Part shown: piece after piece, positions 1 to 64,000 of the stretch
Layout of the letters: every line of letters starts with the position of its first letter
Position numbering within the stretch: the stretch's first letter is position 1
From: an uncultured Chitinophagaceae bacterium
Lineage (GTDB): Bacteria > Bacteroidota > Ignavibacteria > UBA10030 > UBA8401
Assembly (NCBI GenBank): GCA_964355925.1
Contig: CAYHFN010000012.1
Span: 11,949-75,948, forward strand
DNA: 64,000 bases
Direction: 5' to 3'
The notes under the pieces: model-generated
The model's database searches: none
What the model saw: only the letters and a program-made list of their open reading frames with translations
Told to the model about the DNA's origin: nothing
Position numbers and translations under genes: made by a program

Positions 1-1
1 G

Positions 2-139
2 TCTTCAAAATATATAGTTGCAATCAATAAGGATAAAGATGCACCGATCTTCTCTGTTGCCGATTATGGAATTGTTGGCGATGCATTTGATGTTGTTCCG
101 GCAATAACCTCAGAAATAAAGAAGCTGCAAAGTAAGTGA
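2..139 (+). CDS. etfA: electron transfer flavoprotein alpha subunit, C-terminal fragment (5' end outside window)
   Basis: Frame 2 reads [45 protein letters not shown]-stop, which matches the conserved EtfA C-terminus ([20 protein letters not shown]). It is absent from the ORF track because there is no start codon in the window. Confidence 0.7.
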
Positions 140-204
140 TTTCTCGTATTGCGGGTTGTCGGGAAAAATGATATACTCGGTAAAGAAGAACAAGGAGAAT
201 ATTT

Positions 205-789
205 GTGGAGAAAGTACAAGTTGACATACTCGGATTATCGACAAGTCCTTCGAGTGCCGGTGCGTATGCTCTGATCTTGAAAGAGACAAACGGTAAACGA
301 AAATTGCCGATCATTATAGGTGCGTTCGAAGCGCAGTCCATTGCACTTGAATTGGAGGGAATGAAACCACCTCGTCCTCTGACGCACGACTTAATGCGCA
401 ATATCATCGATCTATTTGCCGTATCGCTGAACGAAGTATGTATCAGCGAACTGCGGGATGGAACATTCTATGCAAAGTTGACGATTGAAGGATTAAGTGA
501 AACACAGGAAGTCGATTCGCGTCCGAGTGATGCTATAGCTCTTGCTGTTCGGTATGGTGCACCAATTTATGTGGGAGAAGAAGTATTGAATGAAGCAGGT
601 ATTGTTTCCGAAGATGATGATGAGACAGACGAAACAATGACCAAGGAAGAAATCACGCAGATAAAAAAACCGCTGACGAAACTTGAACAACTTCAGACTT
701 CCTTGAAAGAAGCAGTTGAAAAAGAAGATTACGAAAAAGCCGCTAAACTCCGGGATGATATCAGGAAGATGGGAATTAGTGAACAGTGA
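205..789 (+). CDS. bifunctional nuclease (BFN/DUF151) with C-terminal UVR motif
   Basis: GTG start. The core (VDILGL..AYALILKE..RKLPIIIG..EAQSIA..RPLTHDL..DGTFYAKL..SRPSDAIALAVR..PIYV) is typical of DUF151 nucleases. The C-terminal EDYEKAAKLRDDIRKM is a UvrB/UvrC-type motif. Confidence 0.75.
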   Translation: MEKVQVDILGLSTSPSSAGAYALILKETNGKRKLPIIIGAFEAQSIALELEGMKPPRPLTHDLMRNIIDLFAVSLNEVCISELRDGTFYAKLTIEGLSETQEVDSRPSDAIALAVRYGAPIYVGEEVLNEAGIVSEDDDETDETMTKEEITQIKKPLTKLEQLQTSLKEAVEKEDYEKAAKLRDDIRKMGISEQ

Positions 790-793
790 AATT

Positions 794-817
794 AAAAAAC
801 CGCGAAAGCGGTTTTTT
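794..817. terminator. bidirectional rho-independent terminator between convergent BFN and pdxJ genes
   Basis: aaaaaaccgc-gaaa-gcggtttttt forms a GC-cored stem with a GAAA loop, flanked by an A-run on one side and a T-run on the other. Confidence 0.6.
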
Positions 818-876
818 AATTATCGTGTGAAACCTTGCGAAGGTTTTATGAAAAGTATAATCAGCCTTCACAAGGT

Positions 877-1587
877 TTATTTTACCAGCGCGATCATTTC
901 TTTTACTGCGCACTCAAGTCCAACGAATGCGGCTCGTGATATGATCGAATGTCCGATGCTCATTTCATCGATCTGTGTAATTGCTGCAACTGAAGATACA
1001 TTCTTGTAATTCAATCCGTGACCTGCATTTACCTCAAGCCCGATACGTTTGCCGTATTCAGCGGCGAAAAAAATCTCTTTCAACAACCGCTGCAGTTCTT
1101 GTTCTTCTGTTGCTTCTGCATATTCTCCAGTGTGAAGTTCTATCATATCGGATCCGATTTCTTTCGATGCTTCGATCTGTGCAATAACGGGATCGACAAA
1201 TAAACTGACAGGAATTTTTTTCGCACGAAATATCTCAATGACGTTCTTTAACTTTTCTTTTTGCGCAACAACATCAAGCCCTCCCTCGGTGGTCAATTCC
1301 TGACGTTTTTCTGGAACAAGCGTGATCAGATCGGGAACGATATCCAAAGCGATTGCTACAATTTCATCCGAAGCTCCCATTTCAAGATCTAGTTTTGTTG
1401 TGACCATTTCGCGTAATTTCCACACATCATGGTCTTTAATGTGTCTTCGATCTTCGCGCAGATGAACGACAATTCCATCAGCACCAGCGCGTTCACATAT
1501 TATCGCAGCTGCAACCGGATCAGGTTCAGTTCCGCCGCGTGCATTTCTAAGCGTGGCGATATGGTCAATATTGATGCACAGTCTCAT
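877..1587 (-). CDS. pdxJ: pyridoxine 5'-phosphate synthase
   Basis: 236 aa. INIDHIATLRNARGG.EPDP, HLREDRRHI, ELHTG and NAGHGL are hallmark PdxJ segments. Confidence 0.9.
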   Translation of the reverse strand: MRLCINIDHIATLRNARGGTEPDPVAAAIICERAGADGIVVHLREDRRHIKDHDVWKLREMVTTKLDLEMGASDEIVAIALDIVPDLITLVPEKRQELTTEGGLDVVAQKEKLKNVIEIFRAKKIPVSLFVDPVIAQIEASKEIGSDMIELHTGEYAEATEEQELQRLLKEIFFAAEYGKRIGLEVNAGHGLNYKNVSSVAAITQIDEMSIGHSIISRAAFVGLECAVKEMIALVK

Positions 1588-1701
1588 AGATTCTTCAAAA
1601 ATTACAAAATTTCATCGATTATTCAAAGGAATTGATGTTGGTATGTCGTAACTTTTTCGTTGTGGAGTCGTAAAAAATATGATCTTTTATCCGGAGGAAT
1701 T

Positions 1702-3366
1702 ATGAAACATTTCACTACTCTCTTTTTTTCTGTTCTGTTCTGTATTTCAATATCAAGCGCTCAGAATAATGATGATTCATCTATTGACGATACGTCAGAC
1801 CGTTTTGATCGAACTGCAAATGATATAGAAAATTTTGTTGAAAGTTTGGTCGACAAGATTGAATCGCAGGTTGAACGGATGGCGGAAGAACGTTCGCAGC
1901 GTGTTGATTACGGAAATGAGGATCAACAAGAAAAGTCAAAAACAAAAATTCCATCCGATGCGATCACATTTAACGGTGATACGGAAATTAATGAAAAGGA
2001 CACAATTCAAGGGGATCTTGTTGTGAAAAACGGAATGTTAACTGTCCGGGGAATTGTTGACGGTGACGTGCTGGTAGTGAATGGCGATGTTGAATTAAAG
2101 AGCACGTCGCATGTGAACGGAAATGTCCGAACAATGAATGGTTCAATCATTAAAAATGAAGGGGCATTTGTAAAAGGATACACTGAACAATCATCGAACT
2201 CAACTTCCAAAAATAACAAAAAAAAGAACACCTATCGAACCAAATATTCGTATTCATTTAAACCCTACTTCTGGAACAGGGAGAATGTTTTTGATGATAG
2301 TTTTCTCTTTCGATACAATCGGGTTGAAGGATTTTTCTTCGGATTCGGATCAGAAAAAAAATTCTATTGGGATGGAAGCAAAGCGGTTTCCGGCTTCGGT
2401 TCATTCGGATATGGTTTTGCCTCGCATAAATGGCGGTTGCAATTAGGACTCGACCGTCAATTTGCCGCATCGAGTGCTTCGTTGTATGAAATTGGAGCAG
2501 AGGCACATAGTTTAACAGACACAAAAGATGAATGGATCATGAATCTTGGGGAGAATAATTTAGCGGCATTATTCTTTCGTCAAGATTTCCGTGATTATTA
2601 CCAGCGCGAAGGTTTTTCTGCGCATTCAGCATGGTATACAAAAGATGGTGATGTGACGTCAATGATCGACATTCGTTTTTTGAATGACCGGTATGTATCA
2701 ATGAACAATGAAGCGAATTGGGCAGTGTTTGGTGGAAATATTTTTCGGAGCAATCCTGCGGTGAATACCGGGATAATGAAAAGTGTCGCGTTCAGTGCCG
2801 GATTTAGCACCGTTGAAAAATATCGGTATCGTTCAGAAGGATGGAATGTATTTGCTCGAGCAGAATACGGAGGCCGTTCACTTGGGGGTGATTTTGATTT
2901 CACACAAACAATTGTCGATTTACGACGATTTCAACCGCTTTGGGATGATAATCAGATCAACGTACGAGTTCGTGCAGGTGCTTTGGAAGGTGCCCCAATC
3001 TTTCAAAAGTCTTTCGAGTTGGGCGGAGCAAACACGCTTCCGGCTTTTGGTTTCAAAGAGTTTATCGGTAATAGGTTGATACTTGCGAACTTAGAATATC
3101 AATTAAGCGGAGAAGTTATTGATGAAATTTTTTTCTGGCCGAACAGTTTAAATATTATTGCCTTCGGAGATGCGGGTACCGTCAGCACTGTAAAGACACG
3201 TTTAGCCGTTTACGAAGGATTCAACACCATTACATCAAATCAAATAAAATCCGATCTTGGATTTGCTTTAGCCTGGCATGATGGTGATGCACGGTTAGGC
3301 TTTGCATGGAGAACCGATAAAAGTGCACCGGTCTCAATTTTTTTCCGCCTCAACAGAGCATTTTAA
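1702..3366 (+). CDS. outer-membrane Omp85/surface-antigen-type beta-barrel protein with N-terminal bactofilin-like (polymer-forming) repeat region
   Basis: I chose the ATG at 1702, preceded by ggagga, because it gives the signal peptide MKHFTTLFFSVLFCISISSAQ. The G-D-V/I-rich beta-helix-like repeats (GDLVVKNGMLTVRGIVDGDVLVVNGDVELKS..VNGNVRT.NGSI) are followed by an S/N/K linker. The C-terminal part shows a barrel pattern (NRVEGFFFGFG, LGGANTLPAFGF, LANLEYQL, terminal F). Confidence 0.6.
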   Translation: MKHFTTLFFSVLFCISISSAQNNDDSSIDDTSDRFDRTANDIENFVESLVDKIESQVERMAEERSQRVDYGNEDQQEKSKTKIPSDAITFNGDTEINEKDTIQGDLVVKNGMLTVRGIVDGDVLVVNGDVELKSTSHVNGNVRTMNGSIIKNEGAFVKGYTEQSSNSTSKNNKKKNTYRTKYSYSFKPYFWNRENVFDDSFLFRYNRVEGFFFGFGSEKKFYWDGSKAVSGFGSFGYGFASHKWRLQLGLDRQFAASSASLYEIGAEAHSLTDTKDEWIMNLGENNLAALFFRQDFRDYYQREGFSAHSAWYTKDGDVTSMIDIRFLNDRYVSMNNEANWAVFGGNIFRSNPAVNTGIMKSVAFSAGFSTVEKYRYRSEGWNVFARAEYGGRSLGGDFDFTQTIVDLRRFQPLWDDNQINVRVRAGALEGAPIFQKSFELGGANTLPAFGFKEFIGNRLILANLEYQLSGEVIDEIFFWPNSLNIIAFGDAGTVSTVKTRLAVYEGFNTITSNQIKSDLGFALAWHDGDARLGFAWRTDKSAPVSIFFRLNRAF

Positions 3367-3385
3367 ATTTATCGACACTTTCAAT

Positions 3386-3418
3386 AAAAAAACCTTCGAG
3401 TTTTTCGAAGGTTTTTTT
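3386..3418. terminator. bidirectional rho-independent terminator
   Basis: aaccttcga-gtttt-tcgaaggtt forms a 9-bp stem at 3391-3413, flanked by an A-run and a T-run, between convergent genes. Confidence 0.6.
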
Positions 3419-4334
3419 ATTTTCTCATCACATACTGAATCTTATTCGGATTCAACTGCACAATCTTCACATTATCCGGTCCGACAATACTTGGACTGAT
3501 CATTCCGCTTGTATCAAGGAGAATTGATTTGTAATCGATAAATGCCGAGAAATCTTTTTCCGAAAGCGGGGTAATAATGTTCACACCGGAACGAACAATG
3601 ATGGTAATCTTGGGCGGTATTAAGACGATTTTTTTATTCTCTGGTATCTGCACAATTTCGATCGATATATCTGAAATTGTTTTTTCTGCAATCGGTTGAA
3701 CATCGAATGATATTGACGCTGTAGAATGTGACCTCGCTATCTCGAATGAAAGAGAATCTGCCAGCGCAGCAATTGTTTTGACGGGCGAATTAATGTCGTT
3801 CAATATAATATTGTTCGTTTTCCAGAATAATATTTTTTTCAATAATGATCGAGCACCGGTGATTTCTATGCTGTCGGGATATGTTTTTACTTTCCCAACC
3901 AAACCAAATCCTTCGTGGAATGAGGCATTAACCATCGGCAGAATTGGAACTGTTTTTGTTGTTTTAAGATCTAGCCGAACAAGAACGGTTTCAGGGAATA
4001 TTTCGATAATATTGATAGAACTTGAGATATTAGCACGCTCATTCAATTCTTTGTAGGTAAAAAGGGTATCCTTTTTTGTCAATTGTTTAAAATCGATGGT
4101 ATATCGAAGAGATGGAGAGAAGATAGTATTCAATATCTGCCAACCTGTTCCCTGTACGGTACAATGAACACTTTTTGGAAGTGGAATGGCGATCGCCTGA
4201 TCTGCCCTGAGATGTTCAATCTTTACGGGAACATCAATTGCTATCTGAAATTGATTTCCAAGATTGACGGATGCCCAAACAAGGAAAGCGAAAATCAACG
4301 AAAAAAATATAACTGGAAATTTGCGTTCTTTCAT
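3417..4334 (-). CDS. YbbR-like domain-containing protein
   Basis: I chose the start at MKERKFPVIFFSLIFAFLVWA, which gives a single N-terminal TM helix. This is followed by repeated beta-rich modules with the YbbR-repeat style. No cdaA gene is adjacent. Confidence 0.6.
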   Translation of the reverse strand: MKERKFPVIFFSLIFAFLVWASVNLGNQFQIAIDVPVKIEHLRADQAIAIPLPKSVHCTVQGTGWQILNTIFSPSLRYTIDFKQLTKKDTLFTYKELNERANISSSINIIEIFPETVLVRLDLKTTKTVPILPMVNASFHEGFGLVGKVKTYPDSIEITGARSLLKKILFWKTNNIILNDINSPVKTIAALADSLSFEIARSHSTASISFDVQPIAEKTISDISIEIVQIPENKKIVLIPPKITIIVRSGVNIITPLSEKDFSAFIDYKSILLDTSGMISPSIVGPDNVKIVQLNPNKIQYVMRK

Positions 4335-4458
4335 TGAAAAATATAATGATGAACAGAGCAAGAGTCAACAAAGCAGATGTTTTTATTTTTGTAACTCTCG
4401 CGATTTTATCCTATTTTCATTCTAATAATATTCATTTCTTAAACGAAACCGACGAATT

Positions 4459-6972
4459 ATGGCAACTCTTAAAAAAGAAAAGTCTCTAAAACAATCGCAA
4501 GAGTCAACGATCATTCCGCTGAAATATCAACATATTGCTGCGGTCGTTCTCATTTTCCTCTCACTTGTTGTTTTTTTCAGTGAACTTGTCTTTGAAGGTA
4601 AAGTTTTTGTTGCGGCTGACACCATTGCTTCAAAAAGTTTTGAAACATTGATTGATGATGCAGCCAAAGAAAACACCGTTCCTTTGTGGAATCCATATAT
4701 CTTTTGCGGTATGCCGGGAGTTGGAAGTATGATGGTGCATGGTGATCGAATATATGATTTCTCTGCATATCTTCTTGGTCGGGGTCAGATATTATTTGGG
4801 ATCGTTGTCAATAATTCTGATGTCGGTTGGCAGTTATTTTATTATTTCATTCTTGGAACGGGCGTTTATTTCTTTGTTTGGCATAAAGTGAAGAACAAAA
4901 TTGCTGCCGTTATCAGCGGACTTGCAGTAATGCATTCAACATTTATTATAATTTTAGTGATGGTTGGGCACATGACAAAGGTGCCGGTGATCGCATTTTT
5001 TCCTTGGATATTTTTGGCGGTTGAATATCTTAGAGAAAAATTCTCAATTTGGTCGTCACTCGCTTTGGTTGTTCTTATTCACTTTCTGCTGTTGCCAGGT
5101 CATATTCAAATGATCTTCTATGTATACTTTGCTCTCGGAGTATATTATCTCTTCTTCTTGATTCGAGCGCTCATTACAAAAGAAGATTGGAAAGGGATAC
5201 TTCGTTCCGGAAGCATCCTAGCGGTTGCATCAGGTCTTGCCTTTGCCATGACGGGCGATCAATATCTTGCCACACTTGAATATTCAAAATATTCTATGCG
5301 TGGAGCCGATCCGATTGTTCGTTCTCAACAAGCCCAGGAAAAAGGGGCTTCCAACGGTGGATTGGATTATGAGTATGCAACTCAATGGTCGTTTTCTCCA
5401 GGTGAAATGTTGACCTTTGTTATTCCTTCCGCTTATGGTTTTGGGGTGAGTGTTCCGTACCAAGGTCCCGAAACAAATAATCAAGCAGCAAAACTTCCGT
5501 TGTATTTTGGTCCGCAACCGTGGACCGACGCCCCGCAATTTATGGGAGTGATCATCGTAGTTCTTGCAGGAATAGGATTCTGGCGAAAAAGGAGAGATCC
5601 ATTTGTTCAATATTCGGGAATATTGGTTTTGGTATCATTGTTAGTTTCATTTGGGAAAGAATTCCCATTGGTTTACGATCTGATGTTCAATTATTTTCCA
5701 ATGTTCAATAAGTTTCGTATTCCATCCATGATGCTCATTTTGGTTCAAATGATTGTTCCTATGGTTGCCGGGTATGGCGTTGTAAGTTTGATGAGGACAG
5801 AAGAAAACAATGCACCCCGCGTTCGTAAATACTTTGAGTATTCATTGATTGGACTTGGAGTATTATTGGTGATCTCACTTGTTGCAAAAAATTTGTTGCT
5901 CTCTGTTTACGAAATATTTGTTCCGAACGCCGAACAACTACTTGGTGTAAAATTTGGAAACAACGCACCTGTTGTCTATAAAATTGTTACCGGAATGATT
6001 TCGAATGAAATTACTGTTGGGCTTCTCTTAATGCTTGTTGTGCTTGGAGGATTTTACCTTTATCAAAAACAGAAAATAAAATTGGCTCCGCTCACCATTG
6101 GATTGATTGTTGTTGTTCTTTTTGATCTATGGCGCGTTAACTTTAAGCCAATGGAAATGCATCCCCGAACCAAAACTACTGAAGCATTCTCAACACCCGA
6201 GTATATCAAATATTTGCAAAACGATACCACGCAATACCGTACACTATTGATTGAAAATGGGCAGCCTACGTATGATAATACATTTGCTTATTATCGGATA
6301 CAAAGTGCGTACGGATATTCTGGAACAAAAATGCGACAGATCCAGGATACATATGATGTTGCTGGTATCGGAAACCCTCTTCTATGGGGATTAATGAATG
6401 TAAAATACATCATTTCGGATCGTCCTGATTCCAATCAAGTTCTTATGCCGGTATTTCGAGGAGAAAAAGCGGTAATGTACAATCGTACCGTACTTCCCAG
6501 GGTATTCTTCGTTAATAGATATGAAGTAAAAGAGGGATTACAAATTCTTCAAAACATAAAGGAGATGAATTTTATACCCACCGACGTTGCTTACGTAATG
6601 AATGATATCGGAAAAAAAATTGATGTACCTCAAACAGGAAGTGAGGTTCGCTATACGCATTTTGGTATTCATGATATAACTCTTCACGCCAATGCCACCG
6701 GCAACAATCTTCTCTTTTTGAGTGAAGCGTGGTATCCCGAAGGATGGAAGGCATATATTGACGGAAACGAGACACCGATCTATCGGTTGAACTATATGTT
6801 TAGAGGTGTTATTGTGCCACAGGGAGAACACACTATCACAATGAAATTTACATCGTCGGCATTCTCACTTGGCAAACAGTTGAGTTTATGGATCAATATT
6901 CTTGTGTTAGTAGGGATTGGATATTTTGTAGTTGTATGGTTAAAATCTTCAAAATTTAAACAAAACGGATAA
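4459..6972 (+). CDS. YfhO-family / GT-C-like polytopic membrane protein (putative membrane glycosyltransferase)
   Basis: 837 aa with many TM helices over about 560 aa, a late TM helix and a soluble C-terminal region. The style resembles YfhO family proteins. It is the first gene of the polysaccharide locus. Confidence 0.65.
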   Translation: MATLKKEKSLKQSQESTIIPLKYQHIAAVVLIFLSLVVFFSELVFEGKVFVAADTIASKSFETLIDDAAKENTVPLWNPYIFCGMPGVGSMMVHGDRIYDFSAYLLGRGQILFGIVVNNSDVGWQLFYYFILGTGVYFFVWHKVKNKIAAVISGLAVMHSTFIIILVMVGHMTKVPVIAFFPWIFLAVEYLREKFSIWSSLALVVLIHFLLLPGHIQMIFYVYFALGVYYLFFLIRALITKEDWKGILRSGSILAVASGLAFAMTGDQYLATLEYSKYSMRGADPIVRSQQAQEKGASNGGLDYEYATQWSFSPGEMLTFVIPSAYGFGVSVPYQGPETNNQAAKLPLYFGPQPWTDAPQFMGVIIVVLAGIGFWRKRRDPFVQYSGILVLVSLLVSFGKEFPLVYDLMFNYFPMFNKFRIPSMMLILVQMIVPMVAGYGVVSLMRTEENNAPRVRKYFEYSLIGLGVLLVISLVAKNLLLSVYEIFVPNAEQLLGVKFGNNAPVVYKIVTGMISNEITVGLLLMLVVLGGFYLYQKQKIKLAPLTIGLIVVVLFDLWRVNFKPMEMHPRTKTTEAFSTPEYIKYLQNDTTQYRTLLIENGQPTYDNTFAYYRIQSAYGYSGTKMRQIQDTYDVAGIGNPLLWGLMNVKYIISDRPDSNQVLMPVFRGEKAVMYNRTVLPRVFFVNRYEVKEGLQILQNIKEMNFIPTDVAYVMNDIGKKIDVPQTGSEVRYTHFGIHDITLHANATGNNLLFLSEAWYPEGWKAYIDGNETPIYRLNYMFRGVIVPQGEHTITMKFTSSAFSLGKQLSLWINILVLVGIGYFVVVWLKSSKFKQNG

Positions 6973-7001
6973 ACGCTAAATATTTTAATACGACTCTCCT
7001 T

Positions 7002-7889
7002 ATGTTAACAACGATTTACAGAAATCTAATACCGCTTTCCATCAGAGAAAGTATTTATGAACTATTCTTGGGAAACGTGCTTTATTTTTTCCGTAATCTT
7101 CCAGTTATTGTCCGTAGTAAAATTGTTCATTATTTCTATTGGCTTTTACCGAAAACTGAATTAAATAAAGCATATAATTTCATGGGAAAGTATGGTCTTA
7201 CATCGTATCCCTATGAGTATATGCTTGAATATAAAATGAAAGATATCCAAGTATTTCTTGATCCTCAAAACATGCTTCCTTTTGTTCTTCACAATGATCA
7301 GAAATTATATTTCCGTAAATCTTCTAGTCTCGACGTTGTTAAAAATGATTATCGTGCGCTTATTACAGAACAAGATCCACGTTCTGCGCATCGATATGTT
7401 CACTCTTATTCTGACCTCAGCCACAGAATATTATTGGATGTTGGTTCAGCAGAAGGAATATTTTCGTTGGACTGTATAAATTATGTTGATCACGTTTATC
7501 TTTTTGAGTATGATAATGATTGGATACTTCCATTACAGGCAACATTTTACCCTTGGGCACACAAAGTTTCCATCATAAAAAAATTCGTTGGAGATGTAAC
7601 ATCAAATTCTCAGATAACTATTGATGATTTTCTCTCTGATAAATCTAATAACAGCTTGTTCATTAAAATGGATATTGAAGGTGCTGAGAGACTTGCTTTA
7701 TCCGGTGCTTTGAAAACACTCAAAAACTCTAATAATATACAACTTGCAGTATGTGTATACCACCGAAGAGGTGATTCCGAGTTTATGGCAGATCTCATGA
7801 CCTCCTGTGGTTATCAAAACGAATTTACTCCCGGCCTGATGTATTGGGAAAAAAAATTCAGCAAAGGTGTGATTAGAAGCAGGAAATGA
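7002..7889 (+). CDS. FkbM-family methyltransferase
   Basis: LLDVGSAEGIFSLD is a SAM-binding motif I, and IKMDIEGAERLAL is the FkbM signature. Confidence 0.7.
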   Translation: MLTTIYRNLIPLSIRESIYELFLGNVLYFFRNLPVIVRSKIVHYFYWLLPKTELNKAYNFMGKYGLTSYPYEYMLEYKMKDIQVFLDPQNMLPFVLHNDQKLYFRKSSSLDVVKNDYRALITEQDPRSAHRYVHSYSDLSHRILLDVGSAEGIFSLDCINYVDHVYLFEYDNDWILPLQATFYPWAHKVSIIKKFVGDVTSNSQITIDDFLSDKSNNSLFIKMDIEGAERLALSGALKTLKNSNNIQLAVCVYHRRGDSEFMADLMTSCGYQNEFTPGLMYWEKKFSKGVIRSRK

Positions 7890-7896
7890 AATATTT

Positions 7897-8586
7897 ATGA
7901 TAAACCTAATTAATAAAATTCCAATTATACGATCGATTGTTAGAATATATATAAAAACTCAATTTGATAAAAAGTGGAGAAAAAATAATTTACACAATGA
8001 CACGGTTGTAGGAGAAAGGATGTTTCCAATAGAAAATGTATCTGTCGGAAAATGTAGTTATGGAATGCTTAATATCCAGAGTTTTTTCCCAAATGTTGAC
8101 GAACGATTAGAAATAGGAAATTATGTATCAATAGCTCCCGGTGCTCTCTTCATGTTGGGTGTTAATCATCAGACACAAACTTTAACGACATTTCCGCTTC
8201 ATACACGATTAATTGGACCGACCCCACTTGATGCGAACAGCAAGGGGCCGCTCATAATCGAGGATGAAGTTTGGATTGGAACAAATGCAATTCTATTTTC
8301 AGGTGTCACTGTTGGAAAAGGATCGATAGTAGCTGCCAATGCCGTTGTAACATCAAATGTTCCTCCGTACTCAATTGTTGGAGGAAATCCCGCCAAAATA
8401 ATCAGATACCGTTTTTCGGAAAAAATAATTTCAATACTCCTTCCCATTAAATTAGTTGATATAGAAACGAAATGGTTAAGAATGAACATTGATGAGATAT
8501 ATAAAAAAATTGAAACTGTTGAAGACGCGCTTCGAATTAGTAATATGATTAAAAACAATAAAAACAATGGAAATATCAAAAGCTAG
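7897..8586 (+). CDS. hexapeptide-repeat (left-handed beta-helix) O-acetyltransferase, CatB/Vat-like
   Basis: IGNYVSIAPG..., IEDEVWIGTNAILFSGVTVGKGSIVAANAVV and VPPYSIVGGNPAKIIRYRF are typical of this family. Confidence 0.75.
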   Translation: MINLINKIPIIRSIVRIYIKTQFDKKWRKNNLHNDTVVGERMFPIENVSVGKCSYGMLNIQSFFPNVDERLEIGNYVSIAPGALFMLGVNHQTQTLTTFPLHTRLIGPTPLDANSKGPLIIEDEVWIGTNAILFSGVTVGKGSIVAANAVVTSNVPPYSIVGGNPAKIIRYRFSEKIISILLPIKLVDIETKWLRMNIDEIYKKIETVEDALRISNMIKNNKNNGNIKS

Positions 8587-9673
8587 AATTATTGCCTCTT
8601 ATTTACCTCAGTTTCATCCAATTCCAGAAAATGATCTTTGGTGGGGAAAAGGATTTACTGAATGGACAAATGTTGGGAAAGCAAAACCATTGTTTAGAGG
8701 ACATTATCAGCCAAAAGTTCCAGCAGACTTAGGCTATTATGATTTGCGGTTGCCCGAAGTTCGTGTTGCACAAGCAGAACTTGCGCGAGAATATGGAGTT
8801 GAAGCTTTCTGTTACTGGCACTATTGGTTTGGTAATGGAAAGAGATTGTTAGAACGTCCTTTTAATGAAGTTTTACAATCTGGTAAACCTGATTTTCCAT
8901 TTTGTTTAGCGTGGGCGAATCATAGTTGGGAAGATAAACAATTTAATAAGGAAGGCTCCAATAAGTTACTTATCAAGCAAGAATATCCGGGAAAAGAAGA
9001 TCATGTACTTCACTTTAACACCGTTTTACCTGCCTTTAACGATAAACGATATGTGAGAGTTGATGATAAACCAATATTTCTTATCTATGATCCAATGGGA
9101 ATGCCGGATTTGTCTGAATTCATTAAAAATTGGCGTCAGTTAGCACAAAAAAACAATTTAACTGGAATTCATTTTGTTGCAAATACTCACATTGTTGATA
9201 AGATTGACGAATTCCTAAGCATAGGATTTGATGCTGTTAATTTAAACCGTTTATTCCATCCTATACATCAAGAGTTCTCAATTCCAGTCAGAATATATTC
9301 GAAAATAATGAGAATTATTTTCAAGCGAGGCCGTTTGTTAGATTACCAACGTCTTTCAAAATATTTTCACGGGAAAGAAGACTCTCTCATTCATGTGTAC
9401 CCAAGTATTTTCCCAAATTGGGATCACTCTCCTCGATCTGGTCGTGAGGGACATATTTATATTAATTCAACGCCGGAATCATTTAAAAAACATGTTAAGA
9501 ACACTCTCCAAAGTATTACTAATAAACCTGAACAGCAGCAGATAATTTTTTTGAAATCTTGGAATGAGTGGGCAGAAGGAAATTATATTGAACCAGATTT
9601 AAAATATGGAAGAAAATATTTAGAAGCATTGCACGAAGCGATTAATGAACACTCCTTTGAGGTACAGCGGTAA
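8567..9673 (+). CDS. WbsX-family (GH99-like) polysaccharide biosynthesis glycosyltransferase
   Basis: The N-terminus IIASYLPQFHPIPENDLWWGKGFTEWTNV and the later SWNEWAEGNYIEPD are characteristic of WbsX-like proteins. It overlaps the upstream gene by 20 nt. Confidence 0.7.
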   Translation: MEISKARIIASYLPQFHPIPENDLWWGKGFTEWTNVGKAKPLFRGHYQPKVPADLGYYDLRLPEVRVAQAELAREYGVEAFCYWHYWFGNGKRLLERPFNEVLQSGKPDFPFCLAWANHSWEDKQFNKEGSNKLLIKQEYPGKEDHVLHFNTVLPAFNDKRYVRVDDKPIFLIYDPMGMPDLSEFIKNWRQLAQKNNLTGIHFVANTHIVDKIDEFLSIGFDAVNLNRLFHPIHQEFSIPVRIYSKIMRIIFKRGRLLDYQRLSKYFHGKEDSLIHVYPSIFPNWDHSPRSGREGHIYINSTPESFKKHVKNTLQSITNKPEQQQIIFLKSWNEWAEGNYIEPDLKYGRKYLEALHEAINEHSFEVQR

Positions 9674-11169
9674 TGGGAGTTGTCATTAGACAAAGTATCA
9701 AAGCTACAATGGTTAGCTATTTTGGGGCGGTTATCGGTGCATTTTTAGTAATCTATTTATATCCAAAAATATTAACGCCAGAACAAATCGGATTAACAAG
9801 GATACTAAATGAATCAGCACTTCTTTTTTCATTTTTTGCTCAAGTTGGAATGAGCAGCGTTGCCATAAAATTTTTTCCATATTTTAAGGATACTGCCAAT
9901 AATGATAATGGATTTACATTTCTTGTTTTTATAGTTCCATTGATAGGTTTTATCCTTTTTATTTTTTTGTTCCAGTTCTTTCAAGGTGGAATTATATCAC
10001 TCTTTCTTCAAAAGTCAGGCTTATTTACAAATTATTTATTTTTTGTTATTCCACTAACCTTCTTCGCTATTTATACTGCAATTTCAGAAACGTATGCTTC
10101 TTTATTACAGCGCATCGTTGTTCCAAAATTTATCAAAGAAGTGTTAATTCGGTTGCTTACGATTGTTATTGTCATTGCTTTCTTTTACGATAAAATTTCT
10201 TTAGACCAATTTGTTTTATTATTTACTGGTATCTATGGGATAGCAACAATTCTTAATCTGATCTATCTTAATTCAATTAAAAAATTAAATTTCAAACCAA
10301 ATCTTCAATTTATCCATGGTTCTTTAAAAAAAGAATTACTTTGGTTCATGCTTTATATGATGGTGGTTGGAGTTGGATCAATTCTATCAAGTAAAGTAGA
10401 TGTCTTTATGCTAAGCAATAGAGTAAGTCTATCGGGAACTGGGATATTTACAATAGCGTATTTCATTGCATCCTTTATTGAGATGCCGTCTCGTGCAATT
10501 TTTCAAATGGTAACACCATTTACATCCGAGGCATTGAAAAATAATAATATTGCATTAGTTGAATCACTTTATAAGCGAACATCAATTAATCAACTTATGG
10601 TGGCAGGCTTATTATTTTTGTTGATTTGGATTAACGCCGAAAATATCTTTAGAATTATGCCGAACGGGAAAGTTTTCGAAACCGGTAAATATGTGATTCT
10701 ATTTATTGGTTTGGCAAAAGTCTTTGATGCTTTGACTGGTATCAATGCAATAATTCTAGGGAATTCAAAATATTATTACTACACACTTTATTTTATTTTC
10801 TTTCTTGCAATTGTTACCATAGTCAGCAATCTGTACTTTATTCCGATCTGGGGAATTGTTGGCTCAGCGTTTGCAACGTTCATTTCGGTTATCGTTTACA
10901 ATTCAATTCTGGTAGTTTTCGTAAAGTGGAAAATAGGGGTTCAGCCGTTTACCAAAGATACATTAATTGCAATACTGTTCCTGATATTATCCTATTGTTC
11001 TTCTTTTTTAATTCCAGTATTGGACAACCCAATTATTGATTTGTTTGTCAGGTCAATAGTAGTTTCTACTATTTTTGTTTCCGCAATATATTATTTTAAT
11101 GTTTCAGATGATATTTCTAACGTAATTCAAATAGGTATACAAAAGGCAATAGCAATAATTAAAAAATGA
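9673..11169 (+). CDS. MOP/Wzx-type polysaccharide flippase
   Basis: 498 aa, about 12-14 TM helices and very AT-rich. The start ATG overlaps the upstream stop (TAATG). Confidence 0.7.
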   Translation: MGVVIRQSIKATMVSYFGAVIGAFLVIYLYPKILTPEQIGLTRILNESALLFSFFAQVGMSSVAIKFFPYFKDTANNDNGFTFLVFIVPLIGFILFIFLFQFFQGGIISLFLQKSGLFTNYLFFVIPLTFFAIYTAISETYASLLQRIVVPKFIKEVLIRLLTIVIVIAFFYDKISLDQFVLLFTGIYGIATILNLIYLNSIKKLNFKPNLQFIHGSLKKELLWFMLYMMVVGVGSILSSKVDVFMLSNRVSLSGTGIFTIAYFIASFIEMPSRAIFQMVTPFTSEALKNNNIALVESLYKRTSINQLMVAGLLFLLIWINAENIFRIMPNGKVFETGKYVILFIGLAKVFDALTGINAIILGNSKYYYYTLYFIFFLAIVTIVSNLYFIPIWGIVGSAFATFISVIVYNSILVVFVKWKIGVQPFTKDTLIAILFLILSYCSSFLIPVLDNPIIDLFVRSIVVSTIFVSAIYYFNVSDDISNVIQIGIQKAIAIIKK

Positions 11170-11453
11170 TCGAAGCTACTCAGCGTTTATTAATTAGAAA
11201 CCGTTATAGTCTAAGCGGTCCGACAAAGTTCTGCAATGCGGGACGACGCAAATGAATCGGGTTGTAATGAAAATGAACGCACAGATAGCCTCGTTAAGCA
11301 TAAAAATAGAGGTAGACGAGTCTTTAACTACCAGACGAAGTCAACACTATAAATTATAATCCAGCAGTATTTCTACTATAAACGCGCAACACATTCCGCC
11401 TTAAATTCCTAAAAGAATATTATTTACTCACCTTACACAAAATATGAAATTAG

Positions 11454-11545
11454 TCATGCTGAGCGAGGCATAACATAAATTTATTAGGTCATCCTTCGAC
11501 GCATGGCGCTAAAGCGCCATTTGCTCAGGTCCGAAGGACCACTTC
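11454..11545. repeat. GC-rich palindromic intergenic repeat module cluster (includes a 35-nt exact repeat at 11494-11528)
   Basis: gtcatgctgagcga ... cttcgacgcatggcgc-taaa-gcgccatttgctcag gtccgaaggaccacttcgggg. The hairpin atggcgc/taaa/gcgccat is present. The 35-mer recurs exactly at 18887-18921. Confidence 0.8.
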
Positions 11546-11812
11546 GGGGATAACTTTTATTGTTGTGCCGAGTCGAAGCATTTTTACCTCTTTGCGTAAC
11601 GACAGTTATTCAGACAAATTGGTACGCAACCAATCAATTAGCAGTTGCTCGCCGACTAAAATGTCAGTACTTTTTAAATATACAAGGGCATATCTAAAAA
11701 CTCAAAAAACGGAACTTCGGTCGCTTCCTGCCCGACTGCGTTGGTCAGGCGGGCGCTCCTCCAATGACGGTAATGTTTTTAGGGGTACCGATAAATCAAT
11801 TATGGAGTTACG

Positions 11813-13123
11813 ATGAAATACATCTTAGTAGTGATTATTTCTGCCGTTATTTTTATTGGATGTACAAAGGATTCATCTACAAATGCGCCGCAAAAATTAC
11901 AAGGCGGCAATGGTTCGGTAGGTTTGATTTTTGACAAAGTTTCCACACCGGAAGGCGTTGTGAGTATAAATGCAACGCTAAGTCGTAACGGAAATATTTC
12001 CATTACAAAAACCCTGAATCTTTTGTCAGATTCATCTGCCGAAGCCTTGTTCGAAAATATTGCAATAGGAATCTGGAAATTAAAAGTTGATGCAACGAAT
12101 TCATCAAGTCAGGTTCTCTATACAGGTCAAGCGGATGTGACTGTGATTGAAGGTATTATAACTCAAGTAAGCCTTGTATTGCAACCTATTAGTAATGGAA
12201 CGGGGGGTATTAAAATAAATGTGAGTTGGGGAAATACACCTCTTTCATGGATTGATTTTGGAAATAATCCGGTGCTTAAAAAACAAACAACAAAATATGA
12301 CGGACGTGGTATTGGTTATCCGATAGTCTTCAGGGAAGATTCATTGTATCGATTATATTATACTAATATTCAAAGCCAGGTAGATTCTAATGGTGCATTT
12401 AGTTCTGTTGGTCTTGCAACGTCTATTGATGGAATACAATGGAAACATTATTCCCAAGAACCAGTATTGAAACCAACTAAAAATGGTTGGGACGCAGCCA
12501 TTGTAGTGTCAGGACAAGTTTTGAAGGATGGAAATATTTATAAAATGTTTTACGAGGGTGCATCCATAGTTGGCGGTCAATTAAAAATCGGATTAGCGAC
12601 TTCGTTGGATGGTATCCATTGGGATAAAAGATCAGAACCAGTATTTCAAGGAACGACGGGTTGGGAAACTTCAATTGGGGTTTGGGGAGTAGTGAAAGTA
12701 AATACTACATTTTATATGTATTATCATTCTGCTGTTCCACAAAATATTGGACTTGCAACTTCGGCTGATGGAATTAATTGGACCAGGTATTCAGGGAATC
12801 CTATCGTCGTTCCAAGTCAAAACTGGGAAAGTTCAGGTATTGCCATGGCTTCCGTAATATTTGATAATGGTTTATTTAAAATGGTTTATCTTAATGGAGA
12901 TTACAGCGCAAGTTTTGGATATGCAACTTCGAAAGACGGAATTATTTGGGTAAAAGATTTGGTAAATCCAATATTCTCAAAAGCAAAAACATTGAATAAT
13001 TGGGCACCTGGAACGATCAGTTATTCGTTTCTTACAAAAATTGGTAATCAAGAAAGAATTTATTATACCGGTAATAATTCTGGGAATAGTGAAATGTCAA
13101 TTGGTTTTGCTTATAAAAAGTAG
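11813..13123 (+). CDS. lipoprotein with N-terminal Ig-like domain and C-terminal 5-bladed beta-propeller (GH43/GH130/DUF377-like glycosidase fold)
   Basis: The lipobox-like signal is MKYILVVIISAVIFIGC. The motif G(L/Y)ATSxDGIxW recurs four times (GLATSIDGIQW, GLATSLDGIHW, GLATSADGINW, GYATSKDGIIW), which indicates propeller blades. Confidence 0.5.
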   Translation: MKYILVVIISAVIFIGCTKDSSTNAPQKLQGGNGSVGLIFDKVSTPEGVVSINATLSRNGNISITKTLNLLSDSSAEALFENIAIGIWKLKVDATNSSSQVLYTGQADVTVIEGIITQVSLVLQPISNGTGGIKINVSWGNTPLSWIDFGNNPVLKKQTTKYDGRGIGYPIVFREDSLYRLYYTNIQSQVDSNGAFSSVGLATSIDGIQWKHYSQEPVLKPTKNGWDAAIVVSGQVLKDGNIYKMFYEGASIVGGQLKIGLATSLDGIHWDKRSEPVFQGTTGWETSIGVWGVVKVNTTFYMYYHSAVPQNIGLATSADGINWTRYSGNPIVVPSQNWESSGIAMASVIFDNGLFKMVYLNGDYSASFGYATSKDGIIWVKDLVNPIFSKAKTLNNWAPGTISYSFLTKIGNQERIYYTGNNSGNSEMSIGFAYKK

Positions 13124-13150
13124 ATAATCGAGATCAATATTTAAACTTTA

Positions 13151-13178
13151 ATCCCCGAGGTTGTTTCGGGGATTTTTA
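13151..13178 (+). terminator. rho-independent terminator
   Basis: atccccga-ggttgtt-tcggggat is followed by ttttt, 28 nt after the stop codon. Confidence 0.6.
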
Positions 13179-13273
13179 TTTGTAACTTTAATCCAAACAT
13201 TCTATTCTTTATACATGAAATATTTTTAGAATTTACTAATTGTTAAATACTTGATAATTCTTCTAAAAAGCCC

Positions 13274-14500
13274 ATGAGCTATACATTCGTTAAAATAACA
13301 ACGTACTACCGTGATTATCTCAAACAGTATTACGAAAATAATCCGCAATTGTCATTGTTGTCCTACGATGATCAGCATTTGCATTTAATGAGCCAAGCGT
13401 ACGGCTGGTCGGATTATTTTGCAAAATATTTACGTGAGCTTGGTGTTGATGCGTATGAAATAGTATCAAATGCAAAACCGTTACAACAAACTTGGGGAAA
13501 AGAAAATGGGATTATCGGCGGTGATGACGATGTTGTTTTTGAGCAGATCAAAAAGATCAGACCGGATGTCATTTTTTTTCAAGACAGCTTAAAATTCGGC
13601 AAAGAGTTTGTCAAGAGAGTAAAGGCAGAAATTCCTTCGGTGCGATTCACCATTGGATGGTGCTGCACAGTCTATTCGGACGAAAACATAGATGATTTTC
13701 GGGCATTTGATTGCATGATGGTCTGTTCTGAACATTATGCGTCAGATTTTCGACGACGTGGTCTAAAGGTTTTTCAAATGCATCATGCCTTTGAACCATC
13801 GTTGCTTCCACGCATTCAAGAGAACAACTTCTATCCAGAAAATGATTTTACGTTCATTGGCTCATTAATTCCCGGAAGTGAATTTCATATGTTCCGTCAG
13901 GAATTGATCGAACATTTAATTGAATCGAATGTCAATCTGGAAATATTTGCAAATCTTACAGTCATTTCTCAGACGGATCTGTTCTTCCGCCGGAGTGCAT
14001 ACGCTGCAAATGTTTTGTTAAAAACCCTAGGATTGAAGAATCTTGCCCATAATTTACCGTTGATCAATAAAGCATATACTTTAAAAGAGATACCGAGAAA
14101 TTTCAACAATATATCGGCAATTCAACGAATTGCAAAACCACCAATCTATGGGATTGAAATGTTCAAAGCACTTTCAAAATCAAGGATCGGTTTCAATGTC
14201 CACGGGGATGGGGCGGGTGATTATGCGGCAAATGTTCGTATCTTTGAAGTGACCGGTGCCGGTTCATGTCTGTTGACGGACTGGAAAAAAAATATGAGCG
14301 ATTTGTTTGAAGATGATAAAGAAGTAGTATTATTCAAGTCAATAGACGAATGCAAAGAGAAATTGCAATGGCTTCTGGATCATCCTAAAGAACGGAAAGA
14401 AATTGCTGAATGTGGCCAACAGCGAATTTTAAGAAGTCACACGTATAAACATAGAGCGGAACAATTACATTCTATCATTCTTGATTATTTACGAAAATAA
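13274..14500 (+). CDS. CgeB-family / DUF3880-type glycosyltransferase-like protein
   Basis: The C-terminal part (ANVRIFEVTGAGSCLLTD...EVVLFKS.DE..EKL.WLL.HP.ERKEIAE.GQQR.L..HTY.HRAEQL) resembles the CgeB family. Confidence 0.6.
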   Translation: MSYTFVKITTYYRDYLKQYYENNPQLSLLSYDDQHLHLMSQAYGWSDYFAKYLRELGVDAYEIVSNAKPLQQTWGKENGIIGGDDDVVFEQIKKIRPDVIFFQDSLKFGKEFVKRVKAEIPSVRFTIGWCCTVYSDENIDDFRAFDCMMVCSEHYASDFRRRGLKVFQMHHAFEPSLLPRIQENNFYPENDFTFIGSLIPGSEFHMFRQELIEHLIESNVNLEIFANLTVISQTDLFFRRSAYAANVLLKTLGLKNLAHNLPLINKAYTLKEIPRNFNNISAIQRIAKPPIYGIEMFKALSKSRIGFNVHGDGAGDYAANVRIFEVTGAGSCLLTDWKKNMSDLFEDDKEVVLFKSIDECKEKLQWLLDHPKERKEIAECGQQRILRSHTYKHRAEQLHSIILDYLRK

Positions 14501-14502
14501 TT

Positions 14503-15141
14503 ATGGCGAAAAAAAATAAGAAACGAATATTGATCCTTGCTCCTCATACCGATGACGGCGAACTTGGATGTGGCGGAACGATATCACGTTTTGCTGAAGA
14601 AGGAAACGATGTCTATTACATAGCTTTTTCAACAGCAGAACAATCATTACCGTCGGGTTTTCCCCCGAACACACTTGAAGTTGAAGTGAAAGCTGCAACA
14701 AAGGTGCTCGGTATTCTGCCAAAGAATCTTGTGATTTTTAATCACGAAGTGCGTAAACTCAATTATATCCGTCAGGAAATATTAGAGGAACTGATCAAAC
14801 TGCGAAGAGACATACAGCCGTCGCTTATTTTTCTTCCTTCACCCAACGATCTTCACCAGGATCATCATACGGTTTCCGAAGAAGGGGTTCGGGCATTCAA
14901 AAATTCCAGTATTTTGGGATATGAACTATTGTGGAATAATATTTCATTCAACACGCAGTCGTTCGTGATCCTTTCTGAGAAGCATGTGAGTACAAAAGTG
15001 AAAGCATTGAGAGAATATAAATCACAGCACCACCGGAAGTATCTTACCAAAGAGTTCATCACCGGCTGGGCGCGAACCCGTGGAACACAGATCAACACCG
15101 ATTTTGCAGAAGCGTTTGAAGTTGTTCGTTGGATTATTTAA
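14503..15141 (+). CDS. PIG-L/LmbE-family N-deacetylase
   Basis: ILILAPHTDDGELGCGGT and HQDHH metal-binding motifs. Confidence 0.8.
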   Translation: MAKKNKKRILILAPHTDDGELGCGGTISRFAEEGNDVYYIAFSTAEQSLPSGFPPNTLEVEVKAATKVLGILPKNLVIFNHEVRKLNYIRQEILEELIKLRRDIQPSLIFLPSPNDLHQDHHTVSEEGVRAFKNSSILGYELLWNNISFNTQSFVILSEKHVSTKVKALREYKSQHHRKYLTKEFITGWARTRGTQINTDFAEAFEVVRWII

Positions 15142-15151
15142 GGAATTAGAC

Positions 15152-16090
15152 ATGATAAAAAATTACTATTCATTCTCCGAGATAGAGTTGACAGTTGGGA
15201 TGAACTGTGCCGTGTATGGAAAGAAAGAGGAGATTACATTTAATAATGTTAAACCGATCTACGAAGCAGACGAGTTATCATTGGCTTGGGTCAATTCGAA
15301 AAAAAATATTGATGTTTCAGCAAGTAAAGCAAAAGTGATTTTAGTTGATCCCGGATTTAAACCTACCGATGACTTGTTAAAGACAAAAATATTTATTGTT
15401 GTAGAAAATCCGAAGTTGGCATATATCCGTGTCGTTGAAAAATTCTTTATTGAAAAACCACAATACGAAATTCACCCAACAGCTTTTGTCCATTCCGGAG
15501 CAAAAATTCATCCGCAGACCCACATTGGCCCATTTTCGTACGTTGGGAAAAGCACAATCGGCGAAGGAACAATCGTATATGGGCACTGTTTCATTTATGA
15601 CAACGTTACTATCGGAAAAAATGTCATTGTCCAAGCTGGCGCAATCATTGGTGGAGACGGTTATGGCTATTCTCGAAATGAACAAGGGGAGTTTGAAAAA
15701 TTTCCTCACGTCGGCGGAGTAGTTATTGAAGACGATGTCGAAATCGGCGCCAATACGTGTATTGACAAGGGAACATTAGGGAATACTCTCATTTGTGAAG
15801 GTGCAAAGATTGATAATCTTGTTCATATTGCACACAATGTTATTGTTGGAAAACATGCCGCCGTCATTGCCCACTCAATGATCGGGGGCAGTACGGAGAT
15901 TGGCGACTATAGTTGGATAGCACCTTCAGCAGCATTAATGAATGGAATTAGCATTGGAAATAAAGCAACAGTTGGCTTAGGTGCAGTGGTCACGAAGAGT
16001 ATTCCTGACGGCGAAACGTGGGCAGGCGTACCGGCGCAGCCACTAAAAGATTTTGTAGTAATACAAAAGAAATTGAAGGAATTAAAATAA
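15152..16090 (+). CDS. LpxD-like left-handed beta-helix N-acyltransferase
   Basis: I chose the start at MIKNYY (ATG 15152), just after the upstream stop. The protein has an LpxD-style N-terminal domain, then long hexapeptide repeats (IHPTAFVHSGAKIHPQTHIGPFSYVGKSTIGEGTIV...), and ends ETWAGVPAQPLK. Confidence 0.7.
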   Translation: MIKNYYSFSEIELTVGMNCAVYGKKEEITFNNVKPIYEADELSLAWVNSKKNIDVSASKAKVILVDPGFKPTDDLLKTKIFIVVENPKLAYIRVVEKFFIEKPQYEIHPTAFVHSGAKIHPQTHIGPFSYVGKSTIGEGTIVYGHCFIYDNVTIGKNVIVQAGAIIGGDGYGYSRNEQGEFEKFPHVGGVVIEDDVEIGANTCIDKGTLGNTLICEGAKIDNLVHIAHNVIVGKHAAVIAHSMIGGSTEIGDYSWIAPSAALMNGISIGNKATVGLGAVVTKSIPDGETWAGVPAQPLKDFVVIQKKLKELK

Positions 16091-16125
16091 CAATTTCTAT
16101 TATGATCTATCTTTTCAAGTAATAC

Positions 16126-16803
16126 ATGTCAACACCAACACAACATATTGATGATCCATCAACAAATGATAATCGTAACTATGATTATTCACAACACCAA
16201 GAAAGCGAGAGGGCAGAATATCCGCTGATAGTGGATATGGTAAAACAAAATTCCCGTGTGATCGATCTCGGATGCGGGAATGGAGCATTGCTTGCGCTTT
16301 TAAAAAGGGAAAAGGGTATTGTTGATTTTGGGTTGGAAATATCGGAAAGCGGTGTCACCGTTTGCCAAGAGCGTGGATTGAACGTTCGTTTGGGAAGGAT
16401 CGATGAACGGCTTCCGTTTGACGACAATACTTTTGACTACGCGATCTGCAATGTAACGATTCAAATGGTGATGTATCCCGAAGTATTGTTGAAAGAGATG
16501 AAACGAGTTGCAAAATACCAGATCGTTTCATTTCCCAATTTTGCATTTTGGAAGAATCGATTCGATCTGATGTTCAATGGAAGAATGCCGCGTCCTATGT
16601 TGTTCAATTATTCATGGTATGGCACAGGGCATGTCCACCAATTATCATTTTCCGATTTTAAACAACTTATCGATGATATCGGCGGATTAAAAATTGTTAC
16701 GCAAAAGTTCAATGAGCCTAACGATCTGTTCCGAAAAATAATTGCAGCAATGTTTCCCGATCTATTTTACCTTCTTGGAATATTTCTTTTAGAAAAACAA
16801 TAA
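16126..16803 (+). CDS. MetW-like SAM-dependent methyltransferase
   Basis: DLGCGNGALLALL is a SAM motif. VSFPNFAFWKNRFDLMFNGRMP...WYGTGHVHQLSFSDF matches the MetW family signature region. Confidence 0.65.
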   Translation: MSTPTQHIDDPSTNDNRNYDYSQHQESERAEYPLIVDMVKQNSRVIDLGCGNGALLALLKREKGIVDFGLEISESGVTVCQERGLNVRLGRIDERLPFDDNTFDYAICNVTIQMVMYPEVLLKEMKRVAKYQIVSFPNFAFWKNRFDLMFNGRMPRPMLFNYSWYGTGHVHQLSFSDFKQLIDDIGGLKIVTQKFNEPNDLFRKIIAAMFPDLFYLLGIFLLEKQ

Positions 16804-17528
16804 TGAGCTTCCTTACATCTCTCATCAAAAAAGAACAATTTAATCCTGGAATCATTGGGATAATCACAAATCCGTTTTATTTTTCCCGTCGGGGATTGTT
16901 TCTTGCTATGACTGAATTGGGAAAAGACCTCTCAGGAAAACTTCTTGATATCGGCTGCGGAACAAAACCGTATGAACCATATCTTTTTGTTCAGCAGTAT
17001 ATTGGTGTTGAGATCGATACGGAACGAAGCCGGACGACATCAAAAGCAGATTTTTTCTACGATGGAACAAGAACTCCGTTTAATGACGGTGAGTTTGATT
17101 CTGTGCTGGCGAATGAAGTGTTTGAGCATGTGTTCAATCCGACAGAATTTTTGAGCGAAGTAAATCGTGTCTTAAAAATCGGCGGAAAATTTCTGCTAAC
17201 TGTTCCGTTTGTGTGGGATGAACATGAGCAACCGCACGATTATGCACGGTACACCTCGTTTGGACTGAAACATATTCTACAGGAGCATGGCTTTGAAGTT
17301 GTGAAACATAAAAAAAGTGTGACCAATGTCCGTGTTATCTTTCAACTCATCAACGAATACATCTATAAAAAGACTTATGTCAACAGTACAATCCCTCGTC
17401 AGATATTGAACACCGTGTTGATCTCACCGTTCACGGTAATTGGTATTTTGGTGTCTGCAATACTTCCTTCCAATGAAGATCTCTATCTTGACAATATCAT
17501 TTTAGTGCGGAAAATAAAGAATGGTTAA
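16803..17528 (+). CDS. class I SAM-dependent methyltransferase (Methyltransf_11-like)
   Basis: LLDIGCGTKPY and FDSVLANEVFEHV..P...L.E..RVLK.GG motifs. Confidence 0.75.
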   Translation: MSFLTSLIKKEQFNPGIIGIITNPFYFSRRGLFLAMTELGKDLSGKLLDIGCGTKPYEPYLFVQQYIGVEIDTERSRTTSKADFFYDGTRTPFNDGEFDSVLANEVFEHVFNPTEFLSEVNRVLKIGGKFLLTVPFVWDEHEQPHDYARYTSFGLKHILQEHGFEVVKHKKSVTNVRVIFQLINEYIYKKTYVNSTIPRQILNTVLISPFTVIGILVSAILPSNEDLYLDNIILVRKIKNG

Positions 17529-18504
17529 TTTCTGCACATTATTCGATTCAAATTATTCATCCCGCGGTTTAACACAGTATCGTTCGCTCGAAAGAGTATG
17601 CAATGATTTTCATCTGTATATCTTTGCATTTGATGATCGGTCGTATTCTGTTCTTCAAAAACTCGATCTTCAATATGCGACGATCATTTCATTGAAAGAA
17701 TTTGAAGATGAGGAATTGCTTCGCGTGAAACCGACACGGTCCCGCGCAGAATATTGCTGGACATCAACCTCATCAACCATTCTGTATGTGCTGGAAAAAT
17801 ATCATGTTGAAATGTGTACGTATCTTGATGCGGATATGATGTTCTTTGGATCTCCGGAGGCGTTGTTTGATGAAATGGGAAATAATTCTGTGATGATCAC
17901 CGAACATCGATATTCTCCCCGATATAACAAAGAAGCACTCAGCGGAAAATATTGCGTACAATTTGTCTCATTTAAGAACGATGAACGAGGTTTAGCCGTA
18001 CTTCGCTGGTGGCGTGAGCGATGTATTGAATGGTGTTATGCACGGTTTGAAACAGGGAAATTCGGCGACCAGAAATATCTTGATGATTGGACGTCACGGT
18101 TCAACGGTGTTCACGAATTGCAGCATCTTGGCGGTGGAATGGCTGCGTGGAATGTTCAACAGTATGATGTATTTAAAAAAAATGGTAGATTGTTCGGAAG
18201 AGCGAAAAACAACGAACAAGAATTTCCAGTGATCTTCTATCATTTTCATTATCTTCGTTTTCTTGATCACGACCGAATTGAATTGGGAAGACGGTTGTTA
18301 TCCGATGATGTACTGCGGTTATTGTATGTTCCATATTTGGACGAATTAGAGAAGGCAAAGAATGAAATATCATCGATCGATCCGTCATTCGATCCGCATG
18401 GAACAGGGAAATACGAATATTCAATCAAATCGTTGATATTATTTGTTTACCGAAAAATCTTTACGATTTACCATATTTACCCATTGAAAAAATTTCTTCA
18501 TTGA
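17521..18504 (+). CDS. nucleotide-diphospho-sugar transferase (GT8-like fold)
   Basis: The N-terminus FCTLFDSNYSSRGL and the DxD-like YLDADMMFF suggest this fold. The family assignment is tentative. Confidence 0.5.
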   Translation: MVNFCTLFDSNYSSRGLTQYRSLERVCNDFHLYIFAFDDRSYSVLQKLDLQYATIISLKEFEDEELLRVKPTRSRAEYCWTSTSSTILYVLEKYHVEMCTYLDADMMFFGSPEALFDEMGNNSVMITEHRYSPRYNKEALSGKYCVQFVSFKNDERGLAVLRWWRERCIEWCYARFETGKFGDQKYLDDWTSRFNGVHELQHLGGGMAAWNVQQYDVFKKNGRLFGRAKNNEQEFPVIFYHFHYLRFLDHDRIELGRRLLSDDVLRLLYVPYLDELEKAKNEISSIDPSFDPHGTGKYEYSIKSLILFVYRKIFTIYHIYPLKKFLH

Positions 18505-18516
18505 GCATTTCAAATT

Positions 18517-18879
18517 ATGGCGTATATCATTCAATTAAAAACACATTCCGATAAACGAGGGAATCTTACTGTAATAGAGAAGGAGATTCCGTTTGATGTG
18601 AAACGGACATTCTATATCTATGGAGTGGATGATTCGATCCGGGGGGGACATCGGCATCATACAACATTTCAAGCGTGTATCTGTGTCCACGGAAGCTGTA
18701 TCGTTTCGAACAATGACGGAACATTGAAACAGGATTTTGTTCTTGACCATCCGAACAAATGTTTGATCCTTGAGCCGCGCGATTGGCACACGATGCATCA
18801 TTTCACTCCGGATGCCGTTTTTCTTGTCTTTGCGTCGGAATTATTTAATCCCAAAGATTATATCTACGAGCAATATTAA
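18517..18879 (+). CDS. fdtA: WxcM/FdtA-like cupin, dTDP-4-keto-6-deoxyhexose 3,4-ketoisomerase
   Basis: 120 aa. HSDKRGNLTVIE..IPFDVKR.FYIY.V....RGGH.H is typical of FdtA/WxcM-like domains. Confidence 0.75.
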   Translation: MAYIIQLKTHSDKRGNLTVIEKEIPFDVKRTFYIYGVDDSIRGGHRHHTTFQACICVHGSCIVSNNDGTLKQDFVLDHPNKCLILEPRDWHTMHHFTPDAVFLVFASELFNPKDYIYEQY

Positions 18880-18886
18880 TTTCATA

Positions 18887-18921
18887 CTTCGACGCATGGC
18901 GCTAAAGCGCCATTTGCTCAG
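18887..18921. repeat. second exact copy of the 35-nt palindromic repeat, in the fdtA-fdtB spacer
   Basis: cttcgacgcatggcgctaaagcgccatttgctcag is identical to 11494-11528. It is followed by catgac, so the reverse complement gtcatgctgagc matches the motif at 11454. Confidence 0.85.
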
Positions 18922-18939
18922 CATGACTTAAAAAATATT

Positions 18940-20022
18940 ATGATCGATTACGAAAACCTACGAAAAGCGAACGAACCATTCTTTGATGAATATCGAACAT
19001 CATTCAATGATCTATTGAACAGTGGCTGGTTCATTCTTGGAAATGCGGTGAAGAATTTTGAACAGGAGTTTGCTGCATTCAACGGCAATAAATACTGCGT
19101 GGGTGTTGCAAATGGATTGGATGCTCTTATCCTTTGTCTGCGTGCGTTAAATCTTGAAAAAGGAAGCGAAGTGATCGTTCCTTCAAACACGTACATTGCT
19201 ACGATCCTTTCGATCCTTCAATGCGATCTCATTCCCGTTCTCGTGGAACCGGATATCCGCACATACAATATCGATCCAAAAAAGATCGAAGAAGCAATTA
19301 CAGCAAAAACGCGAGCGATCATGGTCGTTCATCTCTACGGAAAATCATGCGAGATGGATAGTATTTCAACAATCGCAAAGAAACGGAATATTGCATTGAT
19401 CGAAGACTGTGCACAATCGCATGGCGCGAAGTATAAAGGGAAGATGACCGGAACGTTCGGATACAGTGCATTCAGTTTTTATCCGACCAAAAATCTTGGA
19501 TGTCTTGGTGACGGCGGTGCAGTGACGACCGATGATGAATCGTTTGCCGGAAAGATCAGAATGCTCCGGAATTACGGTTCAGAAAAAAAATATTATAACG
19601 AAGTTGTTGGATATAATTCACGGCTAGATGAAGTGCAGGCAGGATTCCTGTCGGTAAAACTGAAGCATCTGAACGAGATTACATACCATAAACAAAAGCT
19701 TGCAAAGTTGTATCATGATGGATTGAAAAACGATTTTATCAAGCCTGTCGCTGATAGCGATTATATTGATGTTTTTCATATCTATAATGTCCGTCATCCC
19801 AAACGAAATGAGCTGAAAGAGTATCTGTTAAAGAATGAGATCAAAACAGATATTCACTATCCGGTTCCGCCGCATCAGCAGAAAGCAATGGTGGGAGTAT
19901 TGACGAAACAGCATTTTCCTATTTCAGAAGAAATTCACGCGACAACATTAAGTCTGCCGATCTCGTATTGTCATTCCGAAAGTGATGTGCAGCGGGTTAT
20001 AGAAGTGATGAACAAGTTCTGA
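18940..20022 (+). CDS. DegT/DnrJ/EryC1/StrS-family PLP aminotransferase (FdtB/WecE-like sugar transaminase)
   Basis: 360 aa. The pattern is [44 protein letters not shown] and RNYG. Confidence 0.85.
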
Positions 20023-20080
20023 ATCAATTAACAGTTACCAATGAACAATTACCAAAAAAGCAGTAATTAAGACATAAGAA

Positions 20081-20180
20081 TGTCATGCCCGAGTGCCCGC
20101 CTGAATGACGAAGTCGGGTAGGTTTTTATTGGGCATCCATTATATAGATTCCCGCTTGAAACGTGCGGGAATGACGGTCA
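20081..20180. repeat. GC-rich palindromic intergenic repeat modules
   Basis: gtcatgcccgagtgcccgcctgaatgacgaagtcggg...gggcat has atgccc/gggcat arms. attcccgc-ttgaaacgt-gcgggaat-gacgg is an 8-bp inverted repeat at 20148-20172. Both are of the gtcatg.../...gggaatgacgg style also seen at 11.2-11.8 kb. Confidence 0.7.
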
Positions 20181-20201
20181 GTTTTTGGATTTAATGTGAG
20201 A

Positions 20202-21470
20202 TTATAACTTATCTAAAATTACTGCTAATTTACCCGCAATAACTTCTCTGCTATACTGCTTTGCCACTGTTGTGTTTGGGGCGAGTGTTTTAAGCTTGTC
20301 AAAAATATCCATCGCGATGTAATTATACGGAAGAAGAATTCCTGCCTGTGCTTCCTGCAATATTCCACTCACTTCAGCATTATCATCTCCAAATGCAATA
20401 ATTCGGTTTCCGGTCCGGAGATATTCGAATAATTTTCCAGGAACGTGTCTTTTTTCCGTCGCACACATTATCAGATATGATGCATTGAGCATTTCTTGAA
20501 CAACTTCGTTATATGGAAGAAATCCTTTGTAATCCGTGTGGAGATCCAATCCCGCTTCGGTGATTGCATTCTTTATTTCAGGACTGACGGTGCCGACAAA
20601 TTGGAGCCGGAGTTTTCTTCCCTTGTCAATTTCTAATCTGATGTTCTTCCAGAGTCCGATTGGATTTTGGTAGTCGAAAATATTTCCAGCATGAAGAATG
20701 ATTTCCTCTTTTCCCGTAATTTCTTTTTTTATTCCCTCAAAATTCTCTTCGTTATAACCCCAATACAATACGTGTGATTTTTTTTCGATCCATGGATATT
20801 TCTTTACATACTCATTGCGCGAACTTTGAGTAACAAAAACAATCTGTGAAGCACTGCGCAATGTTGAACGTTCAAAATATCGGTCAAGCGCAAGTGTTGG
20901 CCAGCTTCGTTTGAATTCTTTATAATAGACAATATCGACCCAGGGGTCGATCAATACGGGAATGTGCGGAATACCGAATTTTTTGCTCAATCGCTTACCG
21001 ATCAAATGTGAACTGTGCGGTGGTCCAATGGAAACGATCGCGTTCGTTTGTTCGGATTCGATCAATTGTTTCCCGCCGTTCATTGCGGAGAATATCCATC
21101 CAATGCGGGCGTCCGGAACGAAGAGATTCATTCGGATCCAAATCGCAAACTTGTGTTTCCAATCTGCATTGGTGAGCGAGATCGTTTCGGATGCGATGAG
21201 AGGTGCATCGGATTTTTTTCCAAGGAATTTTCGGTATAGATTGAATGGCTCATTCGCAGCAGTTTTGATGACTGTTACATTCTTCACTTCGTTCAGCAGA
21301 CTTTCATCGGTATGAGAAAATGAATCTTCGTCCACTGTAAGAACACTTGGTTTCCAGCCGTGGTTCTGCAAATGTTTAATGATAAACAGTGGCCAGTGAA
21401 GAGATGCTTTACCGGAAGGAGGCCAGAAATACGATATGAAGAGAACATTTTTCATAAGAACAAGCTTCAA
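20202..21470 (-). CDS. glycosyltransferase family 4 (GT-B, group 1)
   Basis: 422 aa. The N-terminus is LFISYFWPPSGKAS. The C-terminal GT-B region includes the E..LLPY/FG pattern. Confidence 0.65.
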   Translation of the reverse strand: MKLVLMKNVLFISYFWPPSGKASLHWPLFIIKHLQNHGWKPSVLTVDEDSFSHTDESLLNEVKNVTVIKTAANEPFNLYRKFLGKKSDAPLIASETISLTNADWKHKFAIWIRMNLFVPDARIGWIFSAMNGGKQLIESEQTNAIVSIGPPHSSHLIGKRLSKKFGIPHIPVLIDPWVDIVYYKEFKRSWPTLALDRYFERSTLRSASQIVFVTQSSRNEYVKKYPWIEKKSHVLYWGYNEENFEGIKKEITGKEEIILHAGNIFDYQNPIGLWKNIRLEIDKGRKLRLQFVGTVSPEIKNAITEAGLDLHTDYKGFLPYNEVVQEMLNASYLIMCATEKRHVPGKLFEYLRTGNRIIAFGDDNAEVSGILQEAQAGILLPYNYIAMDIFDKLKTLAPNTTVAKQYSREVIAGKLAVILDKL

Positions 21471-21520
21471 AAGCTAAGTTTCGTTGTCACTAAAACACAA
21501 AAGCACGAAGAAAACAAATA

Positions 21521-22057
21521 CTATTTCTTCAACCATAATTCGGTGATCGCTTCGCCTTTCCATTTCAGATCTAGGAACAGATCACATACTTCGCGAACCG
21601 CACCGTATCCGCCATTGGTTTTGGTGACATAGTCGGCGATCTTTTTATTGATCGCTGTTGCATTGGCGGGAGTGGCGGAAAAGCCGACCTTTTTCATCAC
21701 AACAATATCGTTGATATCGTCGCCGATGAATGCGATCTCTTCCCATTTCAATGAATATTTTGCGATCAATTTCTCGATCGCTTCCATTTTGTTATAACTT
21801 CCCTGGATAAGATCATCAACCTGCAGTCGTTCAGCCCGTTTTTCAACGATCTTCGTATTTTCCGTTGTGACGATCGCGATCTTGTAGCCCGCTTTGCGGA
21901 GAAGGACCATTCCCATTCCGTCGCGGATGTTGAATTTTTTCAGTTCAATTCCATCACCGGAATAATATGCGCCGGAATCGGTCAGAACGCCGTCGACATC
22001 ACTGACAAGGATCTTGATCTTTTTTAATTTTGATTTGAGTGCTACTGATGTTGCCAT
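21521..22057 (-). CDS. kdsC: HAD-IIIA phosphatase, KdsC-like (3-deoxy-D-manno-octulosonate 8-phosphate phosphatase)
   Basis: The motifs DVDGVLTD, KFNIRDG.G, K..A and FIGDDINDI have KdsC-type spacing. Confidence 0.75.
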   Translation of the reverse strand: MATSVALKSKLKKIKILVSDVDGVLTDSGAYYSGDGIELKKFNIRDGMGMVLLRKAGYKIAIVTTENTKIVEKRAERLQVDDLIQGSYNKMEAIEKLIAKYSLKWEEIAFIGDDINDIVVMKKVGFSATPANATAINKKIADYVTKTNGGYGAVREVCDLFLDLKWKGEAITELWLKK

Positions 22058-22156
22058 AGTTTATCTTTCACGTTCAAATTGTGACAATAAACTACGGAAA
22101 AAATAATGTGATTCCAAGAATTGAGGAACGCTATAAAATAGATCGTTGTACTGTCG

Positions 22157-23734
22157 TTACTTTAACAGCGTCATTGATTTTATTTGCACCGTTGAGCCTT
22201 GTTGCAGCCGGCAATAATATGTTCCACTTGGTAATGATGCTCCATTGAAAACAATTTCATGATCGCCGGAGGAATATGTTCCTTCAACAAGTGTTTGAAT
22301 CTCTCGTCCGAGTGAGTCATATATTTTCAAAAGAATATATTCACCGTTCGAAGTAAATCGAATCCGTGTTGATGGATTAAATGGATTTGGATAATTTTGA
22401 TGTAATACAATTTCTGTCGGGGTAATTTCATTATTTTGGACTGAAGATGGTGCTGAGATAATTGGCAGCGACTGAAAGTTCTTCAACAACACTGTTTCCA
22501 GTTCTGTTTGTGGAACACCAAACCAATCTTTGAGAATCGAAGCATAGACAGAACGAAAATCATACTGCATCGGCAGATTGTCTTTTGCTGTTGCTGTGCC
22601 GGGAATGATCGGATTCGATCCGATGATTCCCGGATTGACTTTCTTGCCAAAGACTATTAATGGAGCGGCAGCACCATGATCTGTTCCGCCGCTTGCGTTT
22701 GAAATAATGCGTCTTCCAAACTCTGAGAATGTCATCCCGATAACTCGATCTTCAACGCCGAGTAATTGCAGATCATTTTGAAAAGCAGAAATTCCTTTTG
22801 AAAGTCGTGCCATTAACGTTGCATGAGTTCCTGTTTCAGGTGTTCCAAGCACAACTTGATTTGAATGTGTATCGAACCCTCCTAAACTCACAACATAAAT
22901 TCTTGTTTTCAATCCGCCGGCAATGAGACGTGCAACAATTTTTAGTTGATCGCCGAGAGAATTGTCTGGTGAGATTGGATACATTGTTGAAAGAGTATTC
23001 GCTTTTGTTGCCGCATTTTTTATTACGGTTGCATATTGCTGTGTTTGCTGCGCTACCTGTCGTATGAATGTCAACTCATGTCCCGCAGGAGTGTTTGGTG
23101 CCGGATCAACAGTTCCTGTTACCAGTTGGTAGAATTTTGTAGGATCGGTGATCGTCATTCCCATTGAAACTGCCGGACCCTGCAAACCGGGAGAAATTGT
23201 TGAACCGATCTGAATTGCAAGAGGATCGGGCATGACAGTATTTGGATAATTATTTGGGAACGAAGGATATTCTTCATTCAAATATCGTCCAAGCCACCCA
23301 TTCGTCACATATTGATTTGAATCGGAGGCGGTAAGCCAAATATCCGTAGCACGAAAGTGCGAAAAATTCGGATTCGGATAGCCGACACTCTGTATAACGG
23401 AAAGTTTTCCGTTGGAATAGAGATCCATCATTCCGCTTAATGAGGGATGAAGACCTGTTGATGCATTCATCTTCAAAACTTTTGCTTCCGGAATTAAAAT
23501 ATTTGCACGTGCTTTTGCAAGATTGGTGTATTCGCTTAACGGAATAACAGTGTTCAAACCGTCGTTACCGCCATTCAATTGAATTAACACAAAGACACGA
23601 TCTGTTTCCGTTGCAGCACTGACAAGAGTTTCCAAGAACGGCGAGCGCCCGTACGCTTTTACGGAAAATCCCCCAATGAACATTGGAAGTAATGAAACCG
23701 GAACTGCTTTTGAAATAAAATTACGGCGATTCAT
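22157..23734 (-). CDS. DUF1501 (sulfatase/phosphatase-fold) protein with Tat-like signal and T9SS C-terminal domain
   Basis: The N-terminus is MNRRNFISKAVPV (RRxFxxK). The core has LNGGNDGLNT, GGFDTH, FSEFGRR and GTDHG. The C-terminus is QNYPNPFNPSTRIRF...IYDSLGREI...GTYYCRL. Confidence 0.8.
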   Translation of the reverse strand: MNRRNFISKAVPVSLLPMFIGGFSVKAYGRSPFLETLVSAATETDRVFVLIQLNGGNDGLNTVIPLSEYTNLAKARANILIPEAKVLKMNASTGLHPSLSGMMDLYSNGKLSVIQSVGYPNPNFSHFRATDIWLTASDSNQYVTNGWLGRYLNEEYPSFPNNYPNTVMPDPLAIQIGSTISPGLQGPAVSMGMTITDPTKFYQLVTGTVDPAPNTPAGHELTFIRQVAQQTQQYATVIKNAATKANTLSTMYPISPDNSLGDQLKIVARLIAGGLKTRIYVVSLGGFDTHSNQVVLGTPETGTHATLMARLSKGISAFQNDLQLLGVEDRVIGMTFSEFGRRIISNASGGTDHGAAAPLIVFGKKVNPGIIGSNPIIPGTATAKDNLPMQYDFRSVYASILKDWFGVPQTELETVLLKNFQSLPIISAPSSVQNNEITPTEIVLHQNYPNPFNPSTRIRFTSNGEYILLKIYDSLGREIQTLVEGTYSSGDHEIVFNGASLPSGTYYCRLQQGSTVQIKSMTLLK

Positions 23735-23744
23735 AGTCTTCCTT

Positions 23745-25463
23745 TTATGAAAGTTGATATTCGGCAGCGTTCATCAATACTTTGAGCAGCGATTGTAATC
23801 GAGTAACGACAGTTGATTTTGCGTTTGCATCACTGGTGTTTAATTTATATGCATTCCATGCATCAGTCCAATAATGATCCGATGCTTGTCCGGAAAGAAG
23901 AGAACTTGTTTTGATGGATGCTTTGAGTGAGTCAGAAATTATTATTGGATAAAGATGCTGCACGATATCATTTACCAGAATTGTTGGATCGGATGGATTT
24001 GGGAATTGATCGGCATACGCAATCACATCAACAACTAATCGCGTGTTTGATTTTGTATATCCGCTGGCTGTTACCATTGTATCGGTAAACTGATCTCGTT
24101 TTGGAAGCGTATCTGCGTTGATCCAAATCTCATAATATTGCGGTTCCTGATAGAATGGCGACCACCCGGCAACATTCGGCGGATCGCCAATGTTCATTTG
24201 CATCGTTGATGCCTGGCTGCGCACATAGTCCCAAATCCCATATTTCTGAGTGTTCGTCAATACTGCGGGTGGATTAATTGTTGATATTGCGTTGATATGA
24301 AATTCTCGACACAATCCAACAGTAAGATCGATCGGAGTTTTGATCACGCATCCCATATTTACCGGATCGAAGAAATGAGCGCTCTTCAATAACGCAGCAA
24401 GTGCTGGTTTAATTTCGTAATTATTTGCTCGAATAAGATCCGCTAATGGAGTGATGACATTCAATTCAACAGTTGAATCGATGATGTAATAGACGAAAAA
24501 CCTGTACAATTTTCGTGCAAGAAATTTTGCAACTTCATTTTGTGCAAAGATCATTGTCATTAAGTCGTCAAGTTCAAGCGCCCCGGCTGTTGCACCGGTC
24601 TTTCCTGCAATAGTTGTAGAATTATAGAATGCTGAAAATGTTTTGTTCGTTGCATCGTGTTTTGTTGAATCAAACGTTGAGACATTATTTGCAGCATCAA
24701 TTCTCCAGCCTGTAAGCGTGCGTGCGGCATTCTTCACATCATCTTCAGTATAATGCGAATCCGGACCTTTGCCAACGGTGAATAATTCCTGAAGTTCACG
24801 CCCATAGTTCTCATCGGGCGCAGTTTTTGTGTTCACATACCCGTTAAGAAATTGCAGCATTGCTGGATCTGTTGTTATTTGTTTCGTCAGTTCTTTAAAA
24901 TTTCCGAGTGCAAACTGACGAAGGAGAGCATGATGTTTGTACACATATCGAGCATCGCTGATATTGTTTGTTTCTGTGGAAAAATGATTGTGCCAGAACA
25001 GTGTCATTTTTTCTCTGATCGAAAGTTGTTGAGAAATCATCTCATTGATCCACCATGATTTCCATGATGTAATTCGAGATCCATTGACAGTGCTGTCGTA
25101 TGCGGCATTTACCCACGTTGCGCCGGGAAGCACTCCGGATGGATCTGCGGTTGCTGAATAATTATTCACCGGTGGTGTTGGAATTGGTGGTGCGGTCAAA
25201 AGAAGATCAACAGTTTCAGAAAGTGTTTTTGTTTTGATTACATCAAGGTCTGGACGACTTGCACCGAATGTTGTCCTGCGTAAAAGATGAAGCATTTGAT
25301 CGGTTCCCCACGTTCCTGCAAAAGGTTCTAATCCTGCAGAAGATCGTTCCAATCCTTTTGGAAGAGTTTTATTTGCAAAATCTTCAATGCTATTTTCATT
25401 CAAAAGAAGATTTTCTTCTTCAATGATCAAAGGAGCAGTTGCTAAAAAATCTCTTCTTTTCAT
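23745..25463 (-). CDS. DUF1800 domain protein (partner of DUF1501)
   Basis: I chose the start at MKRRDFLATAP. LHLLRRTTFG, FWHNHF and MLQFLN are hallmark DUF1800 segments. The gene lies immediately upstream of DUF1501, which is the usual pairing. Confidence 0.75.
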   Translation of the reverse strand: MKRRDFLATAPLIIEEENLLLNENSIEDFANKTLPKGLERSSAGLEPFAGTWGTDQMLHLLRRTTFGASRPDLDVIKTKTLSETVDLLLTAPPIPTPPVNNYSATADPSGVLPGATWVNAAYDSTVNGSRITSWKSWWINEMISQQLSIREKMTLFWHNHFSTETNNISDARYVYKHHALLRQFALGNFKELTKQITTDPAMLQFLNGYVNTKTAPDENYGRELQELFTVGKGPDSHYTEDDVKNAARTLTGWRIDAANNVSTFDSTKHDATNKTFSAFYNSTTIAGKTGATAGALELDDLMTMIFAQNEVAKFLARKLYRFFVYYIIDSTVELNVITPLADLIRANNYEIKPALAALLKSAHFFDPVNMGCVIKTPIDLTVGLCREFHINAISTINPPAVLTNTQKYGIWDYVRSQASTMQMNIGDPPNVAGWSPFYQEPQYYEIWINADTLPKRDQFTDTMVTASGYTKSNTRLVVDVIAYADQFPNPSDPTILVNDIVQHLYPIIISDSLKASIKTSSLLSGQASDHYWTDAWNAYKLNTSDANAKSTVVTRLQSLLKVLMNAAEYQLS

Positions 25464-25663
25464 AATAATAAATTCCCGCAATGGAATAGAATTTGTATAT
25501 GTATCTTACAAGAAGTCTGCCAATGTTTGCCTCTTTGCAGTATTGTAAGTATGACTGTAATTTGGCCGATTGGTTTAATATATCACTTAGACTTGACAAG
25601 TCAATATGCATAAATCACATAGTTCAATGCATATTTTGCACAAAATATTCTTACCTTAATACT

Positions 25664-26365
25664 ATGAAAATAGCCATCATATCCGATATTCATGGAAATC
25701 TTGAGGCGCTGAACGCCGTGCTTTCAAAGATTGATAGTCTAACTGTTCAAACAATTTATTGTTTAGGCGATATCGTCGGCTATGGACCGAATCCGAATGA
25801 GTGTGTGGAATTGATCCGTTCACGAAATATTTCCTCAATCGCAGGAAATCATGATAAAGCAGTGACCGAAGAACTTTCCATTGAATCATTCAGCCAAATG
25901 GCAAGGGCGGGAGTTTTGTGGACGCAATCCGTGATTACGGAAGAGAATAAAAATTTTCTGAAGAACCTGCCGTATTCGATACAAGAACATAATATTCTAT
26001 TTGTCCATAGCTCACCCGATTATCCTGAAGAATTTCGTTATCTATTATCACCGGAAGATGCTCGCGAAAGCTTTGATTATTTCTCAAATCTTTTATGCTT
26101 TGTCGGTCATACGCATCGTCCCGTTGTTTTTTGCGAAGATACTAGAACATTGGAAATTACACCGGAAAAGAAATTCATCGTCAATGTGGGGAGTGTCGGT
26201 CAGCCGCGGGATGGAAATTGGAATGCATGTTTTGTTCTGTTGGATACCGAACTCTATACTTTAGATTTTGTGCGTGTTGAATATGATGTTGAATTAGTGC
26301 GCAAAAAAATTGAAACGATTGGATTACCGCAAAAACTTGCTGACAGATTGTTGGTGGGAATATAG
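25664..26365 (+). CDS. metallophosphoesterase (YfcE/MJ0936-like)
   Basis: I chose the start at MKIAIISDIHGN, followed by CLGDIVGYGP, GNHD and GHTH motifs. The upstream part of the 290-aa track ORF has no homology-like features. Confidence 0.75.
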   Translation: MKIAIISDIHGNLEALNAVLSKIDSLTVQTIYCLGDIVGYGPNPNECVELIRSRNISSIAGNHDKAVTEELSIESFSQMARAGVLWTQSVITEENKNFLKNLPYSIQEHNILFVHSSPDYPEEFRYLLSPEDARESFDYFSNLLCFVGHTHRPVVFCEDTRTLEITPEKKFIVNVGSVGQPRDGNWNACFVLLDTELYTLDFVRVEYDVELVRKKIETIGLPQKLADRLLVGI

Positions 26366-26402
26366 AAAAACTTTATATCAATGCAATTTAATATCACCAC
26401 CC

Positions 26403-28202
26403 ATGAAAAAATATTTTCTTCTGCCGTTCTTTCTTCTTCAATTGCTTCTTTCACAATATAATTTCAGATCGCAGTATTTGCAGACACCGGAAATGTTATT
26501 CGGGTATGTTGATAGCTGCGCCAAATTTTGGATGAAAGCATACGAGCCTACATCCGGCGGATTCTACACCAACATCAATCGACAGGGAAATCTTAATGGC
26601 ACATCCACCATCAAGAATACTTTGAACCAATCACGCGATGCGTACGGATTTGTACGCGCATTCCAGATGACGGGTGATACAACCTATCTTCGATTTGCAC
26701 GATACGGTTTGGATTTTATGTACGCGTACGGCTGGGATAAAACATATGGCGGATGGAACAATGATATCAGCAAGATCGGAGTTGCGACAAGTCCCACCAC
26801 AAATAAAACAGCGTACTATCAGCATTACGCAATGCTCGGAATTACGGCGGCATACGAAGCAACCCGCGACACAAACGATCTGAATTGGCTGATGAAAAGT
26901 TATGACTATAACGAATCACACCTCTGGGATTCCAGTACCGCTAATTTTGGGTATTACGATTATGTGAAATACGACGGCACCACTCCGACCGATAAAAGTT
27001 TCAACGCAACAGTCGATGCGGTCACCACACATCTGCTTCATCTTTATTTGATGACAGGTGAACAGCGATACAAAACGCGTCTTTTGCAGCTTGCGGAAAA
27101 TATGATCGATCGTCTTGCAGTGAGTGCTTCATTACAGCAGATCGGGTTTGCGGAAAAGTACACGTCGTTGTGGCAGATCAAAAGCAGCAACAGCAACGAT
27201 GAAAAAAGAACGATCATGGGGCACGTCTTAAAAACAGGATGGTGTCTTGCGCGGATCTATCAATTAGAAAAAGATCCCATCTTTCTTTCCACCGCGGAAC
27301 AACTTGTGCAGATCGTTCTCGACAAAGGATACGATCATCAAAACGGCGGACCATATAAAGATTACGACCGCACAACCGGACAAATGATGATGTATGGAAT
27401 TTCCGATACGGCAAAAGCATGGTGGCAGATGGAACAGGCAATAACATCAGGACTGATGCTGTATCAGTTAACCGGTAAAGAAAAATATCTAAAGATGGCG
27501 GACGAAACGCTCGACTTCTTCATGAAATATTTTGTGGATCATGTCTACGGAGATGTCTTTGAGAATGCCAATAAATATGGCGGAATGATCGCCGCCTGGG
27601 GAACCACAAAAGGGGGAACGGGAAAAGCTGCATACCATTCCATCGAAACCGGTTATTATTCATATCTGTATGGAAAACTGTTGGTAAAAAAAGAATCTGC
27701 GGTATTGTATTACCGTTTTGGCCCCGAAAATCGTGATCGTACGTTTACACTTAGGCCTATTGGTGTGCCGAATGGATATCTGGTGATCAGTGGAATAAAA
27801 AAAGATGGTTTATTGTATAGCAATTATTCTGAGAATAAATTGACAATAACGCTACCAGCAAACACCGGCGGAGTCTTTGCCGTTACATATCAACCGCAGA
27901 TCATTAATGCTATTGCTTTGAGAAACAAGAGTCTCCCGAACGATTTTCAGCTAATGCAGAACTATCCGAATCCTTTCAATCCGAGCACTACAATTAAATA
28001 CCAGATTCCAGTAGATGGATTAGTCTCGTTGAAAGTATATAATCTTATCGGTCAAGAAGTTGCTTCTCTTGTGAATCAATTGCAAGCGGCAGCAAGTTAT
28101 GAAACATCGTTCGATGCATCAAAACTTTCCAGCGGAATATATTTCTACACGTTACGCGCGGGAAATTTTGTTCAGACGAAAAAGATGATGTTGATGAGAT
28201 AG
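26403..28202 (+). CDS. secreted (alpha/alpha)6-barrel protein of the AGE / glycoside-hydrolase-like family with T9SS C-terminal domain
   Basis: The start at MKKYFLLPFFLLQLLL gives a signal peptide. The W/Y-rich helical repeats resemble N-acylglucosamine 2-epimerase-like folds. The C-terminus is QNYPNPFNPSTTIKY...VYNLIGQEV...GIYFYTL. Confidence 0.55.
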   Translation: MKKYFLLPFFLLQLLLSQYNFRSQYLQTPEMLFGYVDSCAKFWMKAYEPTSGGFYTNINRQGNLNGTSTIKNTLNQSRDAYGFVRAFQMTGDTTYLRFARYGLDFMYAYGWDKTYGGWNNDISKIGVATSPTTNKTAYYQHYAMLGITAAYEATRDTNDLNWLMKSYDYNESHLWDSSTANFGYYDYVKYDGTTPTDKSFNATVDAVTTHLLHLYLMTGEQRYKTRLLQLAENMIDRLAVSASLQQIGFAEKYTSLWQIKSSNSNDEKRTIMGHVLKTGWCLARIYQLEKDPIFLSTAEQLVQIVLDKGYDHQNGGPYKDYDRTTGQMMMYGISDTAKAWWQMEQAITSGLMLYQLTGKEKYLKMADETLDFFMKYFVDHVYGDVFENANKYGGMIAAWGTTKGGTGKAAYHSIETGYYSYLYGKLLVKKESAVLYYRFGPENRDRTFTLRPIGVPNGYLVISGIKKDGLLYSNYSENKLTITLPANTGGVFAVTYQPQIINAIALRNKSLPNDFQLMQNYPNPFNPSTTIKYQIPVDGLVSLKVYNLIGQEVASLVNQLQAAASYETSFDASKLSSGIYFYTLRAGNFVQTKKMMLMR

Positions 28203-28336
28203 TGCCAAATGGTACTATCGTGAATAGTATTGGTGGGTTATAATGAAAATATTATTCTATCTGTTTTTCTATTGTAATTCGTGATTTTGCATTAAGGAAA
28301 GCGTATATTCTCACATACTTATATTTGGAGAATGTA

Positions 28337-30760
28337 ATGAACTATCGCCTTCTTTCTTTTCTTGTCATTATCTGTTGTCCTTTCATCTCAGCACAAACCC
28401 TTTCTCAGATCGAATCAAAACGGATAACACTTCCGAATGGCTGGAGTTTAACCCCGGCAGGGAAACAACTTCCGCTGGGAGATTTGCCGCTAAATATTGC
28501 AGTATCTACTTCGAAAAAGCTTCTCGCTGTGACAAATAATGGGCAGAGTAAACAATCAATTCAACTGATCGATGTCCGCACCCAAAAAATTCTTGATAAT
28601 ATTGAAATAGCAAAATCGTGGGTGGGTCTTGCTTTTAGCGACGACGATAAATTCCTCTACGCATCAGGTGGAAATGATAATTGGATATTGCGGTATGCAA
28701 TTGAAAAGAACAATCTCGTAGTACGGGATACCTTTATTCTTGGCGAAAAATGGCCCGAAAAAATTTCTCCAGCAGGAATTGCAATCGATGATAAAAGAGA
28801 TCTTCTCTACGTAGTGACAAAAGAAAATAATTCATTATATGTTGTAAATACAAAAACAAAAGCTGTTGTAAATCGTGTATCGATTGGCGGAGAAGGATAT
28901 ACATGTATTCTATCTTTCAATAAAAATGAGTTATATATCTCGTGCTGGGGATCGGATACCGTCCGAATATTTGATACCAAAACAATGATGTTCAGTCAAG
29001 CATTTGCTGTCGGTGATAATCCAAATGACCTATGCGTGACAAACAATGGCCAATTTCTTTTCGTTTCGAATGCAAACGATAATTCAGTTTCAGTGATCGA
29101 TCTTAAAAAACGAAGAGTGATAGAAACATTGAATGCCGCATTGTATCCCAATGCACCGAGCGGATCGACAACAAATAGTGTTGCACTCAGTGATGATAAT
29201 AAAACATTGTATATCGCTAACGCCGATAACAATTGTCTTGCATTGTTTGATGTTCGTTCCCCGGGTTTATCAAGAAGCATGGGATTCATACCAACCGGGT
29301 GGTATCCAACATCAGTACGAGTTGTCGGAAAGAATATTTTTGTTGCAAACGGAAAAGGACTCTCATCAATGGCAAATCCATATGGACCAAATCCGTACGG
29401 AAAGCGTCAAAAAGTTGCTTACCAACAAGGGGATTCGACAAAACCGATCGGTGTTCAATATATCGCAGGATTATTCCGAGGGTCATTAAGTGTAATTCCA
29501 ATTCCAAATGAAAAGCAGTTAACAATTTTTTCACAAGCAGTCTACCGAAATACTCCATACAAAAAAGAACAAGAAATACTTGCAAAAGGTGAAGAAGGAA
29601 ATCCAATTCCGCAGAAGGTTGGTGATCCCTCTCCCATCAAACATGTTTTTTATATCATCAAAGAGAATCGGACATATGATCAAGTACTGGGAGATATTGC
29701 TGAAGGGAACGGCGATACAAGTTTGGTATTGTTTGGAGAGAGAATAACACCGAATCAGCATGCTCTTGTAAAAGAATTTGTGCTGCTTGATAATTTTTAT
29801 GTTGACGGTGAAGTCAGCGCCGATGGACATAATTGGAGCACCGGTGCGTACGCGACAGATTATTTGGAGAAAACATGGCCGACAAGTTATGGCGGCAGAG
29901 GTGGAGGTTATGATGCGGAAGGGAATCGTGCTGCTGCAAACAATAAAAATTTTATCTGGGATATGTGTAAGAAGAACAATGTTTCCTATAGAACCTACGG
30001 TGAGTTTGCCGATAATAACAAACCGAATATTCCATCGCTTGCCGGGCACATTTGTCCCTATTTCACCGACTGGGATGAATCTGTTCGAGATACGACACGA
30101 TTTTTTCAATGGAAGCGTGAGTTTGATTCATTGCTGGCTGTGAACAGTGTTCCTCAGTTCAATACGATTCGGTTCATCAACGATCATACTGAGGGATTAC
30201 GAAAAAATAGGCCTTCACCATTTGCACACGTTGCTGACAATGACCTTGCGGTGGGAATGTTCATAGAATATTTAAGTAAAAGCTCCATCTGGAATGAAAG
30301 TGTTGTATTTATCGTTGAAGATGATGCACAGAATGGCCCTGACCATGTTGATGCACATCGCAGTCCGGCATATGTTGCAGGCGGATTGGTGAAACGAAAA
30401 TTTGTCGACCATACTCCGTACACAACATCATCAGTCTTGCGGACAATTGAACTTATTCTTGGACTTCCGCCAATGTCCCAATATGATGCTGCCGCAACGC
30501 CAATGTGGCGTTGTTTTACTGCTGAAGTGAATAACAAACCGTTCATATCGCTTCCGTCTAATATCGATTTAGATGAAATAAATATTGCCGTCAATGAATG
30601 GCAGCGCAAAAGTGAAGAATTCGATTTTACCATGGAAGACCGTGCACCCGATCAAGAGTTCAACGAAGTTCTATGGGTTGCGGTAAAAGGAGAAGGAGTT
30701 CCATTTCCGGCGATCAATCGCGCTGCGTTTGTTAGAGTTGAAGAAAATGACGAAGATTAG
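28337..30760 (+). CDS. secreted fusion of a YVTN-type beta-propeller and a phosphoesterase (PLC/AcpA family)
   Basis: The start at MNYRLLSFLVIICCPFISAQ gives a signal peptide. Propeller repeats are present (LYVVTKENNSLYVVN, LFVSNANDNSVSVID, LYIANADNNCLALFD). The phosphoesterase core has IKHVFYIIKENRTYDQVLGD, SADGHNWS, NDHT and EDDAQNGPDHVDAHRS. Confidence 0.7.
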   Translation: MNYRLLSFLVIICCPFISAQTLSQIESKRITLPNGWSLTPAGKQLPLGDLPLNIAVSTSKKLLAVTNNGQSKQSIQLIDVRTQKILDNIEIAKSWVGLAFSDDDKFLYASGGNDNWILRYAIEKNNLVVRDTFILGEKWPEKISPAGIAIDDKRDLLYVVTKENNSLYVVNTKTKAVVNRVSIGGEGYTCILSFNKNELYISCWGSDTVRIFDTKTMMFSQAFAVGDNPNDLCVTNNGQFLFVSNANDNSVSVIDLKKRRVIETLNAALYPNAPSGSTTNSVALSDDNKTLYIANADNNCLALFDVRSPGLSRSMGFIPTGWYPTSVRVVGKNIFVANGKGLSSMANPYGPNPYGKRQKVAYQQGDSTKPIGVQYIAGLFRGSLSVIPIPNEKQLTIFSQAVYRNTPYKKEQEILAKGEEGNPIPQKVGDPSPIKHVFYIIKENRTYDQVLGDIAEGNGDTSLVLFGERITPNQHALVKEFVLLDNFYVDGEVSADGHNWSTGAYATDYLEKTWPTSYGGRGGGYDAEGNRAAANNKNFIWDMCKKNNVSYRTYGEFADNNKPNIPSLAGHICPYFTDWDESVRDTTRFFQWKREFDSLLAVNSVPQFNTIRFINDHTEGLRKNRPSPFAHVADNDLAVGMFIEYLSKSSIWNESVVFIVEDDAQNGPDHVDAHRSPAYVAGGLVKRKFVDHTPYTTSSVLRTIELILGLPPMSQYDAAATPMWRCFTAEVNNKPFISLPSNIDLDEINIAVNEWQRKSEEFDFTMEDRAPDQEFNEVLWVAVKGEGVPFPAINRAAFVRVEENDED

Positions 30761-30795
30761 ACAAGCGTTGTTTGATATTTCATTTGACTGATTCC

Positions 30796-31590
30796 ATGAA
30801 TAGAAAATATATCTTACTACTATCTTCAATTATTATTCTATTTGGAATTATTTTTGGGCAATATAAACAGGATCCGCCGGAAAATAATGTTCAAAACAGA
30901 ACAATCCTTCCGGATGAAATCTATCATGATGGCGAACTTGAAGTTTATACTTTTAAGCAATTTGACATGACTATTGTGTCGATCCATGGTAATATCAATT
31001 TCATCTACGAACCGTTCAATGCAAAACCATTTGGCGAGCTAACAAAAGAAAATGGTTTTCGCTATACCATAAACTCAACATATTTTGCCGGATCGAATAT
31101 TAATGCAACGCACTGCGGATGGTTGAAGATGTATGGAAATAAAATTATTTCAAAAAAAATAAATGATGCACAGATCAAATATATTGTTCAGTATAATAAG
31201 CATAATAAAAAGATTCATTTTTTTTATTATGAAGATTTCATTACTACAGATGATAGTAATTCGCTTGAATTTCAAACCGGACCAATGGTTGTTGAAAGTG
31301 ATTCGTTGTCAGTGCAGTCCATAGCATCATCAATCAATGGAATGAGAAAAGCATCTAGAACACTTTTGGCATCGACGGATCATGAGAATATATACTTTAT
31401 CACAGTTCGAGCATCTGTACAGCTTCAAGAGATTGGGAATTTCCTTCGGTCATTATCGATTTTTGATAAAAAGAAGTTAGATATTATTAATTTTGATGGT
31501 GGTCCCTCGACTGCGTTATATTCAAAGAATATTTCTAAAATAAACTACAACACAAAATCTCGATTACCGTTTCTTTTGGGTGTTCAATAA
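30796..31590 (+). CDS. phosphodiester glycosidase family protein (DUF2233/NAGPA-like)
   Basis: The start at MNRKYILLLSSIIILFGII gives a TM or signal segment. INSTYFAG, QTGPMVVE, RTLLAST..ENIYFITV and INFDGGPSTALY fit the family pattern. Confidence 0.55.
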   Translation: MNRKYILLLSSIIILFGIIFGQYKQDPPENNVQNRTILPDEIYHDGELEVYTFKQFDMTIVSIHGNINFIYEPFNAKPFGELTKENGFRYTINSTYFAGSNINATHCGWLKMYGNKIISKKINDAQIKYIVQYNKHNKKIHFFYYEDFITTDDSNSLEFQTGPMVVESDSLSVQSIASSINGMRKASRTLLASTDHENIYFITVRASVQLQEIGNFLRSLSIFDKKKLDIINFDGGPSTALYSKNISKINYNTKSRLPFLLGVQ

Positions 31591-31749
31591 CGGACGAATA
31601 GTCGATCAATCATAGTTGATAAAAATTCTGAGTCAACAGAATCGTGTTGTGCAGTAATTGCTCTCTAGCGTTTTGTTAAACCTTCTCAACCTACACCAGA
31701 TTTCTCATTTCCCGAACCAAATACGCTTGTTTTCGATATCATTTTTTTC

Positions 31750-31778
31750 TTGACTCTACGGTTTGGCAAGTCTATATT
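31750..31778 (+). promoter_or_regulatory. candidate sigma-70-type promoter of the M20/cyanophycinase operon
   Basis: TTGACT, a 17-nt spacer, then TATATT, about 50 nt upstream of the ATG at 31829, within a 238-bp intergenic region. Confidence 0.35.
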
Positions 31779-31828
31779 TATCGTGAAACAAGTTTCTCAT
31801 AAACGATATATAAAGAGAATTTAATTAC

Positions 31829-32944
31829 ATGAAAACCCCTCTTGTTGATCTCTTCCTAAATGCAATAAAGGTAGATTCACAATCGCTAAACGAACAGGCA
31901 ATGGCACGTTATGTTCGCGAGACATTGTACGATTTTCCGGTAACGATAACAGAAGACGGAACCGGTAAAAAAATTAATGGCAATACAGGAAATCTCATCT
32001 GTGTGCCGGAACATTTCAATCAGGGTGAACCTGCAATTGCCTTGTTTGCACACCTCGACACTCCTCGTTCGACAAAAAATGTCTCACCACGTGTTACCGA
32101 CACCATGATCACAAGCGATGGAACGACGATCCTCGGTGTTGACAATAGGGCGGGAACATCAATACTCTTGAATCTTTTGCAAAATAGTTCGAACAATAAA
32201 TTCAATGCAAACTTCATCGTTGTCTTCACCGTTGCCGAAGAGATCGGATTATTCGGTTCAATGCATGTCGATCTCACACCATACAATGTGAAAATGGGAT
32301 TTGTTTTTGATTGTTCGAAAAGACCCGGTACGTTCATCCGTGCAGCAGTAGGATGTTCGTTGTATCAATCTGCATTTATCGGCAAATCCTCCCACGCAGC
32401 AGTCGCTCCTGAGCAAGGAATAAATTCCATACACATTGCAGCCAAGGCTTTAAGTAAGATTCAGATCGGACGTCATTCATCATCGATGACATCGAACATT
32501 GGGATGATTTCCGGAGGAGAAGCAACAAATGTTGTTCCTGACCGATGTCTTGTGGAAGGTGAAGTACGTTCATTCGATCCCGCTGCAATTGATAAGCATC
32601 TGGATGAATTGGAAGCACTATTTAATAATGTTGCAAAAGAAAACGGCGGTACTATTGAGTTTGCATCAAAGATAGATTTTGCGCCGTTCTCGCTTTCTCA
32701 GGATGACCAGGTAATGAAAGTAACATCGAAAGTTCTTCAGCACATCGGTCTGACACCAAATCCCATAGAGTATGTTGGCGGAAGTGATGCAAACATGCTC
32801 AATGCCAAAGGGATCCCGACGGTGAATCTCGGCATCGGTGCTCAGAAACCGCACTCGAATGAAGAATTTATTCTTATTGAGGACTTGAAAAAATCAGCAG
32901 AATTTGCTAACGCTCTGATCAATCACAGTGAGTTTGTTGACTAG
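31829..32944 (+). CDS. M20-family metallopeptidase (PepT/dipeptidase-like), cytoplasmic
   Basis: No signal peptide. Metal and catalytic motifs are AHLDT, DNRAG and AEEIGLFGS, plus a C-terminal GGSDAN. Confidence 0.7.
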   Translation: MKTPLVDLFLNAIKVDSQSLNEQAMARYVRETLYDFPVTITEDGTGKKINGNTGNLICVPEHFNQGEPAIALFAHLDTPRSTKNVSPRVTDTMITSDGTTILGVDNRAGTSILLNLLQNSSNNKFNANFIVVFTVAEEIGLFGSMHVDLTPYNVKMGFVFDCSKRPGTFIRAAVGCSLYQSAFIGKSSHAAVAPEQGINSIHIAAKALSKIQIGRHSSSMTSNIGMISGGEATNVVPDRCLVEGEVRSFDPAAIDKHLDELEALFNNVAKENGGTIEFASKIDFAPFSLSQDDQVMKVTSKVLQHIGLTPNPIEYVGGSDANMLNAKGIPTVNLGIGAQKPHSNEEFILIEDLKKSAEFANALINHSEFVD

Positions 32945-32954
32945 CCAAAAAATT

Positions 32955-33830
32955 ATGAAAAAAGTACATCTGGTCTTTTTACTCTTTTTGCTGCTGACTG
33001 TAACAGCTGAGTCTGCTGCACCGAAAGGGCATCTCTTTATTATTGGTGGAGGTAAGCGGTCGCCTGAGATGATGAAACAGTTCGTTGAGTTAGCAGGGGG
33101 ACCGGAAAAAGCCCGGATTGTTGTGTTCCCTATGGCAAGCGGTATCGCTGATACGGTTGGTATTGAACAAACAGCATCATTTCGCGAACTCGGCGCAAAG
33201 AATTCAGAATTTATGATTCTTCGCCATGATCAGGCTGACTCCATCGAATATGTGAATCGTTTGACCGGTGTGACTGGTATTTTCTTTTCAGGAGGAGATC
33301 AATCCCGTTTAACGAAAGCACTTGCCGGAACGGCAGTGCTTCGAAAAATTAAGGAATTGTATACAGCCGGTGCAGTCATTGGTGGAACAAGTGCAGGTGC
33401 AGCAGTGATGAGTGCGATGATGATCACCGGAAAGGAATTGCTGCATCGTGATACGGTGAATGCATACACAGCGATCAAAGCACATAATATAGAAACTGTC
33501 GAAGGTTTTGGATTTATCAGCAATGCAATCGTCGATCAGCATTTCATTAAACGAAAACGCCACAACCGTTTGCTAAGTCTCGTTTTGGAACATCCGCAAC
33601 TTATTGGAATTGGAATTGACGAAGCAACTGCGATTATTGTAAATCCAGACGAAACGTTCACTGTTATCGGAGACGCAACGGTATTGGTTGTTGACGCTAC
33701 GAGATCGACGCAGGTCCGAACAAATACTAAAGGAGATCTCAGTGCCGGAAATATGTCATTGCACTTGTTGATGGCAGGAGACAGCTTTAATTTGAAGAGC
33801 CGAAAAATAATTCCGCGAAAGGTGAAATGA
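32955..33830 (+). CDS. cyanophycinase (peptidase S51, CphB/CphE-type) with Sec signal peptide
   Basis: The start at MKKVHLVFLLFLLLTVTAESA gives a signal peptide. Motifs are LFIIGGG, GIFFSGGDQSRL, the nucleophile motif GGTSAGAAVMS, and VDQHFIKRKRHNRL (DQHF-x2-R-x-R-x2-R). Confidence 0.8.
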   Translation: MKKVHLVFLLFLLLTVTAESAAPKGHLFIIGGGKRSPEMMKQFVELAGGPEKARIVVFPMASGIADTVGIEQTASFRELGAKNSEFMILRHDQADSIEYVNRLTGVTGIFFSGGDQSRLTKALAGTAVLRKIKELYTAGAVIGGTSAGAAVMSAMMITGKELLHRDTVNAYTAIKAHNIETVEGFGFISNAIVDQHFIKRKRHNRLLSLVLEHPQLIGIGIDEATAIIVNPDETFTVIGDATVLVVDATRSTQVRTNTKGDLSAGNMSLHLLMAGDSFNLKSRKIIPRKVK

Positions 33831-35218
33831 AAACAAACAAATCATTCAATACGCTGGTGATGATCTTTTCTGTTGTTACATTGGCGGCTGTTGCAACGTG
33901 GCTTTTGCCCGGTGGTGAATATGCACGCGAGATCAAGAACGGAAAAACGCTTGTCGTTCCAAATTCGTTCACATACATCTCTAGTCAACCACAAGGGATT
34001 GGAGCACTATTAATTTCCCCAATCAAAGGATTTATTCAGGCGGCAAATATCATCGTTTTTTTATTTGTCATCGGCGGCGCATTCATGATCATTCAAAAGA
34101 CCGGAGCAGTTACCGTTTCCGTACAGCGCATGGCGTTCACGTTTTCACAAAAACCGCATTTACAGAAGTTCTTTATTCCAGTGACGATGACCATTTTTTC
34201 GATCGGCGGAGCTATCTTTGGAAGTTCCGAAGAGACATTGCCGTTCATCGTTATCTTCATCATGCTTTCGATTTCGCTCGGATATGATTCGCTCGTCGGA
34301 ACAGCAATTCCATTCCTTGGAACAGCAGCAGGATTTGCCGGATCTGTTCTGAATCCATTCACCGTTGGCATTGCGCAGAGCATTGCGGAACTTCCGCTCT
34401 ATTCCGGGATCGAGTTCAGGATCATCATCTGGTTGATCAGCACCGTTTCCATGATCGTTTTCGTATCTCGATACGCTTCCAAAGTGAAAGCCGATCCAAC
34501 AAAAAGCTTGGTGTATGATCTCGATCAGGAGCGAAAGCAGTCGCTGCATCTCGTCAACAATACTTTGATAGCTTTTACGCGATCACATGGTTATGTCCTA
34601 CTCACATTCGGAGCCGCCATGATTTTTCTCATTGTCGGCATTCTAAAATTTGGGTGGTACATCAATGAGATCGGAGCGCTCTTTTTAGGACTTGGCATCG
34701 TTTGCGGATTCATGGGGAAATTATCACTGACAGAAATGACAGACGGCTTTCGTGAAGGTGCGCGTGATATGGTCGGCGTTGCGTTGATCATCGGCTGCGC
34801 TCGGGCAATTCTGGTGATTGCCACCGATGGAAAAATTTTGGATCTGATGCTGTATTCACTTGCAAGTATGATCAACGGCCTTCATCCTGTCTTTGCCGCT
34901 CAATCAATGTTCGTGATGCAATGTGTCATCAATTTTTTTGTTCATTCTGCCTCAGGTCAAGCAATGTTGACAATGCCGATCATGGCGCCGCTCGCCGATG
35001 TGGTAGGAATATCCAGACAGATAGCCGTGCTTGCATTTCAATTCGGCGAAGGGTGGATCAATCCGATCTTGCCAACATCGGGTGTGACGATGGGTGTGTT
35101 GGGATTGGCAAATATTTCATGGTCAAAATGGTTCCGCTGGATGCTTCCGGTACAAATTTATTTTTTTGTTGTCGCATTAAGCCTTTTGGCGGTTGCATAC
35201 TTTATCAATTACCAATGA
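33827..35218 (+). CDS. YfcC/DcuC-type (C4-dicarboxylate anaerobic carrier fold) permease
   Basis: 463 aa and polytopic. The N-terminus TWLLPGGEY......VVPNSF.Y....PQGI......PIKGF..AANIIVFLFVIGGAF.IIQKTGA is typical of YfcC. It overlaps the cyanophycinase stop codon by 4 nt. Confidence 0.75.
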   Translation: MKTNKSFNTLVMIFSVVTLAAVATWLLPGGEYAREIKNGKTLVVPNSFTYISSQPQGIGALLISPIKGFIQAANIIVFLFVIGGAFMIIQKTGAVTVSVQRMAFTFSQKPHLQKFFIPVTMTIFSIGGAIFGSSEETLPFIVIFIMLSISLGYDSLVGTAIPFLGTAAGFAGSVLNPFTVGIAQSIAELPLYSGIEFRIIIWLISTVSMIVFVSRYASKVKADPTKSLVYDLDQERKQSLHLVNNTLIAFTRSHGYVLLTFGAAMIFLIVGILKFGWYINEIGALFLGLGIVCGFMGKLSLTEMTDGFREGARDMVGVALIIGCARAILVIATDGKILDLMLYSLASMINGLHPVFAAQSMFVMQCVINFFVHSASGQAMLTMPIMAPLADVVGISRQIAVLAFQFGEGWINPILPTSGVTMGVLGLANISWSKWFRWMLPVQIYFFVVALSLLAVAYFINYQ

Positions 35219-35269
35219 TACCGAAGAGTGATCACTATATTTGAATTTCACCGTAAGGAAAGGGTCTGT

Positions 35270-37816
35270 ATGAGAGAGTCCATTCACTATCTATTTCTTT
35301 CCGTGCTTCTGGTTGTCTCCATCGCTGTTGGCGGCACAACAGGAAAGCTTGCAGGGCGGATTACTGACCGGCAGACAGGCGAAGCGATTGTCGGTGCTAA
35401 TGTGATGATCACATCGGTGAAACCTGCGATCGGCACCGTAACGGATCCGGACGGGTATTATTTTATCATCAACCTACCCCCAGAAAATTATGAAGCCGCC
35501 GTGAGTTTTATCGGATATACACGTGTGACTCAGCGTATCTCGATCAAAGTTGATCAAACGACCGATTTCAATGCTGCCATGGTTTCGGAGACTGTTAAAG
35601 CGGACGAAGTTGTTGTTGTTGGAGAACGCACAGTAATTCAACGTGATCAAAGTTCGACTGTCCAGCGCACAAGTGCGGAAGATCTTTCAGTGATGCCTGT
35701 AAACACCATTGCAGGGGTGCTTCAGCTTCAGACGGGTGTCGTCAACACCGGAGCGTTGCATATTCGCGGTGGACGTGCCGGTGAAGTTGGATATTATCTT
35801 GACGGATATAGGATCGAAGATCCACTATTCAATAATGCTGTTCTGGAGATCAATAACGAAGCGATACAGGAAATGGAACTGTTGTCCGGAACCTTTAACG
35901 CAGAATATGGAAACGCACTTTCAGGAGTGGTGAATGTTGTGACAAAAGAAAATAGCGATCAATACCGCGGACGTCTGCTCTATAAAAGAACGAATGTTGG
36001 GATTGAAGCACCGAGCAATAATTTGAACGAACGTCAAATTGAAGGGACGGTCAGCGGTCCGGTCTGGAGCGATCTTCCTTTAGGATTTTTGATCTCCGGG
36101 AAGAAAGTCGATGCCGATAACTATTATTTTTCGGGATTGACGCAGACAGCGGGTGGTCTTAACAAGACAATAGAATTTTCTAAAAACAAACCTTTTGGAT
36201 TCAATGATCAACTGTCCACAGTTGGGAAACTATCGTGGGTCCCGTTTGGTTCTGCCAAGGTTACGCTTCTTGATAATTATTCAAAACGGAAACGTCGATC
36301 ATACAGTCATTCCATGCGGTTCATTCCAGACAGCACCTACATCACGAATACCGAGAGCAATCTTCTCGGATTGGATTTCCGACATGCACTTTCCAACGAT
36401 CTGTTCTACGATGTTCGCATTTCGTACTATCAATACAGTTATCTGCGCAATGTGGATGGCCGGTCACCCTCTCAATACACACGCGCGTTGTTCACTACAT
36501 TTACGAACACGTTGTTCTATCAGAATATGTCCTCCTCGGTGTATGAAGATCAAAAGACAAAATCTTATTCCTTGAAAGGGGATATGACATGGCAGTTAAA
36601 CAGATTCAACCTTGTTAAAACTGGTATCGAGTTGAAAGCGAACGATCTAGACTACTACTATAATAGTAATCCGGTGAATCCTACCGATCAGATAATCAAC
36701 ATCTATCGGAAGAAACCTTTTGAAGGTGCGGGATATATTCAGGACAAAATTGAATTTGAAACTATCGTTCTGAATCTGGGATTACGATTCGATGCGTTTG
36801 ACGCTGCAACGTCATATCCAAAAGATCCTTTTAATCCCACCAATCCTTCGTTAACGCCGTTGAAAACTGAGATACAATCCATGCTCAGTCCGCGTGTTGG
36901 GATTGCATATCCTGTCCGGGATAATATGGTGTTTCATTTCACGTATGGACAGTTCTTCCAACGACCGGAATATCAAACACTCTATAATAATCTGGAACGA
37001 GCATTTGCAAACCGCGGTACAACATTGTTCGGATCACCAACGCTGGAACCTCAAAAGACTTCGAGCTATGAAATTGGAATCATGACAACGTTGAGTGAGG
37101 GTACCACGACCCAGGTGACATTCTTCAGCAAGAAGATCGAAAACCTGATCGGCGTAGCATGGATCTATCTGCCGCACGCATATGCATTTTATGTCAATGA
37201 AGATTTTGCAACCGTAAAAGGATTTGAATTATCAACAAAGACGAGACTTGAGAATATTTCGTTTGCCGTGAATTATACGTTCTCCGTTGCCAAAGGAAGT
37301 TCGTCATCACAACAAGAACGGTATACGAGTGTCTATAATATTGTCGGCGTTCAATCACTCCGCTTTCTTCCGCTTGATTTTGATCAACGACATACTGCCA
37401 ATGCACAACTTGCACTCGATTTTGGAAAAGACGACGGTCCATTTGGAATATTGCCGGAAGTGTTTGAAAGAACAACATTTAATTTTATTGGACAATATGG
37501 AAGCGGTCTGCCGTACACATTCAATCCTGCACGTTCTATCTATGTGCCGGAACAGAATAATTCCCGTCTCCCCGGAACGTTTACCGTTGATCTATTTGCA
37601 CGAAAGGCGTTTACGTTTGGTCCTGTTCAGTTTGGTGTGTTCTTTGATGTGAGAAATCTGCTTAATCGAAAAAATGTTAACTCCGTCTATTCGGCGACCG
37701 GATCTCCGGTTTTTTCAGGTGACGAATCGGTAAAATCTACTCCCGATTGGCAGCAAGACCCGACAAACTATTCTTCGCCAAGAACAATTTACGTTGGCGT
37801 TGACATTGGATTGTAA
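35270..37816 (+). CDS. TonB-dependent receptor with N-terminal carboxypeptidase-regulatory-like domain
   Basis: I chose the start at MRESIHYLFLSVLLVVSIAVG. GRITD..TGEAIVGANV is CarboxypepD_reg-like. The plug region has VVVVGER...SAEDL and HIRGGRAGEVGYYLDG. A long beta-barrel follows. Confidence 0.8.
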   Translation: MRESIHYLFLSVLLVVSIAVGGTTGKLAGRITDRQTGEAIVGANVMITSVKPAIGTVTDPDGYYFIINLPPENYEAAVSFIGYTRVTQRISIKVDQTTDFNAAMVSETVKADEVVVVGERTVIQRDQSSTVQRTSAEDLSVMPVNTIAGVLQLQTGVVNTGALHIRGGRAGEVGYYLDGYRIEDPLFNNAVLEINNEAIQEMELLSGTFNAEYGNALSGVVNVVTKENSDQYRGRLLYKRTNVGIEAPSNNLNERQIEGTVSGPVWSDLPLGFLISGKKVDADNYYFSGLTQTAGGLNKTIEFSKNKPFGFNDQLSTVGKLSWVPFGSAKVTLLDNYSKRKRRSYSHSMRFIPDSTYITNTESNLLGLDFRHALSNDLFYDVRISYYQYSYLRNVDGRSPSQYTRALFTTFTNTLFYQNMSSSVYEDQKTKSYSLKGDMTWQLNRFNLVKTGIELKANDLDYYYNSNPVNPTDQIINIYRKKPFEGAGYIQDKIEFETIVLNLGLRFDAFDAATSYPKDPFNPTNPSLTPLKTEIQSMLSPRVGIAYPVRDNMVFHFTYGQFFQRPEYQTLYNNLERAFANRGTTLFGSPTLEPQKTSSYEIGIMTTLSEGTTTQVTFFSKKIENLIGVAWIYLPHAYAFYVNEDFATVKGFELSTKTRLENISFAVNYTFSVAKGSSSSQQERYTSVYNIVGVQSLRFLPLDFDQRHTANAQLALDFGKDDGPFGILPEVFERTTFNFIGQYGSGLPYTFNPARSIYVPEQNNSRLPGTFTVDLFARKAFTFGPVQFGVFFDVRNLLNRKNVNSVYSATGSPVFSGDESVKSTPDWQQDPTNYSSPRTIYVGVDIGL

Positions 37817-37857
37817 AATATTTGGAAGAGCCTTCTTTATAAAGGAGAAAGAGATTT

Positions 37858-39819
37858 ATGAAATACAAACATATAATTTTTATCACGATGATGTTTGGTT
37901 GTGCAACGATACTGCCGGCGCAGCTGCGCATCGATGCCCGGGAACAAAGGGTTGGTCAACCATTAGTCCAACCTGCGCTACCGATTGACCGCGCACAGAA
38001 CGTCATCAACATCAATCAGTTAGGTCAAGTAGTGACGAACATGGGGCAGTGGCATCCGTATACCGGAACATTTCCACGAGGCAGATGGCCGATTAATACA
38101 AGCCATGATCAATTATACAAGATGACTTTTGCTGTTGGCATACCGTATAGCGGAATTAACGGTGCCAATGTTGCAAATGCCCGCGGGAATGGAACAAAGG
38201 AATGGGATCCTGTGAGCGGAAATAATAATCCAGCCGTCGGTAAGATCGCTTTAAGCACGGATAAGACCACATGGCCGATCGGAACGAATGGCCAGCCGTA
38301 TTGGCCCGTTCGAACCTTTGATGGAAAAGATAGCATCGTGTCGCAGCAGGATTCCTACTGTGTCTATCGTGATAATACCAATGCACAACCGGTCAAATTG
38401 AACATTCAGGTTACGCAGACAAGTTATGCGTGGAGCACATCTAAAGATCAGGATTATATTGTCTGGAAATTGGAAATATTTAACGATACGACTGCCGCGA
38501 AAGATAGTCTGTATTTTGGATTGTATTATGATTTCGATGGTGGTGGAATCTCGAATGAATTTGATGACGATTACTATGTGTGGGATCCAATCCATCAGTT
38601 CACCTATGTTATTGATGCACCGGGGAACACTGGTTGGGAGATCGGCTCCGTACCATTTGCGTTGGGATTGCATTTTTTAGAAACACCAAAAGTGAATGCG
38701 AGCGGACACCTCGATCCGAATGGAACACGAATGGGAATAACGGACTGGCATTGGTCGGGTGTCTATAGTTCTGCCTGGGGGGATAACGTAGCTGACGATA
38801 CAATTTTCTATGGTTGGATGAGCAGCAGTGAGAGACTTAGAGTAAATACTTCACGGCCGACATTGTTTCATGGCTCTGATCGCCGGATTGATAATTGGAG
38901 GCTTCAAGATACTATTACAGGTAATCAAGCAGGTGGCGATGGTGTTGATGGTGTTGTGGCAAGCGGTCCATATCATATGGAGTCGGGTGAGAAAATGACA
39001 TTCATCTTTGCGCAAATAGCCGGACCCGGTGCGGGTCCCGGAACTCCTGATGTGTCTCGACTTTATAAAACTGTAGAGCGGGTCGATTCTGTGTATGCAC
39101 ATAATTTATCCCTCATCCCCCCTCCAAAACCAACGGTGAAGTTTACAGCATTGGACAGCAAAATAAAGTTGACATGGAGTAACGATAAAGAATTGGCATA
39201 TATAGTTCCGGCGACCGGGAAGTCGGCTGTGTTGGAATATCGTGTTTATAAAACAACCGATCCAAGTCGAAATATATGGGGCTCACCGTATGCTGTCATT
39301 CGAAGAGATACTACAAAAACGACCGTTGATCCGATCGCATACCAATGGCAGGATTCGGCAACGACCACGAACTATTTCTATTATTCCTATGCTGTCACAT
39401 CATTTGATCTTGACAGCATTGAATCCGGGAAAGCATTTCTGCCGGCAGATTCAACCAAATTTGAAAATGTCGTTGAAGCAAGGCCAGTGAATTCGCCAAG
39501 AACATCACTCAATGATATTAAGGTTGTTCCTAATCCCTATGTCATCTCCGCTACGTGGGAACGAAAACGATTGGGAGATCCAAAACTGGGTGAACCGATC
39601 AGGGATCTTGCGTTTACAAATCTTCCGGCACAATGCACGATCAGTATTTATACGCTCGATGGAAATTTGGTAAAGACGATAGAACATTCCAATGGAGTAG
39701 GTACGGAGTTTTGGGACTTACGCACATTTTCAAATCAACTCGTCGCAACCGGAATTTATTTCTATCATGTGAAATCATCGATTGGGGAAAGAGTCAGCAA
39801 ATTTGCAGTTGTTCGATAA
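37858..39819 (+). CDS. secreted protein of unknown function with T9SS-CTD/FlgD-Ig-like C-terminus
   Basis: The signal sequence is MKYKHIIFITMMFGCATILPAQ. I recognised no family for the roughly 550-aa body. The C-terminus is VVPNPYVI...CTISIYTLDGNLVKTIEH...FWDLR......TGIYFYHVKS. Confidence 0.5.
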   Translation: MKYKHIIFITMMFGCATILPAQLRIDAREQRVGQPLVQPALPIDRAQNVININQLGQVVTNMGQWHPYTGTFPRGRWPINTSHDQLYKMTFAVGIPYSGINGANVANARGNGTKEWDPVSGNNNPAVGKIALSTDKTTWPIGTNGQPYWPVRTFDGKDSIVSQQDSYCVYRDNTNAQPVKLNIQVTQTSYAWSTSKDQDYIVWKLEIFNDTTAAKDSLYFGLYYDFDGGGISNEFDDDYYVWDPIHQFTYVIDAPGNTGWEIGSVPFALGLHFLETPKVNASGHLDPNGTRMGITDWHWSGVYSSAWGDNVADDTIFYGWMSSSERLRVNTSRPTLFHGSDRRIDNWRLQDTITGNQAGGDGVDGVVASGPYHMESGEKMTFIFAQIAGPGAGPGTPDVSRLYKTVERVDSVYAHNLSLIPPPKPTVKFTALDSKIKLTWSNDKELAYIVPATGKSAVLEYRVYKTTDPSRNIWGSPYAVIRRDTTKTTVDPIAYQWQDSATTTNYFYYSYAVTSFDLDSIESGKAFLPADSTKFENVVEARPVNSPRTSLNDIKVVPNPYVISATWERKRLGDPKLGEPIRDLAFTNLPAQCTISIYTLDGNLVKTIEHSNGVGTEFWDLRTFSNQLVATGIYFYHVKSSIGERVSKFAVVR

Positions 39820-39838
39820 GAACGAAAAGGGAAATATT

Positions 39839-40855
39839 ATGAAGACACTACTGAAGAGATCTATCACAGTGACGGCGCTGTTTGCATGCATCTGCGCAGT
39901 CTCCTTTGCACAAGGATTCAGCAATGTTGGATTCGCTGGTGCCAATTTCTTGAAAATACCCGCTGAACCGGTTGGTGCAGCGCTTGGAAATTCCATTGTT
40001 GCCTCTGCCACCGGTATCCAGGGATTGTTCTGGAATCCGGGTGCTATTGCAAGCACAGAAGGTACGGAGATTCTCTTTTCCCGGATGAATTGGATCAGTG
40101 ATACTCGTATTTCATATCTCGGGGTTGCACAACGTCTTGGTCCCGGCACAATCGGTCTCAGTATGACAGCACTGACGATGGATGAGATGGAGATCACAAC
40201 AGAAACACAGCCGAACGGGACCGGAACATATTTCAATGCCGGCAGTTATGCAGCCGGACTCTCGTATGGATTGAAGATTATCGACCGGTTTAGTTTTGGT
40301 GCAACAGTAAAATATATCTACGAATATATCTGGGATACACACGGCTCCACGTATGCATTCGATCTAGGTTCTATCTACGTCACGAATTTTTATAATATGA
40401 GGATTGGAATGAGGCTGGCGAATTTCGGTGGTGATGTCACATTCACCGGAGCGCCGATCGATAAAAAACCGGCAACAATCGCACAGTCAGGAATTTCCTA
40501 TTCGTACGATCCTCGTCTTGAACGTGTCTCCAAGGAATATCCGCTGCCGCAGTTCTTCAACGCCGGTATCTCCATCGATCCTCTGACGATGGAAGGACAT
40601 AAATTGACATTAACGGTCGCTGTCACCGATCCGAATGACAACAATACACAAATGCAATTCGGTGGAGAATATGTCTTGCAGGATATGTTCATATTGCGCG
40701 CTGGATACAAATCAGGTTATGATGAACAAGATCTTAGTATGGGGCTCGGCGTTAATGTGAATGTGAGTGGAATTACCACCGGCATCGATTTTGGGTACAG
40801 TACGTTTGGTCAACTAGGCAGCGTGAGCGCGCTCAGTCTGCGGATAGGGTTGTAG
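39839..40855 (+). CDS. PorV/PorQ-family (FadL-like) outer-membrane beta-barrel protein
   Basis: I chose the start at MKTLLKRSITVTALFACICAVSFAQ. GFAGANFLKIPAEPVGAALGNS.VA.A.G..GLFWNPGAIA is the characteristic PorV/PorQ N-terminal segment. The barrel pattern continues to the end of the protein. Confidence 0.65.
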   Translation: MKTLLKRSITVTALFACICAVSFAQGFSNVGFAGANFLKIPAEPVGAALGNSIVASATGIQGLFWNPGAIASTEGTEILFSRMNWISDTRISYLGVAQRLGPGTIGLSMTALTMDEMEITTETQPNGTGTYFNAGSYAAGLSYGLKIIDRFSFGATVKYIYEYIWDTHGSTYAFDLGSIYVTNFYNMRIGMRLANFGGDVTFTGAPIDKKPATIAQSGISYSYDPRLERVSKEYPLPQFFNAGISIDPLTMEGHKLTLTVAVTDPNDNNTQMQFGGEYVLQDMFILRAGYKSGYDEQDLSMGLGVNVNVSGITTGIDFGYSTFGQLGSVSALSLRIGL

Positions 40856-40945
40856 TGTTCATTCAACCGATTTTTGTAAAATAGTTTTTATCAATTAATC
40901 ATTGCAGTATTCATTATTTAATCCATTCACTTAAGGGAGGGTACA

Positions 40946-42844
40946 ATGAAATCTCGTTCACTTTTTTGGTTCACCGTACTATGCAGTATGGTTCTTATAC
41001 TAACTACGGGAGTCTTTGCACAAAATATTACAGGGACAAAGATAATCGGTACAGGAGGTGATTATGCAACACTGGCAGCAGCCATTACTGCTTTGAACAC
41101 CAACCATGCTTCCGGTGCAGTAACGTTTCTGATCAATGGTGATTTGACCGAAACTGGCGGTCTCGAGATCACCGATACCGCACTGGTCGGCGGAAACAGT
41201 CTCGTCATTAAACCGAATACGGGGAAGACACCTGCGGTGACCTTCACGACGGTTGCCACTTCCGGAAACAAAGGAAACGCAGGCTTCACGATTACCGGTA
41301 ATTCTATAAGTATGGGAAGTGTCGGTAATGTTACGATCGACGGTTCGAACACTGCAAACGGAACAACTCAGGATATGACATTTGCGATGGGTGATACAAC
41401 GAATGGACGCTACGTTATCCGATTGAGCGGAAATACCGATAATGTTATGATTAAGAATCTCAAAATTCCGGGAACAGGTGTGAAGTCAGCCCTAGCATCC
41501 GGATCCAGAACGTATGGTATCAACTGTTTGGCAATGGCTTCCGGTGCGGCAGACAATTTGACGATTTCCAATTGTGTGATAGGATCGAGTGCTGCTGCGT
41601 GCTATTATGGTTTGTATAAACCGGACGGTGGCACGGTTCCGGCAGGTAAAGGATTAGTAATATCCAAGAATACGATATTTGCACAACATAAGGGTATGAA
41701 TATCTGGTATGCTGAAGGTACAACCAACATTAATAACAATACAATTTCCATTATCGGTTCTCAGAAAGGATATGTTCAAAATTCTGTAAATGCGATCTAT
41801 ATTGAAGCGTGGTCAGGAATATGTAATATATTCAATAACAACCTTATCACTTTGAAGGCTAGTGCCTTTGGTCAAACGGCCCTTAGACCGCTCTATGGAA
41901 TTCTTCTCTATAATCCCTCTGGCGAAGCACCTGCTGGTCAAACTGCAAACGTGTATAATAATTTTATCAGCGATTTCTATTATATTGGGGATGCGACCAC
42001 GTATCCATCTGAAATCAATGGGATAGCAATTGATGCCTATGGACAAACCGTGAATGTTTTTTTTAATACTATCTATATGAATAAAACAAATATAACATCC
42101 AACCCGGTCTATGGCATTCGCATCTATGATGATTCCCTTCAAACAGCAAATCTGAAAAACAATATTATTGTCAACACTGTAGATTTTGATAGTGCCTATG
42201 CAATTTATCGTGGTACGAATGCAACAAACAGTACGTTTACCTCGGATTATAATGACCTTGTTGTTACCGGTGCAAATGCAAATATTGGGAATCATAACGG
42301 CGTGAAGAGTAAAACACTTGCAAATTGGCAGACAGCATCGGGTAAGGATGCCAACAGTAAAAGTGTCAATCCTGCAAATCCGTTTGGAGGAGCAGGTCAA
42401 TTAAAAAGCGTTACAGATTTGCATTGGGTCTCTGCTGCATCCAATGTTTTTGCCGGTACGCCGATCGTTGGTTATACAACGGATATCGATGGTGATACCC
42501 GAAATGCGACAAAACCATATATGGGTGCTGATGAAGCCGGAACAATGACGATCGTTGGCCAAGGACAATCAGTGTCACCATTTGAATATTCGCTTGGACA
42601 AAATTATCCTAATCCGTTTAATCCATCAACGGAGATTTCTTTCCAACTCAAAACAAATGCATTTACTTCCGTGCGCGTGTATGATGCTCTTGGACGGGAA
42701 GTCTCAACAATGGTGAATGAATATCTGTTGGCGGGTTCACACACTGTGAAGTTCTCTGCTCATAATCATGCAAGCGGAGTGTATCTGTATCGTTTGATCT
42801 CCGGATCGTTCAGCGAAACCAAACGAATGATTCTAGTAAAATAA
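40946..42844 (+). CDS. secreted right-handed beta-helix (pectin-lyase-fold-like) protein with T9SS C-terminal domain
   Basis: It has a signal peptide and repetitive N/G/T/I-rich turns (NVTIDGSN, VMIKNLKI, LTISNCVI, NNNTISI, NIFNNNLI, NVYNNFIS, LKNNIIV). The C-terminus is QNYPNPFNPSTEISF...VYDALGREV...GVYLYRL. Confidence 0.6.
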   Translation: MKSRSLFWFTVLCSMVLILTTGVFAQNITGTKIIGTGGDYATLAAAITALNTNHASGAVTFLINGDLTETGGLEITDTALVGGNSLVIKPNTGKTPAVTFTTVATSGNKGNAGFTITGNSISMGSVGNVTIDGSNTANGTTQDMTFAMGDTTNGRYVIRLSGNTDNVMIKNLKIPGTGVKSALASGSRTYGINCLAMASGAADNLTISNCVIGSSAAACYYGLYKPDGGTVPAGKGLVISKNTIFAQHKGMNIWYAEGTTNINNNTISIIGSQKGYVQNSVNAIYIEAWSGICNIFNNNLITLKASAFGQTALRPLYGILLYNPSGEAPAGQTANVYNNFISDFYYIGDATTYPSEINGIAIDAYGQTVNVFFNTIYMNKTNITSNPVYGIRIYDDSLQTANLKNNIIVNTVDFDSAYAIYRGTNATNSTFTSDYNDLVVTGANANIGNHNGVKSKTLANWQTASGKDANSKSVNPANPFGGAGQLKSVTDLHWVSAASNVFAGTPIVGYTTDIDGDTRNATKPYMGADEAGTMTIVGQGQSVSPFEYSLGQNYPNPFNPSTEISFQLKTNAFTSVRVYDALGREVSTMVNEYLLAGSHTVKFSAHNHASGVYLYRLISGSFSETKRMILVK

Positions 42845-42847
42845 ATT

Positions 42848-43738
42848 GTGGAAAGAACTATGACATCATCGAACATCGGAAAGCAAAGCGATTTTGACCT
42901 GAATAAGTTGATACAGGAAAAGTATCCTTTGCTTTCCGAGCAGCAACGCAAAGTTGCAGATTTTCTTCTTCAAAATTTGCGTGATGTTCCATTCTATTCT
43001 GTTGTTGAACTGGGAAAAAAATGCGGGGCGAGTAAAGCAACTGTTGTTCGCCTCGCGCAGGAACTGGGGCTTTCAGGATTTCAGGAATTACGGTCAAAAC
43101 TGCTGGAAGGAGTTCAATCCGAGATACGAATGAAAGACAAATTCTCATTGATCCATAAATCGGATCATAAAGAAGCTCTTACTATGGTCGCACAGCAGGA
43201 TGTAAAGAACATCAATCAAACGATCAATCACCTCGATAAAAAGGTTTTCCATGAGGTGTGTGATACGATCTTGAAGGCATCTCATGTTTATACCGTTGGA
43301 TTGGGTATTTCCTATTTGATGTCCCAGATCCTTGCATACTCACTCAATCAGGCGGCGGTCCGTTCGACACCGCTTGTGCATGACTACAAAACCTTTGTTG
43401 AGCAGATAAAATTTCTGACAACGAAAGATGTACTGATCGCATTATCGTTTCCGCCGTATTCCAAGGAGACCATCGATGCGGTAAAATATGCATCGCAGAA
43501 AAAGATACCGGTCATTGCCATTACCGATAAATTGACGTCACCAATCACTTTTTATTCGTACAAGGTAATTCCGGTGCGAAGTCAGAATTTGAACTTTACA
43601 AACTCATTTTCAGCGATCTCGGTGATCATCAATGCAATTGCCACCGAGCTTTCAATGTGCAACGAAAAAAAGGCTTTGCAGAATCTCGAAGAGATCAATT
43701 CAAAACTTGAAGAAACAGGGCATTATAATGTTGAATGA
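42848..43738 (+). CDS. MurR/RpiR-family transcriptional regulator (HTH_6 + SIS domain)
   Basis: LSEQQRKVADFLLQN......SV.ELGKKCGASKATVVRLAQELG.SGF.ELR is the HTH region, followed by a SIS domain. The start could instead be the internal Met at 42860. Confidence 0.8.
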   Translation: MERTMTSSNIGKQSDFDLNKLIQEKYPLLSEQQRKVADFLLQNLRDVPFYSVVELGKKCGASKATVVRLAQELGLSGFQELRSKLLEGVQSEIRMKDKFSLIHKSDHKEALTMVAQQDVKNINQTINHLDKKVFHEVCDTILKASHVYTVGLGISYLMSQILAYSLNQAAVRSTPLVHDYKTFVEQIKFLTTKDVLIALSFPPYSKETIDAVKYASQKKIPVIAITDKLTSPITFYSYKVIPVRSQNLNFTNSFSAISVIINAIATELSMCNEKKALQNLEEINSKLEETGHYNVE

Positions 43739-43781
43739 ATTCAGGTTCTTTAACTACACATTGCATTGAGGATAATATTAA

Positions 43782-45806
43782 ATGAAGAACAATGTGCTCT
43801 CTCGATGGATTAAAGTATTGTTTTCAATCATACTTCCGATTGTGAGTGCAGCGCAAGGTTCAGTATTGCTTGTAGGTGGAGGGAGTGAAAATTACAACGA
43901 TTGGTCCGACGTACCGTACCGGTGGATGGTCGACCACGTGCCGAACAAAAAAATTCTTGTGATGCATTACTCCAGCGGGTCGACTTGGTTGGAAGGATAT
44001 TTTAAATCGCTCGGTGCAGTTTCAGCTACAAGTTTTGTCGTTGCTTCTACCTCAGCCGCAAATGACTCCGCTGCTTATAAAACAATTCTTGCAGCAGACG
44101 GAATATTTCTGCGCGGAGGCGATCAATATCAGTATATCAGCAGATGGAAAGGGACGCTGACCGAAAAAGCGATTCGAGAAGTATATCAACGCGGCGGGGT
44201 GATCGGCGGATCGAGTGCTGGTGAAGCGGTACTAAGCCAGGTTATTTTTGATGCTCGTGTTGCTTCCACTGATCCTCGTAACGCACTCCGGAATCCTCTT
44301 TCATCAGGAATCACATTTACAGAAGATTTTCTTGGTTTTGCTTCCGGTATACTTGCAGACACTCATTTTTATGAACGGGGAAGACTGGGTCGATTGCTTG
44401 CAATGATTGCTGTCTATAAATCGCAGACCGGAAAAGAGATCACCGGAGTCGGCGTTGACTATAACACAGCGTTGGCAATTTCGTCTGATGGTGTTGGAGA
44501 AGTGATGGGTTCGGGAACGGTTACGATTCTCCGTTTCTCACCAGCCACGCAATATGTTTTGGAGCCAGGTAAACCATTATCAATGTCAAATGTTCGGCTT
44601 GATCAATTGACGAAAGGATTCAAGTTCAACATATTGACCGGAAATATTTTAGTTCCGGCAACGGCAGTGTCATTCCAACCCAAAAGTGTAAATACATCAG
44701 CACAATCTATAATGCTTGATGGAAGCGGTCGAATCGCAGATTGGTTCTCTGTCTCCGGAAGTTTGAAAAAATTGGTGGCCCTGGTTCCAAATTCAACGGA
44801 CACTATTGGTATTTTCGCTTCGCCCGTTTCGGCATCGATCGCCTCGAGCATTGACTCATGTTTGAAACACTGGAATGTACCATCTCGATTTTTGTGGATC
44901 GATGAAGCTCGAAAGAATGATCCCGCGCTGTCGGTTAATATTGAAGGTTGCGCAGCATTTGTCTTAGCCGGTAATAATGGCGACAGTATTTCGCGATTGC
45001 TCAATGCTTCAACAACGGCAGGAATTTCTCTTTTCTCAAAATTTTCAAACGGCAAACCCGCGCTCTTCCTCGGCAATGATGGGATTGTAGCGTCGGAAAA
45101 CGGAGTGGGACAGATTGAAAAGAATATTTACGGCGCATATTATGGATACATGACACTCATTCAAGGAATTGGAACTCTCCAGGGAATTTCTGTCATCCCC
45201 CGATTATATGAAAATTCCGATTACATCGACAATAGGGCGAGCGGACTTTTTTGGGGATTGGGAAAATCACACAATACTTTTGGTATTTTACTTGATGCCG
45301 GTTCATATGTTTCTGTGACAAATAAAAACATGCAGGTGTTTGGTCCAACACCGGCAATGATCATCGATGCCCGAGCAGTGCGTATCGTGGATTTTCCAAC
45401 ATGGAAAGATCCGGGCAAAGCAAATCCGCGACAGAATGTGGCGCTGATCGGAGCGATGATCCATGTGCTGCGCGAGACGGAGGTGTTTGATCTAAGCTAT
45501 CTATCGGAAGTGAGGATCGATAAAATGAAAAACGATATTCCGAATGAATTCTCGTTATCACAAAATTATCCTAATCCATTTAACCCGACGACGAATTTTA
45601 TGTTTTCACTGCCTCAGCGCGGCGTTGTCACGGTAAGAATATTCGATATTCTTGGAAAAGAGATATTGACTCTGCTGAACCAGGAAAAAGCAGCGGGAAA
45701 GTATCGAATGACATTTGATGGGTCGCAGTTTGCGTCCGGAGTCTATCTTTATCGATTGCAGACCGGAAGTACCATCAACACAAAGAGGATGGTGTTGTTG
45801 AAATGA
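43782..45806 (+). CDS. T9SS-sorted cyanophycinase-like S51 peptidase with a second, degenerate S51-like domain
   Basis: It has a signal peptide. Domain 1 has LLVGGGS, GIFLRGGDQYQY, GGSSAGEAVLS and DTHFYERGRLGRL (R-x-R-x2-R kept). Domain 2 has the parallel segments IMLDGSG, AFVLAGNNGDSI, LFLGNDGIVAS (no Ser-Ala-Gly nucleophile) and IPRLYENSDYIDNR. The C-terminus is QNYPNPFNPTTNFMF...IFDILGKEI...GVYLYRL. Confidence 0.7.
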   Translation: MKNNVLSRWIKVLFSIILPIVSAAQGSVLLVGGGSENYNDWSDVPYRWMVDHVPNKKILVMHYSSGSTWLEGYFKSLGAVSATSFVVASTSAANDSAAYKTILAADGIFLRGGDQYQYISRWKGTLTEKAIREVYQRGGVIGGSSAGEAVLSQVIFDARVASTDPRNALRNPLSSGITFTEDFLGFASGILADTHFYERGRLGRLLAMIAVYKSQTGKEITGVGVDYNTALAISSDGVGEVMGSGTVTILRFSPATQYVLEPGKPLSMSNVRLDQLTKGFKFNILTGNILVPATAVSFQPKSVNTSAQSIMLDGSGRIADWFSVSGSLKKLVALVPNSTDTIGIFASPVSASIASSIDSCLKHWNVPSRFLWIDEARKNDPALSVNIEGCAAFVLAGNNGDSISRLLNASTTAGISLFSKFSNGKPALFLGNDGIVASENGVGQIEKNIYGAYYGYMTLIQGIGTLQGISVIPRLYENSDYIDNRASGLFWGLGKSHNTFGILLDAGSYVSVTNKNMQVFGPTPAMIIDARAVRIVDFPTWKDPGKANPRQNVALIGAMIHVLRETEVFDLSYLSEVRIDKMKNDIPNEFSLSQNYPNPFNPTTNFMFSLPQRGVVTVRIFDILGKEILTLLNQEKAAGKYRMTFDGSQFASGVYLYRLQTGSTINTKRMVLLK

Positions 45807-45841
45807 TGCCATTCAAGATAAACTCATCTTATGAATACCAC

Positions 45842-45875
45842 AATGATCCAAAGAAACTTTTTGGATCATTTTTTT
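45842..45875 (+). terminator. rho-independent terminator closing the S51/T9SS gene set
   Basis: aatgatccaaa-gaaactt-tttggatcatt forms an 11-bp stem, followed by a T-run. Confidence 0.6.
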
Positions 45876-45883
45876 GAGATATC

Positions 45884-45896
45884 ATTCTCAGAGAAT
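45884..45896. promoter_or_regulatory. palindromic candidate operator upstream of the carbamoyltransferase operon
   Basis: attctc-a-gagaat is a perfect 6-bp-arm palindrome about 60 nt upstream of the GTG start at 45954. The regulator is unknown. Confidence 0.2.
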
Positions 45897-45953
45897 TGTC
45901 ACTATATTTTAATAACTAATTATTCCACCTTCTTATAAAAAAGGAACCGCACC

Positions 45954-46871
45954 GTGAAATCCCATGATTTTTTGACTATTCGTGATCTCAATAAAGAAGA
46001 AATGCACGAAACATTTACAATCGCACGAGACATGAAAACTGATCGCAGCAAATACGCAGAAGCATTGAAAGGTAAAACGCTTGCTCTCATTTTCGAAAAG
46101 CCGTCGTTAAGAACCCGCACCTCGTTCGATGTTGGAATCCAGCAATTAGGTGGATTCTCACTCTACTTATCTCCTGCCGAAATCAGTCTTGGCAAACGGG
46201 AATCCATCCACGATGTAGCAAAAAATCTGGAACGGATGGTACAGGGTATCATGATCAGGACGTTCGCACATCAGATCGTGATCGATATGGCAAAATATGC
46301 CTCCATTCCTGTCATCAATGGATTGACCGATTATTCACATCCATGTCAAGCAATGGCAGATTTTCTAACGATCCTTGAAAAGAAAAAGAAACTTGAAGGA
46401 TTAAAACTTTCGTATGTAGGTGATGGCAATAATGTTGCTCACTCATTGATGTTTGCCGGTGCTCGACTCGGTGTGAATGTAACGATTGTCTGTCCTCCGG
46501 ATTTCAAACCAAATGCCACAGCATTGCAACAATCGGTGGAAGATGCAAAAGCAACCGGTGCAGTGATCGAAGTGGTGCATGATCCGGCTATAGGAGTGAA
46601 AAATGCTGATGTGGTGTACACCGATACGTGGGCATCGATGGGACAGGAAAGTGAAGCTGAAGCACGGAAAAAAATATTTGCACCGTATCAGGTGAACAAG
46701 AAACTGATGTCCTATGCAAAAACCGATGTACTCTTTATGCATTGTCTGCCTGCGCATCGTAATGAAGAAGTGACCGATGAAGTCATTGATTCACCTCAGT
46801 CTGTTGTCTTCGATGAAGCGGAAAACCGACTTCATGTGCAAAAAGCAATCATGTATCAGTTAATGAAATAA
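45954..46871 (+). CDS. argF: ornithine carbamoyltransferase
   Basis: GTG start after aaggaa. Motifs are FEKPSLRTRTSF, HPCQ, DGNNV, DTWASMG and HCLPA. Whether it acts catabolically (arcB) or anabolically (argF) cannot be told from the sequence. Confidence 0.9.
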   Translation: MKSHDFLTIRDLNKEEMHETFTIARDMKTDRSKYAEALKGKTLALIFEKPSLRTRTSFDVGIQQLGGFSLYLSPAEISLGKRESIHDVAKNLERMVQGIMIRTFAHQIVIDMAKYASIPVINGLTDYSHPCQAMADFLTILEKKKKLEGLKLSYVGDGNNVAHSLMFAGARLGVNVTIVCPPDFKPNATALQQSVEDAKATGAVIEVVHDPAIGVKNADVVYTDTWASMGQESEAEARKKIFAPYQVNKKLMSYAKTDVLFMHCLPAHRNEEVTDEVIDSPQSVVFDEAENRLHVQKAIMYQLMK

Positions 46872-46876
46872 TCAGT

Positions 46877-47818
46877 ATGAAAAAAACAGCGTTGATTGCA
46901 ATTGGCGGAAATTCACTGATCCGTGCCGGAGAGCGCGGCACAATTGATGAGCAGTTGAAAAATGCCCATGCGACGGCACGATGCATTGTTCAGATGGTGG
47001 CTCAAGGATGGCGCATTGTCATTACGCATGGCAACGGGCCACAGGTAGGTGCTGCGTTGATGAGATCTGAGCGAGCTGCCAGCGATGTGTACACACATCC
47101 GCTTGATGTCTGTGTCGCAACCACACAAAGTGAGATCGGGTACATCATTCAACGGGCGATGGAATTTGAATTGCGGGAGATTGGGTTGTTGACGCCGGTG
47201 ATGACTGTGTTGACTCAAGTAAAAGTTGATGAGAACGACCCTGCATTTACGAATCCAACAAAACCGATCGGTCCGTTCTATTCAAAGTCGGATGCGGAAG
47301 AAAAACAACGAACGCTCGGCTGGCACATTATTGAAGACGCTGCGCGTGGATATCGGCGCGTTGTTCCATCTCCCGAACCGGTCGAAGTGTTCGAACAGGA
47401 GATTATACGGAAGATCCTCGATCTGAATATGATCGTTATCGCTGTCGGCGGCGGCGGAATACCCGTTATCGAGCGCGAAAAATATCTTGTGATCGGCAGT
47501 GAAGCGGTGATCGATAAGGATCGTGCATCTGCTCTTCTTGCAACCGGATTGGGTGTTGACCTTTTTATTATCAGTACCGATGCTGAGAAAGTGTGTATCG
47601 ATTTTAAGAAACCAACACAATATGGAATAGATACCGCTACCGCAGATGAAATGCAGAAGCTCTATGATCAGGGACAGTTTCCAGCAGGAAGTATGGGACC
47701 CAAGGTTCAATCTGCTATCCGGTATCTGCGAAACGGCGGGAAAAAAGTTATCATTACATCGTACGAATTTTTAATGGATGCGTTGGACGGTAAAGCAGGA
47801 ACGCGTATTGTTCTATAA
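46877..47818 (+). CDS. arcC: carbamate kinase
   Basis: 313 aa. Motifs are ALIAIGGNSL, ITHGNGPQVG, GGGGIPV, AVIDKD and P.GSMGPKV. Confidence 0.9.
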   Translation: MKKTALIAIGGNSLIRAGERGTIDEQLKNAHATARCIVQMVAQGWRIVITHGNGPQVGAALMRSERAASDVYTHPLDVCVATTQSEIGYIIQRAMEFELREIGLLTPVMTVLTQVKVDENDPAFTNPTKPIGPFYSKSDAEEKQRTLGWHIIEDAARGYRRVVPSPEPVEVFEQEIIRKILDLNMIVIAVGGGGIPVIEREKYLVIGSEAVIDKDRASALLATGLGVDLFIISTDAEKVCIDFKKPTQYGIDTATADEMQKLYDQGQFPAGSMGPKVQSAIRYLRNGGKKVIITSYEFLMDALDGKAGTRIVL

Positions 47819-47839
47819 TATTATTGGAGTGAGCAAACC

Positions 47840-48757
47840 ATGAAACTACAGCATATCATAGAATCGCAGCAATTCACCGTTCCATTGTTATTGGAACTGT
47901 TCGAACGAACACGACAGATGGAAAAAATAGTAGCCCGCGGCGGAACTCGCGATTATGAAAATAAGATCATGGCGACACTATTCTACAAATCGTCGACACG
48001 AACTAGATTTTCATTTGAATCAGCGATGTACCGGCTTGGAGGAAAGGTATTATCTACGGAAAATGGACATGATTTTTCTTCGGAAATAAAAGGGGAATCG
48101 CTTGAAGACACCATCCGTATTATTGCAAATTATTCTGATGTGATTGTATTGCGACATACGGAAGAAGGAGCAGCAAAACGCGCTTCACTTGTTTCACCTG
48201 TTCCGGTCATCAACGCCGGTGATGGGAATGGAGGCCAGCATCCGACACAAGCGCTGCTCGATCTCTATACTATTTATAATGAATGTAAAACAGCAAATGG
48301 TCTATCGGTAGCGTTTATTGGTGCACTTGATAACGGACGGACGGTTCGTTCGCTGACCTATCTTCTCAGTAAATTTGATCGTATCAAATTCTATTTCATC
48401 GCTCCTAGAGAAATGCAAGTGAAACCTGATATTCTTGCATACCTTGATAAATATAAAGTAAGCTATGAACTAGCTTCTGATCCTGCAAAAATCATTTCAC
48501 AGGTTGATGTTGTTTATCAGACAAGGATCGATCGAGAGCGTCTGCAACGGAGCGATATCGATCTTTCTGTTTATAACATAGATAAGAGTGTCCTTCAAAG
48601 AATGAAATCAAATGCAATCATTATGCACCCCCTGCCGAGGTCAGTCGAGATCGATCAAGAGATTGATGCTGATCCGCGTGCAGTCTATTTTCGACAAGCG
48701 CGCAACGGCTTGTTTGTTCGCATGGCGCTTCTGACAATTTTATTTGATAAGGAATGA
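47840..48757 (+). CDS. pyrB: aspartate carbamoyltransferase catalytic chain-like
   Basis: Motifs are STRTRFSFE, LRH, NAGDG..QHPTQALLD, GRTV.S and HPLPR..EI. No pyrI or pyrC is adjacent. Confidence 0.75.
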   Translation: MKLQHIIESQQFTVPLLLELFERTRQMEKIVARGGTRDYENKIMATLFYKSSTRTRFSFESAMYRLGGKVLSTENGHDFSSEIKGESLEDTIRIIANYSDVIVLRHTEEGAAKRASLVSPVPVINAGDGNGGQHPTQALLDLYTIYNECKTANGLSVAFIGALDNGRTVRSLTYLLSKFDRIKFYFIAPREMQVKPDILAYLDKYKVSYELASDPAKIISQVDVVYQTRIDRERLQRSDIDLSVYNIDKSVLQRMKSNAIIMHPLPRSVEIDQEIDADPRAVYFRQARNGLFVRMALLTILFDKE

Positions 48758-48865
48758 TGCGATGGCTCTCCTTGTATATTATTTGAACATGATGTAATAA
48801 CTGGATTCCTGTTGTATCGAATCATAGAGAACATTACACTATTCATTTTATAAAAGGATTGAACC

Positions 48866-50062
48866 ATGAAAACGCAAGAATATATCGCGCTTGAAGAACA
48901 ATATGGCGCTCATAATTATCACCCGCTCGATGTTGTCATCCAAAAAGCACAAGGAGTGTGGGTTACCGATGTTGAAGGAAATAAATTTCTTGATTGTCTT
49001 GCGGCGTATTCCGCCGTCAATCAGGGACACTGCCATCCTGCCATCCGGAAAGCATTTATCGAACAGGCAGACAAAGTAACTCTCACCAGCCGCGCATTCC
49101 GCAACGACCAGCTTCCATTGCTGTATAAAGCACTTCACGATATGACGGGATTCGAAATGTCGCTGCCGATGAATTCCGGTGCCGAAGCGGTTGAGACCGC
49201 CGTGAAAGCAGCCCGTAAATGGGGATACAAAGTAAAAGGGATTCCTGATGGGAAAGCGGAGATCATCTGTGCCACAGATAATTTTCATGGACGCACAACG
49301 ACGATTGTGAGCTTCTCAACCGATGCTCAGTATCGTGACGGATTTGGTCCATTTACTCCCGGATTTCCGATCGTAAAATATGGGGACATTAGTGCGCTGA
49401 AAGCAGCGATCAATAAAAATACCGCGGCATTTCTTGTTGAACCAATCCAGGGTGAAGCAGGAATCGTTGTTCCTCCGGAAGGATATCTAAAAGAAGCCGC
49501 ACGGTTATGCAAAGAGAATAATGTGCTGATGATCTGCGATGAAATACAGTCAGGACTTGGGCGCAGCGGAAAAATGTTCGCTTTTGAATACGACGGCATC
49601 CGTCCCGATATGGTCATCATCGGTAAGGCATTGAGCGGTGGATTCTATCCTGTCTCTGCGGTTCTTTCGTCGAAAGAAGTGCTCGGCGTTTTTCATCCGG
49701 GCGATCACGGTTCTACGTTCGGTGGCAATCCTCTTGCGGCAGCAGTAGCATGCGCTGCGTTGAAAGTATTGAAAGATGAAAATCTCATCGAACGCTCGTT
49801 CGAACTTGGTAATTATTTTATGGGAAAACTGAGGGCGATCAAAAGCAAGCATATCGCAGAAGTTCGCGGTCGCGGTTTATGGATTGGTTTTGTGCTCGAT
49901 ACGAAAGCTCGTCCGTACTGCGAACGGTTGATGAAAGAAGGCATCCTTTGCAAAGAGACCCATGAAAATGTCATCCGTTTTGCCCCTCCTCTTGTGATCA
50001 CGAAAGAAGAGATCGATTGGGCATGTGAGCGAATTGAACGGGTAGTGCTTTCACTCGACTGA
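48866..50062 (+). CDS. rocD: ornithine--oxo-acid aminotransferase (class III PLP)
   Basis: YGAHNYHPL, AYSAVNQGHCHP, DEIQSGLGRSGK and GDHGSTFGGNPLA show the ornithine aminotransferase pattern. Confidence 0.8.
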   Translation: MKTQEYIALEEQYGAHNYHPLDVVIQKAQGVWVTDVEGNKFLDCLAAYSAVNQGHCHPAIRKAFIEQADKVTLTSRAFRNDQLPLLYKALHDMTGFEMSLPMNSGAEAVETAVKAARKWGYKVKGIPDGKAEIICATDNFHGRTTTIVSFSTDAQYRDGFGPFTPGFPIVKYGDISALKAAINKNTAAFLVEPIQGEAGIVVPPEGYLKEAARLCKENNVLMICDEIQSGLGRSGKMFAFEYDGIRPDMVIIGKALSGGFYPVSAVLSSKEVLGVFHPGDHGSTFGGNPLAAAVACAALKVLKDENLIERSFELGNYFMGKLRAIKSKHIAEVRGRGLWIGFVLDTKARPYCERLMKEGILCKETHENVIRFAPPLVITKEEIDWACERIERVVLSLD

Positions 50063-50124
50063 CTTTTTGTTTCACAATATAAACACAACGAAATCAATTA
50101 AACTCAAATTTAAAGGAATACAAT

Positions 50125-51459
50125 ATGTCAAATAATAAACCAATCGTCACGCTGATTGTAGGAGCGGCCGGCAGAGACTTTCACAATTTTAATATGATCT
50201 ATCGCGATAACCCGATGTATAATGTTGTTGCTTTTACCGCTGCACAAATTCCGGATATTGCAGGACGAAAATATCCGGCCGCATTGGCGGGTTCATTATA
50301 TCCGAAAGGGATAGCAATTTTCGAAGAAAAGAATCTTGAAGCATTGATCGAAAAATTCTCTGTTGATGAAGTTGTTTTTTCTTACAGTGATGTAACATAC
50401 AAACATGTCATGAGTATCGGTTCGCGGGCGACGGCGGCAGGTGCACATTTCAAAATTTTAAGTGCGGGCGGAACGATGATCAAAAGCAAGAAACCGGTGA
50501 TCTCGGTCTGCGCCGTTCGTACCGGAAGCGGTAAGAGTCAAACGACGCGGAAAGTTTCTGCGCTCTTGCAAGCAATGGGATATAAGGTGGTTGCAGTCCG
50601 TCATCCGATGCCGTATGGTGATCTAGAAAAACAAAAGGTACAACGATTCGCCACCGTTGCAGATCTGAAAAAACACAATTGCACCATTGAAGAAATGGAA
50701 GAATACGAACCGCATATTTCAAGTGGTACTATCATTTATTCCGGCGTAGACTATGCCGCAATCCTTGCGCAAGCGGAAAAAGAAGCCGATGTCGTATTAT
50801 GGGATGGCGGTAATAACGATCTTCCGTTCTTCACTCCGGATTTGCACATTGTGGTTGCCGACCCGCTCCGCGCAGGTAACGAGTTAACGTACTACCCGAG
50901 CGAAGCGAATCTTCGATTGGCAGATGTTGTCATCATTAACAAGATCGATTCGGCGACACCTGAATCAGTCACTCTACTCAGAGAAAACATTCGTTCGGTC
51001 AACGCTCGCGCTCGGATTGTTGACGCAGCATCGCCGATCGGTATTGAACATGGAGAGAAAATTACCGGAAAACGAGTTCTCGTCATCGAAGATGGTCCGA
51101 CATTAACGCATGGCGAAATGAAATTCGGAGCTGGTACAGTAGCTGCTCAGAAATTTGGTGCATCAGAATTAGTCGATCCGCGTCCGTATGCAACCGGTGA
51201 AATCAAGAAGACGTACGAAACATATCCGAAAATAGGAATACTTCTGCCGGCGATGGGATACAGCGATAAGCAGGTGAAAGATCTCGAAGTTACCATCAAC
51301 AAAGTGCCGTGTGATGCGGTGATAATCGGAACGCCGATCGATCTGAACAGGATCGTCAAGATCAAGAAACCAACATTTCGGGTGACATACGATCTTCAGG
51401 AGATCGGTGAGCCAAGCCTATCCACTATTCTGGATGAGTTTGTTGCGAAGTTGAAATAG
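50125..51459 (+). CDS. P-loop NTPase/GTPase of the cyclic 2,3-diphosphoglycerate synthetase-like family (function unknown)
   Basis: Walker A is AVRTGSGKSQTT. WDGGNND and IINKID (NKxD-like) are also present, after an N-terminal Rossmann-like region. The family name is recalled from similar annotated bacterial proteins and has not been verified. Confidence 0.5.
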   Translation: MSNNKPIVTLIVGAAGRDFHNFNMIYRDNPMYNVVAFTAAQIPDIAGRKYPAALAGSLYPKGIAIFEEKNLEALIEKFSVDEVVFSYSDVTYKHVMSIGSRATAAGAHFKILSAGGTMIKSKKPVISVCAVRTGSGKSQTTRKVSALLQAMGYKVVAVRHPMPYGDLEKQKVQRFATVADLKKHNCTIEEMEEYEPHISSGTIIYSGVDYAAILAQAEKEADVVLWDGGNNDLPFFTPDLHIVVADPLRAGNELTYYPSEANLRLADVVIINKIDSATPESVTLLRENIRSVNARARIVDAASPIGIEHGEKITGKRVLVIEDGPTLTHGEMKFGAGTVAAQKFGASELVDPRPYATGEIKKTYETYPKIGILLPAMGYSDKQVKDLEVTINKVPCDAVIIGTPIDLNRIVKIKKPTFRVTYDLQEIGEPSLSTILDEFVAKLK

Positions 51460-51479
51460 AAAAAATATTTTCTTATGCA

Positions 51480-51513
51480 GAAAGCCGCGTGAATTGAAAT
51501 TCATGCGGCTTTC
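51480..51513. terminator. long hairpin terminator between convergent genes
   Basis: gaaagccgcgtgaat-tgaa-attcatgcggctttc forms a 15-bp stem with one G-U pair. The flanks are T-rich and A-rich. Confidence 0.55.
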
Positions 51514-51517
51514 TTAT

Positions 51518-52687
51518 TCATCTCATGTTCTTAAAACCATTCTCGATCTCGAATGAAAGACGCTCGAATACTTCCTGAAACGTACCGACGCCGTTAATTT
51601 TCGTCACACCATGCAGTTGATTGTACTTTAAAATTACCGGGACAGTTTTTACTTCGTGTTCTTTTAGCCGTTTTACGATCTTCGAAGTACTATCATCGTA
51701 CGGCATGCACCGTTCTGTTTTGCTTCGCTCATCAAGTCGGTAGATCAGATCAAGTGCCGGAACTTCAATCTCAATAATTTTTGAAATTGAAGAACCGTGT
51801 TTTCGCAGCAAACCGTCGAGAATATATGATTGAACGAGCGTTCGGGGAAATCCCTTGAAAATATAGCCCTTCACATTTTTTGATGTTGCAAGTTTCTTTT
51901 CGATCAACTGAACGACAATTTCATCCGGAACAAGATTGCCATTCTCATACATCGAAATGATCTTCTGGCCGAGAGGTGTATGTTGTTTTATTTCGCGCTC
52001 AAGCATTTCTCCTGTTGCAACATATTCAAGACCGAAACGTTCTGCAAGTGCTTTTCCCTGCGACCCGCGTCCCGACCCTGGATAACCAAACAATACGATA
52101 TTCAATAATTTATTTTGTAGCTCTTTTGAAATGATATTCGCAATTTCATCTCTGACGTGTTCGATTGATGCGGAGCTGTCTACATCGTGACAAATACCTT
52201 TCTCTTTGTAAAACTGAAGCACGGGCAATGTTTTTTCGTTGTATTCTTTCAGTCTGTTTCTGATCACCGTTTCATTATCATCAGTTCTCCCGGAAGTTTT
52301 TCCTCTGTTTAAAAGACGGGCAACAGATTCTTCTTCGGAAACATTCAGACTGATCAGACAAGTGAGAGATGTATTCAACTTTAACATTAATCCTTCAAGA
52401 ATATATGCCTGGATGTATGTTCGAGGAAATCCGTCAAATAAAAATCCATTTGCTTCCGGATTTTCTGTGATTGTTTTTTCGATGATCTGAACGATGATCT
52501 CGTCTGAAACAAGACCGCCCGCCGATATGATGATTTGGGCTTCCAGTCCCAAAATTGTTTTAGCTGCTATTTCTTTGCGCAGCAGATCTCCGGTTGATAT
52601 ATAAAATAGATTATATTTTTTTATGAGGAACTCCGATTGGGTTCCTTTACCTGCGCCCGGTGGACCGAAAAGTGCAATATTAAGCAT
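51518..52687 (-). CDS. adk: tandem (fused) adenylate kinase: a canonical N-terminal domain plus a degenerate C-terminal domain
   Basis: 389 aa, equal to two short-lid Adk units. Domain 1 has GPPGAGKGTQ, GDLLR, GFPRT and GRTDDN..V..RL. Domain 2 (about 51518-52105) has GYPGSGRGSQ, GEMLE, GFPRT and YDDSTSKIVKRL. Confidence 0.8.
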   Translation of the reverse strand: MLNIALFGPPGAGKGTQSEFLIKKYNLFYISTGDLLRKEIAAKTILGLEAQIIISAGGLVSDEIIVQIIEKTITENPEANGFLFDGFPRTYIQAYILEGLMLKLNTSLTCLISLNVSEEESVARLLNRGKTSGRTDDNETVIRNRLKEYNEKTLPVLQFYKEKGICHDVDSSASIEHVRDEIANIISKELQNKLLNIVLFGYPGSGRGSQGKALAERFGLEYVATGEMLEREIKQHTPLGQKIISMYENGNLVPDEIVVQLIEKKLATSKNVKGYIFKGFPRTLVQSYILDGLLRKHGSSISKIIEIEVPALDLIYRLDERSKTERCMPYDDSTSKIVKRLKEHEVKTVPVILKYNQLHGVTKINGVGTFQEVFERLSFEIENGFKNMR

Positions 52688-52729
52688 GATAATTCTGGTT
52701 AGTGAAGATTATTTAAATCTCTATGGTCA

Positions 52730-54094
52730 TTATTTAACCTGGAGTCGGGGCAGTAACCGTGCAATTTTACTCGTTAGTGTCGTCCGTGGAATGTTGAGTA
52801 GTTTCGCAGCATCGGTTATACTATTCGAGCAACGCGTCAGTGCCCATTCGATCATTGCTTTTTCTTTTTGTGAAATGTATTCTTCCAACGACTTAAACGA
52901 TTCAAAAGATTCTGCGCTACTATGGCGACCGTGTAAATGGGAACCGAAATCAAGTACGGAAATATCAATCTGTCCGCTGAATGATAATGCGATCATTCGT
53001 TCAACAATGTTCTCTAATTCCCTCACATTTCCTCTCCAATCGTATGATTGCAGTTTATCGAAAATCTCTTTTGTAAGAAGCATTATTTTGTCTTCAGCAT
53101 GATGTTTTCTAAAAAAATATTCTACAAGCAGCGGAATATCTTCTTTTCGTTCGCGAAGTGGAGGAAGTTTTAATGGGATAATATTCAAGCGATAGAAAAG
53201 ATCTTCTCTGAATGTTTTATTCTCAACCTTTTTCTTAAGGTCGATTTTTGTCGCACAAATAATGCGAACGTTTATACTAATGTTTTGATCCCCGCCGACG
53301 TGTGTAAGTTCACGCTCTTGAATGACACGTAACAATTTGATCTGTACGCTTAATGGAAAATCATCGATATCATCAATAAATAGGGTTCCGTTGTTTGCTC
53401 GTTCAAAATATCCGATATGTTGTTTAATTGCACCAGTAAATGAGCCTTTTTCGTGCCCGAACAATTCGCTTTCTAAAAGGCTTTCCGGAATGCTTGAAAC
53501 GCTGACCGTTACAAAATTTTCATTACGACGTGAACTTGCTTTGTGTAATGCGCGTGCAACAAGTTCCTTACCCGTTCCGCTTTCTCCTTCTATCAACACC
53601 GTGGAATCATTTTGAGCAATTTGGTTGATCGTTTGCACTAATTTCTTCATAGGCTGCGATAAACCAATAATGGTCTTGTTCTCAAGAGTTTGGATCTTGT
53701 TCTTTAGCTCTTCGTTTTCCGAAAGCACTTTTTGCAGTTGATCTATATTACGGAGAATGGAGATCAGTTTTTCCGGAGAGAATGGTTTTGTAAGATAATC
53801 ATAGGCACCAATCTTCAATGATTGAATTGCCGTATCAACGCTTGCAAACGCAGTGATTAAAATAACCTTGCACATCGGATTGATAGCCATAACTGATGTT
53901 AATATTTCAATTCCATTCATCTTTGGAAGCCGAAGATCGGTAATGACAATTTCAGGTTTCTCCGATTTGAAGATTGTTAATCCTTCATCCCCGTCTTCTG
54001 CAGAATGGACTTCATATCCCTCAATGGCTAAAATATCCGAAAGAGATTTTCGTGTAATCTTTTCATCTTCAATGATTAATAATTTTTTTTTCAT
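52730..54094 (-). CDS. sigma-54-dependent response regulator (NtrC family: REC + AAA+ + Fis-type HTH)
   Basis: The REC domain has LLIIEDE...DLRLPKMNG. The AAA+ domain has GESGTGKE, the GAFTGA-variant GSFTGA, and LFLDDI-like LFIDDI. The C-terminal HTH is ITDAAKLLNIPRTTL. Confidence 0.85.
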   Translation of the reverse strand: MKKKLLIIEDEKITRKSLSDILAIEGYEVHSAEDGDEGLTIFKSEKPEIVITDLRLPKMNGIEILTSVMAINPMCKVILITAFASVDTAIQSLKIGAYDYLTKPFSPEKLISILRNIDQLQKVLSENEELKNKIQTLENKTIIGLSQPMKKLVQTINQIAQNDSTVLIEGESGTGKELVARALHKASSRRNENFVTVSVSSIPESLLESELFGHEKGSFTGAIKQHIGYFERANNGTLFIDDIDDFPLSVQIKLLRVIQERELTHVGGDQNISINVRIICATKIDLKKKVENKTFREDLFYRLNIIPLKLPPLRERKEDIPLLVEYFFRKHHAEDKIMLLTKEIFDKLQSYDWRGNVRELENIVERMIALSFSGQIDISVLDFGSHLHGRHSSAESFESFKSLEEYISQKEKAMIEWALTRCSNSITDAAKLLNIPRTTLTSKIARLLPRLQVK

Positions 54095-55544
54095 ACGCGA
54101 TTGGTAATGTTATTCTAAAAATTGTTTCGACATTCTGTATGCTCTTGACACCGATGTGTCCTCCATGAGATTCAATGATTCCCATACATACAGATAAACC
54201 TAATCCAGTTCCGATGCCGACATCTTTTGTTGTAAAAAAAGGGTCGAATATTTTCTTAAGATCATCGGAAGCTATCCCTTCACCGTTATCGCGTATTTCA
54301 ATAAAAACAGATGATTCATCGGCACTTCCGGTCATAATACTGATCGATCCATTTTGGTCAATAGCATCATAACTGTTCAAGACCATATTCATGATTACTT
54401 CTTGAAAGAGATGATAATCGATCTGAACATCACAGATATCGTCCGAGAGATGCAATTGTATATCGATCATTTTCTCTTTTAATCGTAATTCAAAAAGATT
54501 AACAACTTTTGAAATGGCGTCATTGATATTGATAAAATTATCAGATGTAGATTGCTGTCGTGCAAATCCGAGAAGTTTTTTTACAATGGTCTCAATATCG
54601 TTTATTCCTTCATTGATCAGATTAAGGTATTCATTTGTTTTTTGACTATCGTTTGAATTCTGTTTGATTGCGTATAAGCATGATTTTATACCATTCAAAG
54701 GATTATTCACTTGATGAGCAACACCCGAAGCAAGTCTGCCAATAGAAGCAAGTTTTTCAGCATGATAAATTTGCTTTTGAGCTTGTTCCAATTCTTTTTT
54801 TGAATTATCGAGCCGTTCTTGGAGCAATTTAAAATGATGATAGAAAAAACCGATCTCATCCTGCTGTTGAGGCAGGGCAATCTGGATATTAGTGGCAAAA
54901 TCGATCGAATCTATTACATGAACCAATTTTTCAATTGATGATGTCATGCGATTGATGGAAATAAATAGGATAACAAGAACAAAAGATGTGATAAGTATTG
55001 TTGCCGTAAATAGCAATAGAAAAACACTGCTAATCTCATCGCGTATCGGTTGTGCATCAAATCCAATCTTTGCTGTACCCCAATGTTTTCCAGAAAAAAC
55101 TAATGGTTGATGAAGTTCCATTGTCCAGCCAAACTGAGGATTTTCATAGATCTTGATTTCATTTGTCTTGGGTAACGTTGTAGCAAGTTCGAACGGAAGG
55201 GGTGGATCATAATTTAATCGATTGGTGAGCTGAATAATAGATGTTCCATTCTTATCAAAGATGACGACATATTTAACATTGCCCAAACGGGTAATAAAGT
55301 TCTCTACATAGGTTTCGAGAATATTTTCCTTTTTATAAATGGATTTTTCTTCAAAGATCATTGCATCAATCACCGTTACCGCAAACGTTTTGGAAATTGA
55401 GACCGCATTATCAGATTGCTTCTGGATGATGATCTTCCTCCATTCAAAAAGAAGAACAAACGAGATCAATAGCATCAACAGGGTGATGACAGTTCCGGTA
55501 AGAAGTAAGATTCTTGTCTTTAAACTTGAACGAACATTGAACAT
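54069..55544 (-). CDS. sensor histidine kinase (two TM helices, periplasmic domain, HisKA + HATPase_c)
   Basis: The H-box is GRLASGVAHQVNNPL, the N-box is LNSYDA, the G-boxes are DNGEGI and GTGLGLS. It overlaps the response regulator gene by 26 nt. Confidence 0.8.
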   Translation of the reverse strand: MFNVRSSLKTRILLLTGTVITLLMLLISFVLLFEWRKIIIQKQSDNAVSISKTFAVTVIDAMIFEEKSIYKKENILETYVENFITRLGNVKYVVIFDKNGTSIIQLTNRLNYDPPLPFELATTLPKTNEIKIYENPQFGWTMELHQPLVFSGKHWGTAKIGFDAQPIRDEISSVFLLLFTATILITSFVLVILFISINRMTSSIEKLVHVIDSIDFATNIQIALPQQQDEIGFFYHHFKLLQERLDNSKKELEQAQKQIYHAEKLASIGRLASGVAHQVNNPLNGIKSCLYAIKQNSNDSQKTNEYLNLINEGINDIETIVKKLLGFARQQSTSDNFININDAISKVVNLFELRLKEKMIDIQLHLSDDICDVQIDYHLFQEVIMNMVLNSYDAIDQNGSISIMTGSADESSVFIEIRDNGEGIASDDLKKIFDPFFTTKDVGIGTGLGLSVCMGIIESHGGHIGVKSIQNVETIFRITLPIAYEKKIINH

Positions 55545-55555
55545 TCTTTTCTCAG

Positions 55556-56467
55556 TTATTTACTTATTGTTCTTACAACATCATAATCTTTATCGATTGC
55601 CTCAACAAAGCCATAAATGAATTCGTTATCCCATCCCTGAGTGATTTTTTCTCGTTCTGGATTAAATCGATCGAGTGATAATAGCGTTCTTTTTATGGCT
55701 TCAACAATTGGTTTTGAATGTTCTTGTGCTACAACAATAGGGGATGTTGGAAATGGATCGGAGTATAATAGAATCCGAATATTTCTATTCTTAATTTTTT
55801 GTATCAAATATTCCCGGGTTACTCCAACATCGAATATTTCATTGATGACATTATAGATTACACTTTGATGATGCGGAAAATTTACGATTGCCGTAAGGTC
55901 ACTTTCCTTGATATTATTCTTATTAAATTCGTAACGAAGAAGCCAGTTTGAAGAGTATGATTCTTTGGATGGGAGAGCAAGTTTTTTCTTTCTTAGATCA
56001 TTTAAACTATAAATATTATTTGAACCGGTTGTAAACAAAACGGAACGTGAGAATGGTTCATAATTACTGTTTAAGGGTTTTAAAATAGGGATGACGCCAT
56101 ATTCTTCATGTGCTTTTATATATACATATGAACCTAAAAATGCCGCAACAACCTCTTTCTTTATTAACATATTCACCGCTTGGTTATAATCATCACACAA
56201 TTTTAATTCGAATCTATATTCAGTTTTCGATGTGAGATAATCCAACATTGGCTGATACCCACTGTATATTATATTAGGCGGGTACCGTGAAATAACGCTG
56301 ATATAAACGATCGGCTTGTTTATTGAAGTTGTATCGTTCACAATTTCTTCAAAATTACTTTTTACGGTTCCCTCAATATTTACCGCATATTGATAGAAAT
56401 AAAATGTAAAAATTAATGTAAAAAACAGGAGAAGAAATATTCCACCGTAAATAATTTTCTTTTTCAT
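55556..56467 (-). CDS. membrane-anchored PhnD-like (phosphate/phosphonate-type) substrate-binding domain protein
   Basis: It has an N-terminal TM anchor. The periplasmic-binding-protein fold pattern (ISRYPPN..Y..YQPMLDYL......FELK...DY..AV..L...EV.AAFLGS.VY) resembles the PhnD family. It is the first gene of the operon with the kinase. Confidence 0.55.
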   Translation of the reverse strand: MKKKIIYGGIFLLLFFTLIFTFYFYQYAVNIEGTVKSNFEEIVNDTTSINKPIVYISVISRYPPNIIYSGYQPMLDYLTSKTEYRFELKLCDDYNQAVNMLIKKEVVAAFLGSYVYIKAHEEYGVIPILKPLNSNYEPFSRSVLFTTGSNNIYSLNDLRKKKLALPSKESYSSNWLLRYEFNKNNIKESDLTAIVNFPHHQSVIYNVINEIFDVGVTREYLIQKIKNRNIRILLYSDPFPTSPIVVAQEHSKPIVEAIKRTLLSLDRFNPEREKITQGWDNEFIYGFVEAIDKDYDVVRTISK

Positions 56468-56586
56468 CTAAGTATAAGATCAATGAATAAAGCTGTTTAC
56501 AATAACGTTATATAAAAATCGTTCCAAAAATTATTCATTATAAACGGAACAAAAGGATGTTAATTTTTATAGTCTTAATTATTGAC

Positions 56587-56619
56587 GACGATAAACCGCC
56601 AGGATGACCATTTATCGTC
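56587..56619. promoter_or_regulatory. inverted repeat, candidate enhancer (UAS) site for the sigma-54 activator
   Basis: gacgataaa-N15-tttatcgtc has perfect 9-bp arms and lies about 60-95 nt upstream of the sigma-54-like promoter element. Confidence 0.3.
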
Positions 56620-56679
56620 AAACAAGGTACATTTTTTTCACTAAAAGTCTATTTTTAATGAAATATAGGTTATTGCAAA

Positions 56680-56695
56680 TGGCATATTATTTGCC
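56680..56695 (+). promoter_or_regulatory. candidate sigma-54 (-24/-12) promoter
   Basis: TGGCAT-attat-TTGCC compares with the consensus TGGCAC-N5-TTGCW, with GG and GC at the correct spacing. It lies 43 nt upstream of the ATG at 56738 and is divergent from the NtrC-type regulator operon. It also forms part of the palindrome aatggca-N7-tgccatt. Confidence 0.45.
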
Positions 56696-56737
56696 ATTAG
56701 TTTACAAAATCCATTAATATTATCGAAAGGAGCTATT

Positions 56738-57322
56738 ATGCAAGAAATTATTCCTCGCTGGGAATGGCGGACATTTACTAATGATCTGAAAAAAGCAGAA
56801 GAAAACATCCGCAAACATGCGGAAGGAAAATCGCGTGAAAGTGCCGAGGTTTATATACTATCCGAAGTGAGCATGGACAATACAAAAGTGCGCGATAACT
56901 TGATGGATATAAAAACTCTCCAACAGGTGAATGAAGATAGACTTGAACTTTGGCTCCCGATCATGAAAGGAACCTTTCCGCTGCCTGTTGCAGAGATCGA
57001 AAAAGTGTTCAAATGTTTCAGAGTGAGCGTTCCAAAGTTCCAACGCGATCAATACACTTTTGAACAATATCTCGAAGAAGTGATCCGTCCTTCAAAATTA
57101 TTGAAAGCGGTCAACGTACTAAAAAAACGTACCGGTTTCACAATTAACAATTGTATTGTTGAGATTGCTGAAGTGAAAGTGGACGACAAGTGGATTAAAA
57201 CTGCTGCTGTTGAAATGGAAGATCCTGCAATGGTCATCAAAACGGTACGTGAATTGGAACTTGATACATTTCCGAACATCAACTATCTGCGCGGTCTAAA
57301 GAACCTCGTTGGAATGAAATAA
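56738..57322 (+). CDS. hypothetical protein, possibly a degenerate CYTH-like domain
   Basis: The N-terminal RWEWRTF aligns positionally with the EIERKFL (ExExK) motif of the downstream CYTH protein, but acidic residues are lost. It has a beta-rich pattern and lies 11 nt upstream of the CYTH gene. Confidence 0.35.
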   Translation: MQEIIPRWEWRTFTNDLKKAEENIRKHAEGKSRESAEVYILSEVSMDNTKVRDNLMDIKTLQQVNEDRLELWLPIMKGTFPLPVAEIEKVFKCFRVSVPKFQRDQYTFEQYLEEVIRPSKLLKAVNVLKKRTGFTINNCIVEIAEVKVDDKWIKTAAVEMEDPAMVIKTVRELELDTFPNINYLRGLKNLVGMK

Positions 57323-57333
57323 GGAGATCCCGT

Positions 57334-57801
57334 ATGGCAAATGAAATTGAGCGAAAATTTTTAGTAAAGGGTGATTTTAAACCGTTTATCAGCAAACAAA
57401 CGCGTATCGTGCAGGGATATCTTTCATCTGTTCCCGAGCGCACAGTACGTGTTCGCATTAAAGGTGACAAAGGATTTCTTACAATAAAAGGAATTGGAAA
57501 TATTTCCGGTGCCAGCAGATATGAATGGGAAAAAGAAATTCCGATCACGGAAACGGAAGAGCTATTAAAAATTTGTGAACCGGGAGTGATTGATAAAACC
57601 AGATTTATGGTAAAAGCAGGCCCGCACACATTTGAAGTTGATGAATTCTACGGAGAGAACAATGGGCTTGTTGTTGCGGAGATTGAATTAGGATCGGAAA
57701 CGGAATCGTTTGAAAGACCATCGTGGCTGGGAGAAGAAGTTACCGGTGATACAAAATACTATAATTCAATGTTGATGAAGAATCCATTCACACGATGGTG
57801 A
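57334..57801 (+). CDS. CYTH-domain protein (triphosphate tunnel metalloenzyme; CyaB/ThTPase family)
   Basis: MANEIERKFLV is the ExExK signature. VRVRIKGDKGFLTIKG, YEWEKEI and VAEIEL are also present. Confidence 0.8.
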   Translation: MANEIERKFLVKGDFKPFISKQTRIVQGYLSSVPERTVRVRIKGDKGFLTIKGIGNISGASRYEWEKEIPITETEELLKICEPGVIDKTRFMVKAGPHTFEVDEFYGENNGLVVAEIELGSETESFERPSWLGEEVTGDTKYYNSMLMKNPFTRW

Positions 57802-57852
57802 TCTTTCATTCATTGATAGAATGATAATAATAATAATTTCAATGAGAATATC

Positions 57853-59448
57853 ATGACTTCATTTGATCCGTTCAATATGCAAAATTATCGTATTGAACGG
57901 TTACCCAAACGCGAAAAGGGAGCAATAGAAAAATGGCTCGCCATTTCAGGTCCGCTGCTAGCTGTTATCGCATTTATTCTATTTGCATATGTGATCAAAC
58001 TTCCATTCCTGCACTCCATTCAATCTTCCGATATCGTTACCGATGCTGCCAAAAAAGTATTCTCTCAAGTTGGTGCAGAACAGTTCATCCGAAGCAATGA
58101 ATACATGCTTGCCATTTTTATTTCATCCATCATTTTGTGGATGACACAGGCAATTCCAAACTATCTCACCTCGCTGATACTGATCATTAGTCTTGTTCTT
58201 ACCGGCGTTTTGTCGGAGAAAACAGCGTATGCACAGCTCGGACATCCGGTGATGTGGTTGAACATTATGTCGTTCGTTCTCGCCAGTATGCTTGTTGTTA
58301 CGGGGCTTGCAAAACGATTTGCGTTGTGGTTGATTCTCCGATTCGGGAAAAATGCCAGTACAATCTTTTTAAGTTTTATCGTGATCAATATGATCTTATC
58401 TGCATTCATCTCTGCAACAACTGCGAAAGCAGCTATTTTACTACCAATCTTTATGGTGATCGCCGCAGTGTACGGAGCTCAGGGAGGAAAGAATAGAAAT
58501 AATTTCGGTCGAAGTATTGTACTGCAAAATCTCCTTTGCATCAATCTTGGTGCCGGGGCATTCGTTACTGGATCCGGCGCGAATCTGCTGGGTGCCGCCT
58601 TGATCGGTGGAGCGATAAGCGGTAGTGTTTTTTTTGCAGATTGGATGTTAGCAATGTTTCCATTTATGCTAACAATGATGTTCATCGGATACATCGTTGC
58701 AATGAAGATTTATTTTCCACTCTCTCCGAAAGAACGTCTGCCGCAGATCGAAGGAGGAATGGAGAGATTGCGAGATGAATATAAAAAACTCGGCCCTGTA
58801 ACAATGCTTGAAAAAAAATCAGCAATAATTTTCATCGCTATTCTTGGATTTTGGGCAACGGATAGTGTACATGGAATTAGTCCGACAGCTGTGGCTTTTG
58901 TTGGAGCAATCGTCGCATTACTGCCAAAATATGGAATAGTGGAATGGAATGAAGTTGATGTTCCCTGGCATCTGATGCTGTTCTCAGCAGGAGCATATAC
59001 ACTTGGAGCAGGACTTGATGCTACCGATCTTCCGGCGATCAGCGTCAATGCGTTCTTTAATCGCATAGGAATTGGTAATTCGACAGAATTTTGGGTTTTG
59101 TATCTATCATTGACCGGATTAATGATTTTCAGTGCATTGCTGTTCCAATCCAAAACAATGCGTGCGATGATTTTCATCCCGATCGCAATCGGCGTTGCAA
59201 ATAGATTTGGATTTGCAGTAATCAGCTTGGCATTACCCGTTGCATTTATGATCGAACATGTTTATGTGCTTCCGTTCAACAGCAAACCCGCTGCATTGTT
59301 GTATGAAACCGATCAATATAGTATGGCGGATACATTCAAATTTGGTTTAACAATGATGGTGATTGCCTGGTTATTGAATATCGTTGCAGGAGAAACGTGG
59401 TTCCGATATCTCGGCATTACGCCGAACGGTGTATTTGGATTATTCTAA
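57853..59448 (+). CDS. DASS/SLC13-type (ArsB/NhaD superfamily) anion permease
   Basis: 531 aa and polytopic, with two similar halves. The TAKAAILLPI and VYVLPFNSKPAA segments are hairpin-like motifs of the DASS/citrate-transporter-like families. Confidence 0.65.
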   Translation: MTSFDPFNMQNYRIERLPKREKGAIEKWLAISGPLLAVIAFILFAYVIKLPFLHSIQSSDIVTDAAKKVFSQVGAEQFIRSNEYMLAIFISSIILWMTQAIPNYLTSLILIISLVLTGVLSEKTAYAQLGHPVMWLNIMSFVLASMLVVTGLAKRFALWLILRFGKNASTIFLSFIVINMILSAFISATTAKAAILLPIFMVIAAVYGAQGGKNRNNFGRSIVLQNLLCINLGAGAFVTGSGANLLGAALIGGAISGSVFFADWMLAMFPFMLTMMFIGYIVAMKIYFPLSPKERLPQIEGGMERLRDEYKKLGPVTMLEKKSAIIFIAILGFWATDSVHGISPTAVAFVGAIVALLPKYGIVEWNEVDVPWHLMLFSAGAYTLGAGLDATDLPAISVNAFFNRIGIGNSTEFWVLYLSLTGLMIFSALLFQSKTMRAMIFIPIAIGVANRFGFAVISLALPVAFMIEHVYVLPFNSKPAALLYETDQYSMADTFKFGLTMMVIAWLLNIVAGETWFRYLGITPNGVFGLF

Positions 59449-59465
59449 CAAAAGCAGAGGATACA

Positions 59466-60110
59466 ATGTCTTTATTTTTTAAAAACACTTCAAAGCTGGA
59501 AGCACAGATCGATGAATATCTCGATTTGGTGATTAAAGGCGGTCTGGTTTTTCGCCAGGGAATAAAATGTTATCTCGATCATCAGACGGAAGAGTTCGAA
59601 AATTACTTGAAAGAACTTCGGAAAACGGAAGAACGGGCAGATGATCTTCGACGAAATATTGAAATTAAATTATATACAAGAACGCTAATCCCCGAAGCGC
59701 GCGGCGATGTGTTGGGTCTTATGGAAAGCTGTGACAAAGCTTTGAATATTACGACCGAAACATTACTGGAATTTTCTGTTGAAATCCCAAAGATCATTCC
59801 CGAACATCGGCAGGATTTTCTTGATCTATGCGAAAGCTCTGTAGCATGTCTTGAAAACACGGTCAGTGGAATTCGATCATACTTCAAAAATATCGATGCT
59901 GTTCGAGATTACGTAACAAAAGTTCAGTTCTATAAGAAAGAGACGAACAAAATTGCGGAAAAAATAAAACGCTCCGCATTTAGAACCGATGATGAACTGA
60001 GTCAAAAGATCCATATCCGATATTTTACATTTCATATCGAACGTATTGCAGAACAATCTGAAGATGTGTGTGACCGGCTTTCGATCGCAATTATTAAAAG
60101 GTTTGAATAG
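59466..60110 (+). CDS. DUF47 (PhoU-like, TIGR00153) phosphate-transport regulator
   Basis: I chose the start at MSLFFKNTSKLEAQIDEYLD. It is predicted as a helical bundle and ends ERIAEQSEDVCDRLSIAIIK. It lies immediately upstream of and abuts a PiT gene, which is the classic pairing. Confidence 0.75.
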   Translation: MSLFFKNTSKLEAQIDEYLDLVIKGGLVFRQGIKCYLDHQTEEFENYLKELRKTEERADDLRRNIEIKLYTRTLIPEARGDVLGLMESCDKALNITTETLLEFSVEIPKIIPEHRQDFLDLCESSVACLENTVSGIRSYFKNIDAVRDYVTKVQFYKKETNKIAEKIKRSAFRTDDELSQKIHIRYFTFHIERIAEQSEDVCDRLSIAIIKRFE

Positions 60111-61597
60111 TGGTTGATATTTCTATTTGGTTCTTTATCTCCAGTGGATTGTTTTTGGGCTGGTCACTTGGTGCAAACCACGCAGTGAATGTCTTTGGCA
60201 CCGCTGTAGTATCCAAGATGGTTAAGTTTCGATCGGCGGCACTGATTGCCGGTGTCTTTGTCATTCTTGGATCGGTGATCAGCGGTTCCGGAACAACGAG
60301 GACCATTGCGGAATTAGGTCCGATCAATGCGATAGCCGGAAGTTTTTCTGTTGCTCTTGCTGTCGGAATTTCTATTACCGCAATGACTCGCTATAAACTT
60401 CCGGTATCGACATCGCAGGCAGTGATAGGAGCAATTATCGGATGGAATATTTTTACCGGCTCACCGACTGATCTTGGATCATTGAGCAGAATCATCTCCA
60501 GTTGGATTGCATCGCCGATCATTGCCGGAATTTTCGGCTATCTTATATTTATTGTTTTAAAAAGAACCGTGTTGAAATGGAGGATCCACTTGCTGGAATT
60601 GGATCAATATACGCGTGTCGGTTTGATTATTGTTGGAGCATTAGCATCATATTCGCTGGGAGCGAACAACATTGCCAATGTTATGGGGATGTTTATATTT
60701 GCACCATTGTTTAGCGATCACACTATTGCCGGGATTGTTACAATAACAGGAGTTCAGCAATTGTTCTTCCTTGGCGGTGTTGCAATTGCAATCGGAATAT
60801 TTACGTATGGCAGAAGTGTTATGGAAACAGTCGGAAACGATCTCTATAAAATTTCCCCGCTTACAGGTTTTGTTGTGGTCTTTGCAGAATTTTTGGTTCT
60901 TACTTTATTCACATCGGAAACGATAGAGTCTTTTTTATTGAGCATTAATCTACCCTCAATTCCATTGGTTCCGCTTTCTACAACGCAGGCGTTCATCGGA
61001 GCAATTCTAGGTGTTGGATTGGCAAAAGATCCTCACTCTATCAATTTTAAAGTTTTAGGAAAAATTGCCCTTGGCTGGGTGATTGCCCCGATCAGCGCTG
61101 GTTTGATCACATTTGTTTCATTGTTTTTTATCCAAAATGTTTTTGAGCAAAACATCATTTATCCTGTTCCGTATGAAATTTCAAAATCCGTTCTTAATGA
61201 ACTTGACCGCGAAGGAGTCCCAGTTGAAAATATAAAACAGATAATTGGGAAGAGGTTCTATAATAAAAAAGTGCTTCGAAACGAATTATTAAAACGGCAT
61301 AATTATACGAACGCTCAGATCTATTCCATTTTTCAATATGCAATTATCGACAGCTTTCGAGTTGATTCGGCACTGGTTCTTTTGAATCTTTCAAACAGTT
61401 TCTTGTCCGATGAGCAAATTACTACTTTAAAATCGAATCATGGGAAGACATTTCGACATAAGATCGATTTCGAGATTTTTCTGTCTAACAAAAAAATCGA
61501 GTTTATCCCGACGGGAAATAAATTATTTGATAAACGAATTGAAGAGAATAAATTGTTAGTAGAAAAAATATTTAGGGTTACAACGAAAAATAAATAA
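60110..61597 (+). CDS. PiT-family inorganic phosphate transporter with a roughly 150-aa C-terminal soluble extension
   Basis: GTG start overlapping the upstream stop. The two PiT signature repeats are GANHAVNVFGTAV and GANNIANVMG. The TM region ends near residue 345 and is followed by a charged tail. Confidence 0.8.
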   Translation: MVDISIWFFISSGLFLGWSLGANHAVNVFGTAVVSKMVKFRSAALIAGVFVILGSVISGSGTTRTIAELGPINAIAGSFSVALAVGISITAMTRYKLPVSTSQAVIGAIIGWNIFTGSPTDLGSLSRIISSWIASPIIAGIFGYLIFIVLKRTVLKWRIHLLELDQYTRVGLIIVGALASYSLGANNIANVMGMFIFAPLFSDHTIAGIVTITGVQQLFFLGGVAIAIGIFTYGRSVMETVGNDLYKISPLTGFVVVFAEFLVLTLFTSETIESFLLSINLPSIPLVPLSTTQAFIGAILGVGLAKDPHSINFKVLGKIALGWVIAPISAGLITFVSLFFIQNVFEQNIIYPVPYEISKSVLNELDREGVPVENIKQIIGKRFYNKKVLRNELLKRHNYTNAQIYSIFQYAIIDSFRVDSALVLLNLSNSFLSDEQITTLKSNHGKTFRHKIDFEIFLSNKKIEFIPTGNKLFDKRIEENKLLVEKIFRVTTKNK

Positions 61598-61654
61598 CTG
61601 TTTCAGATTTAACAACATCATAATTTTTATACACTATTTAAAACTGGAGTTATT

Positions 61655-62935
61655 ATGAACATCCGTCAAAGATTAAGAAGTATTTTTGTTTTGGCGTGTC
61701 TTGCAACAATGAGTTCCATGATATTGGCTCAAGATTCACGCATTCCCGGTGGTGATCAAAAAGTACCATTGGGTGCCGAAGTTCGAAACGGTAAACTGGT
61801 GTTCGCATCGGAAGATGGGGAATATCGTTGGTGGTTCGATTCACGAATTCAATTAGATGGTGCAATGTATTTTGAGAATAAAAATGCAATGAGCAATGGA
61901 TTCACATTCCGTCGGTTGACTTTCGCAATGAAATCTCTGCTTACGAAAGATTGGGAAGCAGAGTTGGATCTTGATTTTGCAGAACAGGTTTCAACAAAAT
62001 CTCAACTGGAATTGCGTGATGCATGGATAAAATATACCGTTCCGGATGTGAATCTCTCTTTTCAAGTAGGACATTTCAAGGAACCATTTGGAATGGAGCG
62101 TTTGAATAGTTCTCGGTTATTGATCTTTTTAGAACGCTCTTCAATTTCTAATGCTCTTCCGTTAGGCAGAAGAGTCGGTCTGTCAGGGCGATATTGGACA
62201 GATTATGCACAGGTAACAGCAGCAGTTATGGGGCATGAAATGGGAACTAGAATTGACAAAGGACAGAGAGATGAAGGTTTTTCTACAAATCTTCGTATGT
62301 CCGTTGCTCCAATCAACGAGCATGGTATGAATCTCCATATTGGACTTGCCGGTTCATACAAAACTCCAGATGCAACTGCCGAACTGAATGCAAATACCAT
62401 CGAGATCAGTTCGAGAACCGAAACTTATGTTTCCAATCCAAAATTACTTCATTCCGGTGATATTGCAGACGTGAATTATTACAATCGATATGGTGCAGAA
62501 TTAGCATTTATTATGGGCTCTTTTTATGCTCAAACTGAATATATGGGAACAAAGATCATTCGCTGGTACGGAAAAGAGGATGTAGATATGTCGGGTGGAT
62601 ATTTGACAGCGACATGGATTGTGACTGGTGAAACGCGCTACTATTATGTTGATGAAGGAGAAGTTGGTCCTATTGAATCTCCAACACATTCGTGGGGTGC
62701 ATTAGAATTAGCAGCTCGATACAGCATTACGGATCTGAATGATCTTCCTGCAGGTATTCATGGCGGGAAATCGAATCAATTGATGCTCGGTGTGAATTAC
62801 TATCCGAATATAAACATTAAACTGCAATTCAATTATTCACAGGTTGATCTCGATCAATATGCAACACGGAAAGGAAATTTGATCGGCAATGACGATCATT
62901 CATTCATTCAAATGAGATTCCAAGCATCATTCTAA
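61655..62935 (+). CDS. phosphate-selective porin OprO/OprP family
   Basis: It has a signal peptide. Family-style segments are RIQLDG..YFEN, F.FRR.T, DAWIKY, GHFKEPFGMERL.SSR...FLERS and a C-terminal F. Confidence 0.7.
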   Translation: MNIRQRLRSIFVLACLATMSSMILAQDSRIPGGDQKVPLGAEVRNGKLVFASEDGEYRWWFDSRIQLDGAMYFENKNAMSNGFTFRRLTFAMKSLLTKDWEAELDLDFAEQVSTKSQLELRDAWIKYTVPDVNLSFQVGHFKEPFGMERLNSSRLLIFLERSSISNALPLGRRVGLSGRYWTDYAQVTAAVMGHEMGTRIDKGQRDEGFSTNLRMSVAPINEHGMNLHIGLAGSYKTPDATAELNANTIEISSRTETYVSNPKLLHSGDIADVNYYNRYGAELAFIMGSFYAQTEYMGTKIIRWYGKEDVDMSGGYLTATWIVTGETRYYYVDEGEVGPIESPTHSWGALELAARYSITDLNDLPAGIHGGKSNQLMLGVNYYPNINIKLQFNYSQVDLDQYATRKGNLIGNDDHSFIQMRFQASF

Positions 62936-62953
62936 CCAAGAGGAAAAAATAAT

Positions 62954-63865
62954 ATGAAAACATTTTTGAGCATTATCATTCCTGTTGTCTTCGCCGGCTT
63001 CTTCTTCTCGTGCTCTCGAACCGAACCGGCACCTTCAGGACCCCCGACTGTTGAGGTCGTTTCGGTAAAAGTAAATGAAGTCTATACTCGCGGAATTCCC
63101 TCCAGCCCTGACTGGATTGAAATCTATAATCCAAATTCGTCCTCCGTTGATATCGGCGGATATAAGGTCTATAATCTTGTCGGAAAAAACGGTACAAAAC
63201 CGAAGAAAATGATTCCAGCCGGAACATCCATAGCAGGGAAGAGCCTTTATGTAGTGATCGTGAACGATACTGTATCGACCAGTGGCTTCGATCTTTCAGC
63301 GGCTGGAGAAACCGTATGGTTTGAAAACGGCAGCGGAACAATCATCGACAGTGTGTTAACACCTGTCCTTGGCATTGATTCGTCCTATGCTCGAAAACCG
63401 GATGGTGCAAGCACCTGGGCAACGGTGACACCTCCGACAAAAGGTACAGCAAACTCCATTCTTCCGATCGTGATGAATGAGATTTTTTCACGGGGAGTTC
63501 CCGGAGATCTTGATTGGATTGAGATCTACAATCCCAACATTACATCTATTGATGTTGGCGGATATAAAATCTATGATGTAGGGGGACAGAGCGGAGTAAA
63601 ACCGAAGAAAGAAATACCTTCTGGAACCAGTATTCCCGGTAAAGGATTTTTTGTGATTACCGTTGATACGGCAGATGCTTCCGGATTTGGATTGTCCAGT
63701 GCAGGTGAAGCTGCGTGGTTGGAAAATGCCAATGGAAATATCATAGATAATGTAACGTTCCCGGCAATGCCTGTCGCAACTTCATCATACGGAAGAGTTC
63801 CAAACGGTTCATCAACATGGCAAATAATGAATACGATATCAAAAGGCGGATCGAACGTGCCATAA
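62954..63865 (+). CDS. lipoprotein with two tandem lamin-tail domains (LTD)
   Basis: The lipobox is FFFSC. There are two about 140-aa repeats: VNEVYTRGIPSSPDWIEIYNPNSSSVDIGGYKVYN...KPKK.IP.GTSI.GK...V and MNEIFSRGVPGDLDWIEIYNPNITSIDVGGYKIYD...KPKKEIPSGTSIPGK. Confidence 0.7.
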   Translation: MKTFLSIIIPVVFAGFFFSCSRTEPAPSGPPTVEVVSVKVNEVYTRGIPSSPDWIEIYNPNSSSVDIGGYKVYNLVGKNGTKPKKMIPAGTSIAGKSLYVVIVNDTVSTSGFDLSAAGETVWFENGSGTIIDSVLTPVLGIDSSYARKPDGASTWATVTPPTKGTANSILPIVMNEIFSRGVPGDLDWIEIYNPNITSIDVGGYKIYDVGGQSGVKPKKEIPSGTSIPGKGFFVITVDTADASGFGLSSAGEAAWLENANGNIIDNVTFPAMPVATSSYGRVPNGSSTWQIMNTISKGGSNVP

Positions 63866-63873
63866 CAAGAATT

Positions 63874-63908
63874 AGGGAAGCTTTCATTATGATAATGAAT
63901 GCTTCCCT
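63874..63908 (+). terminator. hairpin, possible terminator of the phosphate operon
   Basis: agggaagctttcatt-atgat-aatgaatgcttccct forms a 15-bp stem with one mismatch, followed by a T-rich tract. Confidence 0.4.
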
Positions 63909-63926
63909 TTATTTAATGGACTTATT

Positions 63927-64000
63927 GTGATTGGTTGTCTCAAAAAATATATTGTTGTGTTCTTTTGTGTCAGTCCTGCATTCATCGGATGCGAACGAGA
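63927..64000 (+). CDS. possible 5' end of a lipoprotein gene (truncated by the window end)
   Basis: A GTG start gives VIGCLKKYIVVFFCVSPAFIGCER, which is signal- and lipobox-like. It is too short to confirm. Confidence 0.2.
   Translation, partial: MIGCLKKYIVVFFCVSPAFIGCER

Follow-up and report, generated by a model that had tools for sequence, protein, structure and literature searches.

Gene content of the divergent locus

Within the window, the 64,000-nucleotide stretch of contig analysed here, two divergent gene sets are separated by 270 bp (56468-56737), and all ten ORFs lie at the positions and spacings given in a preliminary description of this DNA. The minus strand encodes a sensor trio. 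The NtrC-type sigma-54 activator (52730..54094, 454 aa) combines REC, AAA+ and Fis-type HTH domains (Pfam Response_reg 1e-29, Sigma54_activat 2e-68, AAA_lid_14 and HTH_8). The GSFTGA loop, the GESGTGKE Walker A motif and the receiver Asp are all legible in its sequence. No NCBIfam equivalog reaches its cut-off, and the match to PgtA is weak (2e-50, against a cut-off of 650 bits). The activator gene overlaps by 26 nt (54069-54094) with that of a sensor histidine kinase (54069..55544, minus strand, 491 aa; Pfam HisKA and HATPase_c). The kinase has a periplasmic domain of ~128 aa flanked by two membrane helices, its hydrophobic segments covering residues 8-41 and 170-202, and a weak Pfam match to sCache_3_2 spans residues 39-173. 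After an 11-nt gap (55544/55556) lies the gene for a membrane-anchored PhnD-family binding protein (55556..56467, minus strand, 303 aa; Phosphonate-bd PF12974, 8.5e-45). The earlier reading of these genes as activator, kinase and binding protein is backed by this domain content and by rpoN, which is present in the genome with a score over its cut-off.

The binding protein scores below the NCBIfam transporter cut-offs and no ABC partner genes lie beside its gene, as befits the sensor type. A sequence search against solved structures places ArrX at the top (5.5e-13, 23-24% identity), followed by PtxB and PhnD. The predicted model (pLDDT 88) has an N-terminal helix at residues 3-29. PtxB, ArrX, HtxB, PhnD and AioX all match it with TM ~0.8, ArrX and AioX being no nearer by fold than the transport proteins PtxB, HtxB and PhnD. 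The pocket Ser-x-Ser, His and Asp common to the binding protein, ArrX and PtxB are kept. Unlike AioX and ArrX, the clade has an invariant glycine in place of their arsenite-binding cysteine and gains three residues new to it, the invariant R61 and K130 and the near-invariant R141. Furthermore, Ser or Phe aligns with Tyr138 of ArrX (mutated in PDB entry 6x8w), a position where PtxB also has a tyrosine, which suggests that the ligand may differ from those of the known relatives.

The plus-strand genes, from P194 through the lamin-tail lipoprotein, are spaced by 11, 51, 17, -1, 57 and 18 nt. The first (56738..57322) encodes P194, a 194-aa triphosphate-tunnel-fold protein of an undescribed family in which PRWEWRTF replaces ExExK. 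P194 has zero matches in Pfam and NCBIfam; a library search finds relatives in 1280 clusters. Its AlphaFold2 model (pLDDT 97.7) is most similar in Foldseek to thiamine triphosphatase, AtTTM3, SaTTM and class IV cyclases, and the conserved charged residues are R7, E9, R11, E37, K50, R52, K59, E70, K129, R131, E142 and E159. The preliminary description had called this protein a degenerate CYTH. P194 is not a product of decay but represents a tunnel-fold family of its own that is very conserved. The next gene (57334..57801, plus strand) encodes a canonical, NeuTTM-like CYTH enzyme of 155 aa (PF01928, 2e-13) that matches the solved structures 3typ (5e-18) and 2fbl/NE1496 (1e-17) and has EIERK as its ExExK motif at residues 4-8. 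This protein is a sequence-level member of the CYTH/TTMs (NeuTTM 2fbl, SaTTM 7nsf, AtTTM3 5a67, thiamine triphosphatase 3tvl). P194 has their tunnel fold and resembles them in the charged residues that face inward, but carries RxExR for ExExK, fits no Pfam model and constitutes its own large family, always beside a separate polyphosphatase (CYTH or Ppx).

Transport genes follow on the same strand. The DASS-family anion permease (57853..59448, 531 aa; Na_sulph_symp, 2e-51) is about equidistant from the structurally characterised carriers of citrate, dicarboxylate and sulfate, and TctCB-TctA takes its position in Calditrichia and KSB1 loci. For the DUF47 (PhoU_div) accessory protein of PiT (59466..60110, 214 aa; PF01865, 5e-18), ATG 59466 is most likely the start rather than GTG 59397; the ortholog in a relative locus (L008) has 212 aa, and the protein is 75-100% identical in most Ignavibacteria-type loci. 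The PiT-family phosphate permease (60110..61597, 495 aa) matches PHO4 over residues 21-333 (8e-63) and the solved phosphate transporter 6l85 (1e-22). Its C-terminal extension of ~150 aa is conserved and is covered in most orthologs, Calditrichia included. The OprO/OprP-family anion porin (61655..62935, 426 aa; Porin_O_P PF07396, 3e-60) matches OprP (3.5e-20) and OprO (1.4e-16) and retains the arginines aligned with OprP R34, R59 and R60, with T and K opposite OprP positions 62 and 114.

A lipoprotein with two lamin-tail domains (62954..63865; two LTD, 6e-23), whose N-terminus ends in FFSCS, is conserved at the end of the operon. Downstream, a strong hairpin followed by UUUAUUU (63874..63908, plus strand; MFE -20.3 kcal/mol, z-score -4.9, equalled by 0/200 shuffles) is likely a terminator or attenuator. 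The locus extends past the window end by two secreted-protein genes on the plus strand. The first begins at 63927..64000 and encodes an SdiA-regulated/phytase-like beta-propeller lipoprotein (C12:75875-76648 on the contig; Pfam SdiA-regulated 7e-29, Phytase-like 5e-10). The second encodes a double-LTD type IX secretion protein (C12:76686-77870; LTD and Por_Secre_tail), and the order of the two is unchanged in L008.

The shared intergenic region and its conservation

A sigma-54 type -24/-12 promoter (TGGCAT-N5-TTGC; TGGCATATTATTTGC) lies at 56680..56695 on the plus strand, with the P194 start codon 43 nt on. The strict pattern has 11 matches in the whole 3.8-Mb genome. The inverted repeat reported earlier (GACGATAAA/TTTATCGTC, at 56587-56595 and 56611-56619) is present. 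The sequence is, however, better read not as a single repeat but as two adjacent 14-bp palindromes of the GACGA-N4-TCGTC type, GACGATAAACCGCC and GACCATTTATCGTC (56587..56619; starts at 56587 and 56606, 19 bp apart). They stand ~75-95 bp upstream of the -24/-12 element, the pair has no second copy anywhere in the genome, and they are probable activator binding sites. Relatives keep the block as TGACGACGAaAAATCGTCA-N3-TGAC-N6-TCGTCA, unlinked-sensor loci included, and lineage variants in other phyla are of the GGCGA-N4-TCGCC type.

Outside the genes, the alignment of the region (A3) shows three conserved blocks and no others: the tandem palindromes, GGCA-N6-TTG and the ribosome-binding site. 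GGCA and TTG of the -24/-12 element are invariant there, and across loci TTGA or TTGT frequently takes the place of TTGC at -12. Chance would give 0.02 such elements per search window. The element is found upstream of P194 in 45/46 operon-type loci, which represent at least four phyla, and in 3/34 loci with P194 in another context, two of the three being truncated sensor-type loci. This comparative footprinting is the strongest evidence for the putative sigma-54 wiring, and the promoter, the repeat and the gene pattern are not due to chance.

The sensor and the operon are co-inherited. Both occur together in 33/80 fetched loci, where the binding-protein gene adjoins those of the kinase and activator, and the binding protein is present in 5/151 sampled genomes of the class, with P194 adjacent and divergent in 5/5. 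In three Melioribacteraceae-type genomes the sensor genes have separated from the operon, by 14 kb in one, by 58 kb in another and onto a different contig in the third. These three genomes have exactly one binding-protein ortholog each, and their operons retain promoter and palindromes. The proposed -24/-12 control is supported by an element that persists even where the sensor genes lie elsewhere. The phosphorus theme assigned to the operon, represented in the window by PiT, DUF47, the OprO/P-family porin and the NeuTTM-like CYTH and consistent with the pocket residues of the binding protein, holds and gains further support in other phyla: NptA-PhoU, PiT-DUF47 and Ppx/GppA join the P194 module there, Ppx/GppA being fused to P194 or following it.

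Relation to known sensors and to the Pho regulon

The architecture of the trio is already known from arsenic systems, a precedent absent from the preliminary description; the phosphorus targets are what differs. The AioXSR and ArrXSR arsenic sensors have an equal three-part architecture (Badilla et al. 2018, PMC5908839), and AioS has an sCache-like sensor domain paired with a PF12974 protein (PMC8050422). As in AioXSR, ArxXSR and ArrXSR (ArrX structures 6x6b and 6xl2), the gene for a PF12974 protein adjoins those for an sCache-like kinase and an NtrC-type sigma-54 activator, and the trio is accompanied by a -24/-12 promoter, whose control here is predicted from sequence. The targets, however, are phosphorus uptake genes rather than arsenite oxidase or arsenate reductase, and the membrane anchor of the binding protein stays uncleaved. 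The lineages here are Ignavibacteria, Calditrichia, KSB1 and Krumholzibacteria, whereas the arsenic sensors are those of Proteobacteria or Chrysiogenetes.

HptA-HptS, BctC-BctE, XylFII-LytS and TorT-TorS are further pairs of a signalling binding protein and a kinase (PMC8050422). The present system resembles them in that a non-transport binding protein beside a kinase would report an extracellular solute, with its uptake system as the output, but they use other binding-protein families, most with sigma-70 regulators. PgtC-PgtB-PgtA is another binding protein/kinase pair that induces a transporter; PgtA is a sigma-54 type activator, yet a weak match to the activator here. The fold matches also include the PhnD-fold periplasmic protein XAC2383 of Xanthomonas citri (PDB 5ub7, ATP-bound; TM 0.72), at rank 35 (E ~3e-17) versus rank 6 for ArrX. 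XAC2383 serves as the receptor of a signalling enzyme encoded nearby, and its ligands contain phosphate. Its partner is a diguanylate cyclase, in contrast to the kinase and sigma-54 activator here, and XAC2383 is not known to act with a phosphorus operon.

With the classical Pho regulon (PhoR-PhoB, PstSCAB-PhoU, sigma-70 Pho-box) the operon has a phosphate porin, a transporter and secreted scavenging genes as targets in common. The regulator, however, is an AAA+ sigma-54 activator rather than an OmpR-type winged-helix protein, the carriers are PiT, DASS and DUF47 instead of Pst, and sensing would use a dedicated binding protein rather than Pst and PhoU. The preliminary description contrasted the system with the classical one. 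It is no replacement for it, as the genome separately holds pstSCAB-phoU, ppk-ppx (ppk1 adjoins ppx) and a likely PhoBR pair; together with rpoN, these indicate that the sigma-54 system is accessory.

Proposed mechanism and alternatives

Our preferred reading, to which we assign a probability of roughly 0.6, is that an AioXSR/ArrXSR-type three-component sensor controls a phosphorus-acquisition operon. The membrane-anchored PhnD-family protein would capture an extracellular phosphorus oxyanion, presumably orthophosphate or a condensed phosphate, and dock on the kinase at its sCache-like periplasmic domain. The kinase would then phosphorylate the NtrC-type activator, which may bind the two palindromes ~75-95 bp upstream and spend ATP to open the sigma-54 promoter. 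Ligand binding would thereby induce rather than repress the operon. The operon codes for the anion porin, PiT and its partner DUF47, the DASS permease, two cytoplasmic tunnel-fold proteins (the NeuTTM-like triphosphatase and P194) and surface lamin-tail proteins, and the system would be an accessory to the PstSCAB-PhoU/PhoBR-like kit.

The same wiring could operate with the opposite logic, which we regard as possible but rather unlikely. The ligand-free binding protein would keep the kinase active and bound orthophosphate would turn it off, making the operon a second, sigma-54 starvation regulon. LuxP works in this manner: once autoinducer-2 is bound, its kinase LuxQ acts as a phosphatase. In Pseudomonas, starvation induces porins of the OprP/OprO type, and the phytase-like and LTD domains of the locus point the same way, secreted phytase-like or nuclease-associated LTD proteins being typical starvation-induced functions in other bacteria. 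However, PiT-type carriers operate at higher phosphate concentrations, and the PhoBR-like pair and pstSCAB-phoU are already available for starvation. Moreover, the signalling binding proteins tabulated in a review mostly induce the uptake or catabolism of their ligand (PMC8050422).

It is improbable that the module handles internal polyphosphate instead, with P194 and CYTH/Ppx degrading stores, PiT/DASS releasing or exchanging phosphate and the sensor reporting outside conditions. The fusion or proximity of P194 to Ppx/GppA in many phyla and the ability of the genome to make polyphosphate, with ppk1 beside ppx, would fit, but the outer-membrane anion porin, the binding-protein-dependent TctCBA importers in the DASS position and the surface and secreted proteins all point to import. 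Slightly less probable still is that the system senses and imports not a phosphorus oxyanion but a different tetrahedral one, for example sulfate, selenate or arsenate. DASS includes sulfate carriers, and in NCBIfam PiT matches CysP, a sulfate permease (4e-23), the PhnD-family protein matches a putative selenate binding protein (2e-10) and the porin matches ExtI (5e-8), though all are weak and far under the cut-offs. The locus has no arsenic, sulfur or selenium enzymes. In a range of phyla, the partners DUF47, NptA-PhoU, Ppx, CYTH and P194 are linked to phosphate. Arsenate is the ligand of ArrX (PMC5908839), but the AioX/ArrX cysteine is replaced here by glycine.

Least likely of all is that the primary sigma factor drives the operon, with the palindromes as sites for a repressor or other regulator: in the window the promoter sits inside a palindrome (AATGGCA-N7-TGCCATT) and overlaps a weak sigma-70-like match (56691-56720), and the C of the -12 element is poorly conserved, but the 48 sigma-70-like matches are not clearly above the 35.7 +/- 6 of shuffled sequence, the AATGGCA/TGCCATT palindrome shows no conservation among relatives, and from the tandem palindromes to the ribosome-binding site the one conserved block is the invariant GGCA-N6-TTG.

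Organization of the sensor and operon genes

All ten genes claimed in the preliminary description are reproduced in our ORF list at the same coordinates, together with the 11-nt gap between the binding-protein and kinase genes, the 26-nt overlap of the kinase and activator genes, plus-strand gaps of at most 57 nt and the shared 270-bp intergenic region. Pfam also agrees with the domains proposed for the sensor trio and for every operon gene other than P194, the 194-aa product of the first gene. On the minus strand, the binding protein (55556-56467, PF12974) carries one helix at its N-terminus and then a disordered linker, according to hydropathy and the structure model. The histidine kinase (54069-55544) contains HisKA and HATPase_c domains, and its hydropathy profile places hydrophobic segments 8-41 and 170-202 on either side of a periplasmic part of ~128 residues, which gives a weak sCache_3_2 match. 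The NtrC-type sigma-54 activator (52730-54094) is composed of REC, Sigma54_activat (2e-68), AAA lid and HTH_8 domains and carries a GSFTGA loop.

The plus-strand operon opens with P194 (56738-57322), for which no Pfam or NCBIfam family is matched, and continues with a 155-aa CYTH protein (57334-57801; PF01928, 51 bits vs a cut-off of 23.2), a DASS permease (57853-59448; Na_sulph_symp), DUF47 (59397 or 59466 to 60110; PhoU_div), a PiT permease (60110-61597; PHO4), an OprO/P-family porin (61655-62935; Porin_O_P, PF07396, 204.9 bits vs a cut-off of 20.9) and a lipoprotein with two lamin-tail domains (LTD; 62954-63865). DUF47 most likely starts with the ATG at 59466, yielding 214 residues; the ortholog from a relative's locus (L008) has 212. 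A hairpin with a U tail (-20.3 kcal/mol, z -4.9) lies 3' of the LTD gene. Beyond it, the gene for an SdiA-regulated/phytase-like beta-propeller lipoprotein starts at 63927 and runs past the window end, followed outside the window by a double-LTD protein carrying a type IX secretion sorting domain. The gene order past the LTD gene is identical in relatives.

The binding-protein sensor and its control region

The three-component architecture is already known from arsenic systems. It is set out in the AioX paper, according to which AioX orthologues are the sole signalling members of the binding-protein family (PMC5908839), and in a later review AioX-AioS is the sole PF12974 example given (PMC8050422); in this reviewed literature, kinase-coupled sensors with PhnD-family binding proteins serve arsenic only. 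The AioS sensor domain is termed sCache-like (PMC8050422), which fits the weak sCache_3_2 match in the kinase studied here. Like AioXSR and ArrXSR, the trio combines a PF12974 protein, a kinase and a response regulator without ABC permease or ATPase genes, and pairs an NtrC-type sigma-54 activator with a -24/-12 target promoter. The arsenic systems control arsenite oxidase or arsenate reductase, whereas the trio faces the P194-LTD operon; aio, arx and arr genes are absent, and the targets are P194 through LTD. A search for a phosphate version of the sensor yielded nothing relevant in the literature that could be searched, and the link to a phosphorus uptake operon, the multi-phylum spread and the association with P194 are likewise not described there. 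A large, conserved phosphorus-linked clade would extend the sensor family to the nutrient mimicked by arsenate, and would raise the question of whether arsenic or phosphorus use came first.

Among sequences of solved structures, the binding protein best matches ArrX, which senses arsenate in the ArrXSR system (5.5e-13), followed by PtxB (3e-7) and PhnD (9e-4); AioX is absent from the matches at E 1e-3 or better. The predicted model (pLDDT 88) resembles the PtxB, ArrX, HtxB, PhnD and AioX folds about equally (TM ~0.8), with the highest sequence identity again to ArrX. A Ser-x-Ser motif, a His and an Asp aligned with ArrX and PtxB are retained throughout the binding-protein clade. The pocket cysteine of AioX, ArxX and ArrX (Cys106 in AioX) is replaced by an invariant glycine (Gly112, aligned to the ArrX cysteine), and the position of ArrX Tyr138 is occupied by Ser or Phe. 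Furthermore, Arg61 and Lys130 are invariant and Arg141 near-invariant in the clade, and none is common to ArrX. From these substitutions we infer a pocket that may suit a larger or more highly charged oxyanion.

For the upstream region, an alignment of 17 P194 sequences was scanned against one genome per species, giving 80 loci onto which the ten window proteins were mapped with tblastn. The operon context is found in 46 of the 80 and an adjacent, divergent sensor trio in 33, two of which are truncated and were excluded from the operon-type class. The source records carry the titles Ignavibacteria, Calditrichia, KSB1 and Krumholzibacteria, and some are unclassified bins; the system spans several phyla of the Bacteroidota-related group. 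The -24/-12 element claimed upstream of the operon (56680-56695, plus strand) is kept in 45/46 operon-type loci as yGGCAy-N5-TTGn, 35-140 nt before the P194 start. Only 3/34 loci of other context have it, two of them truncated sensor-type loci, and the chance expectation is 0.02 per 105-nt window. The strict form, TGGCAY-N5-TTGC, has 11 matches genome-wide. In the upstream regions of loci L018-L097, the -12 part reads TTGC at just 19 of 48 sites and about as often TTGA or TTGT, an unusual pattern relative to the textbook sigma-54 consensus. A sigma-70 scan is uninformative (48 sites vs 35.7 +/- 6 expected).

In the window and its close relatives, tandem palindromes precede the promoter by ~75-95 bp. 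Those of the window (56587-56619), GACGATAAACCGCC and GACCATTTATCGTC, are 19 bp apart and form the sole such pair in the whole genome. When eleven upstream regions are aligned, the conserved blocks are the palindrome block, GGCA-N6-TTG and the ribosome-binding site, with no others, and other lineages carry palindrome variants such as GGCGA-N4-TCGCC. A further palindrome, AATGGCA-N7-TGCCATT, overlaps the window promoter and was considered as a repressor site, which is unlikely because it is not conserved in relatives.

The components with their folds, the conserved cis elements, the co-inheritance of sensor and operon and the presence of rpoN are established observations. They suggest that the anchored binding protein would capture an extracellular phosphorus oxyanion and, once loaded, act on the kinase so that the activator becomes phosphorylated. 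The activator would then bind the tandem palindromes and open the sigma-54 promoter, and the output would be a porin-to-permease route, cytoplasmic enzymes of the tunnel fold and surface proteins. Induction of the operon by the ligand is favoured, both because signalling binding proteins usually induce (PMC8050422) and because the genome already contains a starvation system. The inverse logic, with a response of opposite sign, is a serious rival to ligand induction. Textbook phosphate control in bacteria consists of PhoBR and sigma-70 only, and the proposed circuit would add a sigma-54 route. It is small enough for reconstruction as an E. coli reporter.

P194, the CYTH enzyme and the transport genes

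The CYTH protein keeps the ExExK motif, as EIERK at residues 4-8, and resembles NeuTTM (NE1496; 1e-17), an inorganic triphosphatase. P194 had been described as a degenerate CYTH-like protein, a label that does not hold: PF01928 gives no match in Pfam at E 0.01, ExExK of the CYTH/TTM enzymes is changed to RxExR (PRWEWRTF, with R7, E9 and R11 conserved), and a library search returns 1,280 clusters of its own relatives (50% identity clusters, E 1e-3 or better). The near-perfect model (pLDDT 97.7) has an eight-stranded tunnel fold, and nearly all of its 37 PDB fold matches at E 1e-3 or better are tunnel enzymes. Many inward-facing charged residues are retained. Across most Ignavibacteria-type loci, identity is 84-97% for P194 and 40-78% for the binding protein. 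In an Ignavibacteriales record (L053), a second, diverged P194-CYTH pair (L053:2914-3970; 68% and 70% identity) lies just past the activator gene.

Half of the ten long P194 homologs are fused to Ppx/GppA, and a short Ppx/GppA gene follows P194 in three scanned loci (Clostridia, Acidobacteriaceae and Atribacterota); further loci, from Spirochaetia and Cloacimonadota, have a gene of this type after P194, judging by ORF size. In these P194-Ppx/GppA loci, TctCBA or NptA-PhoU come next, or PiT-DUF47 precedes P194. Ppx/GppA, CYTH, TctCBA, NptA-PhoU and PiT-DUF47 accompany it across phyla; P194 is thus constantly associated with a polyphosphatase and an anion importer. It represents an uncharacterised tunnel-fold family of ~1,280 clusters tied to polyphosphatases.

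Citrate, dicarboxylate and sulfate carriers all lie at the same distance from the DASS permease. By eye, the permease has an N-terminal extension of ~80 aa and the sequences SATTA and FNSKPA, which presumably stand where the Ser-Asn-Thr hairpin-tip motifs of sodium-coupled members are expected. In the Calditrichia and KSB1 sensor-type loci (L056:9792-12878 and L055:1638-8269), DASS is replaced by a fused TctC-TctB and TctA; the KSB1 record also has a PhoU-domain Na/Pi cotransporter (NptA-PhoU), and its TctA is split into two ORFs. In two other loci with a divergent DASS (35-39% identical), an extra 239-253-aa gene with no Pfam match directly follows the DASS gene (L041:10647-11366 and L021:10579-11340). 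It stands between DASS and DUF47 in L041; in L021, which lacks DUF47-PiT, it is followed by the porin gene. PiT carries a soluble C-terminal extension of ~150 aa (61100-61597) with no family match, which is kept in most orthologs, including those of Calditrichia and a Krumholzibacteria locus; the KSB1 locus and two more lack it.

The porin retains the arginine ladder, with arginines aligned to OprP R34, R59 and R60. The preference for orthophosphate or pyrophosphate is said to depend on positions 62 and 114, which are Tyr/Tyr in OprP and Phe/Asp in OprO. The porin matches neither pair, and because both diagnostic positions differ (Thr and Lys), an attempt to assign its preference failed.

The locus could serve to utilise condensed inorganic phosphate released by other cells, as pyrophosphate, triphosphate or short polyphosphate, a reading that we consider doubtful. 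Lamin-tail surface proteins would capture the polyanion, the OprO/P-type porin would admit it, DASS would import it intact (a TctCBA carrier occupies the same operon position in other phyla), and a cytoplasmic tunnel-fold pair would cleave it, P194 with CYTH in this operon or with Ppx in other lineages. Condensed phosphate would be detected by the sensor, whose pocket region has extra arginines and a lysine. In support of this proposal, P194 is retained from lineage to lineage, whereas its hydrolase partner may be CYTH or Ppx and the carrier DASS or TctCBA. If correct, it would provide the first inner-membrane importer of condensed phosphate, with a dedicated sensor, since to our knowledge none has been described.

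Genomic background and distribution

The host is a metagenome-assembled genome of 3.8 Mb (99.7% complete), whose nearest relatives in public records bear the titles Ignavibacteriae or Ignavibacteriales. The presence of rpoN, raised as a point to check in the preliminary description, is borne out by a gene above its cut-off. The same check for phoBR and pstSCAB finds likely candidates for both. Contig C7 has pstB and phoU, each above its cut-off, and pstS, pstC and pstA candidates recognized by position, size and a PstS-like N-terminus; the best PhoB-like and PhoR-like genes adjoin each other on contig C1 (C1:49732-51585), with scores below the proteobacterial cut-offs, as in most control genomes. 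In addition, ppk1 adjoins ppx, a second ppx is present and C1 encodes a second PiT-like protein (25% identity). The binding protein has no paralog elsewhere in the genome. The preliminary description contrasted the locus with classical Pho regulons. The contrast holds for the regulator, an AAA+ sigma-54 activator with a binding protein, as against the OmpR-family PhoB, PhoR and Pho boxes of the classical regulon. The locus does not, however, replace the classical system: with pst-phoU, PhoB-/PhoR-like and ppk1-ppx genes elsewhere in the genome, the sensor-operon locus is an addition to the classical kit.

Ahead of the pst operon (C7:44754-51232) lies the gene for a 467-aa protein without a Pfam match, which may be an outer-membrane protein because of its signal-like N-terminus and aromatic last residue. 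Further upstream, a stand-alone 111-aa winged-helix protein has Trans_reg_C only, without a receiver domain. In the sequence analysed, the phoU region is given partly as N.

Of 151 genomes drawn evenly from the class, five encode the binding protein and six P194, and the two genes are adjacent and divergent in all five binding-protein genomes. The system is therefore a patchy accessory trait. Comparison with a same-genus genome (G128) for an empty site yielded no insertion boundary by synteny, because the flanking fused adenylate kinase matches there at just 39%. The system is carried by scavengers that are common in lakes, sediments and wastewater, and would therefore bear on phosphorus cycling and recovery.

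Three Melioribacteraceae-type genomes (two of them bearing that title in their records) have the operon without adjoining sensor genes. Their operons retain the promoter and palindromes, and each genome has exactly one binding-protein ortholog, at 14 kb, at 58 kb or on another contig. In the two unlinked sensor loci examined, one of them the 58-kb case, the sensor genes adjoin fur-znuABC and no activator-type palindrome is found upstream of them, so autoregulation through the same palindromes is not required. The sensor genes in both loci are divergent from fur-znuABC, and the intergenic region (L010:9855-10005 and L011:9855-10005) carries a Fur-box-like palindrome, AATGCAAGTTGCTTGCATT.
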